Source of the DNA: Curvularia clavata | Taxonomy: Eukaryota | DNA: 64,000 nt | Assembly (NCBI GenBank): GCA_023920165.1 | Contig: CP089275.1 | Location: forward strand, 4,278,001 to 4,342,000 | Direction of reading: 5' to 3' | Part shown: positions 1 to 64,000 of the stretch, in pieces | Layout of the letters: each line of letters opens with the position of its first letter | Numbering within the stretch: position 1 is the first letter of the stretch | Notes under the pieces: model-generated | Seen by the model: only the letters and a program-made list of their open reading frames with translations | What the model was told of the DNA's origin: nothing | The model's database searches: none | Position numbers and translations under genes: made by a program

Positions 1-1710
1 CATGAGCGTCTTGTACACAGCCTCGATATTGCGCAGGGTTTCTTTGCGATCTGCAATGGAAGACTTGTGGTGCTTTGGAAGCTTGTCATTGGTCTCGGGC
101 CGCTTGAGGTTGAGCAGTGGTCGCGGCGTCTTTGAATTGCTGAAAGCAATCTTTCCCAGACTACCTTCGACGACAAGTTGCTTGGCTTTTGGTCGTGCTT
201 TGGCTGCCTCAACTGCACGCTGGATCTGTTGCTCCATGCGCTGCATATGGTTGTCACCTCCACGGCCATGTCGACGGGCTCCAAACCGGTTGTTGGTCTG
301 GAAGAGATAGGTCTGAGCAAACTGGTTTGCTGGCTGCTGGGGGTTGTGGCGTGGAGCACCCCGGATCTGGCTAAAGACTTGGTAGTAGAAGTCCTCGGCA
401 ATGGCAGCTTCAGGGCCTCTTTCTTCAAGGTTCCCAGTCGCGGTCATCAGCTGCTGCAGCTGGATACGAGTGATGAAGTTCTTGTCCTGGGGCGTCATGA
501 GGCCATTATCCTTTGCCAGCAACGCAATCTTGTGGTTTCGTTTCGCCCGTTTTGCGTCTTCCTCGAGGAAAGCAGCGCGCTCAGCCTCGGACAGTTGGAG
601 TAGCTGCTCAGGGTGGGTAATGACCATTCCAGGAAACGAAGGGCCTCTGTTGTGGGCTCCTGGTTGACCACGGTGCGCCAGATGGCCTTGTGGGCCGGGC
701 TGCATGGGCTGGCCCTGACCTGAAAGACGGTTGGGGTTCTGTAGGATTTGTCGCGGCTGTGCGGGTTGACCTTGGATGTGGTTCTGCTGGACGCCAGGCT
801 CGTTTGCATGGGGTCGTTGTCGCTGAAGAATGGTAGGCTGCTGGGGCGACTGAGACAGAACAGGCTGGTCAGGCAACTCGGCACGAAGCTGCTGTTGGTG
901 TCTTTGTGGCATGCCCTGCTGCTGCTGGGGTCTCTGCAGGATCTGCGGTGCCATGTTGCCAGGCATGCCGGGATATTGGGGCTGACCCTGAGAGAACTGA
1001 GGCTGCGGCTGATACTGCTGTTGAGGATAGCCTGGGAAGGCCTGAGACGGTTGCTGCTGGAGCGGAGGAGTAGCTCTGGCCTCATTGTTCAGGGACTGGG
1101 CACGCATCATGGCCTCGACCTCCTCCATGCTCATGACTTTTCTGGTCGGCGCAGCCTGCTGGGCAGCTGCGGGGGGCTGAGGTGAGGGCTGGCGCTGGGC
1201 AGCGGGCTGCTTTGGCTTGAGGCCCCAGATGTCGGCACGCGCCTCGAGCTGAGGGATGTACTCGGGATCCTTGTAGCTCTCATAGCCCGACCGGTTGGGT
1301 TTGGAGGCTTGTGGAATGGGGGGCTTCTGCTGGTACTGCGGCTGCGGCTGCTGCTGCTGCTGCTGTTGGTATTGCTGGTGGTGCTGGGGGACCTTTTGAC
1401 GAGCATGGAAAAGCATCTGCTCCTCCTGGATGGTGCCAGCGACCAGCGATGTCTGGCCGGCAAAGTCAAAGTGCTTGCCCACCGACTGCTGCGTGGCAGG
1501 GCCATCGCCAAAGGTGTCGTCGTTGCGTTCGTCGGCATCGTCATCGAGCTGGTCGCCCAGGCCGTCGTAGGTGTCGTCGAAGTCGATGACATCGTCATCA
1601 GCTGCCCCGCCGCCGAGGGCAGCAAAGGCATCGTGCTGGCCAAAGCCGGGGGCATTGGACGAATGGCCCTGGTCCCGGGGCAGGGTGGTGTCGAAGCCGA
1701 AGAAGGACAT
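1..1710 (-). CDS. PAT1: mRNA decapping activator / P-body protein Pat1 (3' end runs off the window)
   Basis: ATG at 1710 reads MSFFGFDTTLPRDQGH. Acidic N-terminus, P/Q-rich middle and the conserved DNGLMTPQDKNFITRIQLQQL motif near 450-510. The frame appears open to position 1, which would explain its absence from the ORF track. Confidence 0.93.
   Translation of the reverse strand, partial: MSFFGFDTTLPRDQGHSSNAPGFGQHDAFAALGGGAADDDVIDFDDTYDGLGDQLDDDADERNDDTFGDGPATQQSVGKHFDFAGQTSLVAGTIQEEQMLFHARQKVPQHHQQYQQQQQQQPQPQYQQKPPIPQASKPNRSGYESYKDPEYIPQLEARADIWGLKPKQPAAQRQPSPQPPAAAQQAAPTRKVMSMEEVEAMMRAQSLNNEARATPPLQQQPSQAFPGYPQQQYQPQPQFSQGQPQYPGMPGNMAPQILQRPQQQQGMPQRHQQQLRAELPDQPVLSQSPQQPTILQRQRPHANEPGVQQNHIQGQPAQPRQILQNPNRLSGQGQPMQPGPQGHLAHRGQPGAHNRGPSFPGMVITHPEQLLQLSEAERAAFLEEDAKRAKRNHKIALLAKDNGLMTPQDKNFITRIQLQQLMTATGNLEERGPEAAIAEDFYYQVFSQIRGAPRHNPQQPANQFAQTYLFQTNNRFGARRHGRGGDNHMQRMEQQIQRAVEAAKARPKAKQLVVEGSLGKIAFSNSKTPRPLLNLKRPETNDKLPKHHKSSIADRKETLRNIEAVYKTLM
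1348..1368. repeat. (CTG)6-TTG microsatellite encoding a poly-Gln run in Pat1
   Basis: ctgctgctgctgctgctgttg read directly from the sequence. Confidence 0.8.
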
Positions 1711-2414
1711 GGCGGTGCGAATGACTGTGTGCCGTGGCTAGGGGTCGAGGCTATATTCAATGGGCGTCAGTGGTGACGTTGGGCAGAGAAAGAGAGAAGA
1801 CGGCGGGGCGGCAGGGCGGCGGCGGTGGTCGCATGGGCGCAACGAGACAGGCAAGACTGCTGCTACTGCTGCTGAAGGGGCGCCGTGCAAGCGGGCGGGC
1901 GGGTGATGGCAATGGCAATGGCAGCGGGTGGTGATGGTGTTGGTGGTGGTAGTGGTGGTTTGGTGTTGCAGGCGGGTCTGGTGCCACGGCAAACTCCGTC
2001 GGCCCTTGTTCGTGTTCGTATGTGTCGTCGTATGTAATCCCCCCCGGCTGCTCCTCAGCCACAATTGGGTCCCCTACGCCAAACCCTGGGAAGCCGCAAC
2101 ATCTCCTTTTACTTACTTACAGAGTTTCCCTTCCGTCTGCCTTCTTTTCTTCTTGCCCACCCTCTCCCCCACTCCCAAGACAGCCTCATCCCATTGGCCT
2201 CGTCTGTCCTGCTATGCTCATGCGCCCGTCTCGCGCCTAGAGTAGCATTCGCTCGTTCCCCTGCACCACCTCGCCGCCGTCGCCAAAGACGCCACACGCA
2301 TCTCTGACCGCCCGTCTGCTGCAGTATAAAGCAACCTGACCGGGTGGAGCACTGCGACGTCACCAAAAAAGCACCAGCCGTGTCATCCCAAGTCGCTGAG
2401 ACGATCCATCCGCC

Positions 2415-3750
2415 ATGGCAGGCAGCCAGCGCTATCTCCGCTACATTGTCTTCGCCGTCATAGTACGTTGTCCGCTCCCTCACGCGCATCTACCCGACCA
2501 GCCATTGACCCTGTCCAGTCTCTTGTCCTCCTCTACTTCATTGGTTCCTCCTCTTCTGTGCCTGCCGCAAGCTGGCCAGTCTACCAAGATGTCAAGACCC
2601 CTGCCACGCCGCCGGTGCCGGGCGACGCTGTGGTGAACGACGACGAAACCCACATCAAGCCCTCGCCCGTCCCCGAGACCACCCCCAACGAGAAGACCTT
2701 TCCCCCAGCTACCGCTCCCGGCGAACGCATGAACGCAACCTTTGTGACGCTTGCCCGCAACCAGGATGTCTGGGAGATCGCCAAGTCGATCCGCCACGTT
2801 GAAGACCGCTTCAACCGCAAGTTCAACTACGACTGGGTCTTTCTCAACGACGAAGAGTTCGACGACGAGTTCAAGAAAGTCACAACTGCCCTCGTATCCG
2901 GAAAGACAAAGTATGGCAAGATCCCCAAGGAGCACTGGTCCTTCCCCGAGTGGATTGACCAGGACAAGGCCGCAAAGGTCCGCCAGGAGATGAAGGAGAA
3001 GAAGATCATCTACGGAGACTCCGTCAGCTACCGACACATGTGCCGCTACGAGTCGGGCTTCTTCTTCCGCCACCCCTTGATGCTCGAGTACGAGTGGTAC
3101 TGGCGTGTCGAGCCCAGCGTCAAGCTCTTCTGCGACATCAACTACGACACCTTCAAATACATGGCCGACAACAACAAAAAGTACAGTTTCACCCTCAGTC
3201 TGTACGAGTATGTAGAGACCATCCCGACCCTCTGGGACGCCACCAAGAACTTCACCAAGCATTTCCCCCAGCACGTCGCCAAGGACAACTCGATGAAGTT
3301 CCTCAGCGACGACGGCGGTGAGACTTACAACCACTGCCATTTCTGGTCCAACTTTGAGATTGGTAACCTCAACTGGCTCCGGTCCGACGCCTACATTGAC
3401 TTCTTCACCTCGCTCGACCACGCTGGTGGCTTCTTCTACGAGCGCTGGGGTGATGCTCCTGTCCACTCCATTGCTGCCGGTATTCTTCTGCCCAAGGACC
3501 AGATTCACTTCTTCAACGACATTGCCTACTACCATGTTCCCTTCACTCACTGCCCTACCGGCGAGGAATATCGTCTCAAGCACAAGTGCTCATGCAATCC
3601 CAAGGACAACTTTGACTGGAAAGGCTACAGCTGTAAGTTCACCATTGGGTTCTTCAAGACACAAACACTTACAAATTACCAGGTACTTCTCGCTTCTACG
3701 AGCTGAACGGCATGCAAAAGCCAATAGGGTACGAACAGGAGCAGGATTAA
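2415..3750 (+). CDS. KRE2: GT15 alpha-1,2-mannosyltransferase (Kre2/Mnt1/Ktr family), 3 exons
   Basis: Exons 2415-2462, 2519-3632 and 3683-3750, with GTACGT/GTAAGT donors. Type II signal anchor. Motifs [35 protein letters not shown] and [17 protein letters not shown]. Confidence 0.93.
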
Positions 3751-4504
3751 GTGCTCAATCTCACTTTTACCCTTTTGTTAATGTGAATTGCCGTCCGGCT
3801 TTGTTCTTCTCTGCTTTTGGCGCATCCGACCTCTGACGTAGTGTCAAGTGCGCCGCTTTCCTCGTCAGACAAGAGACGACTTGCCATGAAGCTCATCTCC
3901 ATTGTGCTCGTCATTTTGATTCTGGGAACATACATTGCCAGGAGACATCGCACTGCAACATTACGGTCGCCTCAAAATTCGTTACCCAAGGGGTCTTTGT
4001 AGGGAAATTAGTGTGTGAAAAAACACGATTGGATTATGTGTTGGCTTGGCGTTATAATATATATATGCTTTGGTCATTTACCATGAGTCCTGATGGCTTG
4101 TCCAAAATTGCTCCTGGCACGGCTGTTATAACTTTACTTGTATTGTTTATTGTAAACATTAGACTTACTGCTTAGACTAACGATGATGACGTGTCTGTGG
4201 CGTGCAGCCCATGTTCTTGTTATTTGCTGCCATCCTCTCCCACAATCAATAGAACCGGAAAATCAAAATGAGCCACCTACACTGCCAACATGATGAAGAA
4301 TAAAGAGCTATGGTGACTTTGTCTACTTTTAAAAATAGCGTCGACAGTGCTAAGAATATAACAAACAAGTGATCATGGCAACTACAGCTCCTGTCAAAAG
4401 TAGTGATTTCACTAGAATATGAGCTCGTGTTGTGAGCCGCAACTTTCGGCTCCACCAGATATGGGAGAGGCATTTTTTATTTTTTGGTGGGTAATTCTAC
4501 CACA

Positions 4505-5896
4505 CTAGTCGTTGTAGTTTACTATCCCACTACCATCCTTGTTCGCCTTTGGCACTCCGTACTTCTCGCTCAACTCGTCTTCCTGAGACCGACTCTGTGG
4601 ATCAAGATACGGCCGTTCGGCACGCACAGTGCTGCAAAAGTAATGTTAGCAATGATCCCCACCGCCTTTTTTGTTATCCATGGCTATCGACTTACACTCT
4701 GACTGCGTGTCTTCGGTGTGGCGCAAATCCATATGACGCTGAATGATTCTATGCGCTGTTAGTATCATTGTTCTCCCTCGTACTTCACTATACGTACCGT
4801 GACCCTATTATCCCAGAACGCCACATCGCCTTCCCTCCATTGAAACCTTGCCTGAATCTCCGGACTCGTTGCCACAATCTCGTTCAGCAGCCCGATGATA
4901 TGATCAGACTCAGTCTTTGGCACGCCCACAATCTTGGTCACAAAGCCTGGATTGAAAAACAGACTCTTCCAGCCAGTCACGGGATTCGTTCGTACCAGCG
5001 GGTGCTCCGTTGTGACGGGCTCGCGACGCACTGTGCGGCCTAGGTCGCGCGACCCTTGAGCCTGCAGGTCTGCAGAGTGCAGGGCAGTAAGCGATTCGAG
5101 ATATCGCTGCATGTGTGGTGAGAGCATATCATATGCGGCGTACTGAGACGACCAGAGCGTGTCGCCGCCACCGCCCCGGGGTGGACCCGTAAGAACCTTG
5201 AGCGATGTGTATGAGGGAGGTTGGAGTTCGTATGTTACCTATGAACGTGGCGATGATTAGCTTCGGTCTTGCATCAGGGACGTTTGGCAAGATCACGTTA
5301 AAGTAGGAGTAAAAGAGGGATTGACTTACGTCTGAGTGCCACAGGAACGTAGGCGTGAACAACGCCCGCAAATCGGGACTTCCTTCTCCAGTGTATATGA
5401 CGTGTACGTCTTCGAGTCCCTCGCGCTTGGGTACTCCTGTCGTAGCGTGTTTGTGCAACTCGCCGAAGTACTTGCCCAGCTCTCTTTGCTGGTCAATGTC
5501 GAAATTCTTTTGGTCACGGAAGAAGACGACCCCCCGCGTGGCGATCAACCGGGCGAGATCGTTCTTCTGTGCATCGGTGAGTGTGGTCAGATCCACGCCG
5601 TGGATTTCAGTGCCTATTTTGGGGTTGTAATCGAATACATCGGTGGCAGAGGCAAGCAAATGTTTGAAGTTCGGATCACCGAGTTGGCCTTTATCTGTGT
5701 AAGGAATCTCAGTATATGCTGGCCATGTGATGTCGGGAAAGTGAGGCCGCAAGTCTTCGTATGCGTAGTCATCGTCGTGTTGTTTGACCGTTGTTCGCCC
5801 AGGAATGTAATTGTGTACATTTGCAGGCTTTGAGGACGGTACTGGGGTAGATGTGGTGGGTGATTGATATTGCGGTTCAACAAGTCCTGGTGCCAT
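4505..5896 (-). CDS. TauD/TfdA-family Fe(II)/2-oxoglutarate dioxygenase (Jlp1-like sulfonate dioxygenase), 4 exons, 395 aa
   Basis: Exons 5896-5330, 5238-4798, 4748-4696 and 4631-4505. Motifs IGTEIHGVDL, RGVVFFRDQ, WHSD (HxD), GGDTLW, HPLVRTNPVTG and WDNRVTNH (distal His). Confidence 0.92.
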
Positions 5897-6183
5897 GTTT
5901 GTTGCAAGTCTATAAGGTGTGTCTATCGAGTTGAAGACGTTGTAACGTCTTGAAGGGGCTTCGCGATGACTTTCTTCGGTGGAGTGTTGTTCAGAAGTAG
6001 TGGACTTTGCAATAGCAATTGGGCCAGAAAAAAGCAGATATTCGACACAAGGCGGAGGGGTATAGTTTAAGATTGGTATGTGGAAGAGCAGAGGAAGTGA
6101 ATCTGGCAGTTATATCAGGCTCGGTGAGGTGACACAGGAAGGACATGCTGATGTGGAGGATATACGCTGGCCTAACTGAAACG

Positions 6184-6531
6184 ATTGCGCCATCGCACAC
6201 AATCTAATCATCGATCGTGGCCAGGCTAAGTCATACGACGTCAATGACACCATGAGACCGGCGACACTTTGTAACGATGTTTGCTAGAGTGTGCACGAGC
6301 TGGTGTTGAGTTACCAAGACAAATACAAACCTCTTGAGTGACTGAATACAGCAAAGACAGAATACTACAAAGCTCTGTATTTTATCAACCAAACAGTTTC
6401 CATAACAATGTTTCTGCTCAAAACACATAGCCTACTTCGACCACTAGCTGTGGAGCAAAATGCTGAAGTCGGTGTATTATCAGACGCTAGCCTAATATGG
6501 CAGTTATAAGCATGGCACCATATTGCACCAT
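6184..6531. promoter_or_regulatory. Cluster of CYS-3/MetR-type bZIP sites upstream of the TauD gene
   Basis: ATGACACCAT (6244-6253) and ATGGCACCAT (6512-6521) match ATGRYRYCAT exactly. ATTGCGCCAT (6184-6193) and ATTGCACCAT (6522-6531) have one mismatch each. Confidence 0.6.
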
Positions 6532-7047
6532 TTCGCCCTTTGAGCTCAACATCGACCCTGGTATCATGTTCACTCCGGGACACATTTAGACCGCCAACAA
6601 CCACGTTCATTGCTGTTTCTGTTCAAGCGGCAACTTTGTCGTGTGGGGTACGGCGCGGGGACAGAACATGGGAATGGAGTATACAACTGGGCATGCCGCA
6701 TCCTTATAACCGTATTGATTTGTGGAGCCGGATGGCTTAATCGTTGTCCGTAGTCGCAATTTGTAATTTGTACCAGCCGATTCCTAGCCGCAAACCGCGA
6801 TGTTTGACGATTGTCGCTTCCAGCTACTCACACAGCGAAACGCCCCGTTTTGCAATGCTTCTCTTCCATGCTTGGTCGAAAGAATAAACATTCTCGCTCG
6901 AACGCTTTGACACCCAACGCCTGTACCAATCGCAAAATGTAATAATATGACCAAATCGACATGATATCCTGCTCTTCTCACTTCTCAGTTACGTTCTCTG
7001 CCCACGAACATCAAGTCGGCGGACAGTCCTCGCAGAAACATATTCTC

Positions 7048-7344
7048 TCATTCTACTGATCGCCCTGCAATGAAGGGTATTGGGACGCCATTGAGGTTGA
7101 GCCACTGTATCGAGGTTTTGCCCCCTTCACGTTTGGCCTCCGTGCTGGAGGCGCCTTGGCCGCCCAAAGTCTCGGAAGCGGTCTGCTTGCGTCGTCTGAC
7201 TATGCCTTTCTCTTCAAGAATAGGGCTCCAGTACGGATGCGTGCCCTTGTGTATGCGGTAAAGTTCGTAGTTGCCGAAGATGAGCACGAGCGTGGATGTG
7301 ACGGGTATGCGTGAGATATTGTGGAAGATGCGTGTGGAACTCAT
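7048..7344 (-). CDS. Small hypothetical protein (98 aa), possibly membrane-anchored
   Basis: AAA-ATG start context, divergent from PRP22. A short hydrophobic stretch (IPVTSTLVLIFG) is followed by a basic patch. No family recognised. Confidence 0.5.
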   Translation of the reverse strand: MSSTRIFHNISRIPVTSTLVLIFGNYELYRIHKGTHPYWSPILEEKGIVRRRKQTASETLGGQGASSTEAKREGGKTSIQWLNLNGVPIPFIAGRSVE

Positions 7345-7743
7345 TTTCTACGGATTTGTCTGGTGACGACGATGGAGAACAAAGCAATGGGTAGAGGGCT
7401 GGAGACGCTCAGCAACTTTCTGAGGTTGGAGCACCCAAGGGAGGCAAGATGGGGTGATGCGGAGTCTGGCGAGAGCTGAGTGGCTGCCGCGCGGGGACAC
7501 GCTCTAGCGCGATTCGCCGCCGAGCCGCATCAACTTTCTTGACTATGCGACAGCTCCACCCAATCCATTTGCGCAACTTTCCATACGCAACCTCAGCAAG
7601 AGAAAGAAGAAAGGCCATGCTTACCGGAGTTCAGAAGCGGTAGTTCCAACTCAAATTTGCAATACCCAAGTGAACCGCAAGCGCGGCAACGACACCAACA
7701 ACCCGTAGAACAACGCGCCTTGCAAAGAGACCAAGCCACCGCC

Positions 7744-10700
7744 ATGGACGATCTCGAAAACCTCGAGTTCCTGTCTCTCGTTTCCAAAGTCACTTCAGAA
7801 ATACAGAATCACGTCGGCGTCTCGGATAAGACGCTTGCCGAGTTTGTCATCGACCAGCATGCGAATTGCAAAGGTGTCGCCGACTTCAAGAAACAGCTAG
7901 AGGAGGTGGGCGCCGAGTTCCCACAGAGCTTGGTAGAGAGTATCGACCGTTTGATATTGACGCTACATCCCAAATACAAGAACAAGGGTGCAGGCGGAAA
8001 GCAAGGAGACGCAAACGCTGAAGACGGTGGAGATGCTACAAGTCGAAAGACGCGCGTCTTCAAAGGACTGGCAATTCCTGACAAGGAGGTGGAATACGAC
8101 GTACCAGATGAAGAGCCCACAAATGACGCTGCACCGGCAGATGCGCTGGACGATACTTTTGCTATGCTCGAGGGACTGGCAGGGAAGGCACCGGGTAGGC
8201 CCAAGGAGCGCTCGCGGAAGAGAAGCATGAGCCCGTATGATAGTGACGATGATGTCAGTAGGAGCAAGCGATACAGGCGGAAGGATACATCATATTCTCG
8301 GTCACCATCCATGAGTCCGCGCCGAGGGCGGCAGCGGGAGGACAATGATGAGTTGGTCTTCGAAGACGAATTTGGACGTACGCGAACGGTCAAGCCCAGC
8401 AATAAGCAACGAAGTCGCAAGAAGTACCGCGACGAAGATATCGAAGAATTCCGACGGCCACCCACTCCCGAGCTAGACGACGAACCAGTGTTGTACAAGA
8501 TATATGACGGAAAGGTCACAGGTGTCAAAGACTTTGGTTGCTTCGTCAATTTGCAGGGTGTAAGAGGCAAGGTCGATGGACTGGTTCACGTCACTCAGAT
8601 GACGGAGGGGCGAGTCAATCACCCATCGGATCTCGTATCAAGGTGGCAGGAGGTCAAGGTCAAGGTCATCAAGACGGAAAACGGCAGAATATCGCTCTCG
8701 ATGAAAGAAGTGGACCAGCGCACAGGTCGAGATCTTGCACCCGGTAAACGCATAGCGTCTTTTGGGACAGGCGCGAACTCACAAGGTCTTGGGGGCATTC
8801 CAGGCGTGGATAGTGCCGTGCCCGTTGTTGAAGATGGCTACAATAGTCGCAAGAATGGTATGCGGAAGCGGATGACTTCGCCGGAACGGTGGGAGATCAA
8901 GCAACTCATTGCCTCTGGTGTAATACCCAAATCCGACTATCCTGACATCGACGAGGACTTCAATGCCCATATCAACGGCGAGGGCGGTTTCGAAGAGGAA
9001 GAGGATGTGGACATAGAAGTTCGTGAAGAGGAGCCACCCTTCCTTGCTGGTCAGACCAAGCAATCGCTGGAGCTTTCGCCAATTCGCGTTGTCAAAGCAC
9101 CTGACGGCTCGCTCAATCGCGCCGCGATGGCTGGAGACGCTCTAGCTAAGGAACGTCGTGACCTCAAGCAACAAGAAGCCCAGGAGAAGGCGGCCAAAGA
9201 AGCGGCAAATGTCGACTTGAGTAGTCAGTGGAACGACCCCATGGCTGAGAAACGGCAGTTTGCAAGCGATCTTCGCAATACGCGAACCAATGAGCCTAGC
9301 CAGGCACTGCCAGAATGGAAAAAGATTTCCACAAATAGTAGGGAAACGTCCTTCGGCAAACGCACCAATATGAGTATCAAGGAACAGCGAGAGTCGCTGC
9401 CCGTCTTCAAGTTCAGGAAGCAACTCCTGGAGGCCGTTGCAGCCCATCAGATCTTGATTGTGGTCGGTGACACAGGATCCGGAAAGACGACGCAAATGAC
9501 TCAGTATCTGGCCGAAGCTGGCTATGCCAATGAGCTTGTCATCGGCTGTACTCAGCCAAGGCGTGTGGCAGCCATGAGTGTTGCCAAGCGTGTCGCTGAG
9601 GAAGTTGGTTGCACTTTAGGAAACGAAGTTGGCTACACAATCCGATTCGAAGACAAGACCTCACCGGAAACACGTATCAAATACATGACCGACGGTATCC
9701 TGCAACGTGAGATTCTCCTGGATCCCATGTTGTCCAAGTATAGCTGTATCATGCTTGACGAGGCTCACGAGCGTACCATTGCCACGGACGTCCTGTTTGG
9801 GTTGCTCAAGAAGACACTCAAGCGACGGCCTGACATGAAGCTCATCGTTACCAGTGCTACCTTGGATGCCGACAAGTTTTCCGAGTACTTTTACAAGTGT
9901 CCCATCTTTTCCATCCCAGGTCGCACGTTCCCTGTTGAGGTCATGTACAGTCGGGAGCCTGAATCTGATTACCTTGACGCAGCGTTGGTCACAGTCATGC
10001 AGATTCACCTGACAGAGCCGGCGGGTGATATCTTGCTCTTTTTGACAGGAAAAGAAGAAATTGATTCTTCTTGCGAGATTCTGTCGGAGCGCATGAAGGC
10101 TTTGGGTCCAAATGTGCCAGAGTTGATGATTCTGCCCATCTACGGCGCTCTCCCATCGGAAGTCGCATCCCGCATCTTTGAGCCCGCACCCCCAGGCAGC
10201 CGAAAATGTGTTATTGCTACCAATATCGCTGAAACCAGTCTGACAATTGATGGCATCTACTATGTTGTAGACCCAGGTTTCGTCAAGCAGAGTTCTTACG
10301 ACGGAAAGCTAGGAATGGATCGTCTGCAAATCACGCCCATTTCTCAAGCCCAGGCTCGACAAAGAAGTGGAAGAGCCGGAAGAACTGGTCCAGGAAAGTG
10401 TTTCCGTCTGTACACTGAGGCAGCGTTTCAAAACGAGATGCTGCCAACTACTATTCCTGAAATTCAGCGTCAAAACTTGTCAAACACGATTCTGATGCTG
10501 AAAGCCATGGGTATCAACGACCTGCTACATTTCGATTTCATGGATCCACCACCTACAAACACCATGTTGACAGCCCTAGAGGAGCTGTATCAGTTGGGTG
10601 CGTTGGACGATGAAGGGTTGCTCACGCGTCTTGGTCGACAAATGGCCGATTTCCCCATGGACCCCTCGCTCTCCAAGGCATTGATTAAGTCAGTTGAACT

Positions 10701-11394
10701 ACAGTGCTCTGACGAGATTCTTACGATTGTGGCCATGATCAGTGCCACTCAAAATGTCTTCCATCGCCCTCGAGACAAGCAGCAGCAAGCAGATCAAAAG
10801 AAGCAGAAGTTCAATGATCCGTCTGGCGATCACATTACTCTATTGAATGTCTACAACGGCTGGAAACAGGGCGGCTTCAGTACACCATGGTGCCATGAGA
10901 ACTTTGTCATGCCTAAGAACATGCAACGCGTACGTGACGTGCGGAACCAGCTACTACAAATTATGGCACGGCACAAGCATCAGGTCGTGTCGTGTGGTCG
11001 CAACACTATTAAGGTTCGACAGGCACTCTGCTCAGGTTTCTTCCGCAACTCAGCGCGCAAGGATCCGGCCGAGGGCTACAAGACGCTTGTCGAAGGCACA
11101 CCTGTGTACCTGCATCCTTCTTCGGCACTCTTTGGCAAGCCTGCCGAACATGTCATATACCACTCGCTCGTGGAGACGACGAAAGAGTATATGCACTTCT
11201 GTAGTGCCATTGAGCCGAAGTGGCTGGTGGAAGCTGCACCCACTTTCTTCAAGGTTGCGCCGACAGATCGGTTGAGTAAGAGGAAGAAGGCTGAGAGGAT
11301 CCAGCCGCTGCACAACAAGTTTGCAGGCGAGGATGATTGGAGATTGAGCGCTCAGCGAAGAGCAGGACGAGGCGGCGGTGGTACATGGGGTTAA
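7744..11394 (+). CDS. PRP22: Pre-mRNA splicing DEAH-box helicase Prp22/DHX8, single exon
   Basis: ATG at 7744 (MDDLENLEFLSLVSK). RS-like region, S1 domain (YDGKVTGVKDFGCFV), SPERWEIKQL, GDTGSGKTTQ, DEAH, SAT and QRSGRAGR. Confidence 0.97.
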   Translation: MDDLENLEFLSLVSKVTSEIQNHVGVSDKTLAEFVIDQHANCKGVADFKKQLEEVGAEFPQSLVESIDRLILTLHPKYKNKGAGGKQGDANAEDGGDATSRKTRVFKGLAIPDKEVEYDVPDEEPTNDAAPADALDDTFAMLEGLAGKAPGRPKERSRKRSMSPYDSDDDVSRSKRYRRKDTSYSRSPSMSPRRGRQREDNDELVFEDEFGRTRTVKPSNKQRSRKKYRDEDIEEFRRPPTPELDDEPVLYKIYDGKVTGVKDFGCFVNLQGVRGKVDGLVHVTQMTEGRVNHPSDLVSRWQEVKVKVIKTENGRISLSMKEVDQRTGRDLAPGKRIASFGTGANSQGLGGIPGVDSAVPVVEDGYNSRKNGMRKRMTSPERWEIKQLIASGVIPKSDYPDIDEDFNAHINGEGGFEEEEDVDIEVREEEPPFLAGQTKQSLELSPIRVVKAPDGSLNRAAMAGDALAKERRDLKQQEAQEKAAKEAANVDLSSQWNDPMAEKRQFASDLRNTRTNEPSQALPEWKKISTNSRETSFGKRTNMSIKEQRESLPVFKFRKQLLEAVAAHQILIVVGDTGSGKTTQMTQYLAEAGYANELVIGCTQPRRVAAMSVAKRVAEEVGCTLGNEVGYTIRFEDKTSPETRIKYMTDGILQREILLDPMLSKYSCIMLDEAHERTIATDVLFGLLKKTLKRRPDMKLIVTSATLDADKFSEYFYKCPIFSIPGRTFPVEVMYSREPESDYLDAALVTVMQIHLTEPAGDILLFLTGKEEIDSSCEILSERMKALGPNVPELMILPIYGALPSEVASRIFEPAPPGSRKCVIATNIAETSLTIDGIYYVVDPGFVKQSSYDGKLGMDRLQITPISQAQARQRSGRAGRTGPGKCFRLYTEAAFQNEMLPTTIPEIQRQNLSNTILMLKAMGINDLLHFDFMDPPPTNTMLTALEELYQLGALDDEGLLTRLGRQMADFPMDPSLSKALIKSVELQCSDEILTIVAMISATQNVFHRPRDKQQQADQKKQKFNDPSGDHITLLNVYNGWKQGGFSTPWCHENFVMPKNMQRVRDVRNQLLQIMARHKHQVVSCGRNTIKVRQALCSGFFRNSARKDPAEGYKTLVEGTPVYLHPSSALFGKPAEHVIYHSLVETTKEYMHFCSAIEPKWLVEAAPTFFKVAPTDRLSKRKKAERIQPLHNKFAGEDDWRLSAQRRAGRGGGGTWG

Positions 11395-11623
11395 TGCTGG
11401 GTGTTTTGGTAAAATGTTGCTTGCATGTATGTGATACCTTTTTTGAAATCGAACAAAAAGATTTTCTGCCATATACCGCCAATAAACGCATATGAAATAC
11501 GATATGATATTAGTGTTCTGAACGTTCAAGTGGCATGTCATATGGGGGTGCAAATGCGTATCCTCATCCCTGCTGAATGAAGGGATGGCGCACAGACCCA
11601 CACTTACTTCCTTATCCGGACAG

Positions 11624-11648
11624 CGCGACCGCGTTTTCGCGTGTTTAC
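11624..11648. promoter_or_regulatory. MCB/SCB-like CGCG elements plus a forkhead site upstream of MCM6
   Basis: CGCG at 11624 and 11630. TTTTCGCGT (ACGCGAAAA on the - strand) at 11634-11642. TGTTTAC at 11642-11648. Confidence 0.5.
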
Positions 11649-11723
11649 AGTGTCCCCGCAAAGCTTCCAGGGCTCCTGTCGAGAGACAACAGCACCCCAT
11701 ACTCGATACCCGTACCCAAAACC

Positions 11724-14717
11724 ATGTCGTCTCTCCTAGACCTTGCGCTCAATTCGGACGCTGCGCCCACCCCATCGAGCGCCATCGGCAACGATGCACG
11801 AACACCACTGATGCGATCGTCGTCGGCGAGACCCCGCGGACCGCCCTCTGAAAGCGCTGGCGCAAACAGTGATATAGAAGGAGATCCGGATGACGAGATC
11901 ATTGGAGCACGGGTACCCGGCAGGAGGACAAATGCTCCACGAACAGACATTCCCAAAGTGGTCGATGTAACTGGAGAGACGCTTTCACTGCGCTTCCAGG
12001 AGTTCTTAGAGAGGTGAGGACCATGAATGCACGATACGCAATGCAACTCAGCTAAATAAAAGATAGTTACACAGAAGACCCGTCGTCATCTGCGCTTCCA
12101 ACGTCTAGCGCGGTTCCTACAACAGATAAATACTACATTGCCCAAATACGTGGTATGCGACTGTACGGCCTGTCTACACTCTATGTCGACTATACGCACC
12201 TTCTCAGGCACGAAGACGGTATCCTTGCAGCTGCGATTGCAAGCGAGTACTACCGCTTTCTCCCATACATGGTCCGGTCGCTTCATAATCTCATAGCAAA
12301 GTACGAACCCAAGTACTTCCGCCAGCACAAGCAGCCAGCCTCGACCGCTTCCGTGACAGCCACCTCCAATGCTGGCAATTCGGCAAGCCAAAATGAGAGT
12401 CTTAATGAAAAGACTGCGAATCAGCAGACGGACAAGCTCTTCACTTTGGCCTTTTACAATCTGCCTCTGGTTTCTCGTATTCGACAGATCCGCACCACAT
12501 CTATTGGCAGCCTGCTGTCCATCTCCGGAACTGTGACTCGAACCTCCGAAGTCCGCCCAGAGCTTTCCATGGCCACTTTTGTATGCGAGATTTGCAATAC
12601 GGTTGTGCCAAACATTGAGCAGACATTCAAATACACCGAGCCAACACAATGTCCCAACATAACCTGTATGAACAGGGAAGGTTGGCGACTTGATATTCGG
12701 CAATCTACCTTTGTCGACTGGCAAAAGGTGCGCATTCAAGAAAACAGTTCCGAGATTCCCACTGGCAGTATGCCACGGACCATGGATGTTATCCTGAGAG
12801 GAGAAATGGTCGATCGTGCGAAGGCAGGAGAGAAATGTATCTTCACAGGTACCGTCATTGTCATTCCTGACGTGAGCCAGTTCCGTGTACCTGGTGTACG
12901 GCCACAAGCCATGAGGGACACGGCAAATACGACAAGAGGCAACGATGTGAGTGGATCTGGGGTCAGCGGTCTGAAAGCTCTTGGTGTCCGTGACCTTACG
13001 TATCGCATGTCCTTCCTGGCATGCATGGTCTCACCAGACCACTCAACTCCTGGACAATCTTCCAACCACCACCTGACAGGTCAGGCTAGTAACATTCTTG
13101 CGTCTCTGGGCCAGGGCCAAATCGAATCCAACGCCACAAGCGGCGAAGAGGCACAAGAAGAGTACCTCGGTACCCTGACTGCTGCAGAAATCCAGGATCT
13201 TAAGGACATGGTGCACAAACCCAACATTTTCATGCGACTGGTCGACTCGATCGCTCCCATGGTCTATGGCCACCAGGTCATCAAGAAGGGTCTGCTGCTC
13301 CAACTCATGGGTGGTGTCTCGAAAGAAACGCCAGAAGGCATGGCGCTTCGTGGAGACATTAACATTTGCATTGTTGGCGACCCTTCGACGTCGAAATCGC
13401 AATTCCTCAAGTACATTTGCAGCTTTCTTCCTCGGGCCGTCTACACGTCTGGTAAGGCATCGTCGGCTGCTGGTCTTACCGCTGCAGTTGTAAAGGACGA
13501 GGAGACTGGCGAGTTCACCATTGAAGCTGGAGCTCTTATGCTTGCTGATAATGGTATCTGCGCTATTGATGAGTTTGACAAGATGGACGTTGCTGACCAG
13601 GTTGCTATTCACGAAGCTATGGAACAGCAGACTATTTCCATTGCAAAGGCGGGTATTCAGGCTACCCTCAACGCTCGTACTTCGATCCTCGCGGCTGCCA
13701 ACCCTGTCGGCGGTCGCTACAACCGCAAGACGACGCTGCGTGCCAACGTCAACATGTCTGCACCCATCATGTCTCGTTTCGATTTGTTCTTTGTGGTTCT
13801 TGACGAATGCGACGAGGCCATTGATCGCCATCTTGCAGAGCACATTGTTGGCATCCACCAGCACCGAGATGAAGCCGTGGACCCCGAATTCAACACTGAG
13901 CAGCTGCAACGTTATATCCGATTCGCACGTACTTTTAGGCCTGAGTTTACTGATGAAGCTAAGGAAACGCTGGTGGAGAAGTACAAGGAGCTGCGTGCAG
14001 ATGATGCTCAGGGAGGCATTGGCCGCAACAGCTACCGTATCACGGTCCGTCAACTAGAAAGTATGATTCGTCTGTCCGAGGCTATTGCGAAAGCCAACTG
14101 TGTGACGGACATTACACCCGAGTTTGTTAAGGAGGCCTACAACCTCCTCCGCCAATCGATCATCTCTGTAGAAAAAGATGATGTCGAGGTGGAGGATGAC
14201 GACGACGAAGCTCTTCTCGCGGCAGCTGCAGCTGCAGAACAAGACGGTGATGCCGCCATGACTGAGGACCAGCAGGAAGCACCACGAGACCGGACGGCGA
14301 CACCGGCGGTACCGCCTCGCGAGAAGACCAAGATTACTCACGACAAGTATGTTGCGATGCGCAACATGTTTGTCAAGCGCGTCAACGCGGACCAGGAAGA
14401 AACACAAGATGGAGTCGAGGAGGAAGAATTGCTCGTGTGGTACCTGGAGCAGAAGGAGAACGAACTGGAGACGCAAGAGGACCTGGAGAAGGAGCGGGCA
14501 CTGGCCAAGAAGGTGCTGAAGAAGGTTGTCAAGGTACGTCTAGGGGCAAGGTTGAAACATTGGTGTAATAACAATTTACTGACATGGTTGACAACAGGAG
14601 CAATATTTGATGATGATCCGGGGTGAAGGACTTGCAGACGAACAGGGACAGGCGGAGAGCAACGACAAGGTGGTTTATGTGCTACATCCCAACTGTCCGA
14701 TTGAGGATATTGCTTAG
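11724..14717 (+). CDS. MCM6: DNA replication licensing factor Mcm6, 3 exons
   Basis: Exons 11724-12013, 12067-14533 and 14598-14717. Zn finger CEIC..CPNITC, Walker A GDPSTSKSQ, IDEFDKM, MSRFDL, and C-terminal YVLHPNC. Confidence 0.96.
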
Positions 14718-14924
14718 ATGATCTAAGATGCAATGTTAAATGACATGTTATACCCAGTATCCAAAATATTATAAAACTGTTCTCTTGCTTTTCTCACACA
14801 GCTCAGGTCAATGGTGTCCGAGAAGGGTATAATCACGTGACCATGTATTCTATTCATAAATGGGAGCTCTCTCTCTCTCTGTGTGTGTATCCCAAGAAAA
14901 CAAGTGTTTTGCCTTTTTATTTAA

Positions 14925-16181
<1,257 letters not shown>

Positions 16182-17800
16182 TTTGGCGGATTGGAGTGTG
16201 AATATGAAGAAGGTCCAGGGGGCAGAGGCGTTGTTCTTATGCGATTTAGCGCTGGTGTCTCACAGGAGGGTTGCAGAGTAGACCTGGTCAAAAAGTAGCC
16301 AACGTCAGATGCTGGGTTCATGGGTTGTGCCGCTAGCGGTGCAAAGCAGCCATGGGCGGATAGATTTCCAAATATGGTAAGGCGGTGGCTGCTGTCCAAA
16401 GCTCAGTTGCAGTTGTTTGTGGGAGACAACAGCGGCCGAAAAAGGTACAAACTTGTCCCATCAGACTGCCCTTCTAGGATACGCCGCGGATCCTAGCACC
16501 ATATGGGGTGGGCTGGTGGTAGTAGCCATGTGGGTAGTCGAGGCTTGTGGAGACTGGCGCATCTACACAACGGTCACAGATGGCAACGGCTGGCCCATGG
16601 CTCACTGCATCACCGTGCGACACGGCTGTGCAACAAGCATGTACAAAGGTAGGGTATATGTATGTATGTAGTAGGGAAACGCAGGTACATGGGAGAGGGC
16701 CGCATTCAGCCTTGTGGCCTCAGGGTCACCGGCTCCGCATTCCCCAGCCGGCGCGGAAATTTCATGCATCAACCCTGTCTGTTCGCAGCGGAAAGGCTAG
16801 GCGGCGGGTGCTGGGCAGTCGAGTCGTACATAACGGTACATAGACATGTACTATTAGTATGCTACTGTACAAACACAGCAGAAGCGGCACTGCTGGATAT
16901 GCTTGTGCCAGCTCGAGTCGATTGGTGGGCTCCCCTCGAGTTTTGTCGCCAAAGCACTGCCATGTCACTCACCGCCGGATTGAGACGCCCTCGCTTAACC
17001 CCTTCCGGCTGCTTGCGCGCTTCCCCCAGCCATTGCACCCTCCTGCTCACAGCGCGACAATGAACCTCCATCTGTTCCATTGTTGCCTCTGATCAAAGCC
17101 CGTCACAAACACTCTTGTCGTCTTGACGAATATGATCGCGCCCCGTTTGCGCGCCCTTGACCACCCCAAACACCTCCTCGCCCACACCCAACAACGTATT
17201 AGCGCCCCCAGCCCCGACGCGTGAAGCTGCGTACACGTGTTTACGGGCCCTGCTGCAGGAACCCGCCATCAACCGCTTCTTCTGCGCTGTCAAAAGGTCA
17301 AACTCTGCACTGCGCCCACCGACGCGCTGTCGCGAGCTTCGACCGACAAAGACGACCTGGTCCTCGAGCCAACAGACAGGTACGTAACTTTGCGCCCATT
17401 TCCTACCCTGGTTACACTCGTATCCTAGCACCCCAGCCTCGTTGCTCCACTCGACATGCACCACTCGCCCTGCTCTTGACCGTCATCTTCACTTTGACCT
17501 TGACGCTGAAAATTTTCCCCCTTCTGCTGCGGCCCCATGGCTCCCTTGTTTTCATTGTTCTTCACAAGTCTCCCTCATTGCCATTGTCCGCTGGCGCTTG
17601 TCACGTTTTGAATGGCGCCGCCAACCATTTCCTCCATTCAGCCAAACAAACCCAAACTCACTCAAAACTAGCTTCCACCTCCTCAGCTCTCGGCCCTTGT
17701 CCTGGACAGTCCTGGCATCTACAAACTTCCTGTAGCACCCACTGTGTGATTGCTCCCAGGACTTGACAGCCCTGTAGCATCAAACACACTCTTCGCCAAG

Positions 17801-20143
17801 ATGGCTTCACGTGCTAATGGAGATGCTCCCACACCCTACCGCCGCTCAGCTCGCATGAGCGCCAAGGCAAGCTCGGTTGCCGAAGAATCAACCTTTACTT
17901 CTGCTACTGCCTCTGGTCCAGCAAGACGTAGTAACAAAACCCCTCTAACACAGGTCAAGCCCCGTAGGTCGAATGCCTATGGCTCGAGCGGCCGTATCGG
18001 AAATCCCGAAAGGCTTGCACCCGTCACGACCACTGGTTTTGCCCAGGCCTTCAAGACCCAGATCGACAAATCTCTTGCCCAGGAGACTGAACAAGAGAGG
18101 GATGAAGCTGACAGTATTCTTGAGGGCATTGGCAGTGTATCGCCGTCCAGTTCCTCGCCGGAGCTCTCACGCAACAACGCTGCCAAGTCCAAAGCTGCCC
18201 CCGGTTACTCCTTCATGGAAAGTGATGATTTGGGCCCCAGCGACGACGACGACGTCGCCGCGTCTGTCGGCAACACGTCCAAGTCATTTGGTCTGTCTCA
18301 TGAAGCTGGTATGCTAGTGAACCGCGATCCATTTGCTGGCTATCCAATGCGGGACGAGCTCAGAAGCTCACCCTCAGTCAAGCCTGCCCCATCAAGCCGC
18401 AGAGCTCCTACTCGCTCCACCAACAATACAAAATCCCAAGGACCAACCCCAGCTCAAGCTCCTGTGAAGAGCCCATCTCAGGACAAGACACCCACGCCGA
18501 TTAGCAATGCTGCCAAGGCGTCTGTCCAGAGCCAAACTCAAGCCCAAGCAAACGTAGAGCAAGCATCAGTCCGGACTGATCAATCCGTCAGTGATGTAGT
18601 CGCAGAAGAGCAGGCTAGACTACAACGTGACGGTCCACCACGACCCCAGCCGCAGCGTTCGTCGGACCGACGCCGCCCCCACCGGAAGGACCCTGGCGAA
18701 GTCAATGCATGGATCGGAGACGTCGAGACTTTTGAATCGACGGACGAGCCAGTATGGCGTTGGAAAAATTCTCTTACCTGGACGTTCTGGACCATGTCGG
18801 GTATCCTGCTCCTGGGCTGGGTTGCGGCCGTTATATTGACTACCACATCGCCTGACTCTGCATCGACGCCGGGCCTGTTCAAGGCTGTGGGCTCGCGCAT
18901 CGTCTACACATACGGAAAGGTGACTGATTATATCATGCCTCCCGGCACGCCCACAGACGCCGAGCTAGTGGAAGCATTCAAGAACAATGGAGACGACACT
19001 GGTCTATGGAGCCGTATCTTCAGCATTGAGACCCGCAATGACAAGCGCTATCAAGGCATGCGCGACACGATTGAAGATTTGAAGAGGGAGCTACCTGCAG
19101 TCATGATTGTTCGTAGGCATGAGGATGGCTCTGTCGAGATCACCGACGAATTCTGGCGGGCCCTGACTGCCAAGGCGCGCTCCGAACCCGAATGGACAAA
19201 GTTTCTCGAAGATACCAAGGCGAAGTTGGCCATTCTTTTCGACTCCAAGACCCACAATGAGCGTGGTCCCACAGAGAGTTGGCCTCATGCCACGTCACGT
19301 GAAGAGTTCATCAAGCTGGTGGAGCGCCGGTATGAGAGCCTGACGGCTCAAGTTGACAAGAGGATCGAGGAGGCAGTCCGAGCTCAGAGCACTCAGTTCA
19401 AGAGCCTGGTAAAAGCTGAAGTCAAGAAGACTATGTTGGAGCAAATCCGCCTCAATGCACTGGCGCAGGCCAACCTCGTCGCCAATTACGAACTTCATCT
19501 TACGAAACCCAATTACTTTTCCCCTGGTCTGGGTGCCATGGTGGACGTAGACATGTCTTCCGTCACCTTTGAGAACCAGTCTGGTCGCCTAGCCCGGTTT
19601 GTGCGCCGTTTTTCTGGAGGCCCTCGTCCCAACCCTCCCATTATGGCACTGAGCAAGTGGGAAGAGCCAGGAGATTGCTGGTGTTCGGCAAATCAAGACC
19701 CAGCATCGCCCGGTCAGGCCCAGCTTACCATTCGAATCCCCAATCCTGTCGTCCCCAAACAAGTCACCGTCGAGCACATACCCATGAGCATGATGCCTGC
19801 TCGCAAGGTCTCCAATGCACCTCGCGACATGGAGCTCTGGGTCCAGACCAACGCGCCCATCAAGCCATACTATAGCCACCGCGAGGTGAGCTGCCGAAGC
19901 GCACCACCCGAGGGCGATAAGTTTGGGGAGTGGAAGTGCCTGGGATCGTTCAAGTACAACGTTCACGCTTCCAATCACCTGCAGACATTCGACCTGTCTG
20001 GTGAGCCATCCGAAGCCGTGTCCCGTTTTGTGCTCCGTGTAACGAGCAATTGGGGTGCCAGTCACACCTGTTTGTACCAGGTGCGACTTCACGGAACGGA
20101 TACCGAAAAGGACTTTGAGTATCCTGTTACTCTGATGGACTGA
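17801..20143 (+). CDS. SUN-domain nuclear envelope / spindle pole body protein (Sad1/Mps3-like)
   Basis: Disordered N-terminus, one TM (WTFWTMSGILLLGWVAAVIL), coiled coil, then a C-terminal SUN domain (EPGDCWC, VTVEHIP, SNAPRDMELW, SNWGASHTCLYQVRLHG). Possible 5'UTR intron at about 17380-17777. Confidence 0.88.
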   Translation: MASRANGDAPTPYRRSARMSAKASSVAEESTFTSATASGPARRSNKTPLTQVKPRRSNAYGSSGRIGNPERLAPVTTTGFAQAFKTQIDKSLAQETEQERDEADSILEGIGSVSPSSSSPELSRNNAAKSKAAPGYSFMESDDLGPSDDDDVAASVGNTSKSFGLSHEAGMLVNRDPFAGYPMRDELRSSPSVKPAPSSRRAPTRSTNNTKSQGPTPAQAPVKSPSQDKTPTPISNAAKASVQSQTQAQANVEQASVRTDQSVSDVVAEEQARLQRDGPPRPQPQRSSDRRRPHRKDPGEVNAWIGDVETFESTDEPVWRWKNSLTWTFWTMSGILLLGWVAAVILTTTSPDSASTPGLFKAVGSRIVYTYGKVTDYIMPPGTPTDAELVEAFKNNGDDTGLWSRIFSIETRNDKRYQGMRDTIEDLKRELPAVMIVRRHEDGSVEITDEFWRALTAKARSEPEWTKFLEDTKAKLAILFDSKTHNERGPTESWPHATSREEFIKLVERRYESLTAQVDKRIEEAVRAQSTQFKSLVKAEVKKTMLEQIRLNALAQANLVANYELHLTKPNYFSPGLGAMVDVDMSSVTFENQSGRLARFVRRFSGGPRPNPPIMALSKWEEPGDCWCSANQDPASPGQAQLTIRIPNPVVPKQVTVEHIPMSMMPARKVSNAPRDMELWVQTNAPIKPYYSHREVSCRSAPPEGDKFGEWKCLGSFKYNVHASNHLQTFDLSGEPSEAVSRFVLRVTSNWGASHTCLYQVRLHGTDTEKDFEYPVTLMD

Positions 20144-20797
20144 AAAAAAAAAGAAAGCGTGAAAGATTGAACCTATGTGTAAGCGCGTGTGGGTTTTTTC
20201 TTCTTCTTCATTGCTGGGTTTGTTTCTATAGAAATTGGTAAGCATGAGAATCAGTCGAATGGGGAAGAAAAAGAGAACAAAAACATAATGGCACCGTAAA
20301 GTGTCGCACTGTTCTTCGTCTTCATCTCTTCTTCAGCAGGCGGGCATTTACGAATTGTTGCACTTTTTTTTTGCTGTTTTTGTTCGGATGTTTTTCCATT
20401 TCTTTAATCTCTTGTATACCCCCCCGGATAGTTATAGAGCATGACGAATTAACGCTTCACTTGATGACGAGCATATTTAAAAAAAATGAATACAGAAATT
20501 GGAATTCAGCATAATGGGCTTTTACCGTGATGTGTATAATCGGTTTTTCTCGGCTTTTTCTTTTAAAATTCGTTTTTGGCTGCAATCCAAGTACGCTTGG
20601 TGTTACACATTGTGAATGTGTGTTTGTGAGCATGTTGAGTAAACTTAGACTCGTCTGTGCATGTCTAAATTTTTTTTGTATCTCTTCTACATTCAATAAA
20701 AGCTTACTCTCTAAGCAACTGAGGCCTTTTTCTTTGTTTCCCGCTTCTGACATTTATGGTTTCGTACTTTTCGTGTTATCATCAAGGCGAATGTATT

Positions 20798-22234
20798 CTA
20801 CCGCACAACACCACCCTTGAGAGTAGGAACGTTACACAGTCCGTCCTTTGTCCTCAGCTTGGCGACACCCGTCTTCTTGTCCGGGCCCTCGCCGCTCAAC
20901 TGTGGGACGACACCGACATCAAAGCCCACTTCGAGCGAGTCGGTGGTGGTGAAACCAGGCTGAATGGTCTCCCAGACCTTCTTCTTGGGGTTAAGGACGG
21001 GCTCGGGCTCGCCCTCCCAGCCCTCGAAGTAGACGCGGTCACCAGCCTTGCTGTCAGCAGGGGGGTTGACCAACTCGACAGGACCCTTGTGGCTGTCCTC
21101 GCCCTCTGCTACACGGGGTGACGCAGCGAGGACCATGGCACACGACTTCACACCACGCATCGTGACGGGCTTGAGATTGCACACGGCAACGATCTTGCGG
21201 TTCTGCATCTCGGCAAGGGGAATCAGACCGTTGAGACCAGAGCATACGGTTCGCACAATCTGGCCTTCGTACTCGGAGGTGTTGTCTGTGCCGGGAGCAT
21301 CGCCGCATGCGATGGTGGAGACATACAGCGAGTCAGCATTGGGGTGGGTTTCGGCCTTGAGGATATGGCCGACACGCAGATCAATGAGGGCAGGGGAGAG
21401 GGGCTTCTCAACGGGTGCACTTTGAATCGTTAGTCAGCATCTAAAGGAGAGAAGAAACGAAGAGAATGGCACGTACGCTTTTTGGGGCTTAGGCTGCTTC
21501 TCCTTCTTTTCCTTCTTCTTCTTCTCGGTGGGCGCACCCTCAGGAATGCCGCTCGAAGGGTTGCCAGCGACTGTCGATGCGACGGCCGAGCCAGCTGCGT
21601 CTGCTTTGGCCTTGGCCTTGTCTGCCTTGCTTTTGCCTCCCTGGCCTCCCTGGGCATTCTGGCCCTGCTCACCCGTCAGGGTCGTGGCCGTGGCGCCCGA
21701 GGCTGCCGCAGCGGCTGCAGCCGCCTCCTTCTCCTTCTTTTTGCGCTCCTTCTCCGCCTTGGCATCTACGGGCTTGATCTTGAAGACGACGTTGTCGGGG
21801 TCGATGGCGACCTTGTCGTCCAACTTGAGGCCGAAGAGGGGCGAGTTTTGAACAAAGTCGACATGGCGGACAATGTGGTGGTATCCATTCTCTCCTGTCC
21901 TCTCGTCTGCGCTCCACTTGGAAACGACGGGTGCGAGCTTCTGGTATAGGGCGATATCCGCAACCGATGGCTTTGCGCCGAGCAGGGTGGTGCGGCTGGA
22001 GAGGTGTGTGTTTAGCGATGACAGGCGCTCCGAGGCCTTTGCGGCGTCCTCAGAGGGCGAGGCGATATGAGAGGCGGTGATGAGCCACTGGCTCAGCTCA
22101 GTCTTGTCGGCATCGCTGTAGGTGACGCTGGGGAAGAGGGCCTGGGAAGCCTTGACAGCGTCGGTCTCGTCGGCAGCGTTGTTGGGCGCGTGCTTCTTGA
22201 GGAAGGCTACGACGTTCTCGTCGAGGGTGGCCAT
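20798..22234 (-). CDS. ARC1: tRNA-aminoacylation cofactor Arc1 (GST-like N-domain plus OB-fold tRNA-binding domain), 2 exons
   Basis: ACC-ATG-G at 22234 and intron 21476-21420. Motifs IDLRVGHI, HPNADSLYVS, RTVCSGL, VCNLKPVTMRGVKSCAMVL and LNPKKKVWE. An in-frame upstream ATG lies at 22456. Confidence 0.9.
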
Positions 22235-22977
22235 GGTGTGTAGTCGTGGGAAAGTTCTCTGGAAAAAGTTGAGGGCAAGTGGCTGTAGTGGGGTAAAGAA
22301 GTCGGCCGCAGGGTTAGTCGCAAAGATGGGGCGGGGAATCGCAGGCCTTGTCGACGAAAGAGGGCGCTGACAGAGTCGTGCTCGTGCGGGCTGAGGTGGT
22401 CTGGTATAGAATTGGCGAAAGAAGGGAGCAATTGGGGGAGAGGCGCGAAGATGCATCGTCCACGTGAGTCAAATTCATGATGCGCCGTCATCGCGGGGCG
22501 CTGAGCTGAGCTGAAGCTGCCTCTGCCTCTCTGCCTCGCACAGGCCCCAATTCCGCTCACGCATCACCACACGGCTGTCTTCTGTGTCCATATTCAACAT
22601 GGAATGATTTGTTCTGGAATGCAGTTCCTTTGTCTTGCAGTGCCACCATCCAATGCCTTTGACTTGTCCTCTGGCCGCGCCCCGCGGCAAGTACATATAG
22701 TACACCGGATATCTCCGCTCTCTAGGCACACCGTCGTCGACCTGGCCGGGCCTGGCATAGCTTCGTATAACATCGCATAAGCCGTAGCGCAGCAGACGTT
22801 GGACATGGACAAGGGCAAAGCCATGCTGCAGCCTGCATGTCATTTGCTCCGCCTGGACAGAGAGTAGGGGTGACGCAACCGCGGGCGTGGTTTGCTGCTC
22901 CTCCTTCCCCCACGTCGTGAACATCTCTCGCTCCTCCTTCCCCGCAACACCCTTCTTCCTCCAAACCCAGCTCCAAC

Positions 22978-23840
22978 ATGGCATCCGAAGCGTCCCCAGA
23001 TGTGCCCAAGGACCGAAAGAGGTTCATCCCTCTTGGTACCAGACACCGGCCTGCCCAAAAGTCGCCGACTAACGCGCCACAGAGAACAACCCAGAGGTCA
23101 TGACGGCCCTCGTTCACAAGCTTGGCCTATCTGACAAGCTCGCATTCCATGACGTCTTTAGCATAGACGATCCCGAGCTCCTTGCCTTCGTTCCGCGGCC
23201 TGCCCATGCTCTCCTTCTCGTCTTCCCCGTGAGCCACACATACGAGAAGTTCCGTATCCAAGAAGACAAGGATAAGTCAGAGTACCAGGGCCACGGCCCA
23301 GACGAGGAAGTCGTGTGGTACAAACAGACCATCGGCAATGCTTGTGGTCTGATTGGCCTGCTCCATGCTGTCTCCAACGGCTCAGCACGTCCTCACATTC
23401 GTCCGTACTCCTAGTTCCGTTGCGCGGAAGCTATCCACGCGTTGCTGACCGAACATTCAGGACCCGACTCCAATTTGGCCAAGCTAGTCGACGACGCGAT
23501 ACCACTGAACCCGGCCCAACGAGCAGACCTCCTTTACCACTCCGAGGCCCTTGAGAGCGCACACCAAACCGCGGCGTCAGGCGGCGATACGGCCGCACCT
23601 CAAGCCGATTCCGATGTTGATCTGCATTATGTCTGCTTCATCAAGTCGGATAAGAACCACCTGTGGGAACTCGATGGCCGTCGTAAAGGCCCCCTCGACC
23701 GCGGTGTCCTAGCTCCGGATGAAGACCTTCTTAGCGAAAAGGCACTCGACCTGGGTGTGCGCAGCTTCCTCAAGCGCGAAGCTGAGGCCGGCGGAGGCGA
23801 ACTGCGCTTCAGTCTGATTACGCTCGCCGAATCATTCTAA
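22978..23840 (+). CDS. YUH1: Ubiquitin C-terminal hydrolase (peptidase C12, Yuh1/UCH-L3), 3 exons
   Basis: Exons 22978-23035, 23083-23400 and 23461-23840. Motifs FIPLENNPEV, KQTIGNACG (catalytic Cys), LHYVCF (His) and ELDGRR (Asp). Confidence 0.92.
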
Positions 23841-24411
23841 GGTCACCGTGAAACAAGGGGCGAGCTCGCCCAAATGCCGGGGGAGCCTCACACGTCACTG
23901 GTTGACGGTGACAGCGGCGGTTGACAGCAGTGGACAACAAGAGATCGTGATAGTGGGGCCGGGACAGGGACCGTAAGCAAGTTACCCGCGTGGCTTTGAC
24001 CGAGTCCTTATTAAGGGGGTGAGCGACGTTTGATTACTGTTCGAGTCCTAGCCAGGTACCCTAGAGGCTTAGCTTGGGCTCATGTCACTGTCCTTGCAAT
24101 ATCCGTCCAGATATGACCACATGGGAAAGTTTTGGAGGTAACATGGCGGCTTTTGAAATCACACATACCAGATTATGGCTCAATGAAGCATGCTGACCAC
24201 ACAACGGTCCGTTGGTGCCTTGGCCATCGGCACGGTCGATCGTTTTGCTACCTAATAGTAGCGCCGCTTTGCTCGGTACCATTCCACGTTAATCATCACC
24301 GCCTGCTTTTTTGCTTTTTCGTTCAATTGATCACAGCCCAAGATATACACGCGCAACGTAACGGACCAGGAGCGCGGCCCCTGCCCCCCCGACATTCGCT
24401 CCAGCAACACC

Positions 24412-26541
24412 ATGCCCGGATATGTCAAATTGTGCTCTATCATCTTTCTCTCGTTGACTTGTGCCGTGTCGGCATTTCCCTTGCACGATAACAATGACCC
24501 CCAATATACGACACCAAGTGCAATCAACAGGCGACGAACCCAGACAGTCACTATAGCGGCTTTGGTGTGCTCTTCCCTGAGCATGGTAGCCTCTTTCATG
24601 GCCTTTTGCTGGGTTTGGCGAATGGAGAAGCAGTTTCGCCATCGGTCAGTGCTACTGTGTTCATGTGATGCATGTGCTCATTCTTTATTGCAGGCTTCTC
24701 ATGCTTTTGGTTTGCGGTGACTTGATACGGGCAATATGCTTCTTCATTGGAGCCATTGTGATGCTTGCTCATGGGACGGTGAGGAGCGAGTCGCCATTTT
24801 GCCAGTCGAGCGGCTTTTTCATAGTGTTTGGAACGGAAACGAGTGGTAAGATGACGTATCTGATCATGGGGAGTATTTTCTCACTGTGTTTCCACCAGAC
24901 TTTGCTGTTCTTATGATAGCGATACACACCGCACTCCAGGTCTTTCGCCCCTCTGGCCAGACGCCTTCAGAAGGGCTATATCCTTATAGACGCTATGTAT
25001 ATGTGGGCGCATTCTGCGCTCCCGTCATCTTCGCAAGTCTAGCTTTCCTTAATCAACAAGGAGGCTATCTCCTGCAGGGTGCCTTTTGTCTGCTTCCCGT
25101 CCGTCCATTCTGGTATCGGCTGGCCCTGTCGTGGATTCCGAGATATCTTATTGCGCTTGTTATCATTACCCTAGCCATTGCGATTTATGTTTACGTCGGA
25201 TGGGAATTTAAAAGTTACAACAAGTTAAGCCAACGCCTAGGGCATACCATGACAGACGATATTACCGGGACAAATATCAACATTTCGGCACTGCAAACAC
25301 AAACCTCTTTTATCAGCGAAGGACTTGCAACACGACCGGGGAGCAGTATGACGCATCAGAAACTCTTGGGCCAGCACTCACGGGGTACTTCACTAACTTC
25401 CCAGGACGCTTTTTCTGTGCCAGGGCGCAGATCGCCCGTCTCGTTTGTCGTTGACGAGCCTTGTGGAGCATCGGGAACCGCCTCCACTAGCCCCACCACT
25501 GGATCCTTCTCGCGAAGCACACGACGCCTCCATGGCAAGCACAGCGGGCCGGCCCGTCCAAAACTAGTCTCGATCCCAAGCGGACACACAGTGCGACGAC
25601 TCGACTCTGAGGATAGTTTATATCCTCCACTGTCGTCCCACACGGACACATTGAGTGTCGCCCCAGTTCTCTCTCCCCTATCGAGAGTATGGAGTCCTCC
25701 TACCATGGTCTCGTTGGAGCCCCCTTCTCCAGGCTTCAACCAGATGGCTCGTCAGCGCGCCCGCATCCATCGTCAGCTGCGTCTTATGTTTATCTATCCG
25801 ATCGTGTATACATTGATGTGGCTGCTACCATTTGTATACCATTGCATGATGTACAATGACTACTACGCCACCCATCCCGTATGGGCGATGCGAATGGCGA
25901 ATACCATTTGCATAGCGAGTATGGGTTTCGTTGACTGTTTAGTTTTTGCTCTGCGTGAACGGCCGTGGCGAGCCATTCCAAACAGCGACGGCACGCTCCT
26001 CGGCAGTTTTTTCGTCTGGAACGGCAAGAACGAGCGGAGAAGGCGTAGGCGGCGCCGGTCTACGGACAGAATGCGTGGTGGTGGCCGCTCGAGGTCAGCT
26101 GGGCCTTGTGCGGCGGTGGTGCCGAAGGAAGAGGTGACGCAGAGGTCCTTGTCAGATGGCGGGCTGTATGGGCCCAGGCGGAGTGTGGGATCAAGTGCGA
26201 GTTTCTACGGATACTCGCGTGCCGAGAAGAATTGGGCGAGGGAGCGGCTGGAGTGGGAGCGCGAGGAGAGATACAGGGTGCTGCGGGAGCGGGCGATGAG
26301 ATCGCAGACGATTATTTCAAGGAGAGGCTCGTTGAGCGAGAGTAGCTGCGGCGGCCGGGAGGCAGAAGAGTCGAGGCGAGACCACGACTATGACAACTAC
26401 GACCAAGATGATGACGACGACGATGCTCTTGAAGGAGAAAGGACAGAAACGGGGGCGTTCGAAAAGAGTCATAGTCAGGGACATGATGAACAAGGAAATA
26501 ATGAAGAAACACAAGGGAAAGGGGGCAACAGCATCTCATGA
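24412..26541 (+). CDS. Git3/Gpr1-type (carbon-sensing class) G protein-coupled receptor, 3 exons
   Basis: Introns 24645-24693 and 24846-24898. Motifs FRHRLLMLL, CQSSGFF, DFAVLMIAIHT, YRLALSWIPRY, RQLRLMFIYPIVY and GFVDCLVFALRERPW. Long third intracellular loop. Confidence 0.88.
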
Positions 26542-26635
26542 ATTTCTTTGCATACATAGCATATCTAGATCTGATCTTGAATTTCTAATACATCTAATGT
26601 GTTTTTTTGTCTCGATGCCCATCTCTTTGTATTTT

Positions 26636-27694
26636 TCAAAAGTCATCCACATTAACCTCTCGGCCTTCCTTTAGCGGTAGATAGACTTTTTGCCACAAGT
26701 CGCTACGTTCACCGAGATGATATGTCAGGCTGACATGCTGCATACCGGGCGGCGAGTCAGATGACGACGAAGGCACCATGGTCTCCAGCTGGGAAATGAT
26801 ATTCTCTAGCCCCAGCGCCTTGCCTGTCGCCTGTGTGTTTCCGGCTTCAAGGGAAACATGGACGATGTGGATATGGAAGTGGTAGTAAGTCGGTTGATCT
26901 AAACCCGCATCGTTAGTTGACATTTTATCGTCAAGGAAAGGGTTGGGAAAAAGAAACTCACAATGTACATAACACTTGAGCTCATCCTTCTCGACATCCG
27001 GATACAACCCCACTGTCGCCTCGACCATCTTCTCCCTCATATGCCTGACCCACTCTACCATATCTTTGTTCAAGTCCCTCACACTCCACACATCACGGCG
27101 CTCCACTATGCCCAGCAGGTGCAAACTCCCCATTGTCTTGCGATCCCAGTTCAGATCTGGGAGGAGCAAGAACCCGTCGGCACCGTTCTCGCGGTACATG
27201 ACATCTTCTTGCTCGGTTCGCCCCTCGATGATATTGTAGACCCAATTTAAAGCCCCCTTTTCTCGCTGAGCACGCATGTACGGACGGACGTAGGAGGAGT
27301 AGATTTGCGGTGTCTCAGTGACGACGCGCAAGCGCTGCTGTGTATATTTGGCAACATGTTTTTCCGTGCATGGGTAGATGAGGTTGAGTTTGTAGTCTGG
27401 AGGTGGATTGGACTGAGTGGGGTCAGGATTGGAATTGGCCAGGAACCAGGCATAGATGTCGTTGGCACCGAGGTTTTTAATGTTGCGCAGGGAGGTGGAG
27501 AAGGCGGAGAGGGTGTCTGGGGAAGTGTCGAAGGCGGCGCGCTCGGCGATCAACAGGGCAGGCTGCGAGTCAATGGTGCCGAGGAGGGAGATGCGGCGGC
27601 CGGCTTGGTCAGAGTTTAGGAGGCGCGTGAGGCGGAATTGGGGGATGAGAGATTCCACGTGGGCGGCAATCTCGGGGGGTGTCGTGGAGGTCAT
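26636..27694 (-). CDS. DCS1: Scavenger mRNA decapping enzyme DcpS, 2 exons
   Basis: Intron 26961-26899. Motifs NDIY, IYPCTEKHVAKY, LNWVYNI, LLPDLNWD and the HIT motif YVHYQPTYYHFHIH. Confidence 0.93.
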   Translation of the reverse strand: MTSTTPPEIAAHVESLIPQFRLTRLLNSDQAGRRISLLGTIDSQPALLIAERAAFDTSPDTLSAFSTSLRNIKNLGANDIYAWFLANSNPDPTQSNPPPDYKLNLIYPCTEKHVAKYTQQRLRVVTETPQIYSSYVRPYMRAQREKGALNWVYNIIEGRTEQEDVMYRENGADGFLLLPDLNWDRKTMGSLHLLGIVERRDVWSVRDLNKDMVEWVRHMREKMVEATVGLYPDVEKDELKCYVHCEFLFPNPFLDDKMSTNDAGLDQPTYYHFHIHIVHVSLEAGNTQATGKALGLENIISQLETMVPSSSSDSPPGMQHVSLTYHLGERSDLWQKVYLPLKEGREVNVDDF

Positions 27695-28245
27695 GGTGGT
27701 GGGTGTCAGACTGATGGCTTAGTCAGTAAGGATTTGGCAAGTGCAGGTTAATCATGAACAGTATTGAGGGCTTTGACAAGTGGTGACTGTTCACATGAAG
27801 CACAGAAGTTGGTACTTTCAAATGCCGTACGACTAGTGTTCACTGGAAAGTTTTCTAAAATTTTAAATTTTTTTGCCTTGAATTGACCTGGTTAAGAGGA
27901 TATGTTCATCGCCCCAGTACTTGAAGCCACTGGCTGAAGGATGGTTGTAGCATTTAGTGGAGAATAACTTACAGTAAAAGTGGGATAACTCGTAATAGTG
28001 TAGGAACAGAGCATTCCGCCGTCGGAACGAAGTGGGGGTTCACGTCAGAGGTCACGTGGCCGCGCGAAGGCGCGTATCACTGCGGCAACCAATTGGAGGC
28101 TGCCCTAGCTACGCCAAGGCCGTCGACGAGTGAGGTCACCTCACATCACTATACCCGCTATACCAGCCACCCCTTTGTTGCGCACAACTACTCTACCTCT
28201 TCATATCGCATACCATCTGAAAACGTTCATCGCACATAGATCAAC

Positions 28246-28918
28246 ATGGCGCTCAAAAGCAGAAATACGCGATCAGCGACCAAATCGCACCAGTCGACAC
28301 TCGCTTTCCATGGAACGTCGAACAAGGTCACAAAGTCGGGGGTCAAGGCGCAAGCAGTCAAGAAGAGCAATTTGGAGAAGAAGCTCAAGGATGCGACACC
28401 AGAGATATTGGGTCTGACGGTTGCCGAGCCGACGACGACTGAGGCGGCGATCATTGATCAAACGGAGCAGGAGATTCAGGCGCAACAAGTGGAGAGCAGC
28501 CCCGAGGAAGAGCAGGCGAGGCGGATATCAGATGCAGCTATCAAAAAGTACTGGGCAGCAAAAGAGAAGCAAAGAGAGGCACCGAGGGTGCACCAGCAAG
28601 GGCTGAGTCTTGAAGACAAGATACTTAGAGAATTCGACATGAGCGCACACTATGGCGTAAGTTTGTCCCAATCAGCATTGGGCGGCTCGAAGCTGCTCTT
28701 TGTCCACGATAGTGCTGACATATTGCGCACCACAGCCATGTACTGGTATTGCTCGACTGAAGCGATGGAAGCGGGCGCAACGGCTCGGGCTTGAGCCGCC
28801 GGTCGAAGTACTGGCGGTGCTGCTGAAGGCGCAGGATGCAAAAGAGCGGGACAAGATCAGCGTGCAGCGGTCCATTATGGACGAGATGCTGAATGCCAAA
28901 GCCGAGCTGGACGTATGA
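28246..28918 (+). CDS. POLD4: DNA polymerase delta subunit 4 (p12/Cdm1), 2 exons
   Basis: Removing intron 28657-28735 gives ILREFDMSAHYG-PCTGIARLKRWKRAQRLGLEPPVEV, the p12 signature. N-terminal QSTLAF is PIP-like. Confidence 0.88.
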
Positions 28919-29473
28919 AGGTGAGATAGTATGTAGTGGGCAAGGGGGGTTTAGTGTTACAGGCGCAGCATGGGGGCACGCGAGCAGATACTGGCGGCCA
29001 AGGGCAGGTTGAAGCCGTGAAAGGGAGTTTTAAGTCTGAATCAAAGAGATACCAAGTCATGGGAACTCTGTGACATAGTGAGTGCGGGGCGATAAGAGAA
29101 GCGTTTGTGATTGTAACAAGGGCGGTTTTGAAGAAGTTTATCAGGCTGTACGTCAGCATGCATGGGCTGGTGAGTCCGACGACAGCTAGGGGACGGCAGG
29201 TTCGGGAGTCGGGACCACGGTACCAAGACAGCAAAGATAGCCGGGGCTTGGCCGGCAGCGCTGCAAGAGCGGGCAGCCGAGGGGCGCGGCGATGCGGGGT
29301 TGAGCCGTTGTTGCGCGCGCGCGTGGATGCATACTGTAAAGAGACGAGTGGAATCGAGATAATAGTGAAGGACTGTGCGCAGCATGGCAGCATGGAGACG
29401 CGGGGTTGATCGACGAGAGTGTCTGGCCTTTGTGCCAGTGGCGATTGCTGAGCTGCGCGGCGGTGGGGCGGGC

Positions 29474-29509
29474 GTGCTAGGTGTGCTAGGTGTGCTAGGC
29501 TGGCTAGGC
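29474..29509. repeat. 4 x 9-bp tandem repeat (GTGCTAGGY-like), intergenic
   Basis: gtgctaggt gtgctaggt gtgctaggc tggctaggc. Confidence 0.75.
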
Positions 29510-30594
29510 CGCTGGCACGCCCCTACCACTGGCTGCACCGGCTGCACTGGGCTGCCAGCCCGATTCCACGCTGCCGGCCCATGGATACACATGCCCATAT
29601 CCATCCACACTACCGTCCAATACGTCCGTACCCAGCAGTATTACCACATCCGCCCTCGCTCTGCACCCCCTTCGATCCGACGCTTCCACCCCCCGGGCCT
29701 CTGCCATTGCCCTTGTCGTCAACAATGCTGCCGACATGTGTGCAGGGCTGCTCGTGCCAGCGCCAGTCTCGATGCACAGTGTGCATGCCCTACGCTGCCC
29801 TACTCTAATCAGGTCGGTCGGCCCAATGCGCAGGCCTCTATCCAGACAAGCGTTGCAGGTGGCTTGCAGCGTAGCGCCAGGCCTGGCTGAGGCAAAACGG
29901 CGCCTTTTCCAAAGGGCTGGGGTCCGAGGCGTAGTTGGGAGTGGTAGGGGTGGACGGGTGGGGAGGGTCAGATAGCGGGGAACCACTCACACACGCCCTC
30001 CCATATCATCCTTCTGCTGCACTGCACTGCACATGCACCCATCAATCCCCCCCGACGTTTCCTTTCCTTCATCTTTATTTCACCCTGCTGCCCTTTTCTT
30101 CTCCTCGTTCCATTCCGCGGCTTGACTCGTCGTTGCACCACACCCCAGTCCTCCTTCAGCATTCCCATCTCGTATCATGGCCACCGCCGCGCTGTAGATT
30201 CACGCCATCCTCCCCCGGCTGTTGATCAACTCAGCAGCCAGTGCCAGTCTGGTCGAAGCCTCAACCCGGTAGGTCCCAAAAAACAAACACACGTCGATGC
30301 ATCCGTACCGCATACTCATCAATTGCGCGGCAGAAGATTCGCTGTCACTCCACCCTGCTGTGATACGCGCCCTTGCACCTGCCCCCGCTTCTTGGGCCTG
30401 CTCTTGATTGGGAAAGAGTCATTGCCAGTGCCAGTGCCAGTGCCATCCATCGCAATTGCCATTGCCATCCTGCTCCTTCCGTCAAACTATCACTTCACCT
30501 TCCACTCGCCCACCGTGCACGTTGCGCGCTTTCAACTCCTCTCCTCTGCCCCCCTCTGCCCCCCTCTGTTCACCCCTCCCCCAATTCCGTCAAT

Positions 30595-32851
30595 ATGGCC
30601 GCTGCCGTCGCCAGCTATCATTCAATGCCACGTCCCTCTTCTACACCTCCACCGCACCTGGCTCTCAACACTTCGTCTCGTGGCACCCCTGCTCCCATTC
30701 CTAACAAACACATCCCAATCTGCCCTCCTGGTGGCCTACCCGCAACGCCCCCAGCCTCTCCTCCGCGCCAGGACACCATTATCGAGACATCCTCCCTTAC
30801 CTACCCCCCTCATGCACACTGCTCAAAGCACTCGGACGACCCGCCACTCTACTCCATTACCGCAGATTGCCTGGCTGATGCGCTAGAGCACATTGCAACC
30901 CAGCCTCTTCCAAACCCCGAACAAGTGTTCCCATGGATGCACGGCCTGCATGCAGACAACCAGATCCAGCTTGCTTTTTTCTCATCGCGCCGCAGGAGCG
31001 GCCGCAAAGTACCCTCTTGCATTCGCGGCATCACCATTGTCAAGACGGGCGGCAACCTCTCGTTTTCCAAGCTCAAGGGCGCCATCGCACCCGACGAGAT
31101 ACTCGAATCCGTGACTGCAGACAACCCCCAGTTTCTCGAATGCGACCCCAGAGAAGGCTTTTCGGTGCGCAACTTTCAGATCCAGACCTGCAAAATGGCC
31201 ATGGTATCAGACATTGTCGTTTATGGTGATCACCGGACCAAGCCAGCAGACACAATCGCCCTTGCTCAGAAAATCTCAAAGGCTCAGAGGCAGCACGAAG
31301 CGAAAAATGGACTCGCGCCATCTTTGTTCAATACGTTCGTGCTTCAAGGTGAATATGCACCATCTACACCATATGTTTGCTTGACTGACCATTTCAGACT
31401 CGTTCACTTGCATACAAACGAACTACCCAAGCTTGGTTGCTATCAATTCCGCGGGAGAGATGACAGGACAGGTGGTCGATTTCTGTACGTCTTGGAATCT
31501 AGATCAACTTTTGACAGTGGCTAACGCTCGTAATCAGTTTACTGGGAACGTTATGAGATGAGCGAAATGTCAAAGGCATCGGAAATCAGCAACAACGTGT
31601 TTCTAGGGCCCACACCAGATCAAACACTGCACCCAGAATGCCTGGGACCAGATGCCTACGACATGCTCATTGAAGCAACCGATCTTGCCCATGTGCCCGA
31701 ACCACGCTCACTACGAGCTCTCCGAATGGGGCTGGAAAGAGTTCATCGCAAGACGGCCCTGCACATGGAGTTTCCCTCCTCGGGCAGTATCATGCCTCCG
31801 ACGTGGGCACACGGAGAAGTCGACGGTCTCATGGCCATGTGCAAGTGGATGTACGAATTGGCCAACCCAGGTGAAGTGCGGCGATCAAAGCGGCGGCGAG
31901 AGGACGAGGACGAAGCGATAGAGATGGTGGACGCCACAGCTCCACGCAAGTTTCTCATTCATTGCACCGACGGCTACACCGAGACAACCCTTCTTGCGCT
32001 CACCTACTTCATGTATGCTGAAGGTCTTACCGTTCATGATGCATGGATCAAGCTACACCGCGAAAAAGGCCGAAACTTTTTTGCCTATCCGTCTGATGTA
32101 GCCCTTCTGACAGCCATACAACCTCGGATCCTCCAGGAGTCTCCCCGCTTTAATCAGAGCATTCTCACCCTTACTGAACCGCGCTGGCTTTCCAAGCTCG
32201 ACGGAAGTTTGCCCAGCCGCATCTTGCCTTACATGTACCTTGGAAATCTTGGCCACGCCAACAATCCAGAGCTTTTGCATGAACTCGGCATCACGCGCGT
32301 ATTGAGTGTTGGCGAAGCACTTTCCTGGCCTGAGGGTATACAGGCTCAGCTCAATTGGCCTAGCGAAAACTTCCTCATGATTGACCGGGTCCAAGATAAC
32401 GGTGTCGATCCTCTTTGGGGCGAGTTTGAGCGTTGCTTGAAGTTCATTGGTAAGTGTTCTGGCCCCTATATGGGTAAAGTGTAACTGCTAACAATGGCTT
32501 AGAAGCTGGAAAGGCCGAAGGTGGCGCTACACTTGTGCACTGTCGTGTAGGTGTTTCACGCTCCGCGACCATCTGCATTGCGGAAGTCATGAAAGAGCTT
32601 GGCCTTTCCTTCCCTCGTGCCTAGTAAGTTCTGCCTGTATCCTCTCTTGGATTCAACTCACACGCCTTAGTTGCTTTGTCCGGGCACGACGACTTAATGT
32701 TATAATACAACCCCACCTTCGATTTACGTACGAATTACTCAAGTGGGAAGAGTATCAGCGTCAGCGACGTAACGAACCTCTTCGCCGCGAACTCGAGTGG
32801 GCGACTGTGGCGCGCGAGATCGCCCTCATGAACAAGCCCTACTCCAGGTGA
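30595..32851 (+). CDS. PPS1: Dual-specificity protein phosphatase Pps1, 5 exons
   Basis: Introns at about 31349-31397, 31484-31537, 32449-32502 and 32624-32670. Motifs VFPWMHGLH, GFSVRNFQIQ, HCTDGYTE, LPSRILPYMYLGNL and catalytic VHCRVGVSRSAT. Confidence 0.92.
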
Positions 32852-33570
32852 TGAATCCTTTTTTCTCGCACTCACAGTGCACCTACCTTTTCCTGCCATG
32901 ATTGACGACGACACGAATCGTATGTACGACTACCATCCCTCGACTTTGCTCTAAACCGCTCCATTCAACGGCGGCTTTTGCCTACTGTGCGCTACATTCC
33001 GGCGTTATCTGGCTCTTTCGCTTTTCTTTTTTTCTCGGTTTATCATTGGGCTACGTTCTTTGTAATACGTTTGTTCTTTTTTTTCGCTCTGCAGTTTTGC
33101 TTTTTCGACCTAGTTTCTTCTTCCTTTTTCATACGGGGCGAAACTGTTGGTCTGTACTGCGAATCGTACAAGGGTGGGTAATGCGCCTTGTTTACCGGTG
33201 TATTTGCGCGCGAACCCCAGCCAGAAGTGGCTTGTTTCTGTGTAATCCTTTTCGTCTGGATGTCTATGGAGCTGTGGGAAGACACATCTTCCAGTCCTCA
33301 TCTTCTCGATACGTGTATTACTCTGCTTTGATCTGCTTCAGCAAAGAAAAAAAGATTTCCAGCGCTGTTGTCGTCAAGCCACAGAAACTAAGATTTGATG
33401 CACATTATGGTGGCGTCCAGCATACTAGTCTTGCTTCGACTTTTTCAACCGTACAAATTTACTTTTTCCTCGTTTATCTACCTCAACGATCCCTTGACTG
33501 CATCGTCACATGGAAACACTAAACGTATTCATGCAATTGGGCGTGGCATTGTTTCAACTACGTTTCTTGT

Positions 33571-34847
33571 CTACTCTTTGCCCCCGAGATACCTGTAGAC
33601 AACCGAGAAGTCCTTTCCTTTGCACTTCTCGTCCTGCTCGACAGCATCGTACAAAGCTCGTGCTGGCTCACCCAGGGCAAGCTTGACGTCCGCTTCAGCG
33701 GCTGCTTTAAGGGCAAGCTTCAGGTCCTTACTCGCAAGTCCAATTCCAAACCCTCCTTCATATCCTCGGCTGGCAGGCGAGCCCTCAATCACTCCAGGCA
33801 CAGGATTGTTGACTTCACTCGGCCAGCATTTCCCCGTCGCCGTGTTGATCATTCCAGCTAGAGCCTTTGGGTCGAGTCCCCATTTAACGCCCATGCTCAT
33901 GGCTTCTGCAGTAGCAATGTTGTTGAGGGCAAGCAGGTAATTGTTTGCAAGCTTGCCTTTGAGACCTGCTCCTGGTCCGCCAAGGTGAACTACTCTCCGA
34001 CCCATCAAAGACAACACCTTGGTTGCACTGTCAACTGCTTCTGGCGGGGCACCAATCATGAACGTGAGCGTGCCTGCCTGTGCACCAACAACACCACCTG
34101 ACATGGGCGCATCGACAAACTTCCCTTGACCGGTAGAGTGCGCAGCTTGTGCCACCTCACCAGAGGTCATGGGGTCAATAGTTGAGCAGTCAATGAAGAA
34201 GCGCTCTTTGTTGACGGTGCCCTCGGAGAGTAGTGTCGGGGGCTCTAGCATCTCCTTAAAGACAGCCTTGACATGCTTGGGCTCCGGCAACGAAGTGATG
34301 ATTGTTTCCTGCAACATCGTTAATGCTCTGTGTCTGACAACCATGGCAAGTAACGTTTGGTGAAGATGAAAGCATCAGAGGATTGGCTATAATTTTTGCG
34401 TAATCAGAATAAGGGCCACGAATGGCCCCCAACTTAGATCATGGATAGAACAATTAATTCATCACAAGGCGACGTGAATAGGAAAAGAAGAACTGGGTTA
34501 CTTACGGCATTCTCAGCAACCTCTCGAACATTTTTGGCAACCTGAACTCCCTGTGGATGCTCCTCAAGGAATTGCTTGGTTGCCGCAGTGTTGACGTCGT
34601 GTATAAACAGCGTATCTTCAGCTGGGATCTTTGCTCGAAGGTTTTTCGCCATGGGATAACCTTGCAGGAAGTTAGCAACATGCAGTCATGTGAGTAAACG
34701 ATGATACTGACCCATGCGTCCCAGGCCAATAAATCCCCATGTTGCCTGCCAGTTCCGGGAGCTTGAGAAGCATCTCCGAGTAGTCTGGTGTGCCGCAGTT
34801 GATACTGTTCTTCGCACCGGCGAAGCAAACACTGAGAATGTCCGCAT
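33571..34847 (-). CDS. Mitochondrial 3-hydroxyisobutyrate dehydrogenase, 3 exons
   Basis: ATG at 34847 with presequence MRTFSVFASPVRRTVST..RRCFSSS. GFIGLGRMGYPMAKNL after removing intron 34711-34661; second intron 34505-34309. Motifs DAPMSGG, GTLTFM, KLANN and NNPVPG. Confidence 0.93.
34372..34468 (-). ncRNA. Intronic box C/D snoRNA with two LSU rRNA guide sequences
   Basis: On the - strand, in order: box C GUGAUGA (34465-34459), guide AUUGUUCUAUC, D' AUGA, GGGCCA-UUCG-UGGCCC hairpin, C'-like UGAUUA, guide UUAUAGCCAAUCCU, box D CUGA (34378-34375). Same sense as the host gene, inside its 197-nt intron. Confidence 0.85.
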
Positions 34848-35605
34848 TGTGTAGCTCTAAAGGGGGGTAGACGTCGTGGGGTATCGTCAGGATGCGAGAT
34901 GCGCTGCAGCGAAGCGGTTGGAAGCGGTCTCCGCACTCTTGGATCGGGGCTTCAGCCGAGGTCGCGGTCCAGAGAAGCAGCTGTGGGAACGTTACCAGCA
35001 GCTGCAGCCCTGCAAGGGGCTGAGGCCATGGCTGCACCCATTGTAAGGTAGTGACACCGTTTGCCGGCCACGAAGGCACTCGAGTCGCTATACCTAAGGT
35101 TTTTTGGCGGAGATTGGTGCTAATTGGGAGTCCTGGTTGGAAGATGGGATAAAATCTGCGGGCTGGTGGAAAAGTATTTCCGGCCGAACGGCGCTAAGCT
35201 GTTTAGGTGCTGAGCTTGTTTGGTGGTATTTGTCTTTCTGTGAGCAGTAAAGTATATGTCTCCTGCGACATTGTAGAAGGACTGGGTTAATCGCTTTAAT
35301 ACTGAAGTAATCTAGTAAAAGATGGCTCATTTAAGAGCGATCTGCGTGCACGTAAAGAGCTGGAAATCAGCATGAAAAATTGGATGATGAGCTCAAATGA
35401 CCATATCCTTGCTTTCACTTTTAGGAAATAAATCTTGACTGAAGTACTTTTGTCTCAAAATCTCCTATGGGACTACTTTTTAACAGAGAATGAACGTTGT
35501 TGCGGAGAAATTGGCTTCATGCTGGATATGGTGGCTTAGTCAGCGGTCATATCGCATCTTGAACTTTTGTACACCACCATCATCCAACGCCGATCACAGC
35601 ACAAT

Positions 35606-36255
35606 ATGCCTGCCACATTTCTGCGGTGCCTTGCGAGGCCATCACTCCTCTCCACAGCAAAATTCGCATTTCCCCGACCAATACGGCCCGCTTTTGCCGC
35701 TACCGCCTTCGAAACCGCTGCCACAGCGTTCGCAATCCGCCCAACACCGTCATCCCGCGCCCCCAAATGCACGTTGATACAAGTACTGCGGCAAGGAAGA
35801 ATTGCGCAAAAAGCGCGAAAGCTTAGGTCACCACAATTGAAGGACCGGCCAGAGCTCAAGGGAGTCTGCCTCAAAGTAGGAACGACCAAGCCTAAGAAAC
35901 CAAATTCGGGAGAAAGAAAGATTGCGAGGGTGAGGCTGAGCACGGGCAAAGTGATTACAGCGTATATTCCTGGCGAAGGTATGGCATATGCCGTTGCAAT
36001 GGCTTCAAGTAACTTTGGGCAATGCTAATGGGGAGCAGGACACAACGTGCAGCAGCATTCTGTTGTCATGGTACGAGGCGGACGAGCACAAGACTGTCCT
36101 GGTGTGAAATACCACTTGGTACGAGGAGCGCTGGACTTGGTAAGTTTTGTTACGTCTACAATTAAGATTGCGTCGCTAACATGGCATAGGGTGGTGTTGG
36201 TAACAGAATTACTGCACGATCAAAGTACGGAACAAAGAAACCCAAGTCAGCATAA
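35606..36255 (+). CDS. MRPS12: Mitochondrial ribosomal protein S12 (uS12m), 3 exons
   Basis: Introns 35979-36038 and 36140-36189. Presequence, then [42 protein letters not shown] and [10 protein letters not shown]. Confidence 0.94.
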
Positions 36256-36915
36256 GCATGTGGAGTAGAAATCATGTATCATACTTTGGCAACAATGGCG
36301 TTGGAAAAAATTATGAGTGGCGGGATTACTGCTTCATTACCAGTCCTCATAGGTGATCAACACTCTCAAGGGTGGCTTTTCGGAAATGAGTCTGCAGTCA
36401 TTCTCAATTCAGCGCATTTCACATGTGAGGACACTGGGATTACAAACTTGCAGCTTTACGCGTGATCATGTTGCAGGCATGTGAACAAGTTGGTAGACTT
36501 GTTGGTGATTGAATTCCAATTTCCCTGCGCTCACAAGTTGGGAGAAGCCATTGGCTCAATGTCCTATGTGTAAATATCTAACGGCATCTGGCTGTACTTT
36601 GACTGAAACAGGTAAAACCTAATGTCGTCGGATTTGGTCCGGTTTATTGCCCGGGTATATATTGCGGGGATGAGGCGGAGGTTTGGCAATAGCCCGGCTG
36701 CATGTGCCCACTAGCGTCATCCCTACGATCGCCGCGTCCTTGTTCAGACGACCAAGTCACAACCGGAGCTGGGCTATCAAAGCGCATCCTGTCCCCAGAG
36801 CGCATCAGCTTCGCGTCTACGCTTGTCTAATCACGATGCACTAATTCGAACAATCGCTACATCTCTGCAACCTCCAGACTTCTAGGAATCCCTAGATATC
36901 CGTAACCCGTCCGTA

Positions 36916-39758
36916 ATGGTGTCGCCTGGCGCGTCTACCAACGCGACTTCGTTTCTCCCATCACCAGCAGATCTGCTCATGGCATTTCCTCGTCTTCTCT
37001 CTCGAGTTAGCTCACTGGGCGAAATGGTACGCTCAGGCGGCAGCGTCATCGCAGAACCAACGGCAAACTTGACCAACAGTACAACAATAACTTCCACAGT
37101 TGCTTTTATACAGGAGTCGCATTCTGCTGCCGCTGCAGCGGCAGCAGCTTCAGAAAACGATATGACCGTGTGGCAGGCTTTGAGAAATGTGGCGACATGG
37201 TTCAGCTACATAACCTCGAAATGGGCAATTGCTACATTTGCAGTTGTAAGCTCATCCTCGGCCCAAAGGGATCGCCTGATCTTCATTGACCAACTGTACA
37301 GGCAATTATCTTGAACCGCACCCACTTCTATGCAAACAGCCGCACGCCTCTATCCTTCGACCGCCTCTATTTGCGTTTCTCCCTCTACGTTTTGCCCCTA
37401 CTACTGTTCCTATACCAGATCTCGAATGTGTTACGAGCGATGCGATGTCAGACCTCCCCAGACTGGTCCGAGATGCAATATGGGGGGAGCGATAGACATC
37501 TGGATACAGATTTTGGCGGCGAAGGTGGATATCTCTGGAGTCTTGCCTCAACGATTCTGTTTTGGGAGTCTACAGAGGAATCTTGCCGAGCCGTGAATAT
37601 GCTTCCACTGGACGTTTCATCAACACGAACGGCCGGATCACTATCTCTTCTTTGGCCAATATTCCTCACCCTAGGTTTCGGCCAATTTGTTGACACGCTT
37701 GTATGCGCCCTCCAAGGCAGACGCCCTATCCAGGAAGTTGGCATGACCCTTTTTGAGCATTCGCTTGCATTTGCCGAAGCAGAGGCTGTTGTCACCCGGC
37801 CACTAGCAGTTGATTCAACACGGTTCTTCAAACCGAAATCTGTCTTCACGCCGGACGGCACATCATTCATGATGCAAAGGTCACAGATATCGAAAATCGC
37901 CAATGTCCCTCCGGAAGTCTTGCTCATATCTCTCATCTCTAGTGTTAGCCATTTTACAAGTAACTTGTTGGCAATTGCTGGAGTACGTTCAAGGTACAGA
38001 CTGGTCACAACAACTATCTGGGGATTGGCATATATTTCGGCTTTCGCCTGGAGCTTTGCTCGTCTTACGTGGATGGTTGCTGACCCGAACCATTACATGG
38101 GCATCCTGAGGTTTCCTACTGTGTGCATTATTGGTTTTATCCCTCACCTACTGATACTACTTGGTATCATTGCATGTGGGTTTATCTATCTCCTGGCTCT
38201 TCTTATCACTGCGCTTTCTCTTCCCGCAAGACAGGCTGGATCATTCACGCTGCGCGAGAGATTTGTGGCTGCGTATGGTAACCTCCATGCCAACATTCAC
38301 CTTTCGTCAATCACACCCTTGACTATCAACTGGCACGAGGACTTCTACACTACCATTCTAAAGGTGGGCTACGTAATTCTGACTGCCGCGAGTGAGGCCG
38401 TCTTTCTCAACGAGGGCACTAGGGTCAACGTGCATGCCATGACTTGGCTTGAGAAGCAGAGATTACAAGAAATCCTTGCTCGGCGCAGAAAACGTCGAGA
38501 GATGCTTGTCGACATCCCAGCAGAGCTTAGAAATGATACATTTGCGCAAGGTATTGAGGTAGTCGATCAGCTCAACGATGCAAGAGCAAACATGTCAACT
38601 TCTGGCTATGCAAAAGAGCGGAAGACGAGGAACTCTAAATCATCTACCGATCCTGCGAGCGCCATGGGTCAGAATGATCCAGCCCTCCAGCAGCGCAGCC
38701 GTTATATCCAGGCATACGGGTTCTTCCTTCGTATATCGAGGCTATCTGTGCTTGGTTCTGCACGAGTCATTGGCTGGCTGCTGAACAAGGTTGGCATAAG
38801 TTACCGGCCTGCGTGGCTGAGGCGAGCAGCTGGAGTTTATGAGACTGAAAAATTCTACACGACGGCGCCACGTTCAGATAGATCGCAGTACGCAGCAGCA
38901 ACATCAGCCAACCCGATGTGGCTTACTGCGGATGATCGGAGTCGCATTCGCCAGGATCCTGCATTTGACGTTGAATCTTTTGCGAAAGAGAGACTTCGAC
39001 AGAGCGGCTTCTGTCCTGAGCCCGATAGCAAAGACTCAGAGGAACGTCTTAACGACTATCTCTACTCTTGGTGGCGCAATGGCGGCCTTTGGAACGATGT
39101 CGACAGCACTCAAGACTATATTGCTCCCCAGGACGACGACACAACTAGTGTGACTTCGTTTGCTACTACGACTGACGACGACGAATGGTCTGACATTGAT
39201 GATGGACAGAGAACCCCGACACGCGACACGTATCGGCAGAGCAGAGAGGAGACATCTTCAGTGGATGACACCATGGATTTCTCCCGGCTGTCTCAGCTTC
39301 TCGATCCGAAAACAAAGGAAGATCGCGAGGAAGCTAAGCTGCTATCGAGACATCTGCAAAGCCCCAGGATCATGACACGCTCGCAATACCGGAAGGCTCT
39401 GGAGTGGGACGAGGCGAAGGTTCTCACAACATCCCGCTACAAGGTGGGCGGCGATGTCATGATGTCGCCAGAGGAAGAGGAGCAACTCTTGGAAGATTTC
39501 ATCCTCAGTCGCCGAAACGCCACGACAGCACAGAACGGTAGCAACGCTGGTAGCTGGGACACGGGCGCAGAAGGCATGGGCTCTGAAGGCCCTCAGTGCG
39601 TGGTCTGCCAAATGTCGCCAAGAACGGTATTGGTATGGCCGTGTGGATGTCTGAGCTTGTGTGATGACTGCAGAGTGGGACTGGCGTCGAAGAATTACAC
39701 TACATGCGTCTGCTGCAGGACCAATGTAGCGGCATATTCACGGCTTTATGTGCCCTGA
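36916..39758 (+). CDS. Multi-pass membrane RING E3 ubiquitin ligase, Asi1/Asi3-like, 2 exons
   Basis: Intron 37246-37301. Motifs AIILNRT, GMTLFEHSLAF and several TMs. C-terminal RING CVVCQMSPRTVLVWPCGCLSLCDDCR..CVCC. Confidence 0.85.
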
Positions 39759-40196
39759 GACTACCATGACGTCTATTTCATTTTCTTTCTGCATAGCATT
39801 GTTGTATTCTCTGTATATACGAATGAATGGTCTTTCCGTCCAAATTGTCCGCTCATGCTGAGTGTGTAGAGAGAACGGCTGTCAACTGGGCTTCGGAACA
39901 TATCGGAACGCATGTCGGTAGTGGGGCGGCGATGGTGTACTTGTACGTCCAGTATCGCCCCTGCCTACCCCACGTTCGAGTTCTCTATCTGCGAGTGGCG
40001 ATCGTCATCTCCTTCCCTCTCATCTTATTTGTCTTGGCGAACGAGTCATCAAAACTTGCCTTCAGAACACAACCCTCCTGACAACCACACCCGTTCAAAC
40101 GCACCATCACTCGCGCTCGCACAGCATCCACTCTGACTGAGCATTCTCAACAAGCTCGGTCAATTGCACTCGCCCAAGACACACCCTCACAGTTTT

Positions 40197-43100
40197 ATGC
40201 AGCCAGAGCCAACAGACGTATCGCAACGCTATTCTTCGCAACACGCCACCCTCGACGCCCCAACTACCTCCCAGCATGGACACCGTCGCGGCGATGACTT
40301 GCAGGACTCCCTGCAGCCACACTTCGGTGAGGCATGGGGAGATTCTGAGTTCTCAACCGGCTCAACTGCGCGCGATGCGACGTCCTTGCAGCAAACTACC
40401 AATGGACTCACCCCTGTGGAAGTCAATGGACTGAAGAATGGCGCGCGTCCGTCACCACCCCCAAGGGACAGAATTACGGAATATGAAAATGCACTAGCGA
40501 ACTCGCCGCGAAAGCCTGCCGAAGGTCCTCTTTTCGAGGTTGTTAAAAGCAACCGAAGCCCAGATGATAAGAGCAGTCCTATCGCCAAGCTGCCGAATGG
40601 TGCGTGGCAACTCACCATAGAGCATGGGAACGAATTGGGAGCAAAGGCTAACTTCACACAGAGGTACTTATCCATGCTATTGCCCATCTTTCGCCCAACG
40701 ATCTCGCTGCAGTTTCCCTCGTCTCCCGTCGCTTCCACGATGTCGTCACTACTCCACACGCATGGCAGGTGGCTTTTGGCCGCTCTTTCCCTGGCCCACA
40801 TGCGCTCGAGGACGCGAAGCTCCGTGCAACTTTGGAGGATAGTGGCGATGTTGTACGGTCTGAGAAGAGGAGGTTCACTCGGCTTACTGCATTGGCTTCA
40901 TGGAGAAGCGAGTATATCCTACGAACGAGACTTCTACGGTCCCTGGTGCGCGGCAAGCCAGTTCAAATACCCACTACCCCTTCTCGTGCCGGCCAGATGC
41001 AGACAATTGCTCCAATGATCACATACGATGCGAAGACCTATACCATCATCAACCACCTACATGCAACATTTGGATCCGGTCTCAATAAGAAGATGCCTCG
41101 ATTCATTCATGGTGCAGACGACGTCGGTATGGTGACTAGCAGCGATCCCATGACTGGCAGAGTAGACCCATGGGGCCAGAGCGATCCTCACTTTTACGCC
41201 CAATTCGCAGAGCGTTTCCCGGGTGTCGCAGAGTGGGGATTAGGTTCGGGAGAAGTTGTTGGGCGCCCCAATGTAATGGACATATCGCAACCCCATGGTA
41301 TGATCTACGGTCAAGGCTCTCCGGAGGGTTCTTGCTATTACCGGCCTCTCGAGGAAATGCGTGGTCGCTTCATCGCGGAGCCTACCGCGCTAACTATACC
41401 GGAAGCTGGCATACCCAAACTGGAGCTTGAATTAGGCGCCACTTGCAGCGTTTGGATCGCAAAATCGAGCACAATTCCAACGCTTTCTGAGGGCTTGATT
41501 GGAATGATGATCGGCTCTGCAAGCGGCGTCATCAGTGCTTGCAGCATTGGCACGGATGGTCTCCGCTCTTCCCGAGTCCAGCGTGGTGAGTTGACTGCAC
41601 GCTGGGTTCTCAGCCCAGGCGTACCTATCATCGCTATTGCTGTGGACGAGCAGTATTCATCCAAACGCTACTCACAGAACCGCATTTGGGCAGTCGCTTT
41701 GAATGCGCTTGGTGAGCTGTTCTACCTCACCAAGTTCCCAACTCGTAGTCAAGCGCCAAAGGGCGACATTGATTACTATGCTGAGTACCTGGCATGGCTT
41801 ACTGGCCGGAGCGTTTACTGGAATATTGTCGAGCCTAGTAGACGTACTGCGAGACCCGATCCTTATAGCGATGCCGAAGTGGACGGTAGTTACTCACCAC
41901 GTACATCTTGGGATGGTATGTGCTTGAGCAAAGGGCAAATTGCTGCGGAGACCAAGGAAATTCAGCAATTCATGCAGAAGCCGCCAAAGCACTTCCGTAA
42001 CGTATGCCTTGGATGGGATATGCGTAGAAGACTTGAAGTCGACTTTGCCGGCGATGATGGTAGCTACGCTGGAGAGGCAATCGTTGTCTTTGAGTGCGGA
42101 TTGGAAGAAGGAGATGTTGCCGATGTCAAGCGCTTCACTCGATGCAGGACAACTGAAAAGGGGCAGGGCACGAACACGTCCACTTATGTACCGACACCAC
42201 CGTCTACACAAACTTCTTCCCTATTTGGTGGCGTACCCACAGAGGCTCCAGTTCTGGCGACCGCCTCACAACGTGTTCGCAGCTCTTCGTACAAGTCCAC
42301 GACTAGTTCACCCGAACGAGCAAATTTGGTGGAAGAGTGGCGTTGTTCAAAGCTTGCATTTGGTGGGTTTAAGAGCACGCAGATCACCACGACCTCCCTG
42401 GATGTTTCCACGTTTGCGACTCTAACACTATCCGAAGACCCTGCGCTTGGGTTCTCAACTGTATCAACTGCGTCTTCTCCATATGCTTCACCATTGTCTG
42501 TCGCAAGTCAGCCTGCCTCCCCATCCGATATACCAGGTCAACGCGCAAGATTTGTAGCTGCCGGTACGAAATCTGGTGTCGTGCTACTTTGGGATATTCG
42601 ATCCCCTGTATCACGCTCTGCTGAGTTTATCAACACTATCGAGCCTATCCGTATCATCTACACCGACTCACCCGAGATATCATGTCTGGCGGTCACATCT
42701 CTCTATCTTGTTGTTGGAGGAAACGATGGGCTGGTGCAAGCTTGGGATCCTCTGGCTTCGACCATGTCACCGATCACGACACTGCACTCACGTCACGCCT
42801 CACGTGCTCGGAGACAGCTTGTACAAGCCCAAGCTTCTGTTCAAGGCGTCGGGATCAACATGTTTGCTGCTGGCGCTGTATTCCTAGATCCCGATCCGAC
42901 AGTTCTACGCGGTGCTGTGTCACTCGGAAATCAACTCCGTTTTTGGAGCTATAGCTCTTCTGCAGCCGATCAATACAGAAGCAGTAAGCGCAGGTTCCGA
43001 CGTGCAGAGCGTGGAACCAACAATGCCGGAGAACGCTTCCCTGGTGCTGGTCGAGCGAACTTGAAGAACTATATTGCCAATGAGCAATTCGAACTGGAGC

Positions 43101-43660
43101 GCGACCGGGAGGAACGCCACAAGCAAGCAGAGCATCTCGCTGGTCGCTTCGGTACGGAGATGCTGAGTGAAGAAGAGGCACTGGCATATGCTGCAATGCT
43201 TTCACAAGAGGCAATGGAAGCGGAGGAGCAACGTCGCATTGAGAGCGAGATGAATGCACTGAAGAGTGAGGCTCTGACCCCAGAGCTCAGTGTTCAGGGC
43301 CCGTCTTCATCATCGGCGTTTGAAAACGACGAAGAGCTCGACGCAGACATTGCCGAAGCGATACGCCTTTCGCTCAACGACACTCAAGGTCCCGGAATGT
43401 TTACTCCTGGTTCGACGCCTCCGCCTACCTACGACATCCCAATTAGATATGCCAAAGGCAAGAAGTCCTCACCTTCTCGCTCTCGCAACGGCACTCCCAA
43501 GAAGGCCATGGCCAAATCAAGCCTCGACAATGAACTGTCGGATCTTGAGTTTGCAATGCAGCTTAGCCTTGCCGAGGAGCAGAGTAGGAGAGATGCTGAA
43601 GATGCCTTTCCTCCACTCAGTCCTGCAGCTGGTAGCAAGGGGAAGGGGAGAATGTGGTGA
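40197..43660 (+). CDS. F-box / WD40 protein with C-terminal UIM-like motifs, 2 exons
   Basis: Removing intron 40600-40661 restores the F-box LPNEVLIHAIAHLSPNDLAAVSLVSRRF. WD-like ends VLLWD and VQAWD. UIM-like EEALAYAAMLS, DIAEAIRLSL and DLEFAMQLSLAE. Confidence 0.86.
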
Positions 43661-44061
43661 TTGTTTAATAGTGTAGTTGTTTTGTTGCTTCTTTTCGTAG
43701 TTGCTGTGTTTAATATTTTTTTTGACTTTTGCTTTCCCCTTCTCTTCATACTCTGAAGGTACTGCAAACGGATACCCTGTAACAATGTTTACCTTGTGAT
43801 AGTCGGTAGCCTGTAATAACTATACCTCCAATGTAAACCAAGCTGCATTTATCAGATCCTAACCTGTTTGACCCCTGGCGACACTCGATTGAGTTAGCGC
43901 TTCACGCCTTAAAAGACCTCCTGACAGTATTAGGCTACGACGCGAACTTTTCCTCGGCCTGGCTCCATGTGGCACAGGCGGCGAAGACATCTTTGCTCGG
44001 TATTTAGCTGTCTAGCAGTTTTGCCAAAGCACTGTGAGCCCATGTCCGCTTAATCAACACC

Positions 44062-44541
44062 ATGACTGGTATTTCAATCACATCAACAGCTTCCTCATTT
44101 TTCAACAAGCTACGCGGAAAATCGAATCCGTACGAAAAATCATACCGCACTCAGTCCTATGTTGCTCCAACCAGTCACACCAACCTTTCACCGCCGAGCG
44201 CTCACCCAGACACCGACCTGCTTGCAGAAGCACGTCAAGCAGCCGGGCGTGACGCAGTTACGGGCCGTCGACAGGTAGAGGCGACTAATCAAACATTCGT
44301 CCAGAAACAGCCGCCATTACAGTCTTCTGGACAGACGGCTTCAGAGCAAAAAGCCGCGTATCTAGCCTGGGCGGCGCAGAGACCGCAAGAGAGAGGGAAG
44401 CCATATGGCAGCTACGAGGAGTTTGTGCAGGAAATGATTGAGAAGCGGGATGGGAGAAGAGAGGCTGGAGATGGCTCGTCAAGTTACTACGCGCCGGAGA
44501 GGAGGGTGGAGGAGTATTATTCTGAGAGAGTGAGGTATTAG
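44062..44541 (+). CDS. Hypothetical protein (159 aa)
   Basis: CACC-ATG start context; the ORF fills an otherwise empty gap. Hydrophilic. No family recognised. Confidence 0.55.
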   Translation: MTGISITSTASSFFNKLRGKSNPYEKSYRTQSYVAPTSHTNLSPPSAHPDTDLLAEARQAAGRDAVTGRRQVEATNQTFVQKQPPLQSSGQTASEQKAAYLAWAAQRPQERGKPYGSYEEFVQEMIEKRDGRREAGDGSSSYYAPERRVEEYYSERVRY

Positions 44542-44866
44542 GCGTTTCATTCTGCAGGTTTCTAGGCTTTTCTTGTTGTTTGTATATGTCTCTAAAGAAG
44601 TTCCATGTTAAGTGGATCTTGAATCGGAACTCAGGCGCTGTAGGTGAAACAAGCAAACGAACCACATGGTAATGATATCACCCAATACGCAATCGCATGA
44701 CTGCAATTACCTTCACCTTCGGGCAAACGCGCAGGACTTCGCTATATTCTTGTCTTCTGGTCTTTGCTATGATCACTTCTTCACCCACTACTATACACTT
44801 CTTCCACCCATACCATTGCCCATACACGCAACCACATACACACCATTCACTTCCAATACCGCCACC

Positions 44867-45412
44867 ATGGGCTCCGTAATGCTTCAGCACCTACCCACCG
44901 GCTGGCACGTGGACCAAGCCATTCTCAGCGAAGAACGCCGCATCGTCTGTATCCGCTTCGGCAGCGACGCAGACCCCAAATGCATGGACATGGACGAGAA
45001 GCTGTACAAGATTGCCGATCAAGTCAAGGATTGGGTCGTCATTTACCTCGTCGACACCAAGGTACTGTTTGCACACTCCCACATATCCCTCACACACTGT
45101 CTTCTTCTTCTCTCCCCCTCTTTCGTGTGTTCTGTCGTCTAAGTAAGCACCTTACTGACGTGAACCCAAACACAGCAAGTCCCCGATTTCAATCACATGT
45201 ATGAACTCTGGGACCCATGCACCGTCATGTTTTTCTGGCGCAACAAGCATATCTTGGTTGATTTCGGCACGGGCAATAACAACAAGATCAACTTCCCGAT
45301 TGGTGACAAGCAGGAGCTGATTGATATCTTGGAGACGGTGTATCGGGGCGCGAGCAAAGGCAAGGGACAGGTTACGAGTCCCAAGGACTACTCGACTAGC
45401 TGGGCATATTAG
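44867..45412 (+). CDS. DIB1: U5 snRNP thioredoxin-fold protein Dib1/Dim1, 2 exons
   Basis: Intron 45062-45175. Motifs GWHVDQAILSEE, VPDFNHMYEL, DFGTGNNNK, DKQELIDILETVYRGA and SPKDYST. Confidence 0.92.
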
Positions 45413-45759
45413 GAAGAGGGGTTTCAAGAGTGAGCAAAATGACATGGAGAGCTCTCCACTGAAAGCACAATCGATGTAGTGTGGATACTGAGAATCTGAT
45501 GTGGAGAGTTTGATGGATCAAAATCTTTTTCTTATTATGAGTACCTCACTAAGACCCTATTCTATATAATTGCTCACACGAACATCCAGCGTCAGGTATA
45601 GCCTGGCAAACACCACAAACCGATTTTCACATGCGCCAACCAACGCCTTGCCATGCAAAGGGTAACGAGACTTTGAATCTTCGCCAGGAACGAAGCAAAA
45701 ACAATGCCAACAAGATTTGCAATATTGACCCAAAAACACATAATGGCTTGGCTTGTTGA

Positions 45760-48204
45760 TCAGTGCTTGGAAGAGAACAAGTGCAATTTCTTCTTTTTCT
45801 TCTCCTTGCCATCTTTGTCTTCTTTGCCAGGCTTCGTGCTGCTTTGCGATGGCGTGGGGCTGTGCTTTGGAGAGTTGAGATTGATAGCGCCCATGGCAGC
45901 TGTTGGAGGTTTCGGACCACCAACTCTCGGTCCAGAGGGTAGACCTCCAGGCATAGGCGGCTTAGCCCCAGCGGGAGGTGGTGCTGGCTTAGGTGGCTCT
46001 GGCTTCTCAAAGAGATGGTCTGGAGCTTTTGGTTGGGGCCCATCGATAGGCAGGCGCAGGTTGCGGCGGTTCTGGCTGAGGTCGCCAACTTGACGAAGGA
46101 AAAGTTGTGGCTTCATCATGTGCGAGGTAACAAGGAAGACATCACGTGTCGTCTTATTCGAAACTTCGTAGCATGCACGAGATTCGGAGTATGTCGCACC
46201 GCCGGCCATAAATACAATGACACGTTGTCGTGGCTCTGCACTGGCTGCTCTAGACTTAGCCCATGTTGGTTTGGCAGCGCGAAGGGAGGTGGGTGCAGCA
46301 TTGTTGTCCTGTGCCATGCTGGCGGCGTCTTCAGGTGACATCTTTGTAAAGGGGAAGATGTCTTGAGGAAGAGTACCACGGACGTGTTCCTCTAGCATGT
46401 CCTGTAGGGCTGGGGTGAATCTTGACAGTCCATAGTCTTCCTGGTTGGGCGGTGGTGCGGGTTTAGGTGGGAAGAGGGGTGCAGCTGCATCTCTCTTTTC
46501 CTTGAGTTGTTTTGCTACTCGCGCTCCGAGCAGATCCAGATTGCGAATTACTTCGCCGTCTAGTGGTGGCAGCTGTGCGTGGAAGATGAGCTTTTGTAGG
46601 TCGGCTGGCAGTATCCCGTTCTTGAAGAGCACATAGAGCGCAATAAGGCGTAGTCTGTCAGCTGGTGTTATCTCGTCGTCGTCCAGCGTCCGAACGATTT
46701 GATCCGTCATGTTCTTAGGCTTCCGGTAATCTTCGTCAAGCCCAGTAGCCAGACACTTCTAAGTCAGTAACAATCATAACACTAAAGCTCATATGACTTA
46801 CCTGTTCCACAGAGGCCAAGTCTGGCAGTTTATGCCTCTGGAAAATTTCCATGCACTTTTGCGCCATGGTAAGGTGCAACGAATAGGCTTCCTTCATCTC
46901 CTGAAATTGCGGCAATCCAGCAATCATATCTTTGATAGCGTTCAGCCCGTTCATACCTGCGGCGTTCTGGGCGTCTTGATTTGTAAAGTGGGGATTGTCG
47001 GCAATGAATTTTTGAAAGTCGCTGATCAGCTTGTCGAGAGTGTCTTTCATATGTCGATGACGATTCTCAACCCATATCTTGTCTTTGTCCGAGATCTCCA
47101 TATCCTTTTCCTCAGACTCTGGATCCTCTTCGTTGACGTTAGTTCGATACGTCACCTTGTCACCGTCTTGTATAGGCAGTAGATCCATGGCCATTGCTTG
47201 ATATGTAAACTCATGAACGAAGGGAGCCATGAGATCCATTGACCGGTCGGTGATGTAGAGTGCACCGCGAGGTCGGTTGGACTGCGGAGGAAAGTCCTGG
47301 TTAAACTGCGCATACATGTCGAGCTTGTCTTGTACGAATCGTGCAAGATGCGAGCAAAGGACGCTGGCCTCATGTGTTGGGTTTCGGGGTCGGTAGTATC
47401 GTATAAGTGGATATTCGCCGAGCGCAACGCATACTCCAGTAATCTGTCAATGGTTAGCCTGAGTTTCAAAGAAGAGCAAATTTACCTACCCTCTCAGCAA
47501 TATCCTCCATGTGCCGAACTACAAGGTTGTTACATTCTGGATGGTAGAGGGTCGGAAAGCTCCAGGGGTCTTTAAAGGTGACAAGATTTGACTCCTGTGG
47601 GTGAAAGTCGAGGTGGACTGTCCGGAAGCTTCGAATCTGTTCGCGTGCCAATTGTGAGCGGTCTATGCGCTCCTTGAGGTGTGGTGGTAGCACTAAGCTC
47701 ATCAGCCTGAAGTTCCCATCCAACGTAGACAGTGCCCTCACATGTCGTCCATATCAAGAAGAAGCCCCTGTATCGCCGCTGGTCGAACTCGGCCATCATG
47801 CAGTCGACAATGTGTGGTTTGGGCGTGATGATGTATACAGCGTCCATGTCTCGTATGGGCTGTCGCCGGTCTTCGATGCGCTCGATGTCTACGGCAAAGT
47901 CAGGGGGCGTTGTTTGGATTGCAGTGCAGGCGGCATACTTGTAATATTGAGATTGAGGATATCATCTTCCTTGACCACATTGTTGATCAGCTTCTGGCTG
48001 TACTCGTCGACAATGAGTATCTTCCACTGGGCACCGTTAGCTGTGCTTGGGCTTCATCGGGCTGGGGTAGTCGCACGTCGCCGCGAGTCGTCTGACGGAT
48101 CGCGTTGAGTATGACTATATGGCTGCATATCAGCGATGCTCCTTTCGCTGTGCGGTATATGGGGTTTTCGTACGTTCTTTCTGAATGTCTATCATGGAAG
48201 CCAT
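45760..48204 (-). CDS. SEC1: SM-family exocytic protein Sec1, 7 exons
   Basis: ATG at 48204 (MASMIDIQKE). Six short GT-AG introns splice to WKILIVD, DAVYIITP, DRSMDLMAPFVHEFTYQAM, SVEQCLATG and VFMAGGATYSE. Pro-rich, basic C-terminal tail. Confidence 0.92.
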
Positions 48205-48612
48205 GCTGGCGGGGTATGGCAGGCTGCAATGCCGCCGTGAGGAGAAGAGGAAAGAGAGAGACCCGGTGGAGATTCGAGCGAGGTCGCTTCAATGTGTCGA
48301 CAGCACCCTCAGCAGCGAGCAAAGCAGCGGAGCAGCGGAGGGGTGAGGGTTGGGGTGTGGAACGTGGGCAGCGCGTCGCAGCTTGGCCTGGTGTTGCAGC
48401 TGCGGCCGCGGCGGTCCCCTTGCCCGCCGGAGGTGTCTGCATTTGGGCTTGGCCCAACTTTTTCCTAGCCATGACATCGTTGATCGCAAAAGACATATTG
48501 CCCATTGTCGCCCTCATGCGTATTGCGACTTAGCTCGGCTTCTCTCTTCTTCTTTAGTCTCCTTCTCTCTTTTCTTTAACTTGCCGTCCTAATACACCCA
48601 CCCGTCTCTGGC

Positions 48613-50970
48613 ATGCTTCCCCCGCCACTACGTCGCAATTCGCTATGTCTCTTCTGCGCCTTCGCCGCCCGCTCACGACCACAGCCGCCACGCCTTCTCT
48701 CTAGAATTCAGATTGCGCAACGAGTTACTTTGTCTAAATTCGGGAAAAATGCTACACACTACAACCCTCTCGAACATAGCAATCCTGTTCGTTTGGGAGG
48801 CTTCAAGAACGCCGCACCCCCCACTCGCATTGTCCAGGAAAAGCTAGTTAAGCTAAAGAAGGAGTTGAATGAGCCGGGGTTCCTTGAGAGTCTTCACCTG
48901 ACCAAGGAGGCATTTGATCGCGAATGGCTCACCTTTGAAAGGGCCATCGATGTACAGCTCAAACGAAACACGCCCGAGCTGCAGACACTGGCCAGTCAGG
49001 CAAGACGGGGCAAGTCGACGCTTCAAACACAACTGCGACAGCAGTTCTATGCACAAGTATTTGGAGGACGCTTTACGGCAGCCGAATTAGAGAACCAGAA
49101 AGAGGTGGCTGACTTGCGATATCCGGTCGAGTGGTACCCTGCGACACGAGAAATTCCACGCACCGTACACATGCACGTTGGTCCGACCAACTCTGGCAAA
49201 ACTTATCATGCCCTCAAGCGCCTCGAAGAAGTAAAGTCAGGCATCTACCTTGGACCGTTGCGCCTCCTCGCCCACGAAGTATACACACGTCTCAATGCAA
49301 AAGGGAAACCATGCGCACTGGTTACTGGCGAGGAACAGCGAATACCACAAGGAGAGCGCGTCCAAATGTACAGTTGTACTGTGGAGATGGCTCCACTTAA
49401 CACACAGTTTGATGTCGCGGTCATAGACGAAATACAGATGATCAACCACCCTGATCGAGGTTGGGCTTGGACTCAAGCTTTCCTGGGCCTGCAAGCAAGA
49501 GAGATTCACCTTTGCGGAGAAGCCCGGACAGTGCCGTTAATGCGTGAACTTTGCGCTCTTGTCGGAGACAAAGTCCATGTCCACGAATATAACCGTCTGA
49601 CTCCGCTCAAGGTTCAGCCACGGAGTTTGCAAGGAAAGCTTAACAGACTCGAGAAGGGCGACTGTATTGTTGCTTTCACAGTCCTGGGTATCCATGCTCT
49701 GCGGCGAGAAATTGAGAAGAAGACAGGCAAGAAATGCGCCATTGTCTATGGAAGCCTGCCACCAGAAACAAGAGCTCAACAAGCCCGGCTGTTCAACGAC
49801 CCAGACAACGAGTACGACTTTCTAGTTGCTAGTGATGCCATCGGTATGGGCCTCAATCTGTAAGTATAACTGGCTCAGCATTGCCGAGAAGGAACTGACA
49901 GTTGCAGTGCCATCAAGCGTGTCATCTTCGACTCTACTATCAAGAGTGATGGAACAAATCTCGTACCACTGCAGATCTCGGATATCAAACAAATTGCAGG
50001 CCGCGCAGGTCGCTACAAGACAGCTCATCAAGCAGTCAATCAAGATTTGAAACAGGTTTCAGTGGCAGATACTGTCATCGACCCCACCATAGGCCTAGAC
50101 GACAAGGTGCCTGATGCTGAGGAAATAAAAGCATCCGAACCGAACACCATTGGATGGGTTACAACGCTTGAGCCGGTAGATCTTGGCTACCTGAAAAGGG
50201 GCATGGCGCGGGAGCCAGAAGAGATTAAGACGGCTGGGCTGTTTCCTCCTTCTCTGGTTGTGGAGCGATTCGCAAACTATTTTCCGCCTGGCACACCTTT
50301 CGGGTACATCATGTTGCGCCTGCACGAGATCTCGACAATACATCCTCGCTTTCACCTCTGTGCGCTAAAGGATCAACTAGCGATTGCCGACGTCATCCAT
50401 CCAGTCAAGAATCTTAGTGTTCAAGACCGTATTGTGATTTGTGCTGCGCCCATCAATATGCGCTCGGCTCCTGAGCGCGCCTTTCTTCAGAAACTTGCTG
50501 AGTGCATAGCGGATGGCAAATCGGGGAGTTTGCTAGATATCGAGTGTCTGCCACTCAGTGTCATGGACCAGCCGCCTTCTGGTGACCGGGAATACCTATC
50601 CAAGCTCGAACAATTACACAAGATGCTTGTGTGTTATCTTTGGTTGAGTTATCGCTTTCCCAATGTCTTTACGACCAGGGCCCTTGCAAACTACACTAAG
50701 AAACTGGTCGAAGATCAGATTGAGAAGACACTCACTGAGTTCTCCTTCATCGAACAAGTGAGACTCCGACAAATCAAATCGAGGAATCAGGCGAGAAAAC
50801 ACATGCAAACGGACCTTGAGGAGCCAGTTGACGAAGTCGAGAGTCATCAAGAACAAACACCTGATGGGCTACACAGTGACACGAACATGAACAAACACTC
50901 GAACGATCCACCCAACAGTAAGCTCGACTCGGTTGTAGAAGAGCACAAAGGAGATGTTGCAAATGCTTAA
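48613..50970 (+). CDS. SUV3: Mitochondrial ATP-dependent RNA helicase Suv3, 2 exons
   Basis: Intron 49860-49907. Presequence, then HVGPTNSGKT, GPLRLLAHE, DEIQ, YGSLPPETR, SDAIGMGLNL and QIAGRAGR. Confidence 0.95.
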
Positions 50971-52228
50971 GACAAAGCCAGCAACGAGTTGAAGATGCAG
51001 AACCTATATCCGACGAAGCGGACTGCAGGTGCGTCATCCGACACTTCGATTTTAATGTGGCACGATACCACTTGTATATTATGATGTATCTATTTCGCGT
51101 TGTACATACACCGGATAGAAAGAGCAAGGCTCTGGTCATTTTCGGCGTTCCCAAAACTTACCATGGTTCTAGACCTGTACTGTCACGGAACACAGGTTTC
51201 CTCGCCACTTCTGCGCTTATATCGATGGAGCGTAACAAGTCTTTCTTTTCACTTGCTGCTATATATTGGAAGACTCTCACTACAATGTTGCATTTTGGCA
51301 CAAATCCAGTGCGCCTTGTTGCCTACTTTGCATGGCCAGATTGCTTCATCGGCCCTCCGCCACGAAGGACTTCTCTTTAGGCGGAATACGAATCGATGGC
51401 CTGTTAAGGCTGTCACATCTTCGGGTGATGTGTGGATAGTCCTCTGCTACAACGTGAAAATGCGATGCAAGGCGCAGCTTTTGTAGACACCGAGGCTAGC
51501 TTCTTGTAGCTTTTGATAGCCTAACTCGTACAGCCAAAGTCTTATAATATATATATATATCATGGCACCAAGTAGAGTTCGTGGCAATGCATTACTCTGG
51601 TCCACTTGGACCGACTAACGGATACACAGCCTTCCAGTAGGCTGGTCGGTCACGGTGTCGCGTGATGCCGTATTGTCGGGCGAAGGTATGGTAACTAGCG
51701 TACCAAGCACCTATACAGGTCGTTTTTAGTATGTGACTGATAGAGGATTCCAAGTCAACCCGGAGAAATCCTGACGTGGTAACTGCCAACTATGTCCTTG
51801 GCGAGATATACAGGATGGCAACTAGAGAGGTGGCTGAGCCCAGTACAAGTAAAGAGCTGGAGAACGCCCAATACGTCATAACTAAGTTTGCGGTACGGGT
51901 CGAGGCAGCCTAAGGAAACGCGCAGTACGTTGGGGCTTCGGACCGAACATTGCCGTAAAGTACCAGTAAAATCGAGACTGGGTTTGGGAAAAAGCCCATT
52001 CACGGGTAGATGCGTGCGCAAATTGTCCGGGCAAGGGGGTTAGCTTAGATCAGCCCTACATCAGATAGCAAATCTCCCGGCGCTTCCGCAGGGGCCATGA
52101 CCGAACTTCTTCCACAACACCCAACAACTCACCGCATGTGGACACAGTGTCGCAGTCTTAGCAAATTATAGATAGCCTTTTCTTGCTTCAGTAGCACGCA
52201 GAGCTCCTCTCTGCACCCAACCGTCGCC

Positions 52229-53292
52229 ATGATGGTGCCTGCCCACATTCTCGAGATCCCGCGGCCCAAGGTACGTCAGGAAACACAGCCCAGCTGGGAA
52301 TATTCAGACATGATGCTACATTACCAAGGGGAGAGACTAATGCCTGCTCGTAGACATTTCTGCAGAAAATGTCGCTGCGTACTGGCGCCGAGATCATCAC
52401 CTTCCTCCAGATCATCAACAAGGCGTCGGGCGTCTACGGTCTCCTGGCGCTGCTCACCGGCGCCAAAATCGATGGCTGGCAACTGTCCATGTACCTCTAC
52501 TCGACTTTTGCACTTGTTGCCACAACCTACCTATACAAACACATCAGATTACAGAGTCCTTTTGAATCCGTACTGCTTGCGCACCTGTATGCGCTCGACT
52601 CGGTCATCAACGCGCTATACACGGCCTTTTTCGGCATCGCATGGTTCTACGCGCTTGCGTCGCACCCCGACGAGAATGCTGGGCTATCACCTGGTATGAA
52701 GGACAATGCGGGCTTCACCAGCCCCAAGCACAACGTTTCGGAGGTGGACATCATTGTCGAGCCAGCAAACGGCATCCAAGGCGGCCAACACGCCATCGCC
52801 ATCGGCCAGGGCAGTCCTGATGCCGCAGGTCTTGGCAATGCCGTCTTCCAGAGCAGCAGCATCATGAGCATCTCGCTCATTTCTGGTTTCTGGGCTCTGC
52901 GCGTCTACTTTGTCTTCATCATGCTGGCTTTTGCACGCCAGTGTCTCCGTCAGCACATGGCCGCCAACGCTTCCTCTGCGGCGTGGTACAACTCGAACGA
53001 CATGCAAACGACAGCACACGACCTGGCCGAGAATCCTTTTGCTGAGGGCAAAGAAGAAGGCAACGGCTGGAGAGGCCAGCTCGGTAGGGTCATGCTTAGC
53101 GGCGCACCCAAGTACTGGCTCGGCGCTGATGAGGGCGAGGACTGGATGCGGGGAGTTGGAGGCAGATTCAGGAAGGCCACACAGCTGGACCAGCCGCCTG
53201 TTGGCTTCAACGAGCGAGAGAGGAGACGGAGAGCCGGAACCGGTCCACCAGTGCCGCAACTAAAGATGTTGAACCCCGAACTGCCAAAGTAG
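52229..53292 (+). CDS. KEI1: Inositolphosphorylceramide synthase regulatory subunit Kei1, 2 exons
   Basis: Removing intron 52271-52353 gives PRPKTFLQKMSLRTGAEII..INKASGVYGLLALLTG. Four hydrophobic segments. Confidence 0.82.
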
Positions 53293-54248
53293 ATTGTGGG
53301 TAGTGGTGGGGTGTTTGGTTTAGCACGAGGCAGCTTAGCGGGAGTGGTAAAAGGAGACGACTGATGACGGAGGAGGAGCGGTAATGACACGACCTAGGGG
53401 AAGCGCCTCAGGAGATCGAAGCGCATTTGTACTATACCTACTACCTATTAATGTTTCGGCGTACATCGGACGTGGTATTTGGCACAGCAGCGGCACGCCA
53501 GGTTTTCTTGTAGCCTGGACGTAGCAGCGGCATGTTGCAGCCATGTTCGGTCTTTGGCTTACATCATCTTTCCACACCACAACTGACCTGATTTTGCCAT
53601 GGCTCCGCGCCACAGCTGGCAAAACTCGGAGTAGTAGTCAGGGCAACTACGGCGGCCAAAATGCGTGGCGCTGCAAGACCGAGGCAGGCCTATCCCCACC
53701 ACACCACAGACAACGACGCTGTCAAGGGCGGGCTAAGCCACACTCGGCTAGCCGACACGCATCAGGTGAATGACGGACTGTCTCACCTCACCGCCGGCCT
53801 GCCAACTGGACCCTGACACCACTCCTTTCGCTCAACCGTTAAGGCAAACATGTGCCGGGGCTTAGTGATGTCTAGTGGGCCGCCGCATGCGTGTGCCACT
53901 GTCACACTTCCGTCCGGACGCGGCCTGGATGACCTGTCATTCATGGCCGATGTCAGGTCTTGGGCCGCACTGATAAGGGGGCCGGCATGGCTGCACATGG
54001 GAAACCATCGGATATAGCCTGTTAGCTGCAGCCTCTCCGCAGTCTTCTGGGGCTTGTTGAAATTTTTCTGACTCGAAAAGTTTGGCTCCTGGTTTGACTA
54101 GAACACTTTCATCAGGCTTATTCCAACCAAATATCTCCAGCCGTTGACGCACAGATACACACTCGCTTTGTTTGGAGTACAACAGGGACGACTGATAGGG
54201 AAGGAAGAAGAATAGCCTTGTAAGAGCAGGACATCAGTTTGGTCTACC

Positions 54249-55649
54249 ATGGGCTTCTTTCGTCGCTCTCTGAGCTTCGGCTCTTCACGTTCACGCCCAC
54301 CAACCGACGACTCTGCGTCTGATACAGCGAGTTCGAGGACGAGCATAGATTCTGCCTTTGGACGCGATGTATCAGACTCTCTGGCCACCATCACCAAACT
54401 GCCCCAAAAGGCACCGATTCTTACCCTTCCGGTCGAACTGATCCAGCACGTCAACACCTACCTCGACACTGCCTCTGCAGCAGCCTTTTGTCTGTCCAGT
54501 CGCTTCATCTACTACTCCCTCGGCACTAACGTGCTCACTCGCTACGTCGAGGGAAGCAAGAACCGGTTCGAGAAACGCCGGACCATCGAAGCCGTAGTCG
54601 AACGAGCATTTCCCGGCCACTGGTTCTGCGGCTGGTGCGATAAGTTCCACCGATGGAGCCCCAACGAGGGCCCAAAGACTCTCTCCTCGGGTAAACGACG
54701 TGAGTGCGCCGATTTCAACAGTTACCTCCATGCCAGCAACGACTACATCCTCCGCTACCACCACGTCCGACTGGCCATCAACGCCGCCCTCCTCGGCCCC
54801 GAACACGGCATCCCCCTTTCAGCCTTCACTCACGAGCAAAAAGGCATGGCCAAGATCTCAAGGACACCCGTGCCAACGAAGCTGCAAATCTCCGCCAAGA
54901 TATCCAGAGGCCGTTTCCTGCTCCACTCCTCTTTTGCCATTATCATCCCTTCTTTTGCAACACGCAGCCGTCACCTACTAAGTTCCTTGTGGCCCGCGAT
55001 CCCTCACATCCTCACCGGCCACCACGACAGCGACAACGGGCACTCTGGTCTTATGGCCGCCGTCGACAATGCCGTCCGCCGCGGCTGGAAGTACCAGTTC
55101 ACACAGAACTGCAGCATGTGCGCCACTGACTGGGCTGTTAGCACCCAAGTATTTCCCCACGCGACAGGCGGACAGACCAGACTCGTTGTACAGTCCTGGC
55201 GCGATCTTGGTACCGCTCGTACGCCGTTTGAAACGGGCTGGCGCGCTCACGGTGTTTGTACGGCCGAGGGCTGGGCGAAGACGTCGGTATCGTCGGGGAC
55301 GTGCCTGCTGCGTATGGCAGGATTACAGGCTGGTGTTGTTCGTCGCGCATTTGAGAGCGCCGAAACGTCGACTCCATCGTACGAGACCAAGGTACAGGAG
55401 CCCAAGAGTTCACCCACAACTCGTATTTATCGCTCTTTTATGAGGCGGAACACGCTCGGCGAAGAGGATAGGCTCGACGGACATGACGACGTGATTCGCA
55501 GGTCGAGAGCTATACCTCGGTCTTGGAGGACGGCAGAGGAGAATGCAGAGGCCGCGAGACGGTATGAGGAGGATAGGCGGGATGTTGTGAGGAGTGCAGC
55601 TGAGGAGATGGCGAGGATGAGTGTGCAGCGGGGAAGGACGTTGAGCTAG
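54249..55649 (+). CDS. F-box-like domain protein of unknown function (466 aa)
   Basis: F-box-like ILTLPVELIQHVNTYLDTASAAAFCLSSRFIY, plus CxxCxxxH, CxxCxTD and WRDLG motifs seen in fungal F-box families. Confidence 0.75.
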   Translation: MGFFRRSLSFGSSRSRPPTDDSASDTASSRTSIDSAFGRDVSDSLATITKLPQKAPILTLPVELIQHVNTYLDTASAAAFCLSSRFIYYSLGTNVLTRYVEGSKNRFEKRRTIEAVVERAFPGHWFCGWCDKFHRWSPNEGPKTLSSGKRRECADFNSYLHASNDYILRYHHVRLAINAALLGPEHGIPLSAFTHEQKGMAKISRTPVPTKLQISAKISRGRFLLHSSFAIIIPSFATRSRHLLSSLWPAIPHILTGHHDSDNGHSGLMAAVDNAVRRGWKYQFTQNCSMCATDWAVSTQVFPHATGGQTRLVVQSWRDLGTARTPFETGWRAHGVCTAEGWAKTSVSSGTCLLRMAGLQAGVVRRAFESAETSTPSYETKVQEPKSSPTTRIYRSFMRRNTLGEEDRLDGHDDVIRRSRAIPRSWRTAEENAEAARRYEEDRRDVVRSAAEEMARMSVQRGRTLS

Positions 55650-56163
55650 GTGGCGGGGTACTTTGTCTCCAAGCCGCTGGACATATGTTGCTTTTCCCCC
55701 TTTCCTTTCTTTTTTCTTTAACAGCGGGCGTTTGGTATGGGAGATTATGGTCTTTCAGACACATTTTCAGCATTTTTAGCGGGCGTGATTGGCCATTTTT
55801 GAAGAAGGCGCAGTTATAGATTAAACTGCAGAGTTCTTATAGACAAGAGAACAACTACTCAGTCGCAAGACATGATATTCAAATTATTATCATCAGTTTT
55901 CATCTCAAGGAAACAGCTTGTTATGATTTTCTGAATGCAAATTTCCATTGTTCTAGTTTATATGCACACTTTCTAGTTCCACCACAACGTCACACCAAAT
56001 ATATACAAGGTATGAGAGAGAAGGAGAAGAAGCGAATGAATCAGGGCACGTGGACAAGCGCCGAGAAGAAAAGCTACACCTGAACCTCTCTCTCTCTAAG
56101 GTCCAGGCGAAGCATCTAGTCCATCATAACCATAGCCTCTGCAGCATAGCAATCTTGAATTGC

Positions 56164-57577
56164 TTACGAGGGCTGAGCAAAAGTAGAGCCAATAGGACCA
56201 AACTTGATGTTGGAGAAGACAACGGTGGCATCGGGAGAGTTCTTCTCGACATCCTCGGGCTTGCCAGAGGTGATGGGGCAAGTACCACGGGCAGCACCGG
56301 GCTTGGTGGAGTCGGTGGGGTAGGTCGAGTCGAGCCAGAGCATGTTGACAGCGTGGTCGTCCCAGAGGGACATAACGAGGACGTGGCCGCGAGCAAGCGA
56401 CGCACCCATGCCGTTGAGACCACCAAGGGTGGCAAAGGAGGAAGTGTCGCCGAAAGCCTTCTTCTGAGCGGTACAGAAGTCCTCGGTGATGGAGTTGCCC
56501 TTGACGCCGTCAATGGCAGACTCGGAGTTCTTGTAGACCTTGCCGTTCTGGACGTAGAAACGCTTGATCTCAGAAAGGCTGGAGCCAGAGCCGATGAACT
56601 GGGTGACGACAGTCATCTTCTTGCTGGTGTCGAGAGTGGCACCGGGACCGTAGAAGTTCTTGACACCCATGCGGTAGCTGTTGAAGTCGCATCCGTCCTT
56701 GTCACACATACCCTTGTAGCGGTTGTCACCGTCACCGCAGGTCACGGAGTCAGTGCACTCCTGGATACCAGTGCCCTTGCAGGGGTGAGGGGTATAGGCA
56801 GTGGAGATGGAGTTGGCCTCCCAGATATCCATCTCAGCGCAGCAGGCACCAATCTTACCGGCTCCGCCGTTGGGGTCGGCAGCCGATGGGTTCCATCCCT
56901 CAACGTTGGCCTTGCCGTTGATGAACTTGATGTCATGAGGACACTGCGAGTCACAGTATCCGGTTCCGTACTTGGCACCGGCCTTGTTGTTGCCTTTGCC
57001 GATGCCACCATCAGCGGCCATTTCAACAAAGTAGAGAGCACCGTTCAGACCGCAGGGTAGCTTGGAGACATCAACGTCGAAAGTGAACTCCTTGCCAATG
57101 AGGTTGAACATCTGGTACTTGGTGTCGGTCTCCATGAGGTAGGTACGCGAACCAATGTTGCTAGAGAAGGAACCCTTGGTGACGAACTTGAGGCTGAGAG
57201 CGTTGTTGCTGGTAGTGATACCATAGGTGCCTGAAGAGTGTTAGAAAGGAATCATGATCTCTTCGTTCAGACAGCATACCCGAGTAGTCAGCACCGTCAA
57301 TGGCGCAGTTCTTGGTGCAGCTTTCACCGTCAGGGCAGTATTCAGTGCTCCAGGTGTTGCCTGTGTAGCAGTTGGTGTATCCGCCGACGTTGTGGGCCCA
57401 TCGCCAGTTGGAATCGAGCACAATCGATCCACTCTTGTTCTGGCAGTTAGTGCCGCCAGTGCCCGTGCAAGTTTGCCAGTTCAGCTTGGGGTGAGTCTCA
57501 GCAGTGCTGGTGCCAACCTGCTGAGCGCGGGCGGCACCATAGAGTGAGAGAGAAGCGAAGGCGAGTGTCCTGTACAT
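56164..57577 (-). CDS. cel1: GH7 cellobiohydrolase I without CBM1, 2 exons
   Basis: Signal peptide [20 protein letters not shown] and intron 57279-57231. Motifs [27 protein letters not shown], catalytic EMDIWEAN and LWLDS. The protein ends right after [12 protein letters not shown]. Confidence 0.96.
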
Positions 57578-57640
57578 GGCGGCTTGCTGAATGAAAGTCA
57601 GGTGTTGGATATGGAAAGTTTCTGACTGTCGAGGACTCCC

Positions 57641-58074
57641 CCTTATATACAAAACCTTCACTGCTGCTGAGCATCAGGGTGGTACTTTACCAAAGTACCT
57701 ATATGACCGTTCGTTATTGCAAGCCGCATGCGATCAGCATAATTGAGTCTCCTGCAGACAATTCTCACCAATACCATGAGTACTACGGGACGTCGGGAGT
57801 GTAGAACATCACTAGAAGCGCCAGAGTAATGAAGAGTAGATGAATTATCCGTAGTGTCTTCCTTGTCGTGGAGTAGTCCGGGGTATTGTGGAGATCTGTG
57901 CGCCACGGAAAACGGGCCCCTTGCCCTAAGGAGGTAAGGAAACAAACAGTGGGTGGAGAAGAATATGCAGCTTTGCCCGCCGATGCACCAAGTCCAATCC
58001 AATATGGGTTGCAATTTAAACTCTTAGCCTCTGACGCTATTCGACAGCAGGAAACTAGCCTCATACGTGTGGGG
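57641..58074 (-). promoter_or_regulatory. Cellulase promoter: TATA box, CreA (SYGGRG) cluster and XlnR-like GGCTAR sites
   Basis: TATATAA on the - strand at about 57643-57649. SYGGRG at 57868, 57878, 57888, 57953 and 58069. GGCTAA and GGCTAG on the - strand at 58024-58029 and 58055-58060. Confidence 0.55.
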
Positions 58075-59973
58075 GCGAAGTTGCGTAGATCAACACTCAT
58101 GGCACTGAGTGTGGCTTGGCTCACACCTTGTCACCAGGTCACGCGTTGTTTCGCAGGTATCAGTCGAGCGGGTGTGTATATTGCCATTGCCGCATGCTGA
58201 TCCAAAACAGCAGTGCCAGAGCAAGGCTTCTCCCGCGAATATCTCTTCGTAGCCGCTGCAGTTCCTGGCATCTGGCTTAGTTGTTTCGAGACCCGGTTGG
58301 CGTATATTACTTTTCCAACAACCCGTGAGCACATATGAGCGGATCTTCTAGAAAAGACATGCTCGGTCCGATTCAGCAATCAATAACCAGGTTAGGGCCA
58401 TGAGGCTCACGAGTCTATCCAGGTTTTGATTTTGACCGAAACATCAAGGTTGCTTGCATGGATTGCGCCACTACGAGCAACACTGTAGAGACTGGCGTTT
58501 TTGACGCAGCGAAGCTTCCGTGCGGGGGAAGCAGAGACTGCCTAACAAGCTTTGCCTTATGGATGACTTGACACGTACGTCCAATCAATATCGGGCAAGC
58601 GCATATGGAAGAAGACCACTTGTTGGCGAAGGCGTAGTGGATACTGAGAGAGCAAGGTCAAATGACCTTCGGCCGTAGGTTTCAGGTACAGGTTAGTAAA
58701 AGCTTACAACCGACACGAAGCCCCCGGGATAAACGGGACGAGACTCCTCTGAAAAATAAGCTACACCGTGCTCGAAGCTTCGTAGGTGTGACCTAAGTCT
58801 TCGCAAAGAGGCATCGACCCGAATCCTCGGTTAATCTTCCGTGCTAGATAGATTGATGTCCAGGGATGACAGCTCGCCAAGACCGGGGTCTCGCTTCGAA
58901 TTTGTCCGCTACTTCGGCTTTTGACTTGTGAATTTGCGAAACAGCGATCCGGGAAGGTTCGCAAGGTGAAGTTGAGATTTAGACTGTCTCAATATTCGCT
59001 GTATCATGCGACGAGGATGGCAAGAGTTAGACGTCGAGGTTGTATCCTTCGAACCCTGTATCAAGTTCAGCCTAATCAATCTACCCCTGGACAATATATA
59101 TTCCGACCAGTCAAGATGGACGGCCAGTTGTTTACCACGAAGAGTTTCCTGGTGGGCGGCGACTCCATATGGATCTGCAAGTAAGTGCCTTATGCACAAA
59201 ATATTGTAACCGGATAAGCCGCTGAGCCGCAAGCATTGCGCAGCTGTCCAGTGGGGTTGAGGCTGCTCGGTTAGACAAACACACTCAGAGGTATCACTTC
59301 TGATTATTCCGGCAGCTACCGATTAGATACCACACTGCTATATCGGTTGTATAATACTAGTAAGACATCTTGACAACTCGTCACCGGCAAGGAGCTGTCA
59401 GTTGGGCAATAGCGCACAAACTCATCTCAGAAGAGATTGCAGCATTTTTTGCCGGTACACATGAGAAGACATGATAACTGAAATTGAAACAAATGCATAT
59501 GTAGGGAAATAACGATAAGGATGGGGGTACAAAGCAAGATAGGTATACAGACCTTGGGAGAGACGGAGGCAAGGAACTATTCCTAGAGAGGAATGGCTGA
59601 TTTTCAGCTCTTGGCATTTGTTAATGTTCCTGTGGTATGTACTCGCCCAACCACCAGCATTCTACCTTTTGCCTGTTTGCTGCAATCAAATTGAACACTT
59701 GGGTCTCTCGGCATGTCTCTTGTACTATTCGGATGCGGAATCCTCGTCCGTTCCTCCACGAAACGGTTCCTGTCTTGTCGTAATTAATAATTTGCTCAAC
59801 AGTAGCGAAACTACCTGTAGGAGCAGACTGTGATTGAGTTCTGACCATTGTCGAACCATCGCGCGATGAACAGAAGATAACAGTCCTGGGCAAGTCCTTA
59901 TGGTGGAGCGGTTTCCCGGTCTCCCATAACGATTAATCTTGGTTTCGGTAGTCACAGCTTGTGGGCATTGTCA

Positions 59974-60940
59974 TCATCGATATCCGTTGGTATCCAACTC
60001 AGCAGGCGGTCGCGAACTTGGCAGTTCGACCACTTGTCCGTCAGAGTCTTTCTCATGGTACTGCTGGTAGTCCGGGTACGCCTTCCAGTGATTATTGCTT
60101 TGTCCATCCAACTCGACAGCTGTACCCTTCTGGCCTGCTCTTCTTCTTCTCCATACCCAAACTGCTGCAGCGACAAGCGCGATTACGAAAACCGGTCCAA
60201 TAACAACACCTGCTATCCAGGACTTGTCTTGGCCCAATGACGGTGCCTGTGGAGAAGCGGCTGTTGACGCGGTCGCTACGTTTGTGCTGGAAGTGGCTGT
60301 TGTATTCGAAGTTGCCGTGACTGCCGGTACGGATATGAAAATCGTTTTCACTCCTGCTTCTGTAGAGGTTGGGTCTGTAGAGGTTGGGTCTGTAGAGGTT
60401 GGGTCGGGGAGTGCGGTCGTTACAGTGTCGAATGACGTCGTCATCGGCTCCGCAGTTGCTGGTAGTTCCCGGTAGATGGTGTACGCTTTCCAGTACATAC
60501 GGCAGGCATAGTTGACTGCAGACGGGAGTCCCGCTGGGGATGTCGCATAAATCGTAGCCTCTACACAGGATGCTCCTGCACCGCTGATACTTGTCAGTAC
60601 ACATGTAGGTATCGAGGATGGCAGTGCTCACCAGGTCCAGACCGTATCGTCATCGTAGTGTAGCAGGTTCTTAGCACATTTTGTCGCTATTGGACAGCGA
60701 CCGCTGCTGTTACAGTCGCCCGCATAAGATCCAGAGGTGACCCAAGCATTGCCTGCATACAATGGCTCGACTGAACGGCTTCAGCTATGCTGATCCAGCA
60801 GGAAGACCCCAACGGAACGTACCAGAATTCGGTGCAATGTAATACCCAATGAACTTTGAGTCTGCTGATGTTATCTGGCAGCGTATCCTAACTATCAACA
60901 GAAAGATAACAGTGAGCGTGCGTTGAACATTAGGGAGCAT
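59974..60940 (-). CDS. Type I membrane protein: signal peptide, Cys-rich ectodomain, S/T stalk, one TM, short tail; 3 exons
   Basis: ATG at 60940. Introns 60822-60771 and 60631-60584 splice in frame into the 59974-60498 ORF. TM WIAGVVIGPVFVIALVAAAVWVW followed by RRRR. Confidence 0.8.
60361..60405. repeat. 3 x 15-bp perfect coding tandem repeat (DPTST)
   Basis: tgtagaggttgggtc repeated three times. Confidence 0.9.
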
Positions 60941-61721
60941 CGTGACGTCGTAGTGGTAGTAATGGTAGTGCAAGGTCAGTCCGCGGACTGGCAGGGAGCG
61001 CAGTTGTCGCACATACCAAAACAGCGACGATGCCTATTCACACACCTTCTCCTTTAGAATTGGGGAGGCCTGACAGTGGCATCGAAGGATTCTCAAATTG
61101 GGGGCCGAATGAGCCTAATTGGGCTAGGATGCATTGATTGCGGTATCGAAACTTCTTAGCCATCTCAAACTTCGTTCCTGGAGCTCGGAGGTTGCTCAAT
61201 TAGCATAAGTTCATTCTCACACGGGCCCTAGCGAGTCGCTCTAGAACTTATTCCACTGTTGACGTCGAGTCACTGCTGGAGGGACTCACCCTCTTGTCTG
61301 TACAGAGCAGAAATCGCAACTTCCTTGGAAAATACCTGGAAAATGTCACACCGTACTAACGATTAGATTTCGGACTGGATCCTATCTTGAGAGTGATGTT
61401 CCTGGCTCCCAGTCTAGGTCTCTCCAAGGAAATCCGTTTATCCGCATTCAATTTTCGACATCACCTCACGTAGCCATACCATGCGGCTATTGAAAACAGA
61501 ATATAATTGCTTACCCATAGGCAATAACAACCAACTTCGGCAAAGTCTATAGACCCCGTGGGCCGGCCATAACCGCACTCACAAAAGAAAAGCTCCTCTC
61601 CATTCTCGCTGGCGTATGTACAGTTTGGTTCGTGCTGCTGTATAATTCCGCCCATGCATCGCTCTGTTCCACACGTAGTTTATCCACTAGTCGCGCGGCT
61701 CCTACTGGTATTTGGTGCTCT

Positions 61722-62239
61722 CTATTCCTTCTTGACAGTGTCCGGGTCTGAGAGAATACCCTCAGCTTCGAGTCTTCGTCGCGCCTCCTCTAGAGCCCAG
61801 GTTTGGATGCTAGAGAACTGTTAGCTGCGACACGAACTTATATAGTTTTTCCGGTCCTGCTCGCTTCACCCCTGATACCTCTTACGGATCCTATGACTCC
61901 CCATCTTCGTTTGCACTCCCATTGCCCCACCATAATCATCCAAAAGTCAAACCCCGGAATTCAGACATACCTAGTATCGGGCTTGAAAGCGTAAGCAACG
62001 ACTCCGAATGCACAAGCACCTCCGAAACCCCAGTACATGGCATTCTCCCAGCCCTCCTTCTCATATGTCTCGCCAGGCTTGACGCCAAACAGCCATCCTG
62101 ATGGAGGGTCGTAGCTGGGTCCGTGTCCCGACTGCTTTGCTTGTGATCGCGAAAAGGCACGAGTGGTGGTGCGTGGGGTGGCGGAGAGGGCAGAGGCAAC
62201 GGCGCGGGAGCCGCTGGTTGCGGCGCGGATCGAGTTCAT
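61722..62239 (-). CDS. Complex I ESSS subunit (NDUFB11-like), 2 exons
   Basis: Presequence, then YDPPSGWLFG, YEKEGWE and a TM. Removing intron 61970-61810 gives KPDTSIQTWALEEARRRLE. Confidence 0.9.
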
Positions 62240-63315
62240 TGCTTCTTCGTTGTCGGTGTAAAACCAGCTGAACAGGCCAATTCAATTGTGACGAGAGGTG
62301 TCCCGGCGTGGGTTGAGGTGGTTGTGAAGCTGTGATAGGCGTAGGCGGTGCGTCGTCGGGTGTGAGGTTCGGCGTTCGCTGCGAGGGCTTGGCTTGGCGG
62401 CGGAAAGCTAGCGCCGCTCGAGACGTCAGACCTACTTGACTTTGCTCGGTAAACGACGAAACTGCTTCATCAAGTACCAGAAACAGTACTCCAATTTATA
62501 GTGAAGGACGATCGAAAATCAGTCCTTAGTTACGGGCTCCTGATGGTGTGCTGCGAGTTGTATCAGATTGCCGCAAGGATAATGCGTAAACACTACCTTA
62601 GATGCTCTAAACATAGATTATTGGAAACTGGCGCCGACTCGAGAGGGCGAATACCGTGGATCTCAGTTGTGTATTCTGCAAAATTCATGTCTCCCCAGTC
62701 ATTCTGTACTGTATTGTGAGCGACATGGAGAGGCCAACGGCTGCGCTGATCGCGGAGACTATGTCAGATATGTTTGATGAAAGCATCTTGACTGTGAAAG
62801 AACTTAACCTTCTGTTTACAACGATAATCAGCATTAGGCATTGCCAAATATGTTGAAAGGCGTTCACTCAGAGCACCTTTTTTGCATTACACGACCCAGC
62901 TCTGTAAGCACTTCTTCAAGCGACACCCTGACATTGAGAGATGGAGGGAACAAGCGTATTGTGCTCCGTTTGCTCTTGCTCTCGCTTTCTCATTCAAGTG
63001 CACGTGATGCACAGACGCGGTACAAAGTATGAGCGTGCCGCGAGTGTTGCCTTGTACCTCTGTTTGTCTCTTGCATCACGACAAGGCATTTATCTGCTCA
63101 AGCCTCTTCTTTCTCAACCAACACTCAACCAGATTTTGAAAATGCTCGCGCTATCGCATCAAGAACAGCTGAGCTGTTCCAATGTCAAGCCACGAGAAGC
63201 TCCCTGCCACTTTATTTCAGCTCTGGACAACATGACGGTAAGTGGTTTCTCGAGCAAGAGATCTTTCATTACTCATGCATGACAGCATCATACCGTCGCG
63301 ATTCAGAAGGCCGTA

Positions 63316-64000
63316 ATGCCGGAACTATACACCTCAGTGCCTTCCACCCCACAAATTCACGTGCTTTACCTAGCCCCGGGACAACAAATCATTACCCCAG
63401 AACAGTTGATGGCATCGAATCCCGAGAAGATTGCCAAAGCAGGGGGCGGCGGACTTCTGAAAATCTCCCCAACAATGGCAGTCAAATACGGCAGTCATAC
63501 GTCTCTTATCGAGGCCAAGACTATGTTGTATGTAGCCGAGAGAACGTCAATACCCATCCCAAAGGTGTTTGCAGCATATGCGTACGGGCCGCTAAAGCGA
63601 GATTTTGCCGACTTTGGGAGTATCTACGACGTGTACATCTTCATGGAGTACATTGAAGGCGAAGACCTAGAGAAGTCATGGGGGAAATGCACTCCCGATG
63701 AGAAGCAAACGATCACGGCAGACTTGAAGAAGTATATGACAGAGCTTCGCTCCCTTCCAGCAGCCGATTACATCGGATCCGTGGATAAAGGTCCAGTCAC
63801 TGATGTTATTTTGGAGTGGTCCACAGATTCCCGAGGTCAGTTTCAACACACATACTGGTCAACAGCGATATCTCTAACTAGGTCTAGGTCCGTTTGAGAG
63901 TGTAGAGGACTTCCATGCTACCCTCGTTGACGCGTATATCACCAAATCGAAAAGAACTCACATGGACCCCTACATCCGCGGCATGATTGGTGCAAACAAG
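63316..64000 (+). CDS. APH/choline-kinase-like phosphotransferase (runs off the right edge)
   Basis: Motifs AVKYG, EAKTMLYV..TSIPIPKV and YIFMEYIEGEDL. Removing intron 63836-63887 gives RGPFESVEDFH. A possible extra in-frame 5' exon joins via intron 63238-63285. Confidence 0.82.

Follow-up and report, generated by a model that had tools for sequence, protein, structure and literature searches.

The window analysed here is a 64,000-nucleotide stretch of a Curvularia clavata contig (CP089275.1). On its minus strand lies a gene for 3-hydroxyisobutyrate dehydrogenase (HIBADH), which is modelled in three exons and encodes a 342-aa protein without interruption. Exon 3 alone matches the NCBIfam profile TIGR01692 (HIBADH) with 246.5 bits over profile positions 54-287 of 288, along with the Pfam families NAD_binding_2 and NAD_binding_11, and the protein-atlas clusters nearest to the host protein come from Ascomycota. 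The second intron of this gene measures 197 nt compared with only 51 nt for the first, in keeping with the initial annotation, which had singled it out as unusually long. It contains a box C/D snoRNA (Table 1), the elements of which start 40 nt from the 5' splice site and end 64 nt from the 3' splice site.

Table 1. The dehydrogenase gene and the elements of the snoRNA in its second intron, with positions numbered from the first nucleotide of the window
Feature	Position	Strand	Basis and remarks
Host exon 1	34847-34712	(-)	Gene model
Host exon 2	34506..34660	(-)	Ends at codon 97
Intron 2, host of the snoRNA	34309..34505	(-)	197 nt; ends GUAAGU...CAG
Host exon 3	33571..34308	(-)	From codon 98; stop codon included in the end coordinate
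Box C/D snoRNA, family Nc CD40 / CD_40	~34373..34469	(-)	~97 nt, ends approximate
C box GUGAUGA	34459..34465	(-)	Sequence and family alignment
D' guide AUUGUUCUAUC	34444..34454	(-)	Antisense to LSU GAUAGAACAAU; 34447, the fifth nt before D', pairs with the target A
D' box AUGA	34439..34442	(-)	Sequence and family alignment; first base non-consensus
Internal element UCUAAGUUGG	34429..34438	(-)	Antisense to LSU CCAACUUAGA, 3' strand of the ES27/H63 basal helix
Internal hairpin GGGGGCCA/UUCG/UGGCCCUU	34411..34430	(-)	Between D' and C'; UUCG loop
C' box (C)UGAUUA	34401..34407	(-)	Sequence and family alignment
D guide AUUAUAGCCAAUCCU	34379..34393	(-)	Core AGCCAAUCCU (34388-34379) antisense to LSU AGGAUUGGCU; target U pairs with 34383
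D box CUGA	34375..34378	(-)	Sequence

The RNA has RUGAUGA near its 5' end and CUGA near its 3' end, with the boxes in the order C - D' - C' - D, and its guides are antisense to rRNA over at least 10 nt, ending 1-2 nt upstream of D or D'. Four nucleotides separate the C box from the D' guide AUUGUUCUAUC, and a single spacer C stands between this guide and D'. The internal hairpin is made of 6 Watson-Crick and 2 G-U pairs (-12.7 kcal/mol, z -4.56). By eye, the window copy has no evident terminal stem, the stretches of 4-6 nt next to its C and D boxes showing no convincing pairing, and some relatives have 3-4 bp there. The coordinates and description previously given for this RNA, with C, D' (AUGA), the UUCG hairpin, C' and D in that order, proved accurate, and its interpretation as a double-guide box C/D snoRNA holds in terms of anatomy, the two rRNA complementarities and the D+5 arithmetic.

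Searches against Rfam 15 returned no match at the gathering level, either in the window or in 15 loci of the family described below. With an E-value threshold, only chance-level matches were obtained in the window, such as snoZ103 (18.9 bits, for a gathering threshold of 44). Membership in snR40 (RF01201) was rejected as well, the score being 13.8 bits for a threshold of 50 (E = 3.6), with the boxes alone aligning. On the plus strand, opposite the snoRNA (34352-34424), there is a weak match to ceN28, a C. elegans snoRNA (24.5 bits for a threshold of 70, E = 0.0056), which we regard as a chance match, favoured by the resemblance of the guide complement to rRNA in the sense orientation.

Targets of the two guides in the large subunit rRNA

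The genome_contigs collection was scanned for the complements of the two guides (GATAGAACAAT-N(40-70)-AGGATTGGCT). Most of the matches (25/37) are one conserved rDNA stretch with a span of 65 nt (..TTGATAGAACAATGTAG..AAGGATTGGCTCTAAGG.. / ..UUGAUAGAACAAUGUAG..AAGGAUUGGCUCUAAGG..), the remaining 12 being unrelated chance matches. All of the rDNA loci that were tested (4/4) match Rfam LSU_rRNA_eukarya; the two LSU sequences cited in the initial annotation do exist. The records in which the 25 rDNA matches sit are titled as bacteria or archaea and represent eukaryotic contamination, the four tested being eukaryotic LSU. Two of these loci, L012 and L015, are two rDNA copies on one contig, and the LSU gene of L012 holds a group I intron.

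Against the LSU rDNA, the D' guide forms 11 contiguous bp, while the D guide forms 10 bp followed by one mismatch and 3 more bp, which bears out the pairings over 11 nt and at 13 of 14 positions proposed earlier. The nucleotide selected by the D' guide is the A in GAUA*GAAC, and that selected by the D guide is the first U in AGGAU*UGG, located 56 nt downstream. These are the D+5 sites of the initial annotation, which had placed them about 55 nt apart. Counting from the 5' end of the LSU in four rDNA loci, the A falls at 1858-1880 and the U at 1914-1936, the G of GAUAG being 1855-1877 nt from that end by arithmetic. Yeast snR62, which guides U1888, gives an offset of +22 from the N. crassa numbering, in which the site of its homologue is U1866. 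The two sites would accordingly be A1881 and U1937 in yeast, and neither of these domain IV LSU positions is known to be methylated in budding yeast. The earlier estimate of ~A1881 and ~U1937 fits the offsets of Liu 2009 as well as the LSU 5'-end counts (4 loci).

The D guide site corresponds to about U1915 in N. crassa (56 nt past A1859) and is absent from the target table of Liu 2009. The initial annotation knew of no methylation at either site in budding yeast; in N. crassa, the A site had already been predicted as a target of Nc CD28, the D guide of which is directed to 26S-A1859 in GAUA*GAACAAUGUA (Liu 2009, PMC2780460). The D guide of Nc CD28 thus targets the same A as the D' guide of the window RNA (GAUA*GAAC), with 14 bp. 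Nc CD28 is nevertheless a different RNA, being 78 nt long, having its A1859 guide at D rather than D', directing its other guide to A1845 and carrying no UCUAAGUUGG element. Where both exist, CD28 and a CD40-type D' guide would be redundant for the A site.

The same rRNA stretch is the target of snR62 / U34 (SNORD34), the homologue of which in N. crassa, Nc CD22, pairs on ACAAU*GUAGAUAAG at 26S-Um1866 (Liu 2009, PMC2780460); the U that it selects follows the A site at a distance of 7 nt. Membership of the window RNA in snR62 / U34 was rejected, as its D' guide selects the A 7 nt upstream of the U in ACAAU*GUAG and there is no Rfam match; the two RNAs also differ in sequence. Identity of the D guide site with that of snR62 / U34 is likewise ruled out by the offsets of the Liu table and the LSU positions. 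The available part of a study of C. thermophilum 26S rRNA reports 52 Nm and a hyper-modified region around nt 1900 (H62) (PMC12723226), which speaks neither for nor against the two predicted sites.

As a control for chance complementarity, we ran a snoscan-like scan of the whole window against an 8.6-kb rRNA panel and repeated it on 20 shuffles of the window. The window contains 6 RTGATGA..CTGA candidates, and the only one with an anchored guide match of at least 10 nt is the intron 2 snoRNA, in which both guides match. In the shuffles, the average number of candidates was 0.15 with a single guide match and 0.0 with both.

Family membership and the host intron in other fungi

Nc CD40 (GenBank EU780963) is an intronic RNA of 107 nt from chromosome IV of N. 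crassa, known from a cDNA clone and a northern blot (Liu 2009, PMC2780460). The window RNA and Nc CD40 share a common order of elements, consisting of a C box, a guide containing UUGUUC, AUGA, UCUAAGUUGGG with a hairpin, UGAUUA and ..AAGCCAAUCCU-CUGA, a likeness that we judged by eye against the published sequence. In both RNAs the D guide ends in AGCCAAUCCU-CUGA, and both are intronic. They differ in the D' guide, which is degenerate in Nc CD40 (UUUGUUCCAAUUC) and is AUUGUUCUAUC in the window, with 11 bp to rRNA. The initial annotation had cautioned that the RNA might belong to a described Neurospora or Aspergillus family, and rightly so, as architecture and motifs are those of Nc CD40, listed as CD_40 (Nc_CD_40) in "The fungal snoRNAome" (Canzler 2018), where the part of the article available to us gives it as not detected in Eurotiomycetes (PMC5824354). 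The window RNA is therefore a previously unannotated member of CD_40, a described Pezizomycotina family, rather than of a new one.

We scanned metagenomes with a pattern built from motifs common to the window and Nc CD40 (CTAAGTTGG, a gap, then GCCAATCCTCTGA) and obtained at least 113 loci forming one coherent family. The family is thus widespread, which corrects the earlier suggestion of a lineage-specific guide. Full-length alignment was carried out on 95 unique sequences (the window and 94 among the matches listed). The D box, GCCAATCCT in the D guide and all but one of the 10 nt that make up the internal element (9/10) were forced by the pattern, so the conservation of the D guide and of these 9/10 nt is ascertained by the search and is not independent evidence. 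What the pattern left free is nonetheless strictly conserved among the matches listed: GATGA of the C box, TGA of the D' box and TGAT of the C' box are invariant in all 95 unique sequences, as is the A before GCCAATCCT (the A preceding GCC). The D' box reads ATGA in 91/92 unique cores and the C' box NTGATT in 92/95 sequences. Boxes are thus conserved in the introns of relatives. Again among the matches listed, a hairpin stem of at least 5 bp (5-12 bp) occurs in 95/95 sequences in 87 different versions (mean z -3.1), with compensatory changes at 4 of the 6 consensus pairs, and the unforced 5' U of the internal element is found in 88/92 unique cores.

The host gene is conserved along with the RNA. 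Tblastn with the window protein detected HIBADH on both sides of the snoRNA and on the same strand in 89/113 loci, and at least one flanking match in 109/113, among the matches listed; most of the others are short on flanking DNA. The upstream match stops near residue 97 and the downstream one begins at residue 98. Identity to the window protein in the segment of exons 1 and 2 ranges from 34 to 88% among the matches listed, and the RNA has therefore been kept in the same intron while its host protein diverged widely. The description of the host as a metabolic gene is confirmed, and by the 89/113 loci among the matches listed this host is conserved. Of the relatives among the matches listed, L044 is nearest to the window, its host protein being 93% identical over 297 columns and its snoRNA nearly the same, and L067 groups with both on a tree of the host protein. 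A full-text literature search combining snoRNA, the HIBADH gene and intron retrieved no paper on a conserved host position, and the text of Liu 2009 and its 7 supplements name no host genes, giving only 'intron, chromosome IV' for CD40 (PMC2780460).

Since its place within the host gene is strictly conserved, the sequence might instead be a conserved intronic element that acts on the splicing or expression of this gene and yields no stable RNA. We regard this as extremely improbable, given the full set of box C/D motifs with rRNA-antisense guides at canonical spacing and the N. crassa homologue, obtained as a cDNA clone and detected by northern blot (PMC2780460). This homologue is the evidence for a stable RNA, which the window copy would produce by analogy. 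Of 21 listed sequencing runs, all of them contig assemblies and none of this strain, a single one contains at least half of the sampled words, and four (X1, X2, X5 and X16) were compared with the snoRNA. Contigs of run X2 had no match to the snoRNA, while X1 and X16 each had one contig with 1 difference, ending inside or at the edge of the snoRNA. Run X5, a soil metatranscriptome, includes a 155-nt contig of a relative (9 differences) that extends from about 4 nt beyond 34468 to 44 nt past the D box. In the same run, 31-mers over 34427-34454 (D' guide, D' box and UCUAAG) reach a depth of 70-90, compared with 3.8 for the longer contig, which would fit many related fungi expressing members with the same stretch, although contig depth is a poor measure. 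The X5 contigs give at most a weak hint that relatives express the RNA.

Turnover of the D' guide

Contrary to the boxes, the D' guide is variable. Among the matches listed, GTTCTATC-N-D' occurs in 56/95 unique sequences, 55/95 have at least 9 contiguous bp with the same A at D'+5, and the guide is mismatched or replaced in 39/95. These non-canonical guides comprise 7 with one mismatch, 14 that are degenerate in the manner of Neurospora (TGTTCC and similar), 12 with TTTTCC and 6 others. The guide classes were placed on a quick maximum-likelihood tree of the host protein, built from the 67 rows that have 200 or more filled columns, sequence-poor loci being left out. The canonical guide is spread across both main branches of this tree, the other forms being scattered within them. 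The number of changes between guide classes is at least about 16, while shuffled labels give a mean of 24.7 and never so low a number (0/200).

Both halves of the tree include D' guides that place the A at D'+5, so this guide is probably ancestral, and the simplest reading is that of an ancestral guide for the A site that decayed or was replaced several times. With the guide mismatched or replaced in 39/95 sequences, through at least about 16 class changes, methylation of the A may be dispensable or covered by a CD28-type RNA. N. crassa has the decayed form of the D' guide and possesses CD28 for the same A.

The 12 TTTTCC members (L046, L071, L147, L055, L064, L109, L066, L095, L080, L093, L122 and L134) have, in place of the A-site guide, a longer spacer from C to D' in which TTTTCC is conserved. 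This motif is complementary to GGAAAA in ..CGGGAAAAGGAUUGG.., which immediately precedes the D guide target, and in some members the match reaches 8-9 nt (TCCTTTTCC, for example). The motif lies too far from D' for a methylation guide, and it may provide the D site with another form of additional base-pairing. At the position of GGAAAA, the rDNA loci differ among themselves, having GGGAAAAGG or GGGATAAGG.

A third complementarity at the base of ES27

Besides the two guides there is a third conserved rRNA complementarity, missed by the initial annotation, in the element UCUAAGUUGG between D' and the hairpin. Its target CCAACUUAGAA is found 144-148 nt downstream of AGGAUUGGCU in 8/25 rDNA loci and UCAACUUAGAA in 3 more, the others being too short or different. 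In minimum-free-energy folds of 9 rDNA loci, CCAACUUAGAA is the 3' strand of a helix whose 5' strand, UCUAAG-GGUUG, is situated immediately 3' of the D guide site. We take this helix to be the base of the ES27/H63 arm. Being almost a copy of the rRNA's own 5' strand, the snoRNA element could bind the 3' strand at the same time as the D guide occupies the sequence immediately upstream. The support for conservation of UCUAAGUUGG consists of its unforced 5' U, together with the agreement of the window and N. crassa that preceded the search.

A different role was given to this part of the RNA by Liu 2009, who took UUCUAAGUUGG as a guide immediately followed by a D' box (in N. crassa CCCA), with 26S-A2062 as its target. 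An 11-bp duplex for this target is drawn in Additional file 4 of that study (PMC2780460), and the complementary rRNA is present, as described above, in 8 rDNA loci. What lies downstream of the element is, however, the 5' arm of the hairpin, with 87 different sequences in 95 among the matches listed; this arm being so variable, no box is conserved downstream of UUCUAAGUUGG, and the strictly conserved AUGA stands upstream of the element instead. Furthermore, the portion of Canzler 2018 available to us states that falsely detected D' boxes underlay three of the Liu targets, without specifying in the main text which ones (PMC5824354). Methylation of A2062 by this RNA thus appears very unlikely, and the arrangement in Table 1 looks like a correction of the D' box and target assignment for CD_40, made by sequence comparison.

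The most likely role of UCUAAGUUGG is to provide additional pairing with the opposite strand of the helix at the base of ES27/H63. In the part of van Nues 2011 available to us, extra pairing with rRNA, mainly by sequences between D' and C', is reported to raise methylation 2-5 fold and may help open structured targets (PMC3116282). Box C/D snoRNAs presented there, snR70, snR75 and snR76 among others, resemble the window RNA in having a conserved rRNA-antisense element between D' and C' that is followed by no box. In these RNAs, the extra pairing is directly beside the methylation site, whereas that of the window RNA is ~147 nt away, on the opposite strand of the adjacent helix.

Overall, the locus is probably best explained as the local copy of Nc CD40 / CD_40, released from intron 2 of the HIBADH gene and guiding two LSU methylations with the aid of UCUAAGUUGG. 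The snoRNA would be freed from the spliced intron of the dehydrogenase pre-mRNA, and the resulting snoRNP would pair with domain IV of the pre-LSU rRNA and direct two ribose methylations. One would be placed by the D' guide on the A of GAUA*GAAC (N. crassa 26S-A1859, ~A1881 in yeast) and the other by the D guide on the first U of AGGAU*UGG (~U1915 in N. crassa, ~U1937 in yeast). Meanwhile, UCUAAGUUGG would dock the snoRNP on the opposite strand of ES27/H63 and help open the helix beside the D guide site. Anatomy, family membership, conservation and complementarities are shown here, whereas both methylations and the role of the third element are inferred. Some features argue against this explanation, namely a D guide core of just 10 bp (with 3 more past the mismatch), a D' box reading AUGA rather than CUGA and, by eye, no evident terminal stem in this copy, along with the fact that Liu 2009 gave CD40 no D guide target, though 10/0 matches were accepted elsewhere in that study (PMC2780460).

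All three complementarities are contained in a span of ~210 nt of the rRNA, and two of them involve the opposite strands of a single helix. The RNA could accordingly be seen as chiefly a chaperone, with methylation minor or absent, that holds the base of ES27 open during pre-60S folding by pairing simultaneously with the strand of H61, the 5' strand of H62/H63 and the 3' strand of H63. The short core of the D guide (10 bp) and the repeated loss of the D' guide while the rest is kept would suit such a function. Like methylation guides, however, both guides stop exactly 1-2 nt short of D or D'. In addition, C' and D' are strictly conserved as a pair among the matches listed, and extra pairing is known, from the part of van Nues 2011 at hand, to aid methylation and not to replace it (PMC3116282). 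We consider a mainly chaperoning RNA unlikely. Likewise unlikely, and speculative, is a three-point clamp on the base of ES27 (H61, H62/H63 5' strand and H63 3' strand) that would time closure of the ES27 stem in 60S assembly, its supply being tied, through its fixed place in the host, to transcription of a valine-catabolism gene.

Taken together, the copy of CD_40 in C. clavata is a solid but fairly ordinary find, the methylations being predictions. What this analysis adds is the family assignment, the correction of box and target, the conserved host intron, the turnover of the D' guide and the match to both strands of the ES27 base. The papers searched contain no report of strict conservation of host gene and intron across a wide range of fungi, nor of an antisense match to both ES27-base strands. 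Neither overturns anything, and a modest experimental follow-up of either the host-intron conservation or the ES27 antisense match might be worthwhile. Two domain IV positions of the LSU rRNA would be methylated in many filamentous ascomycetes if the predictions are right.
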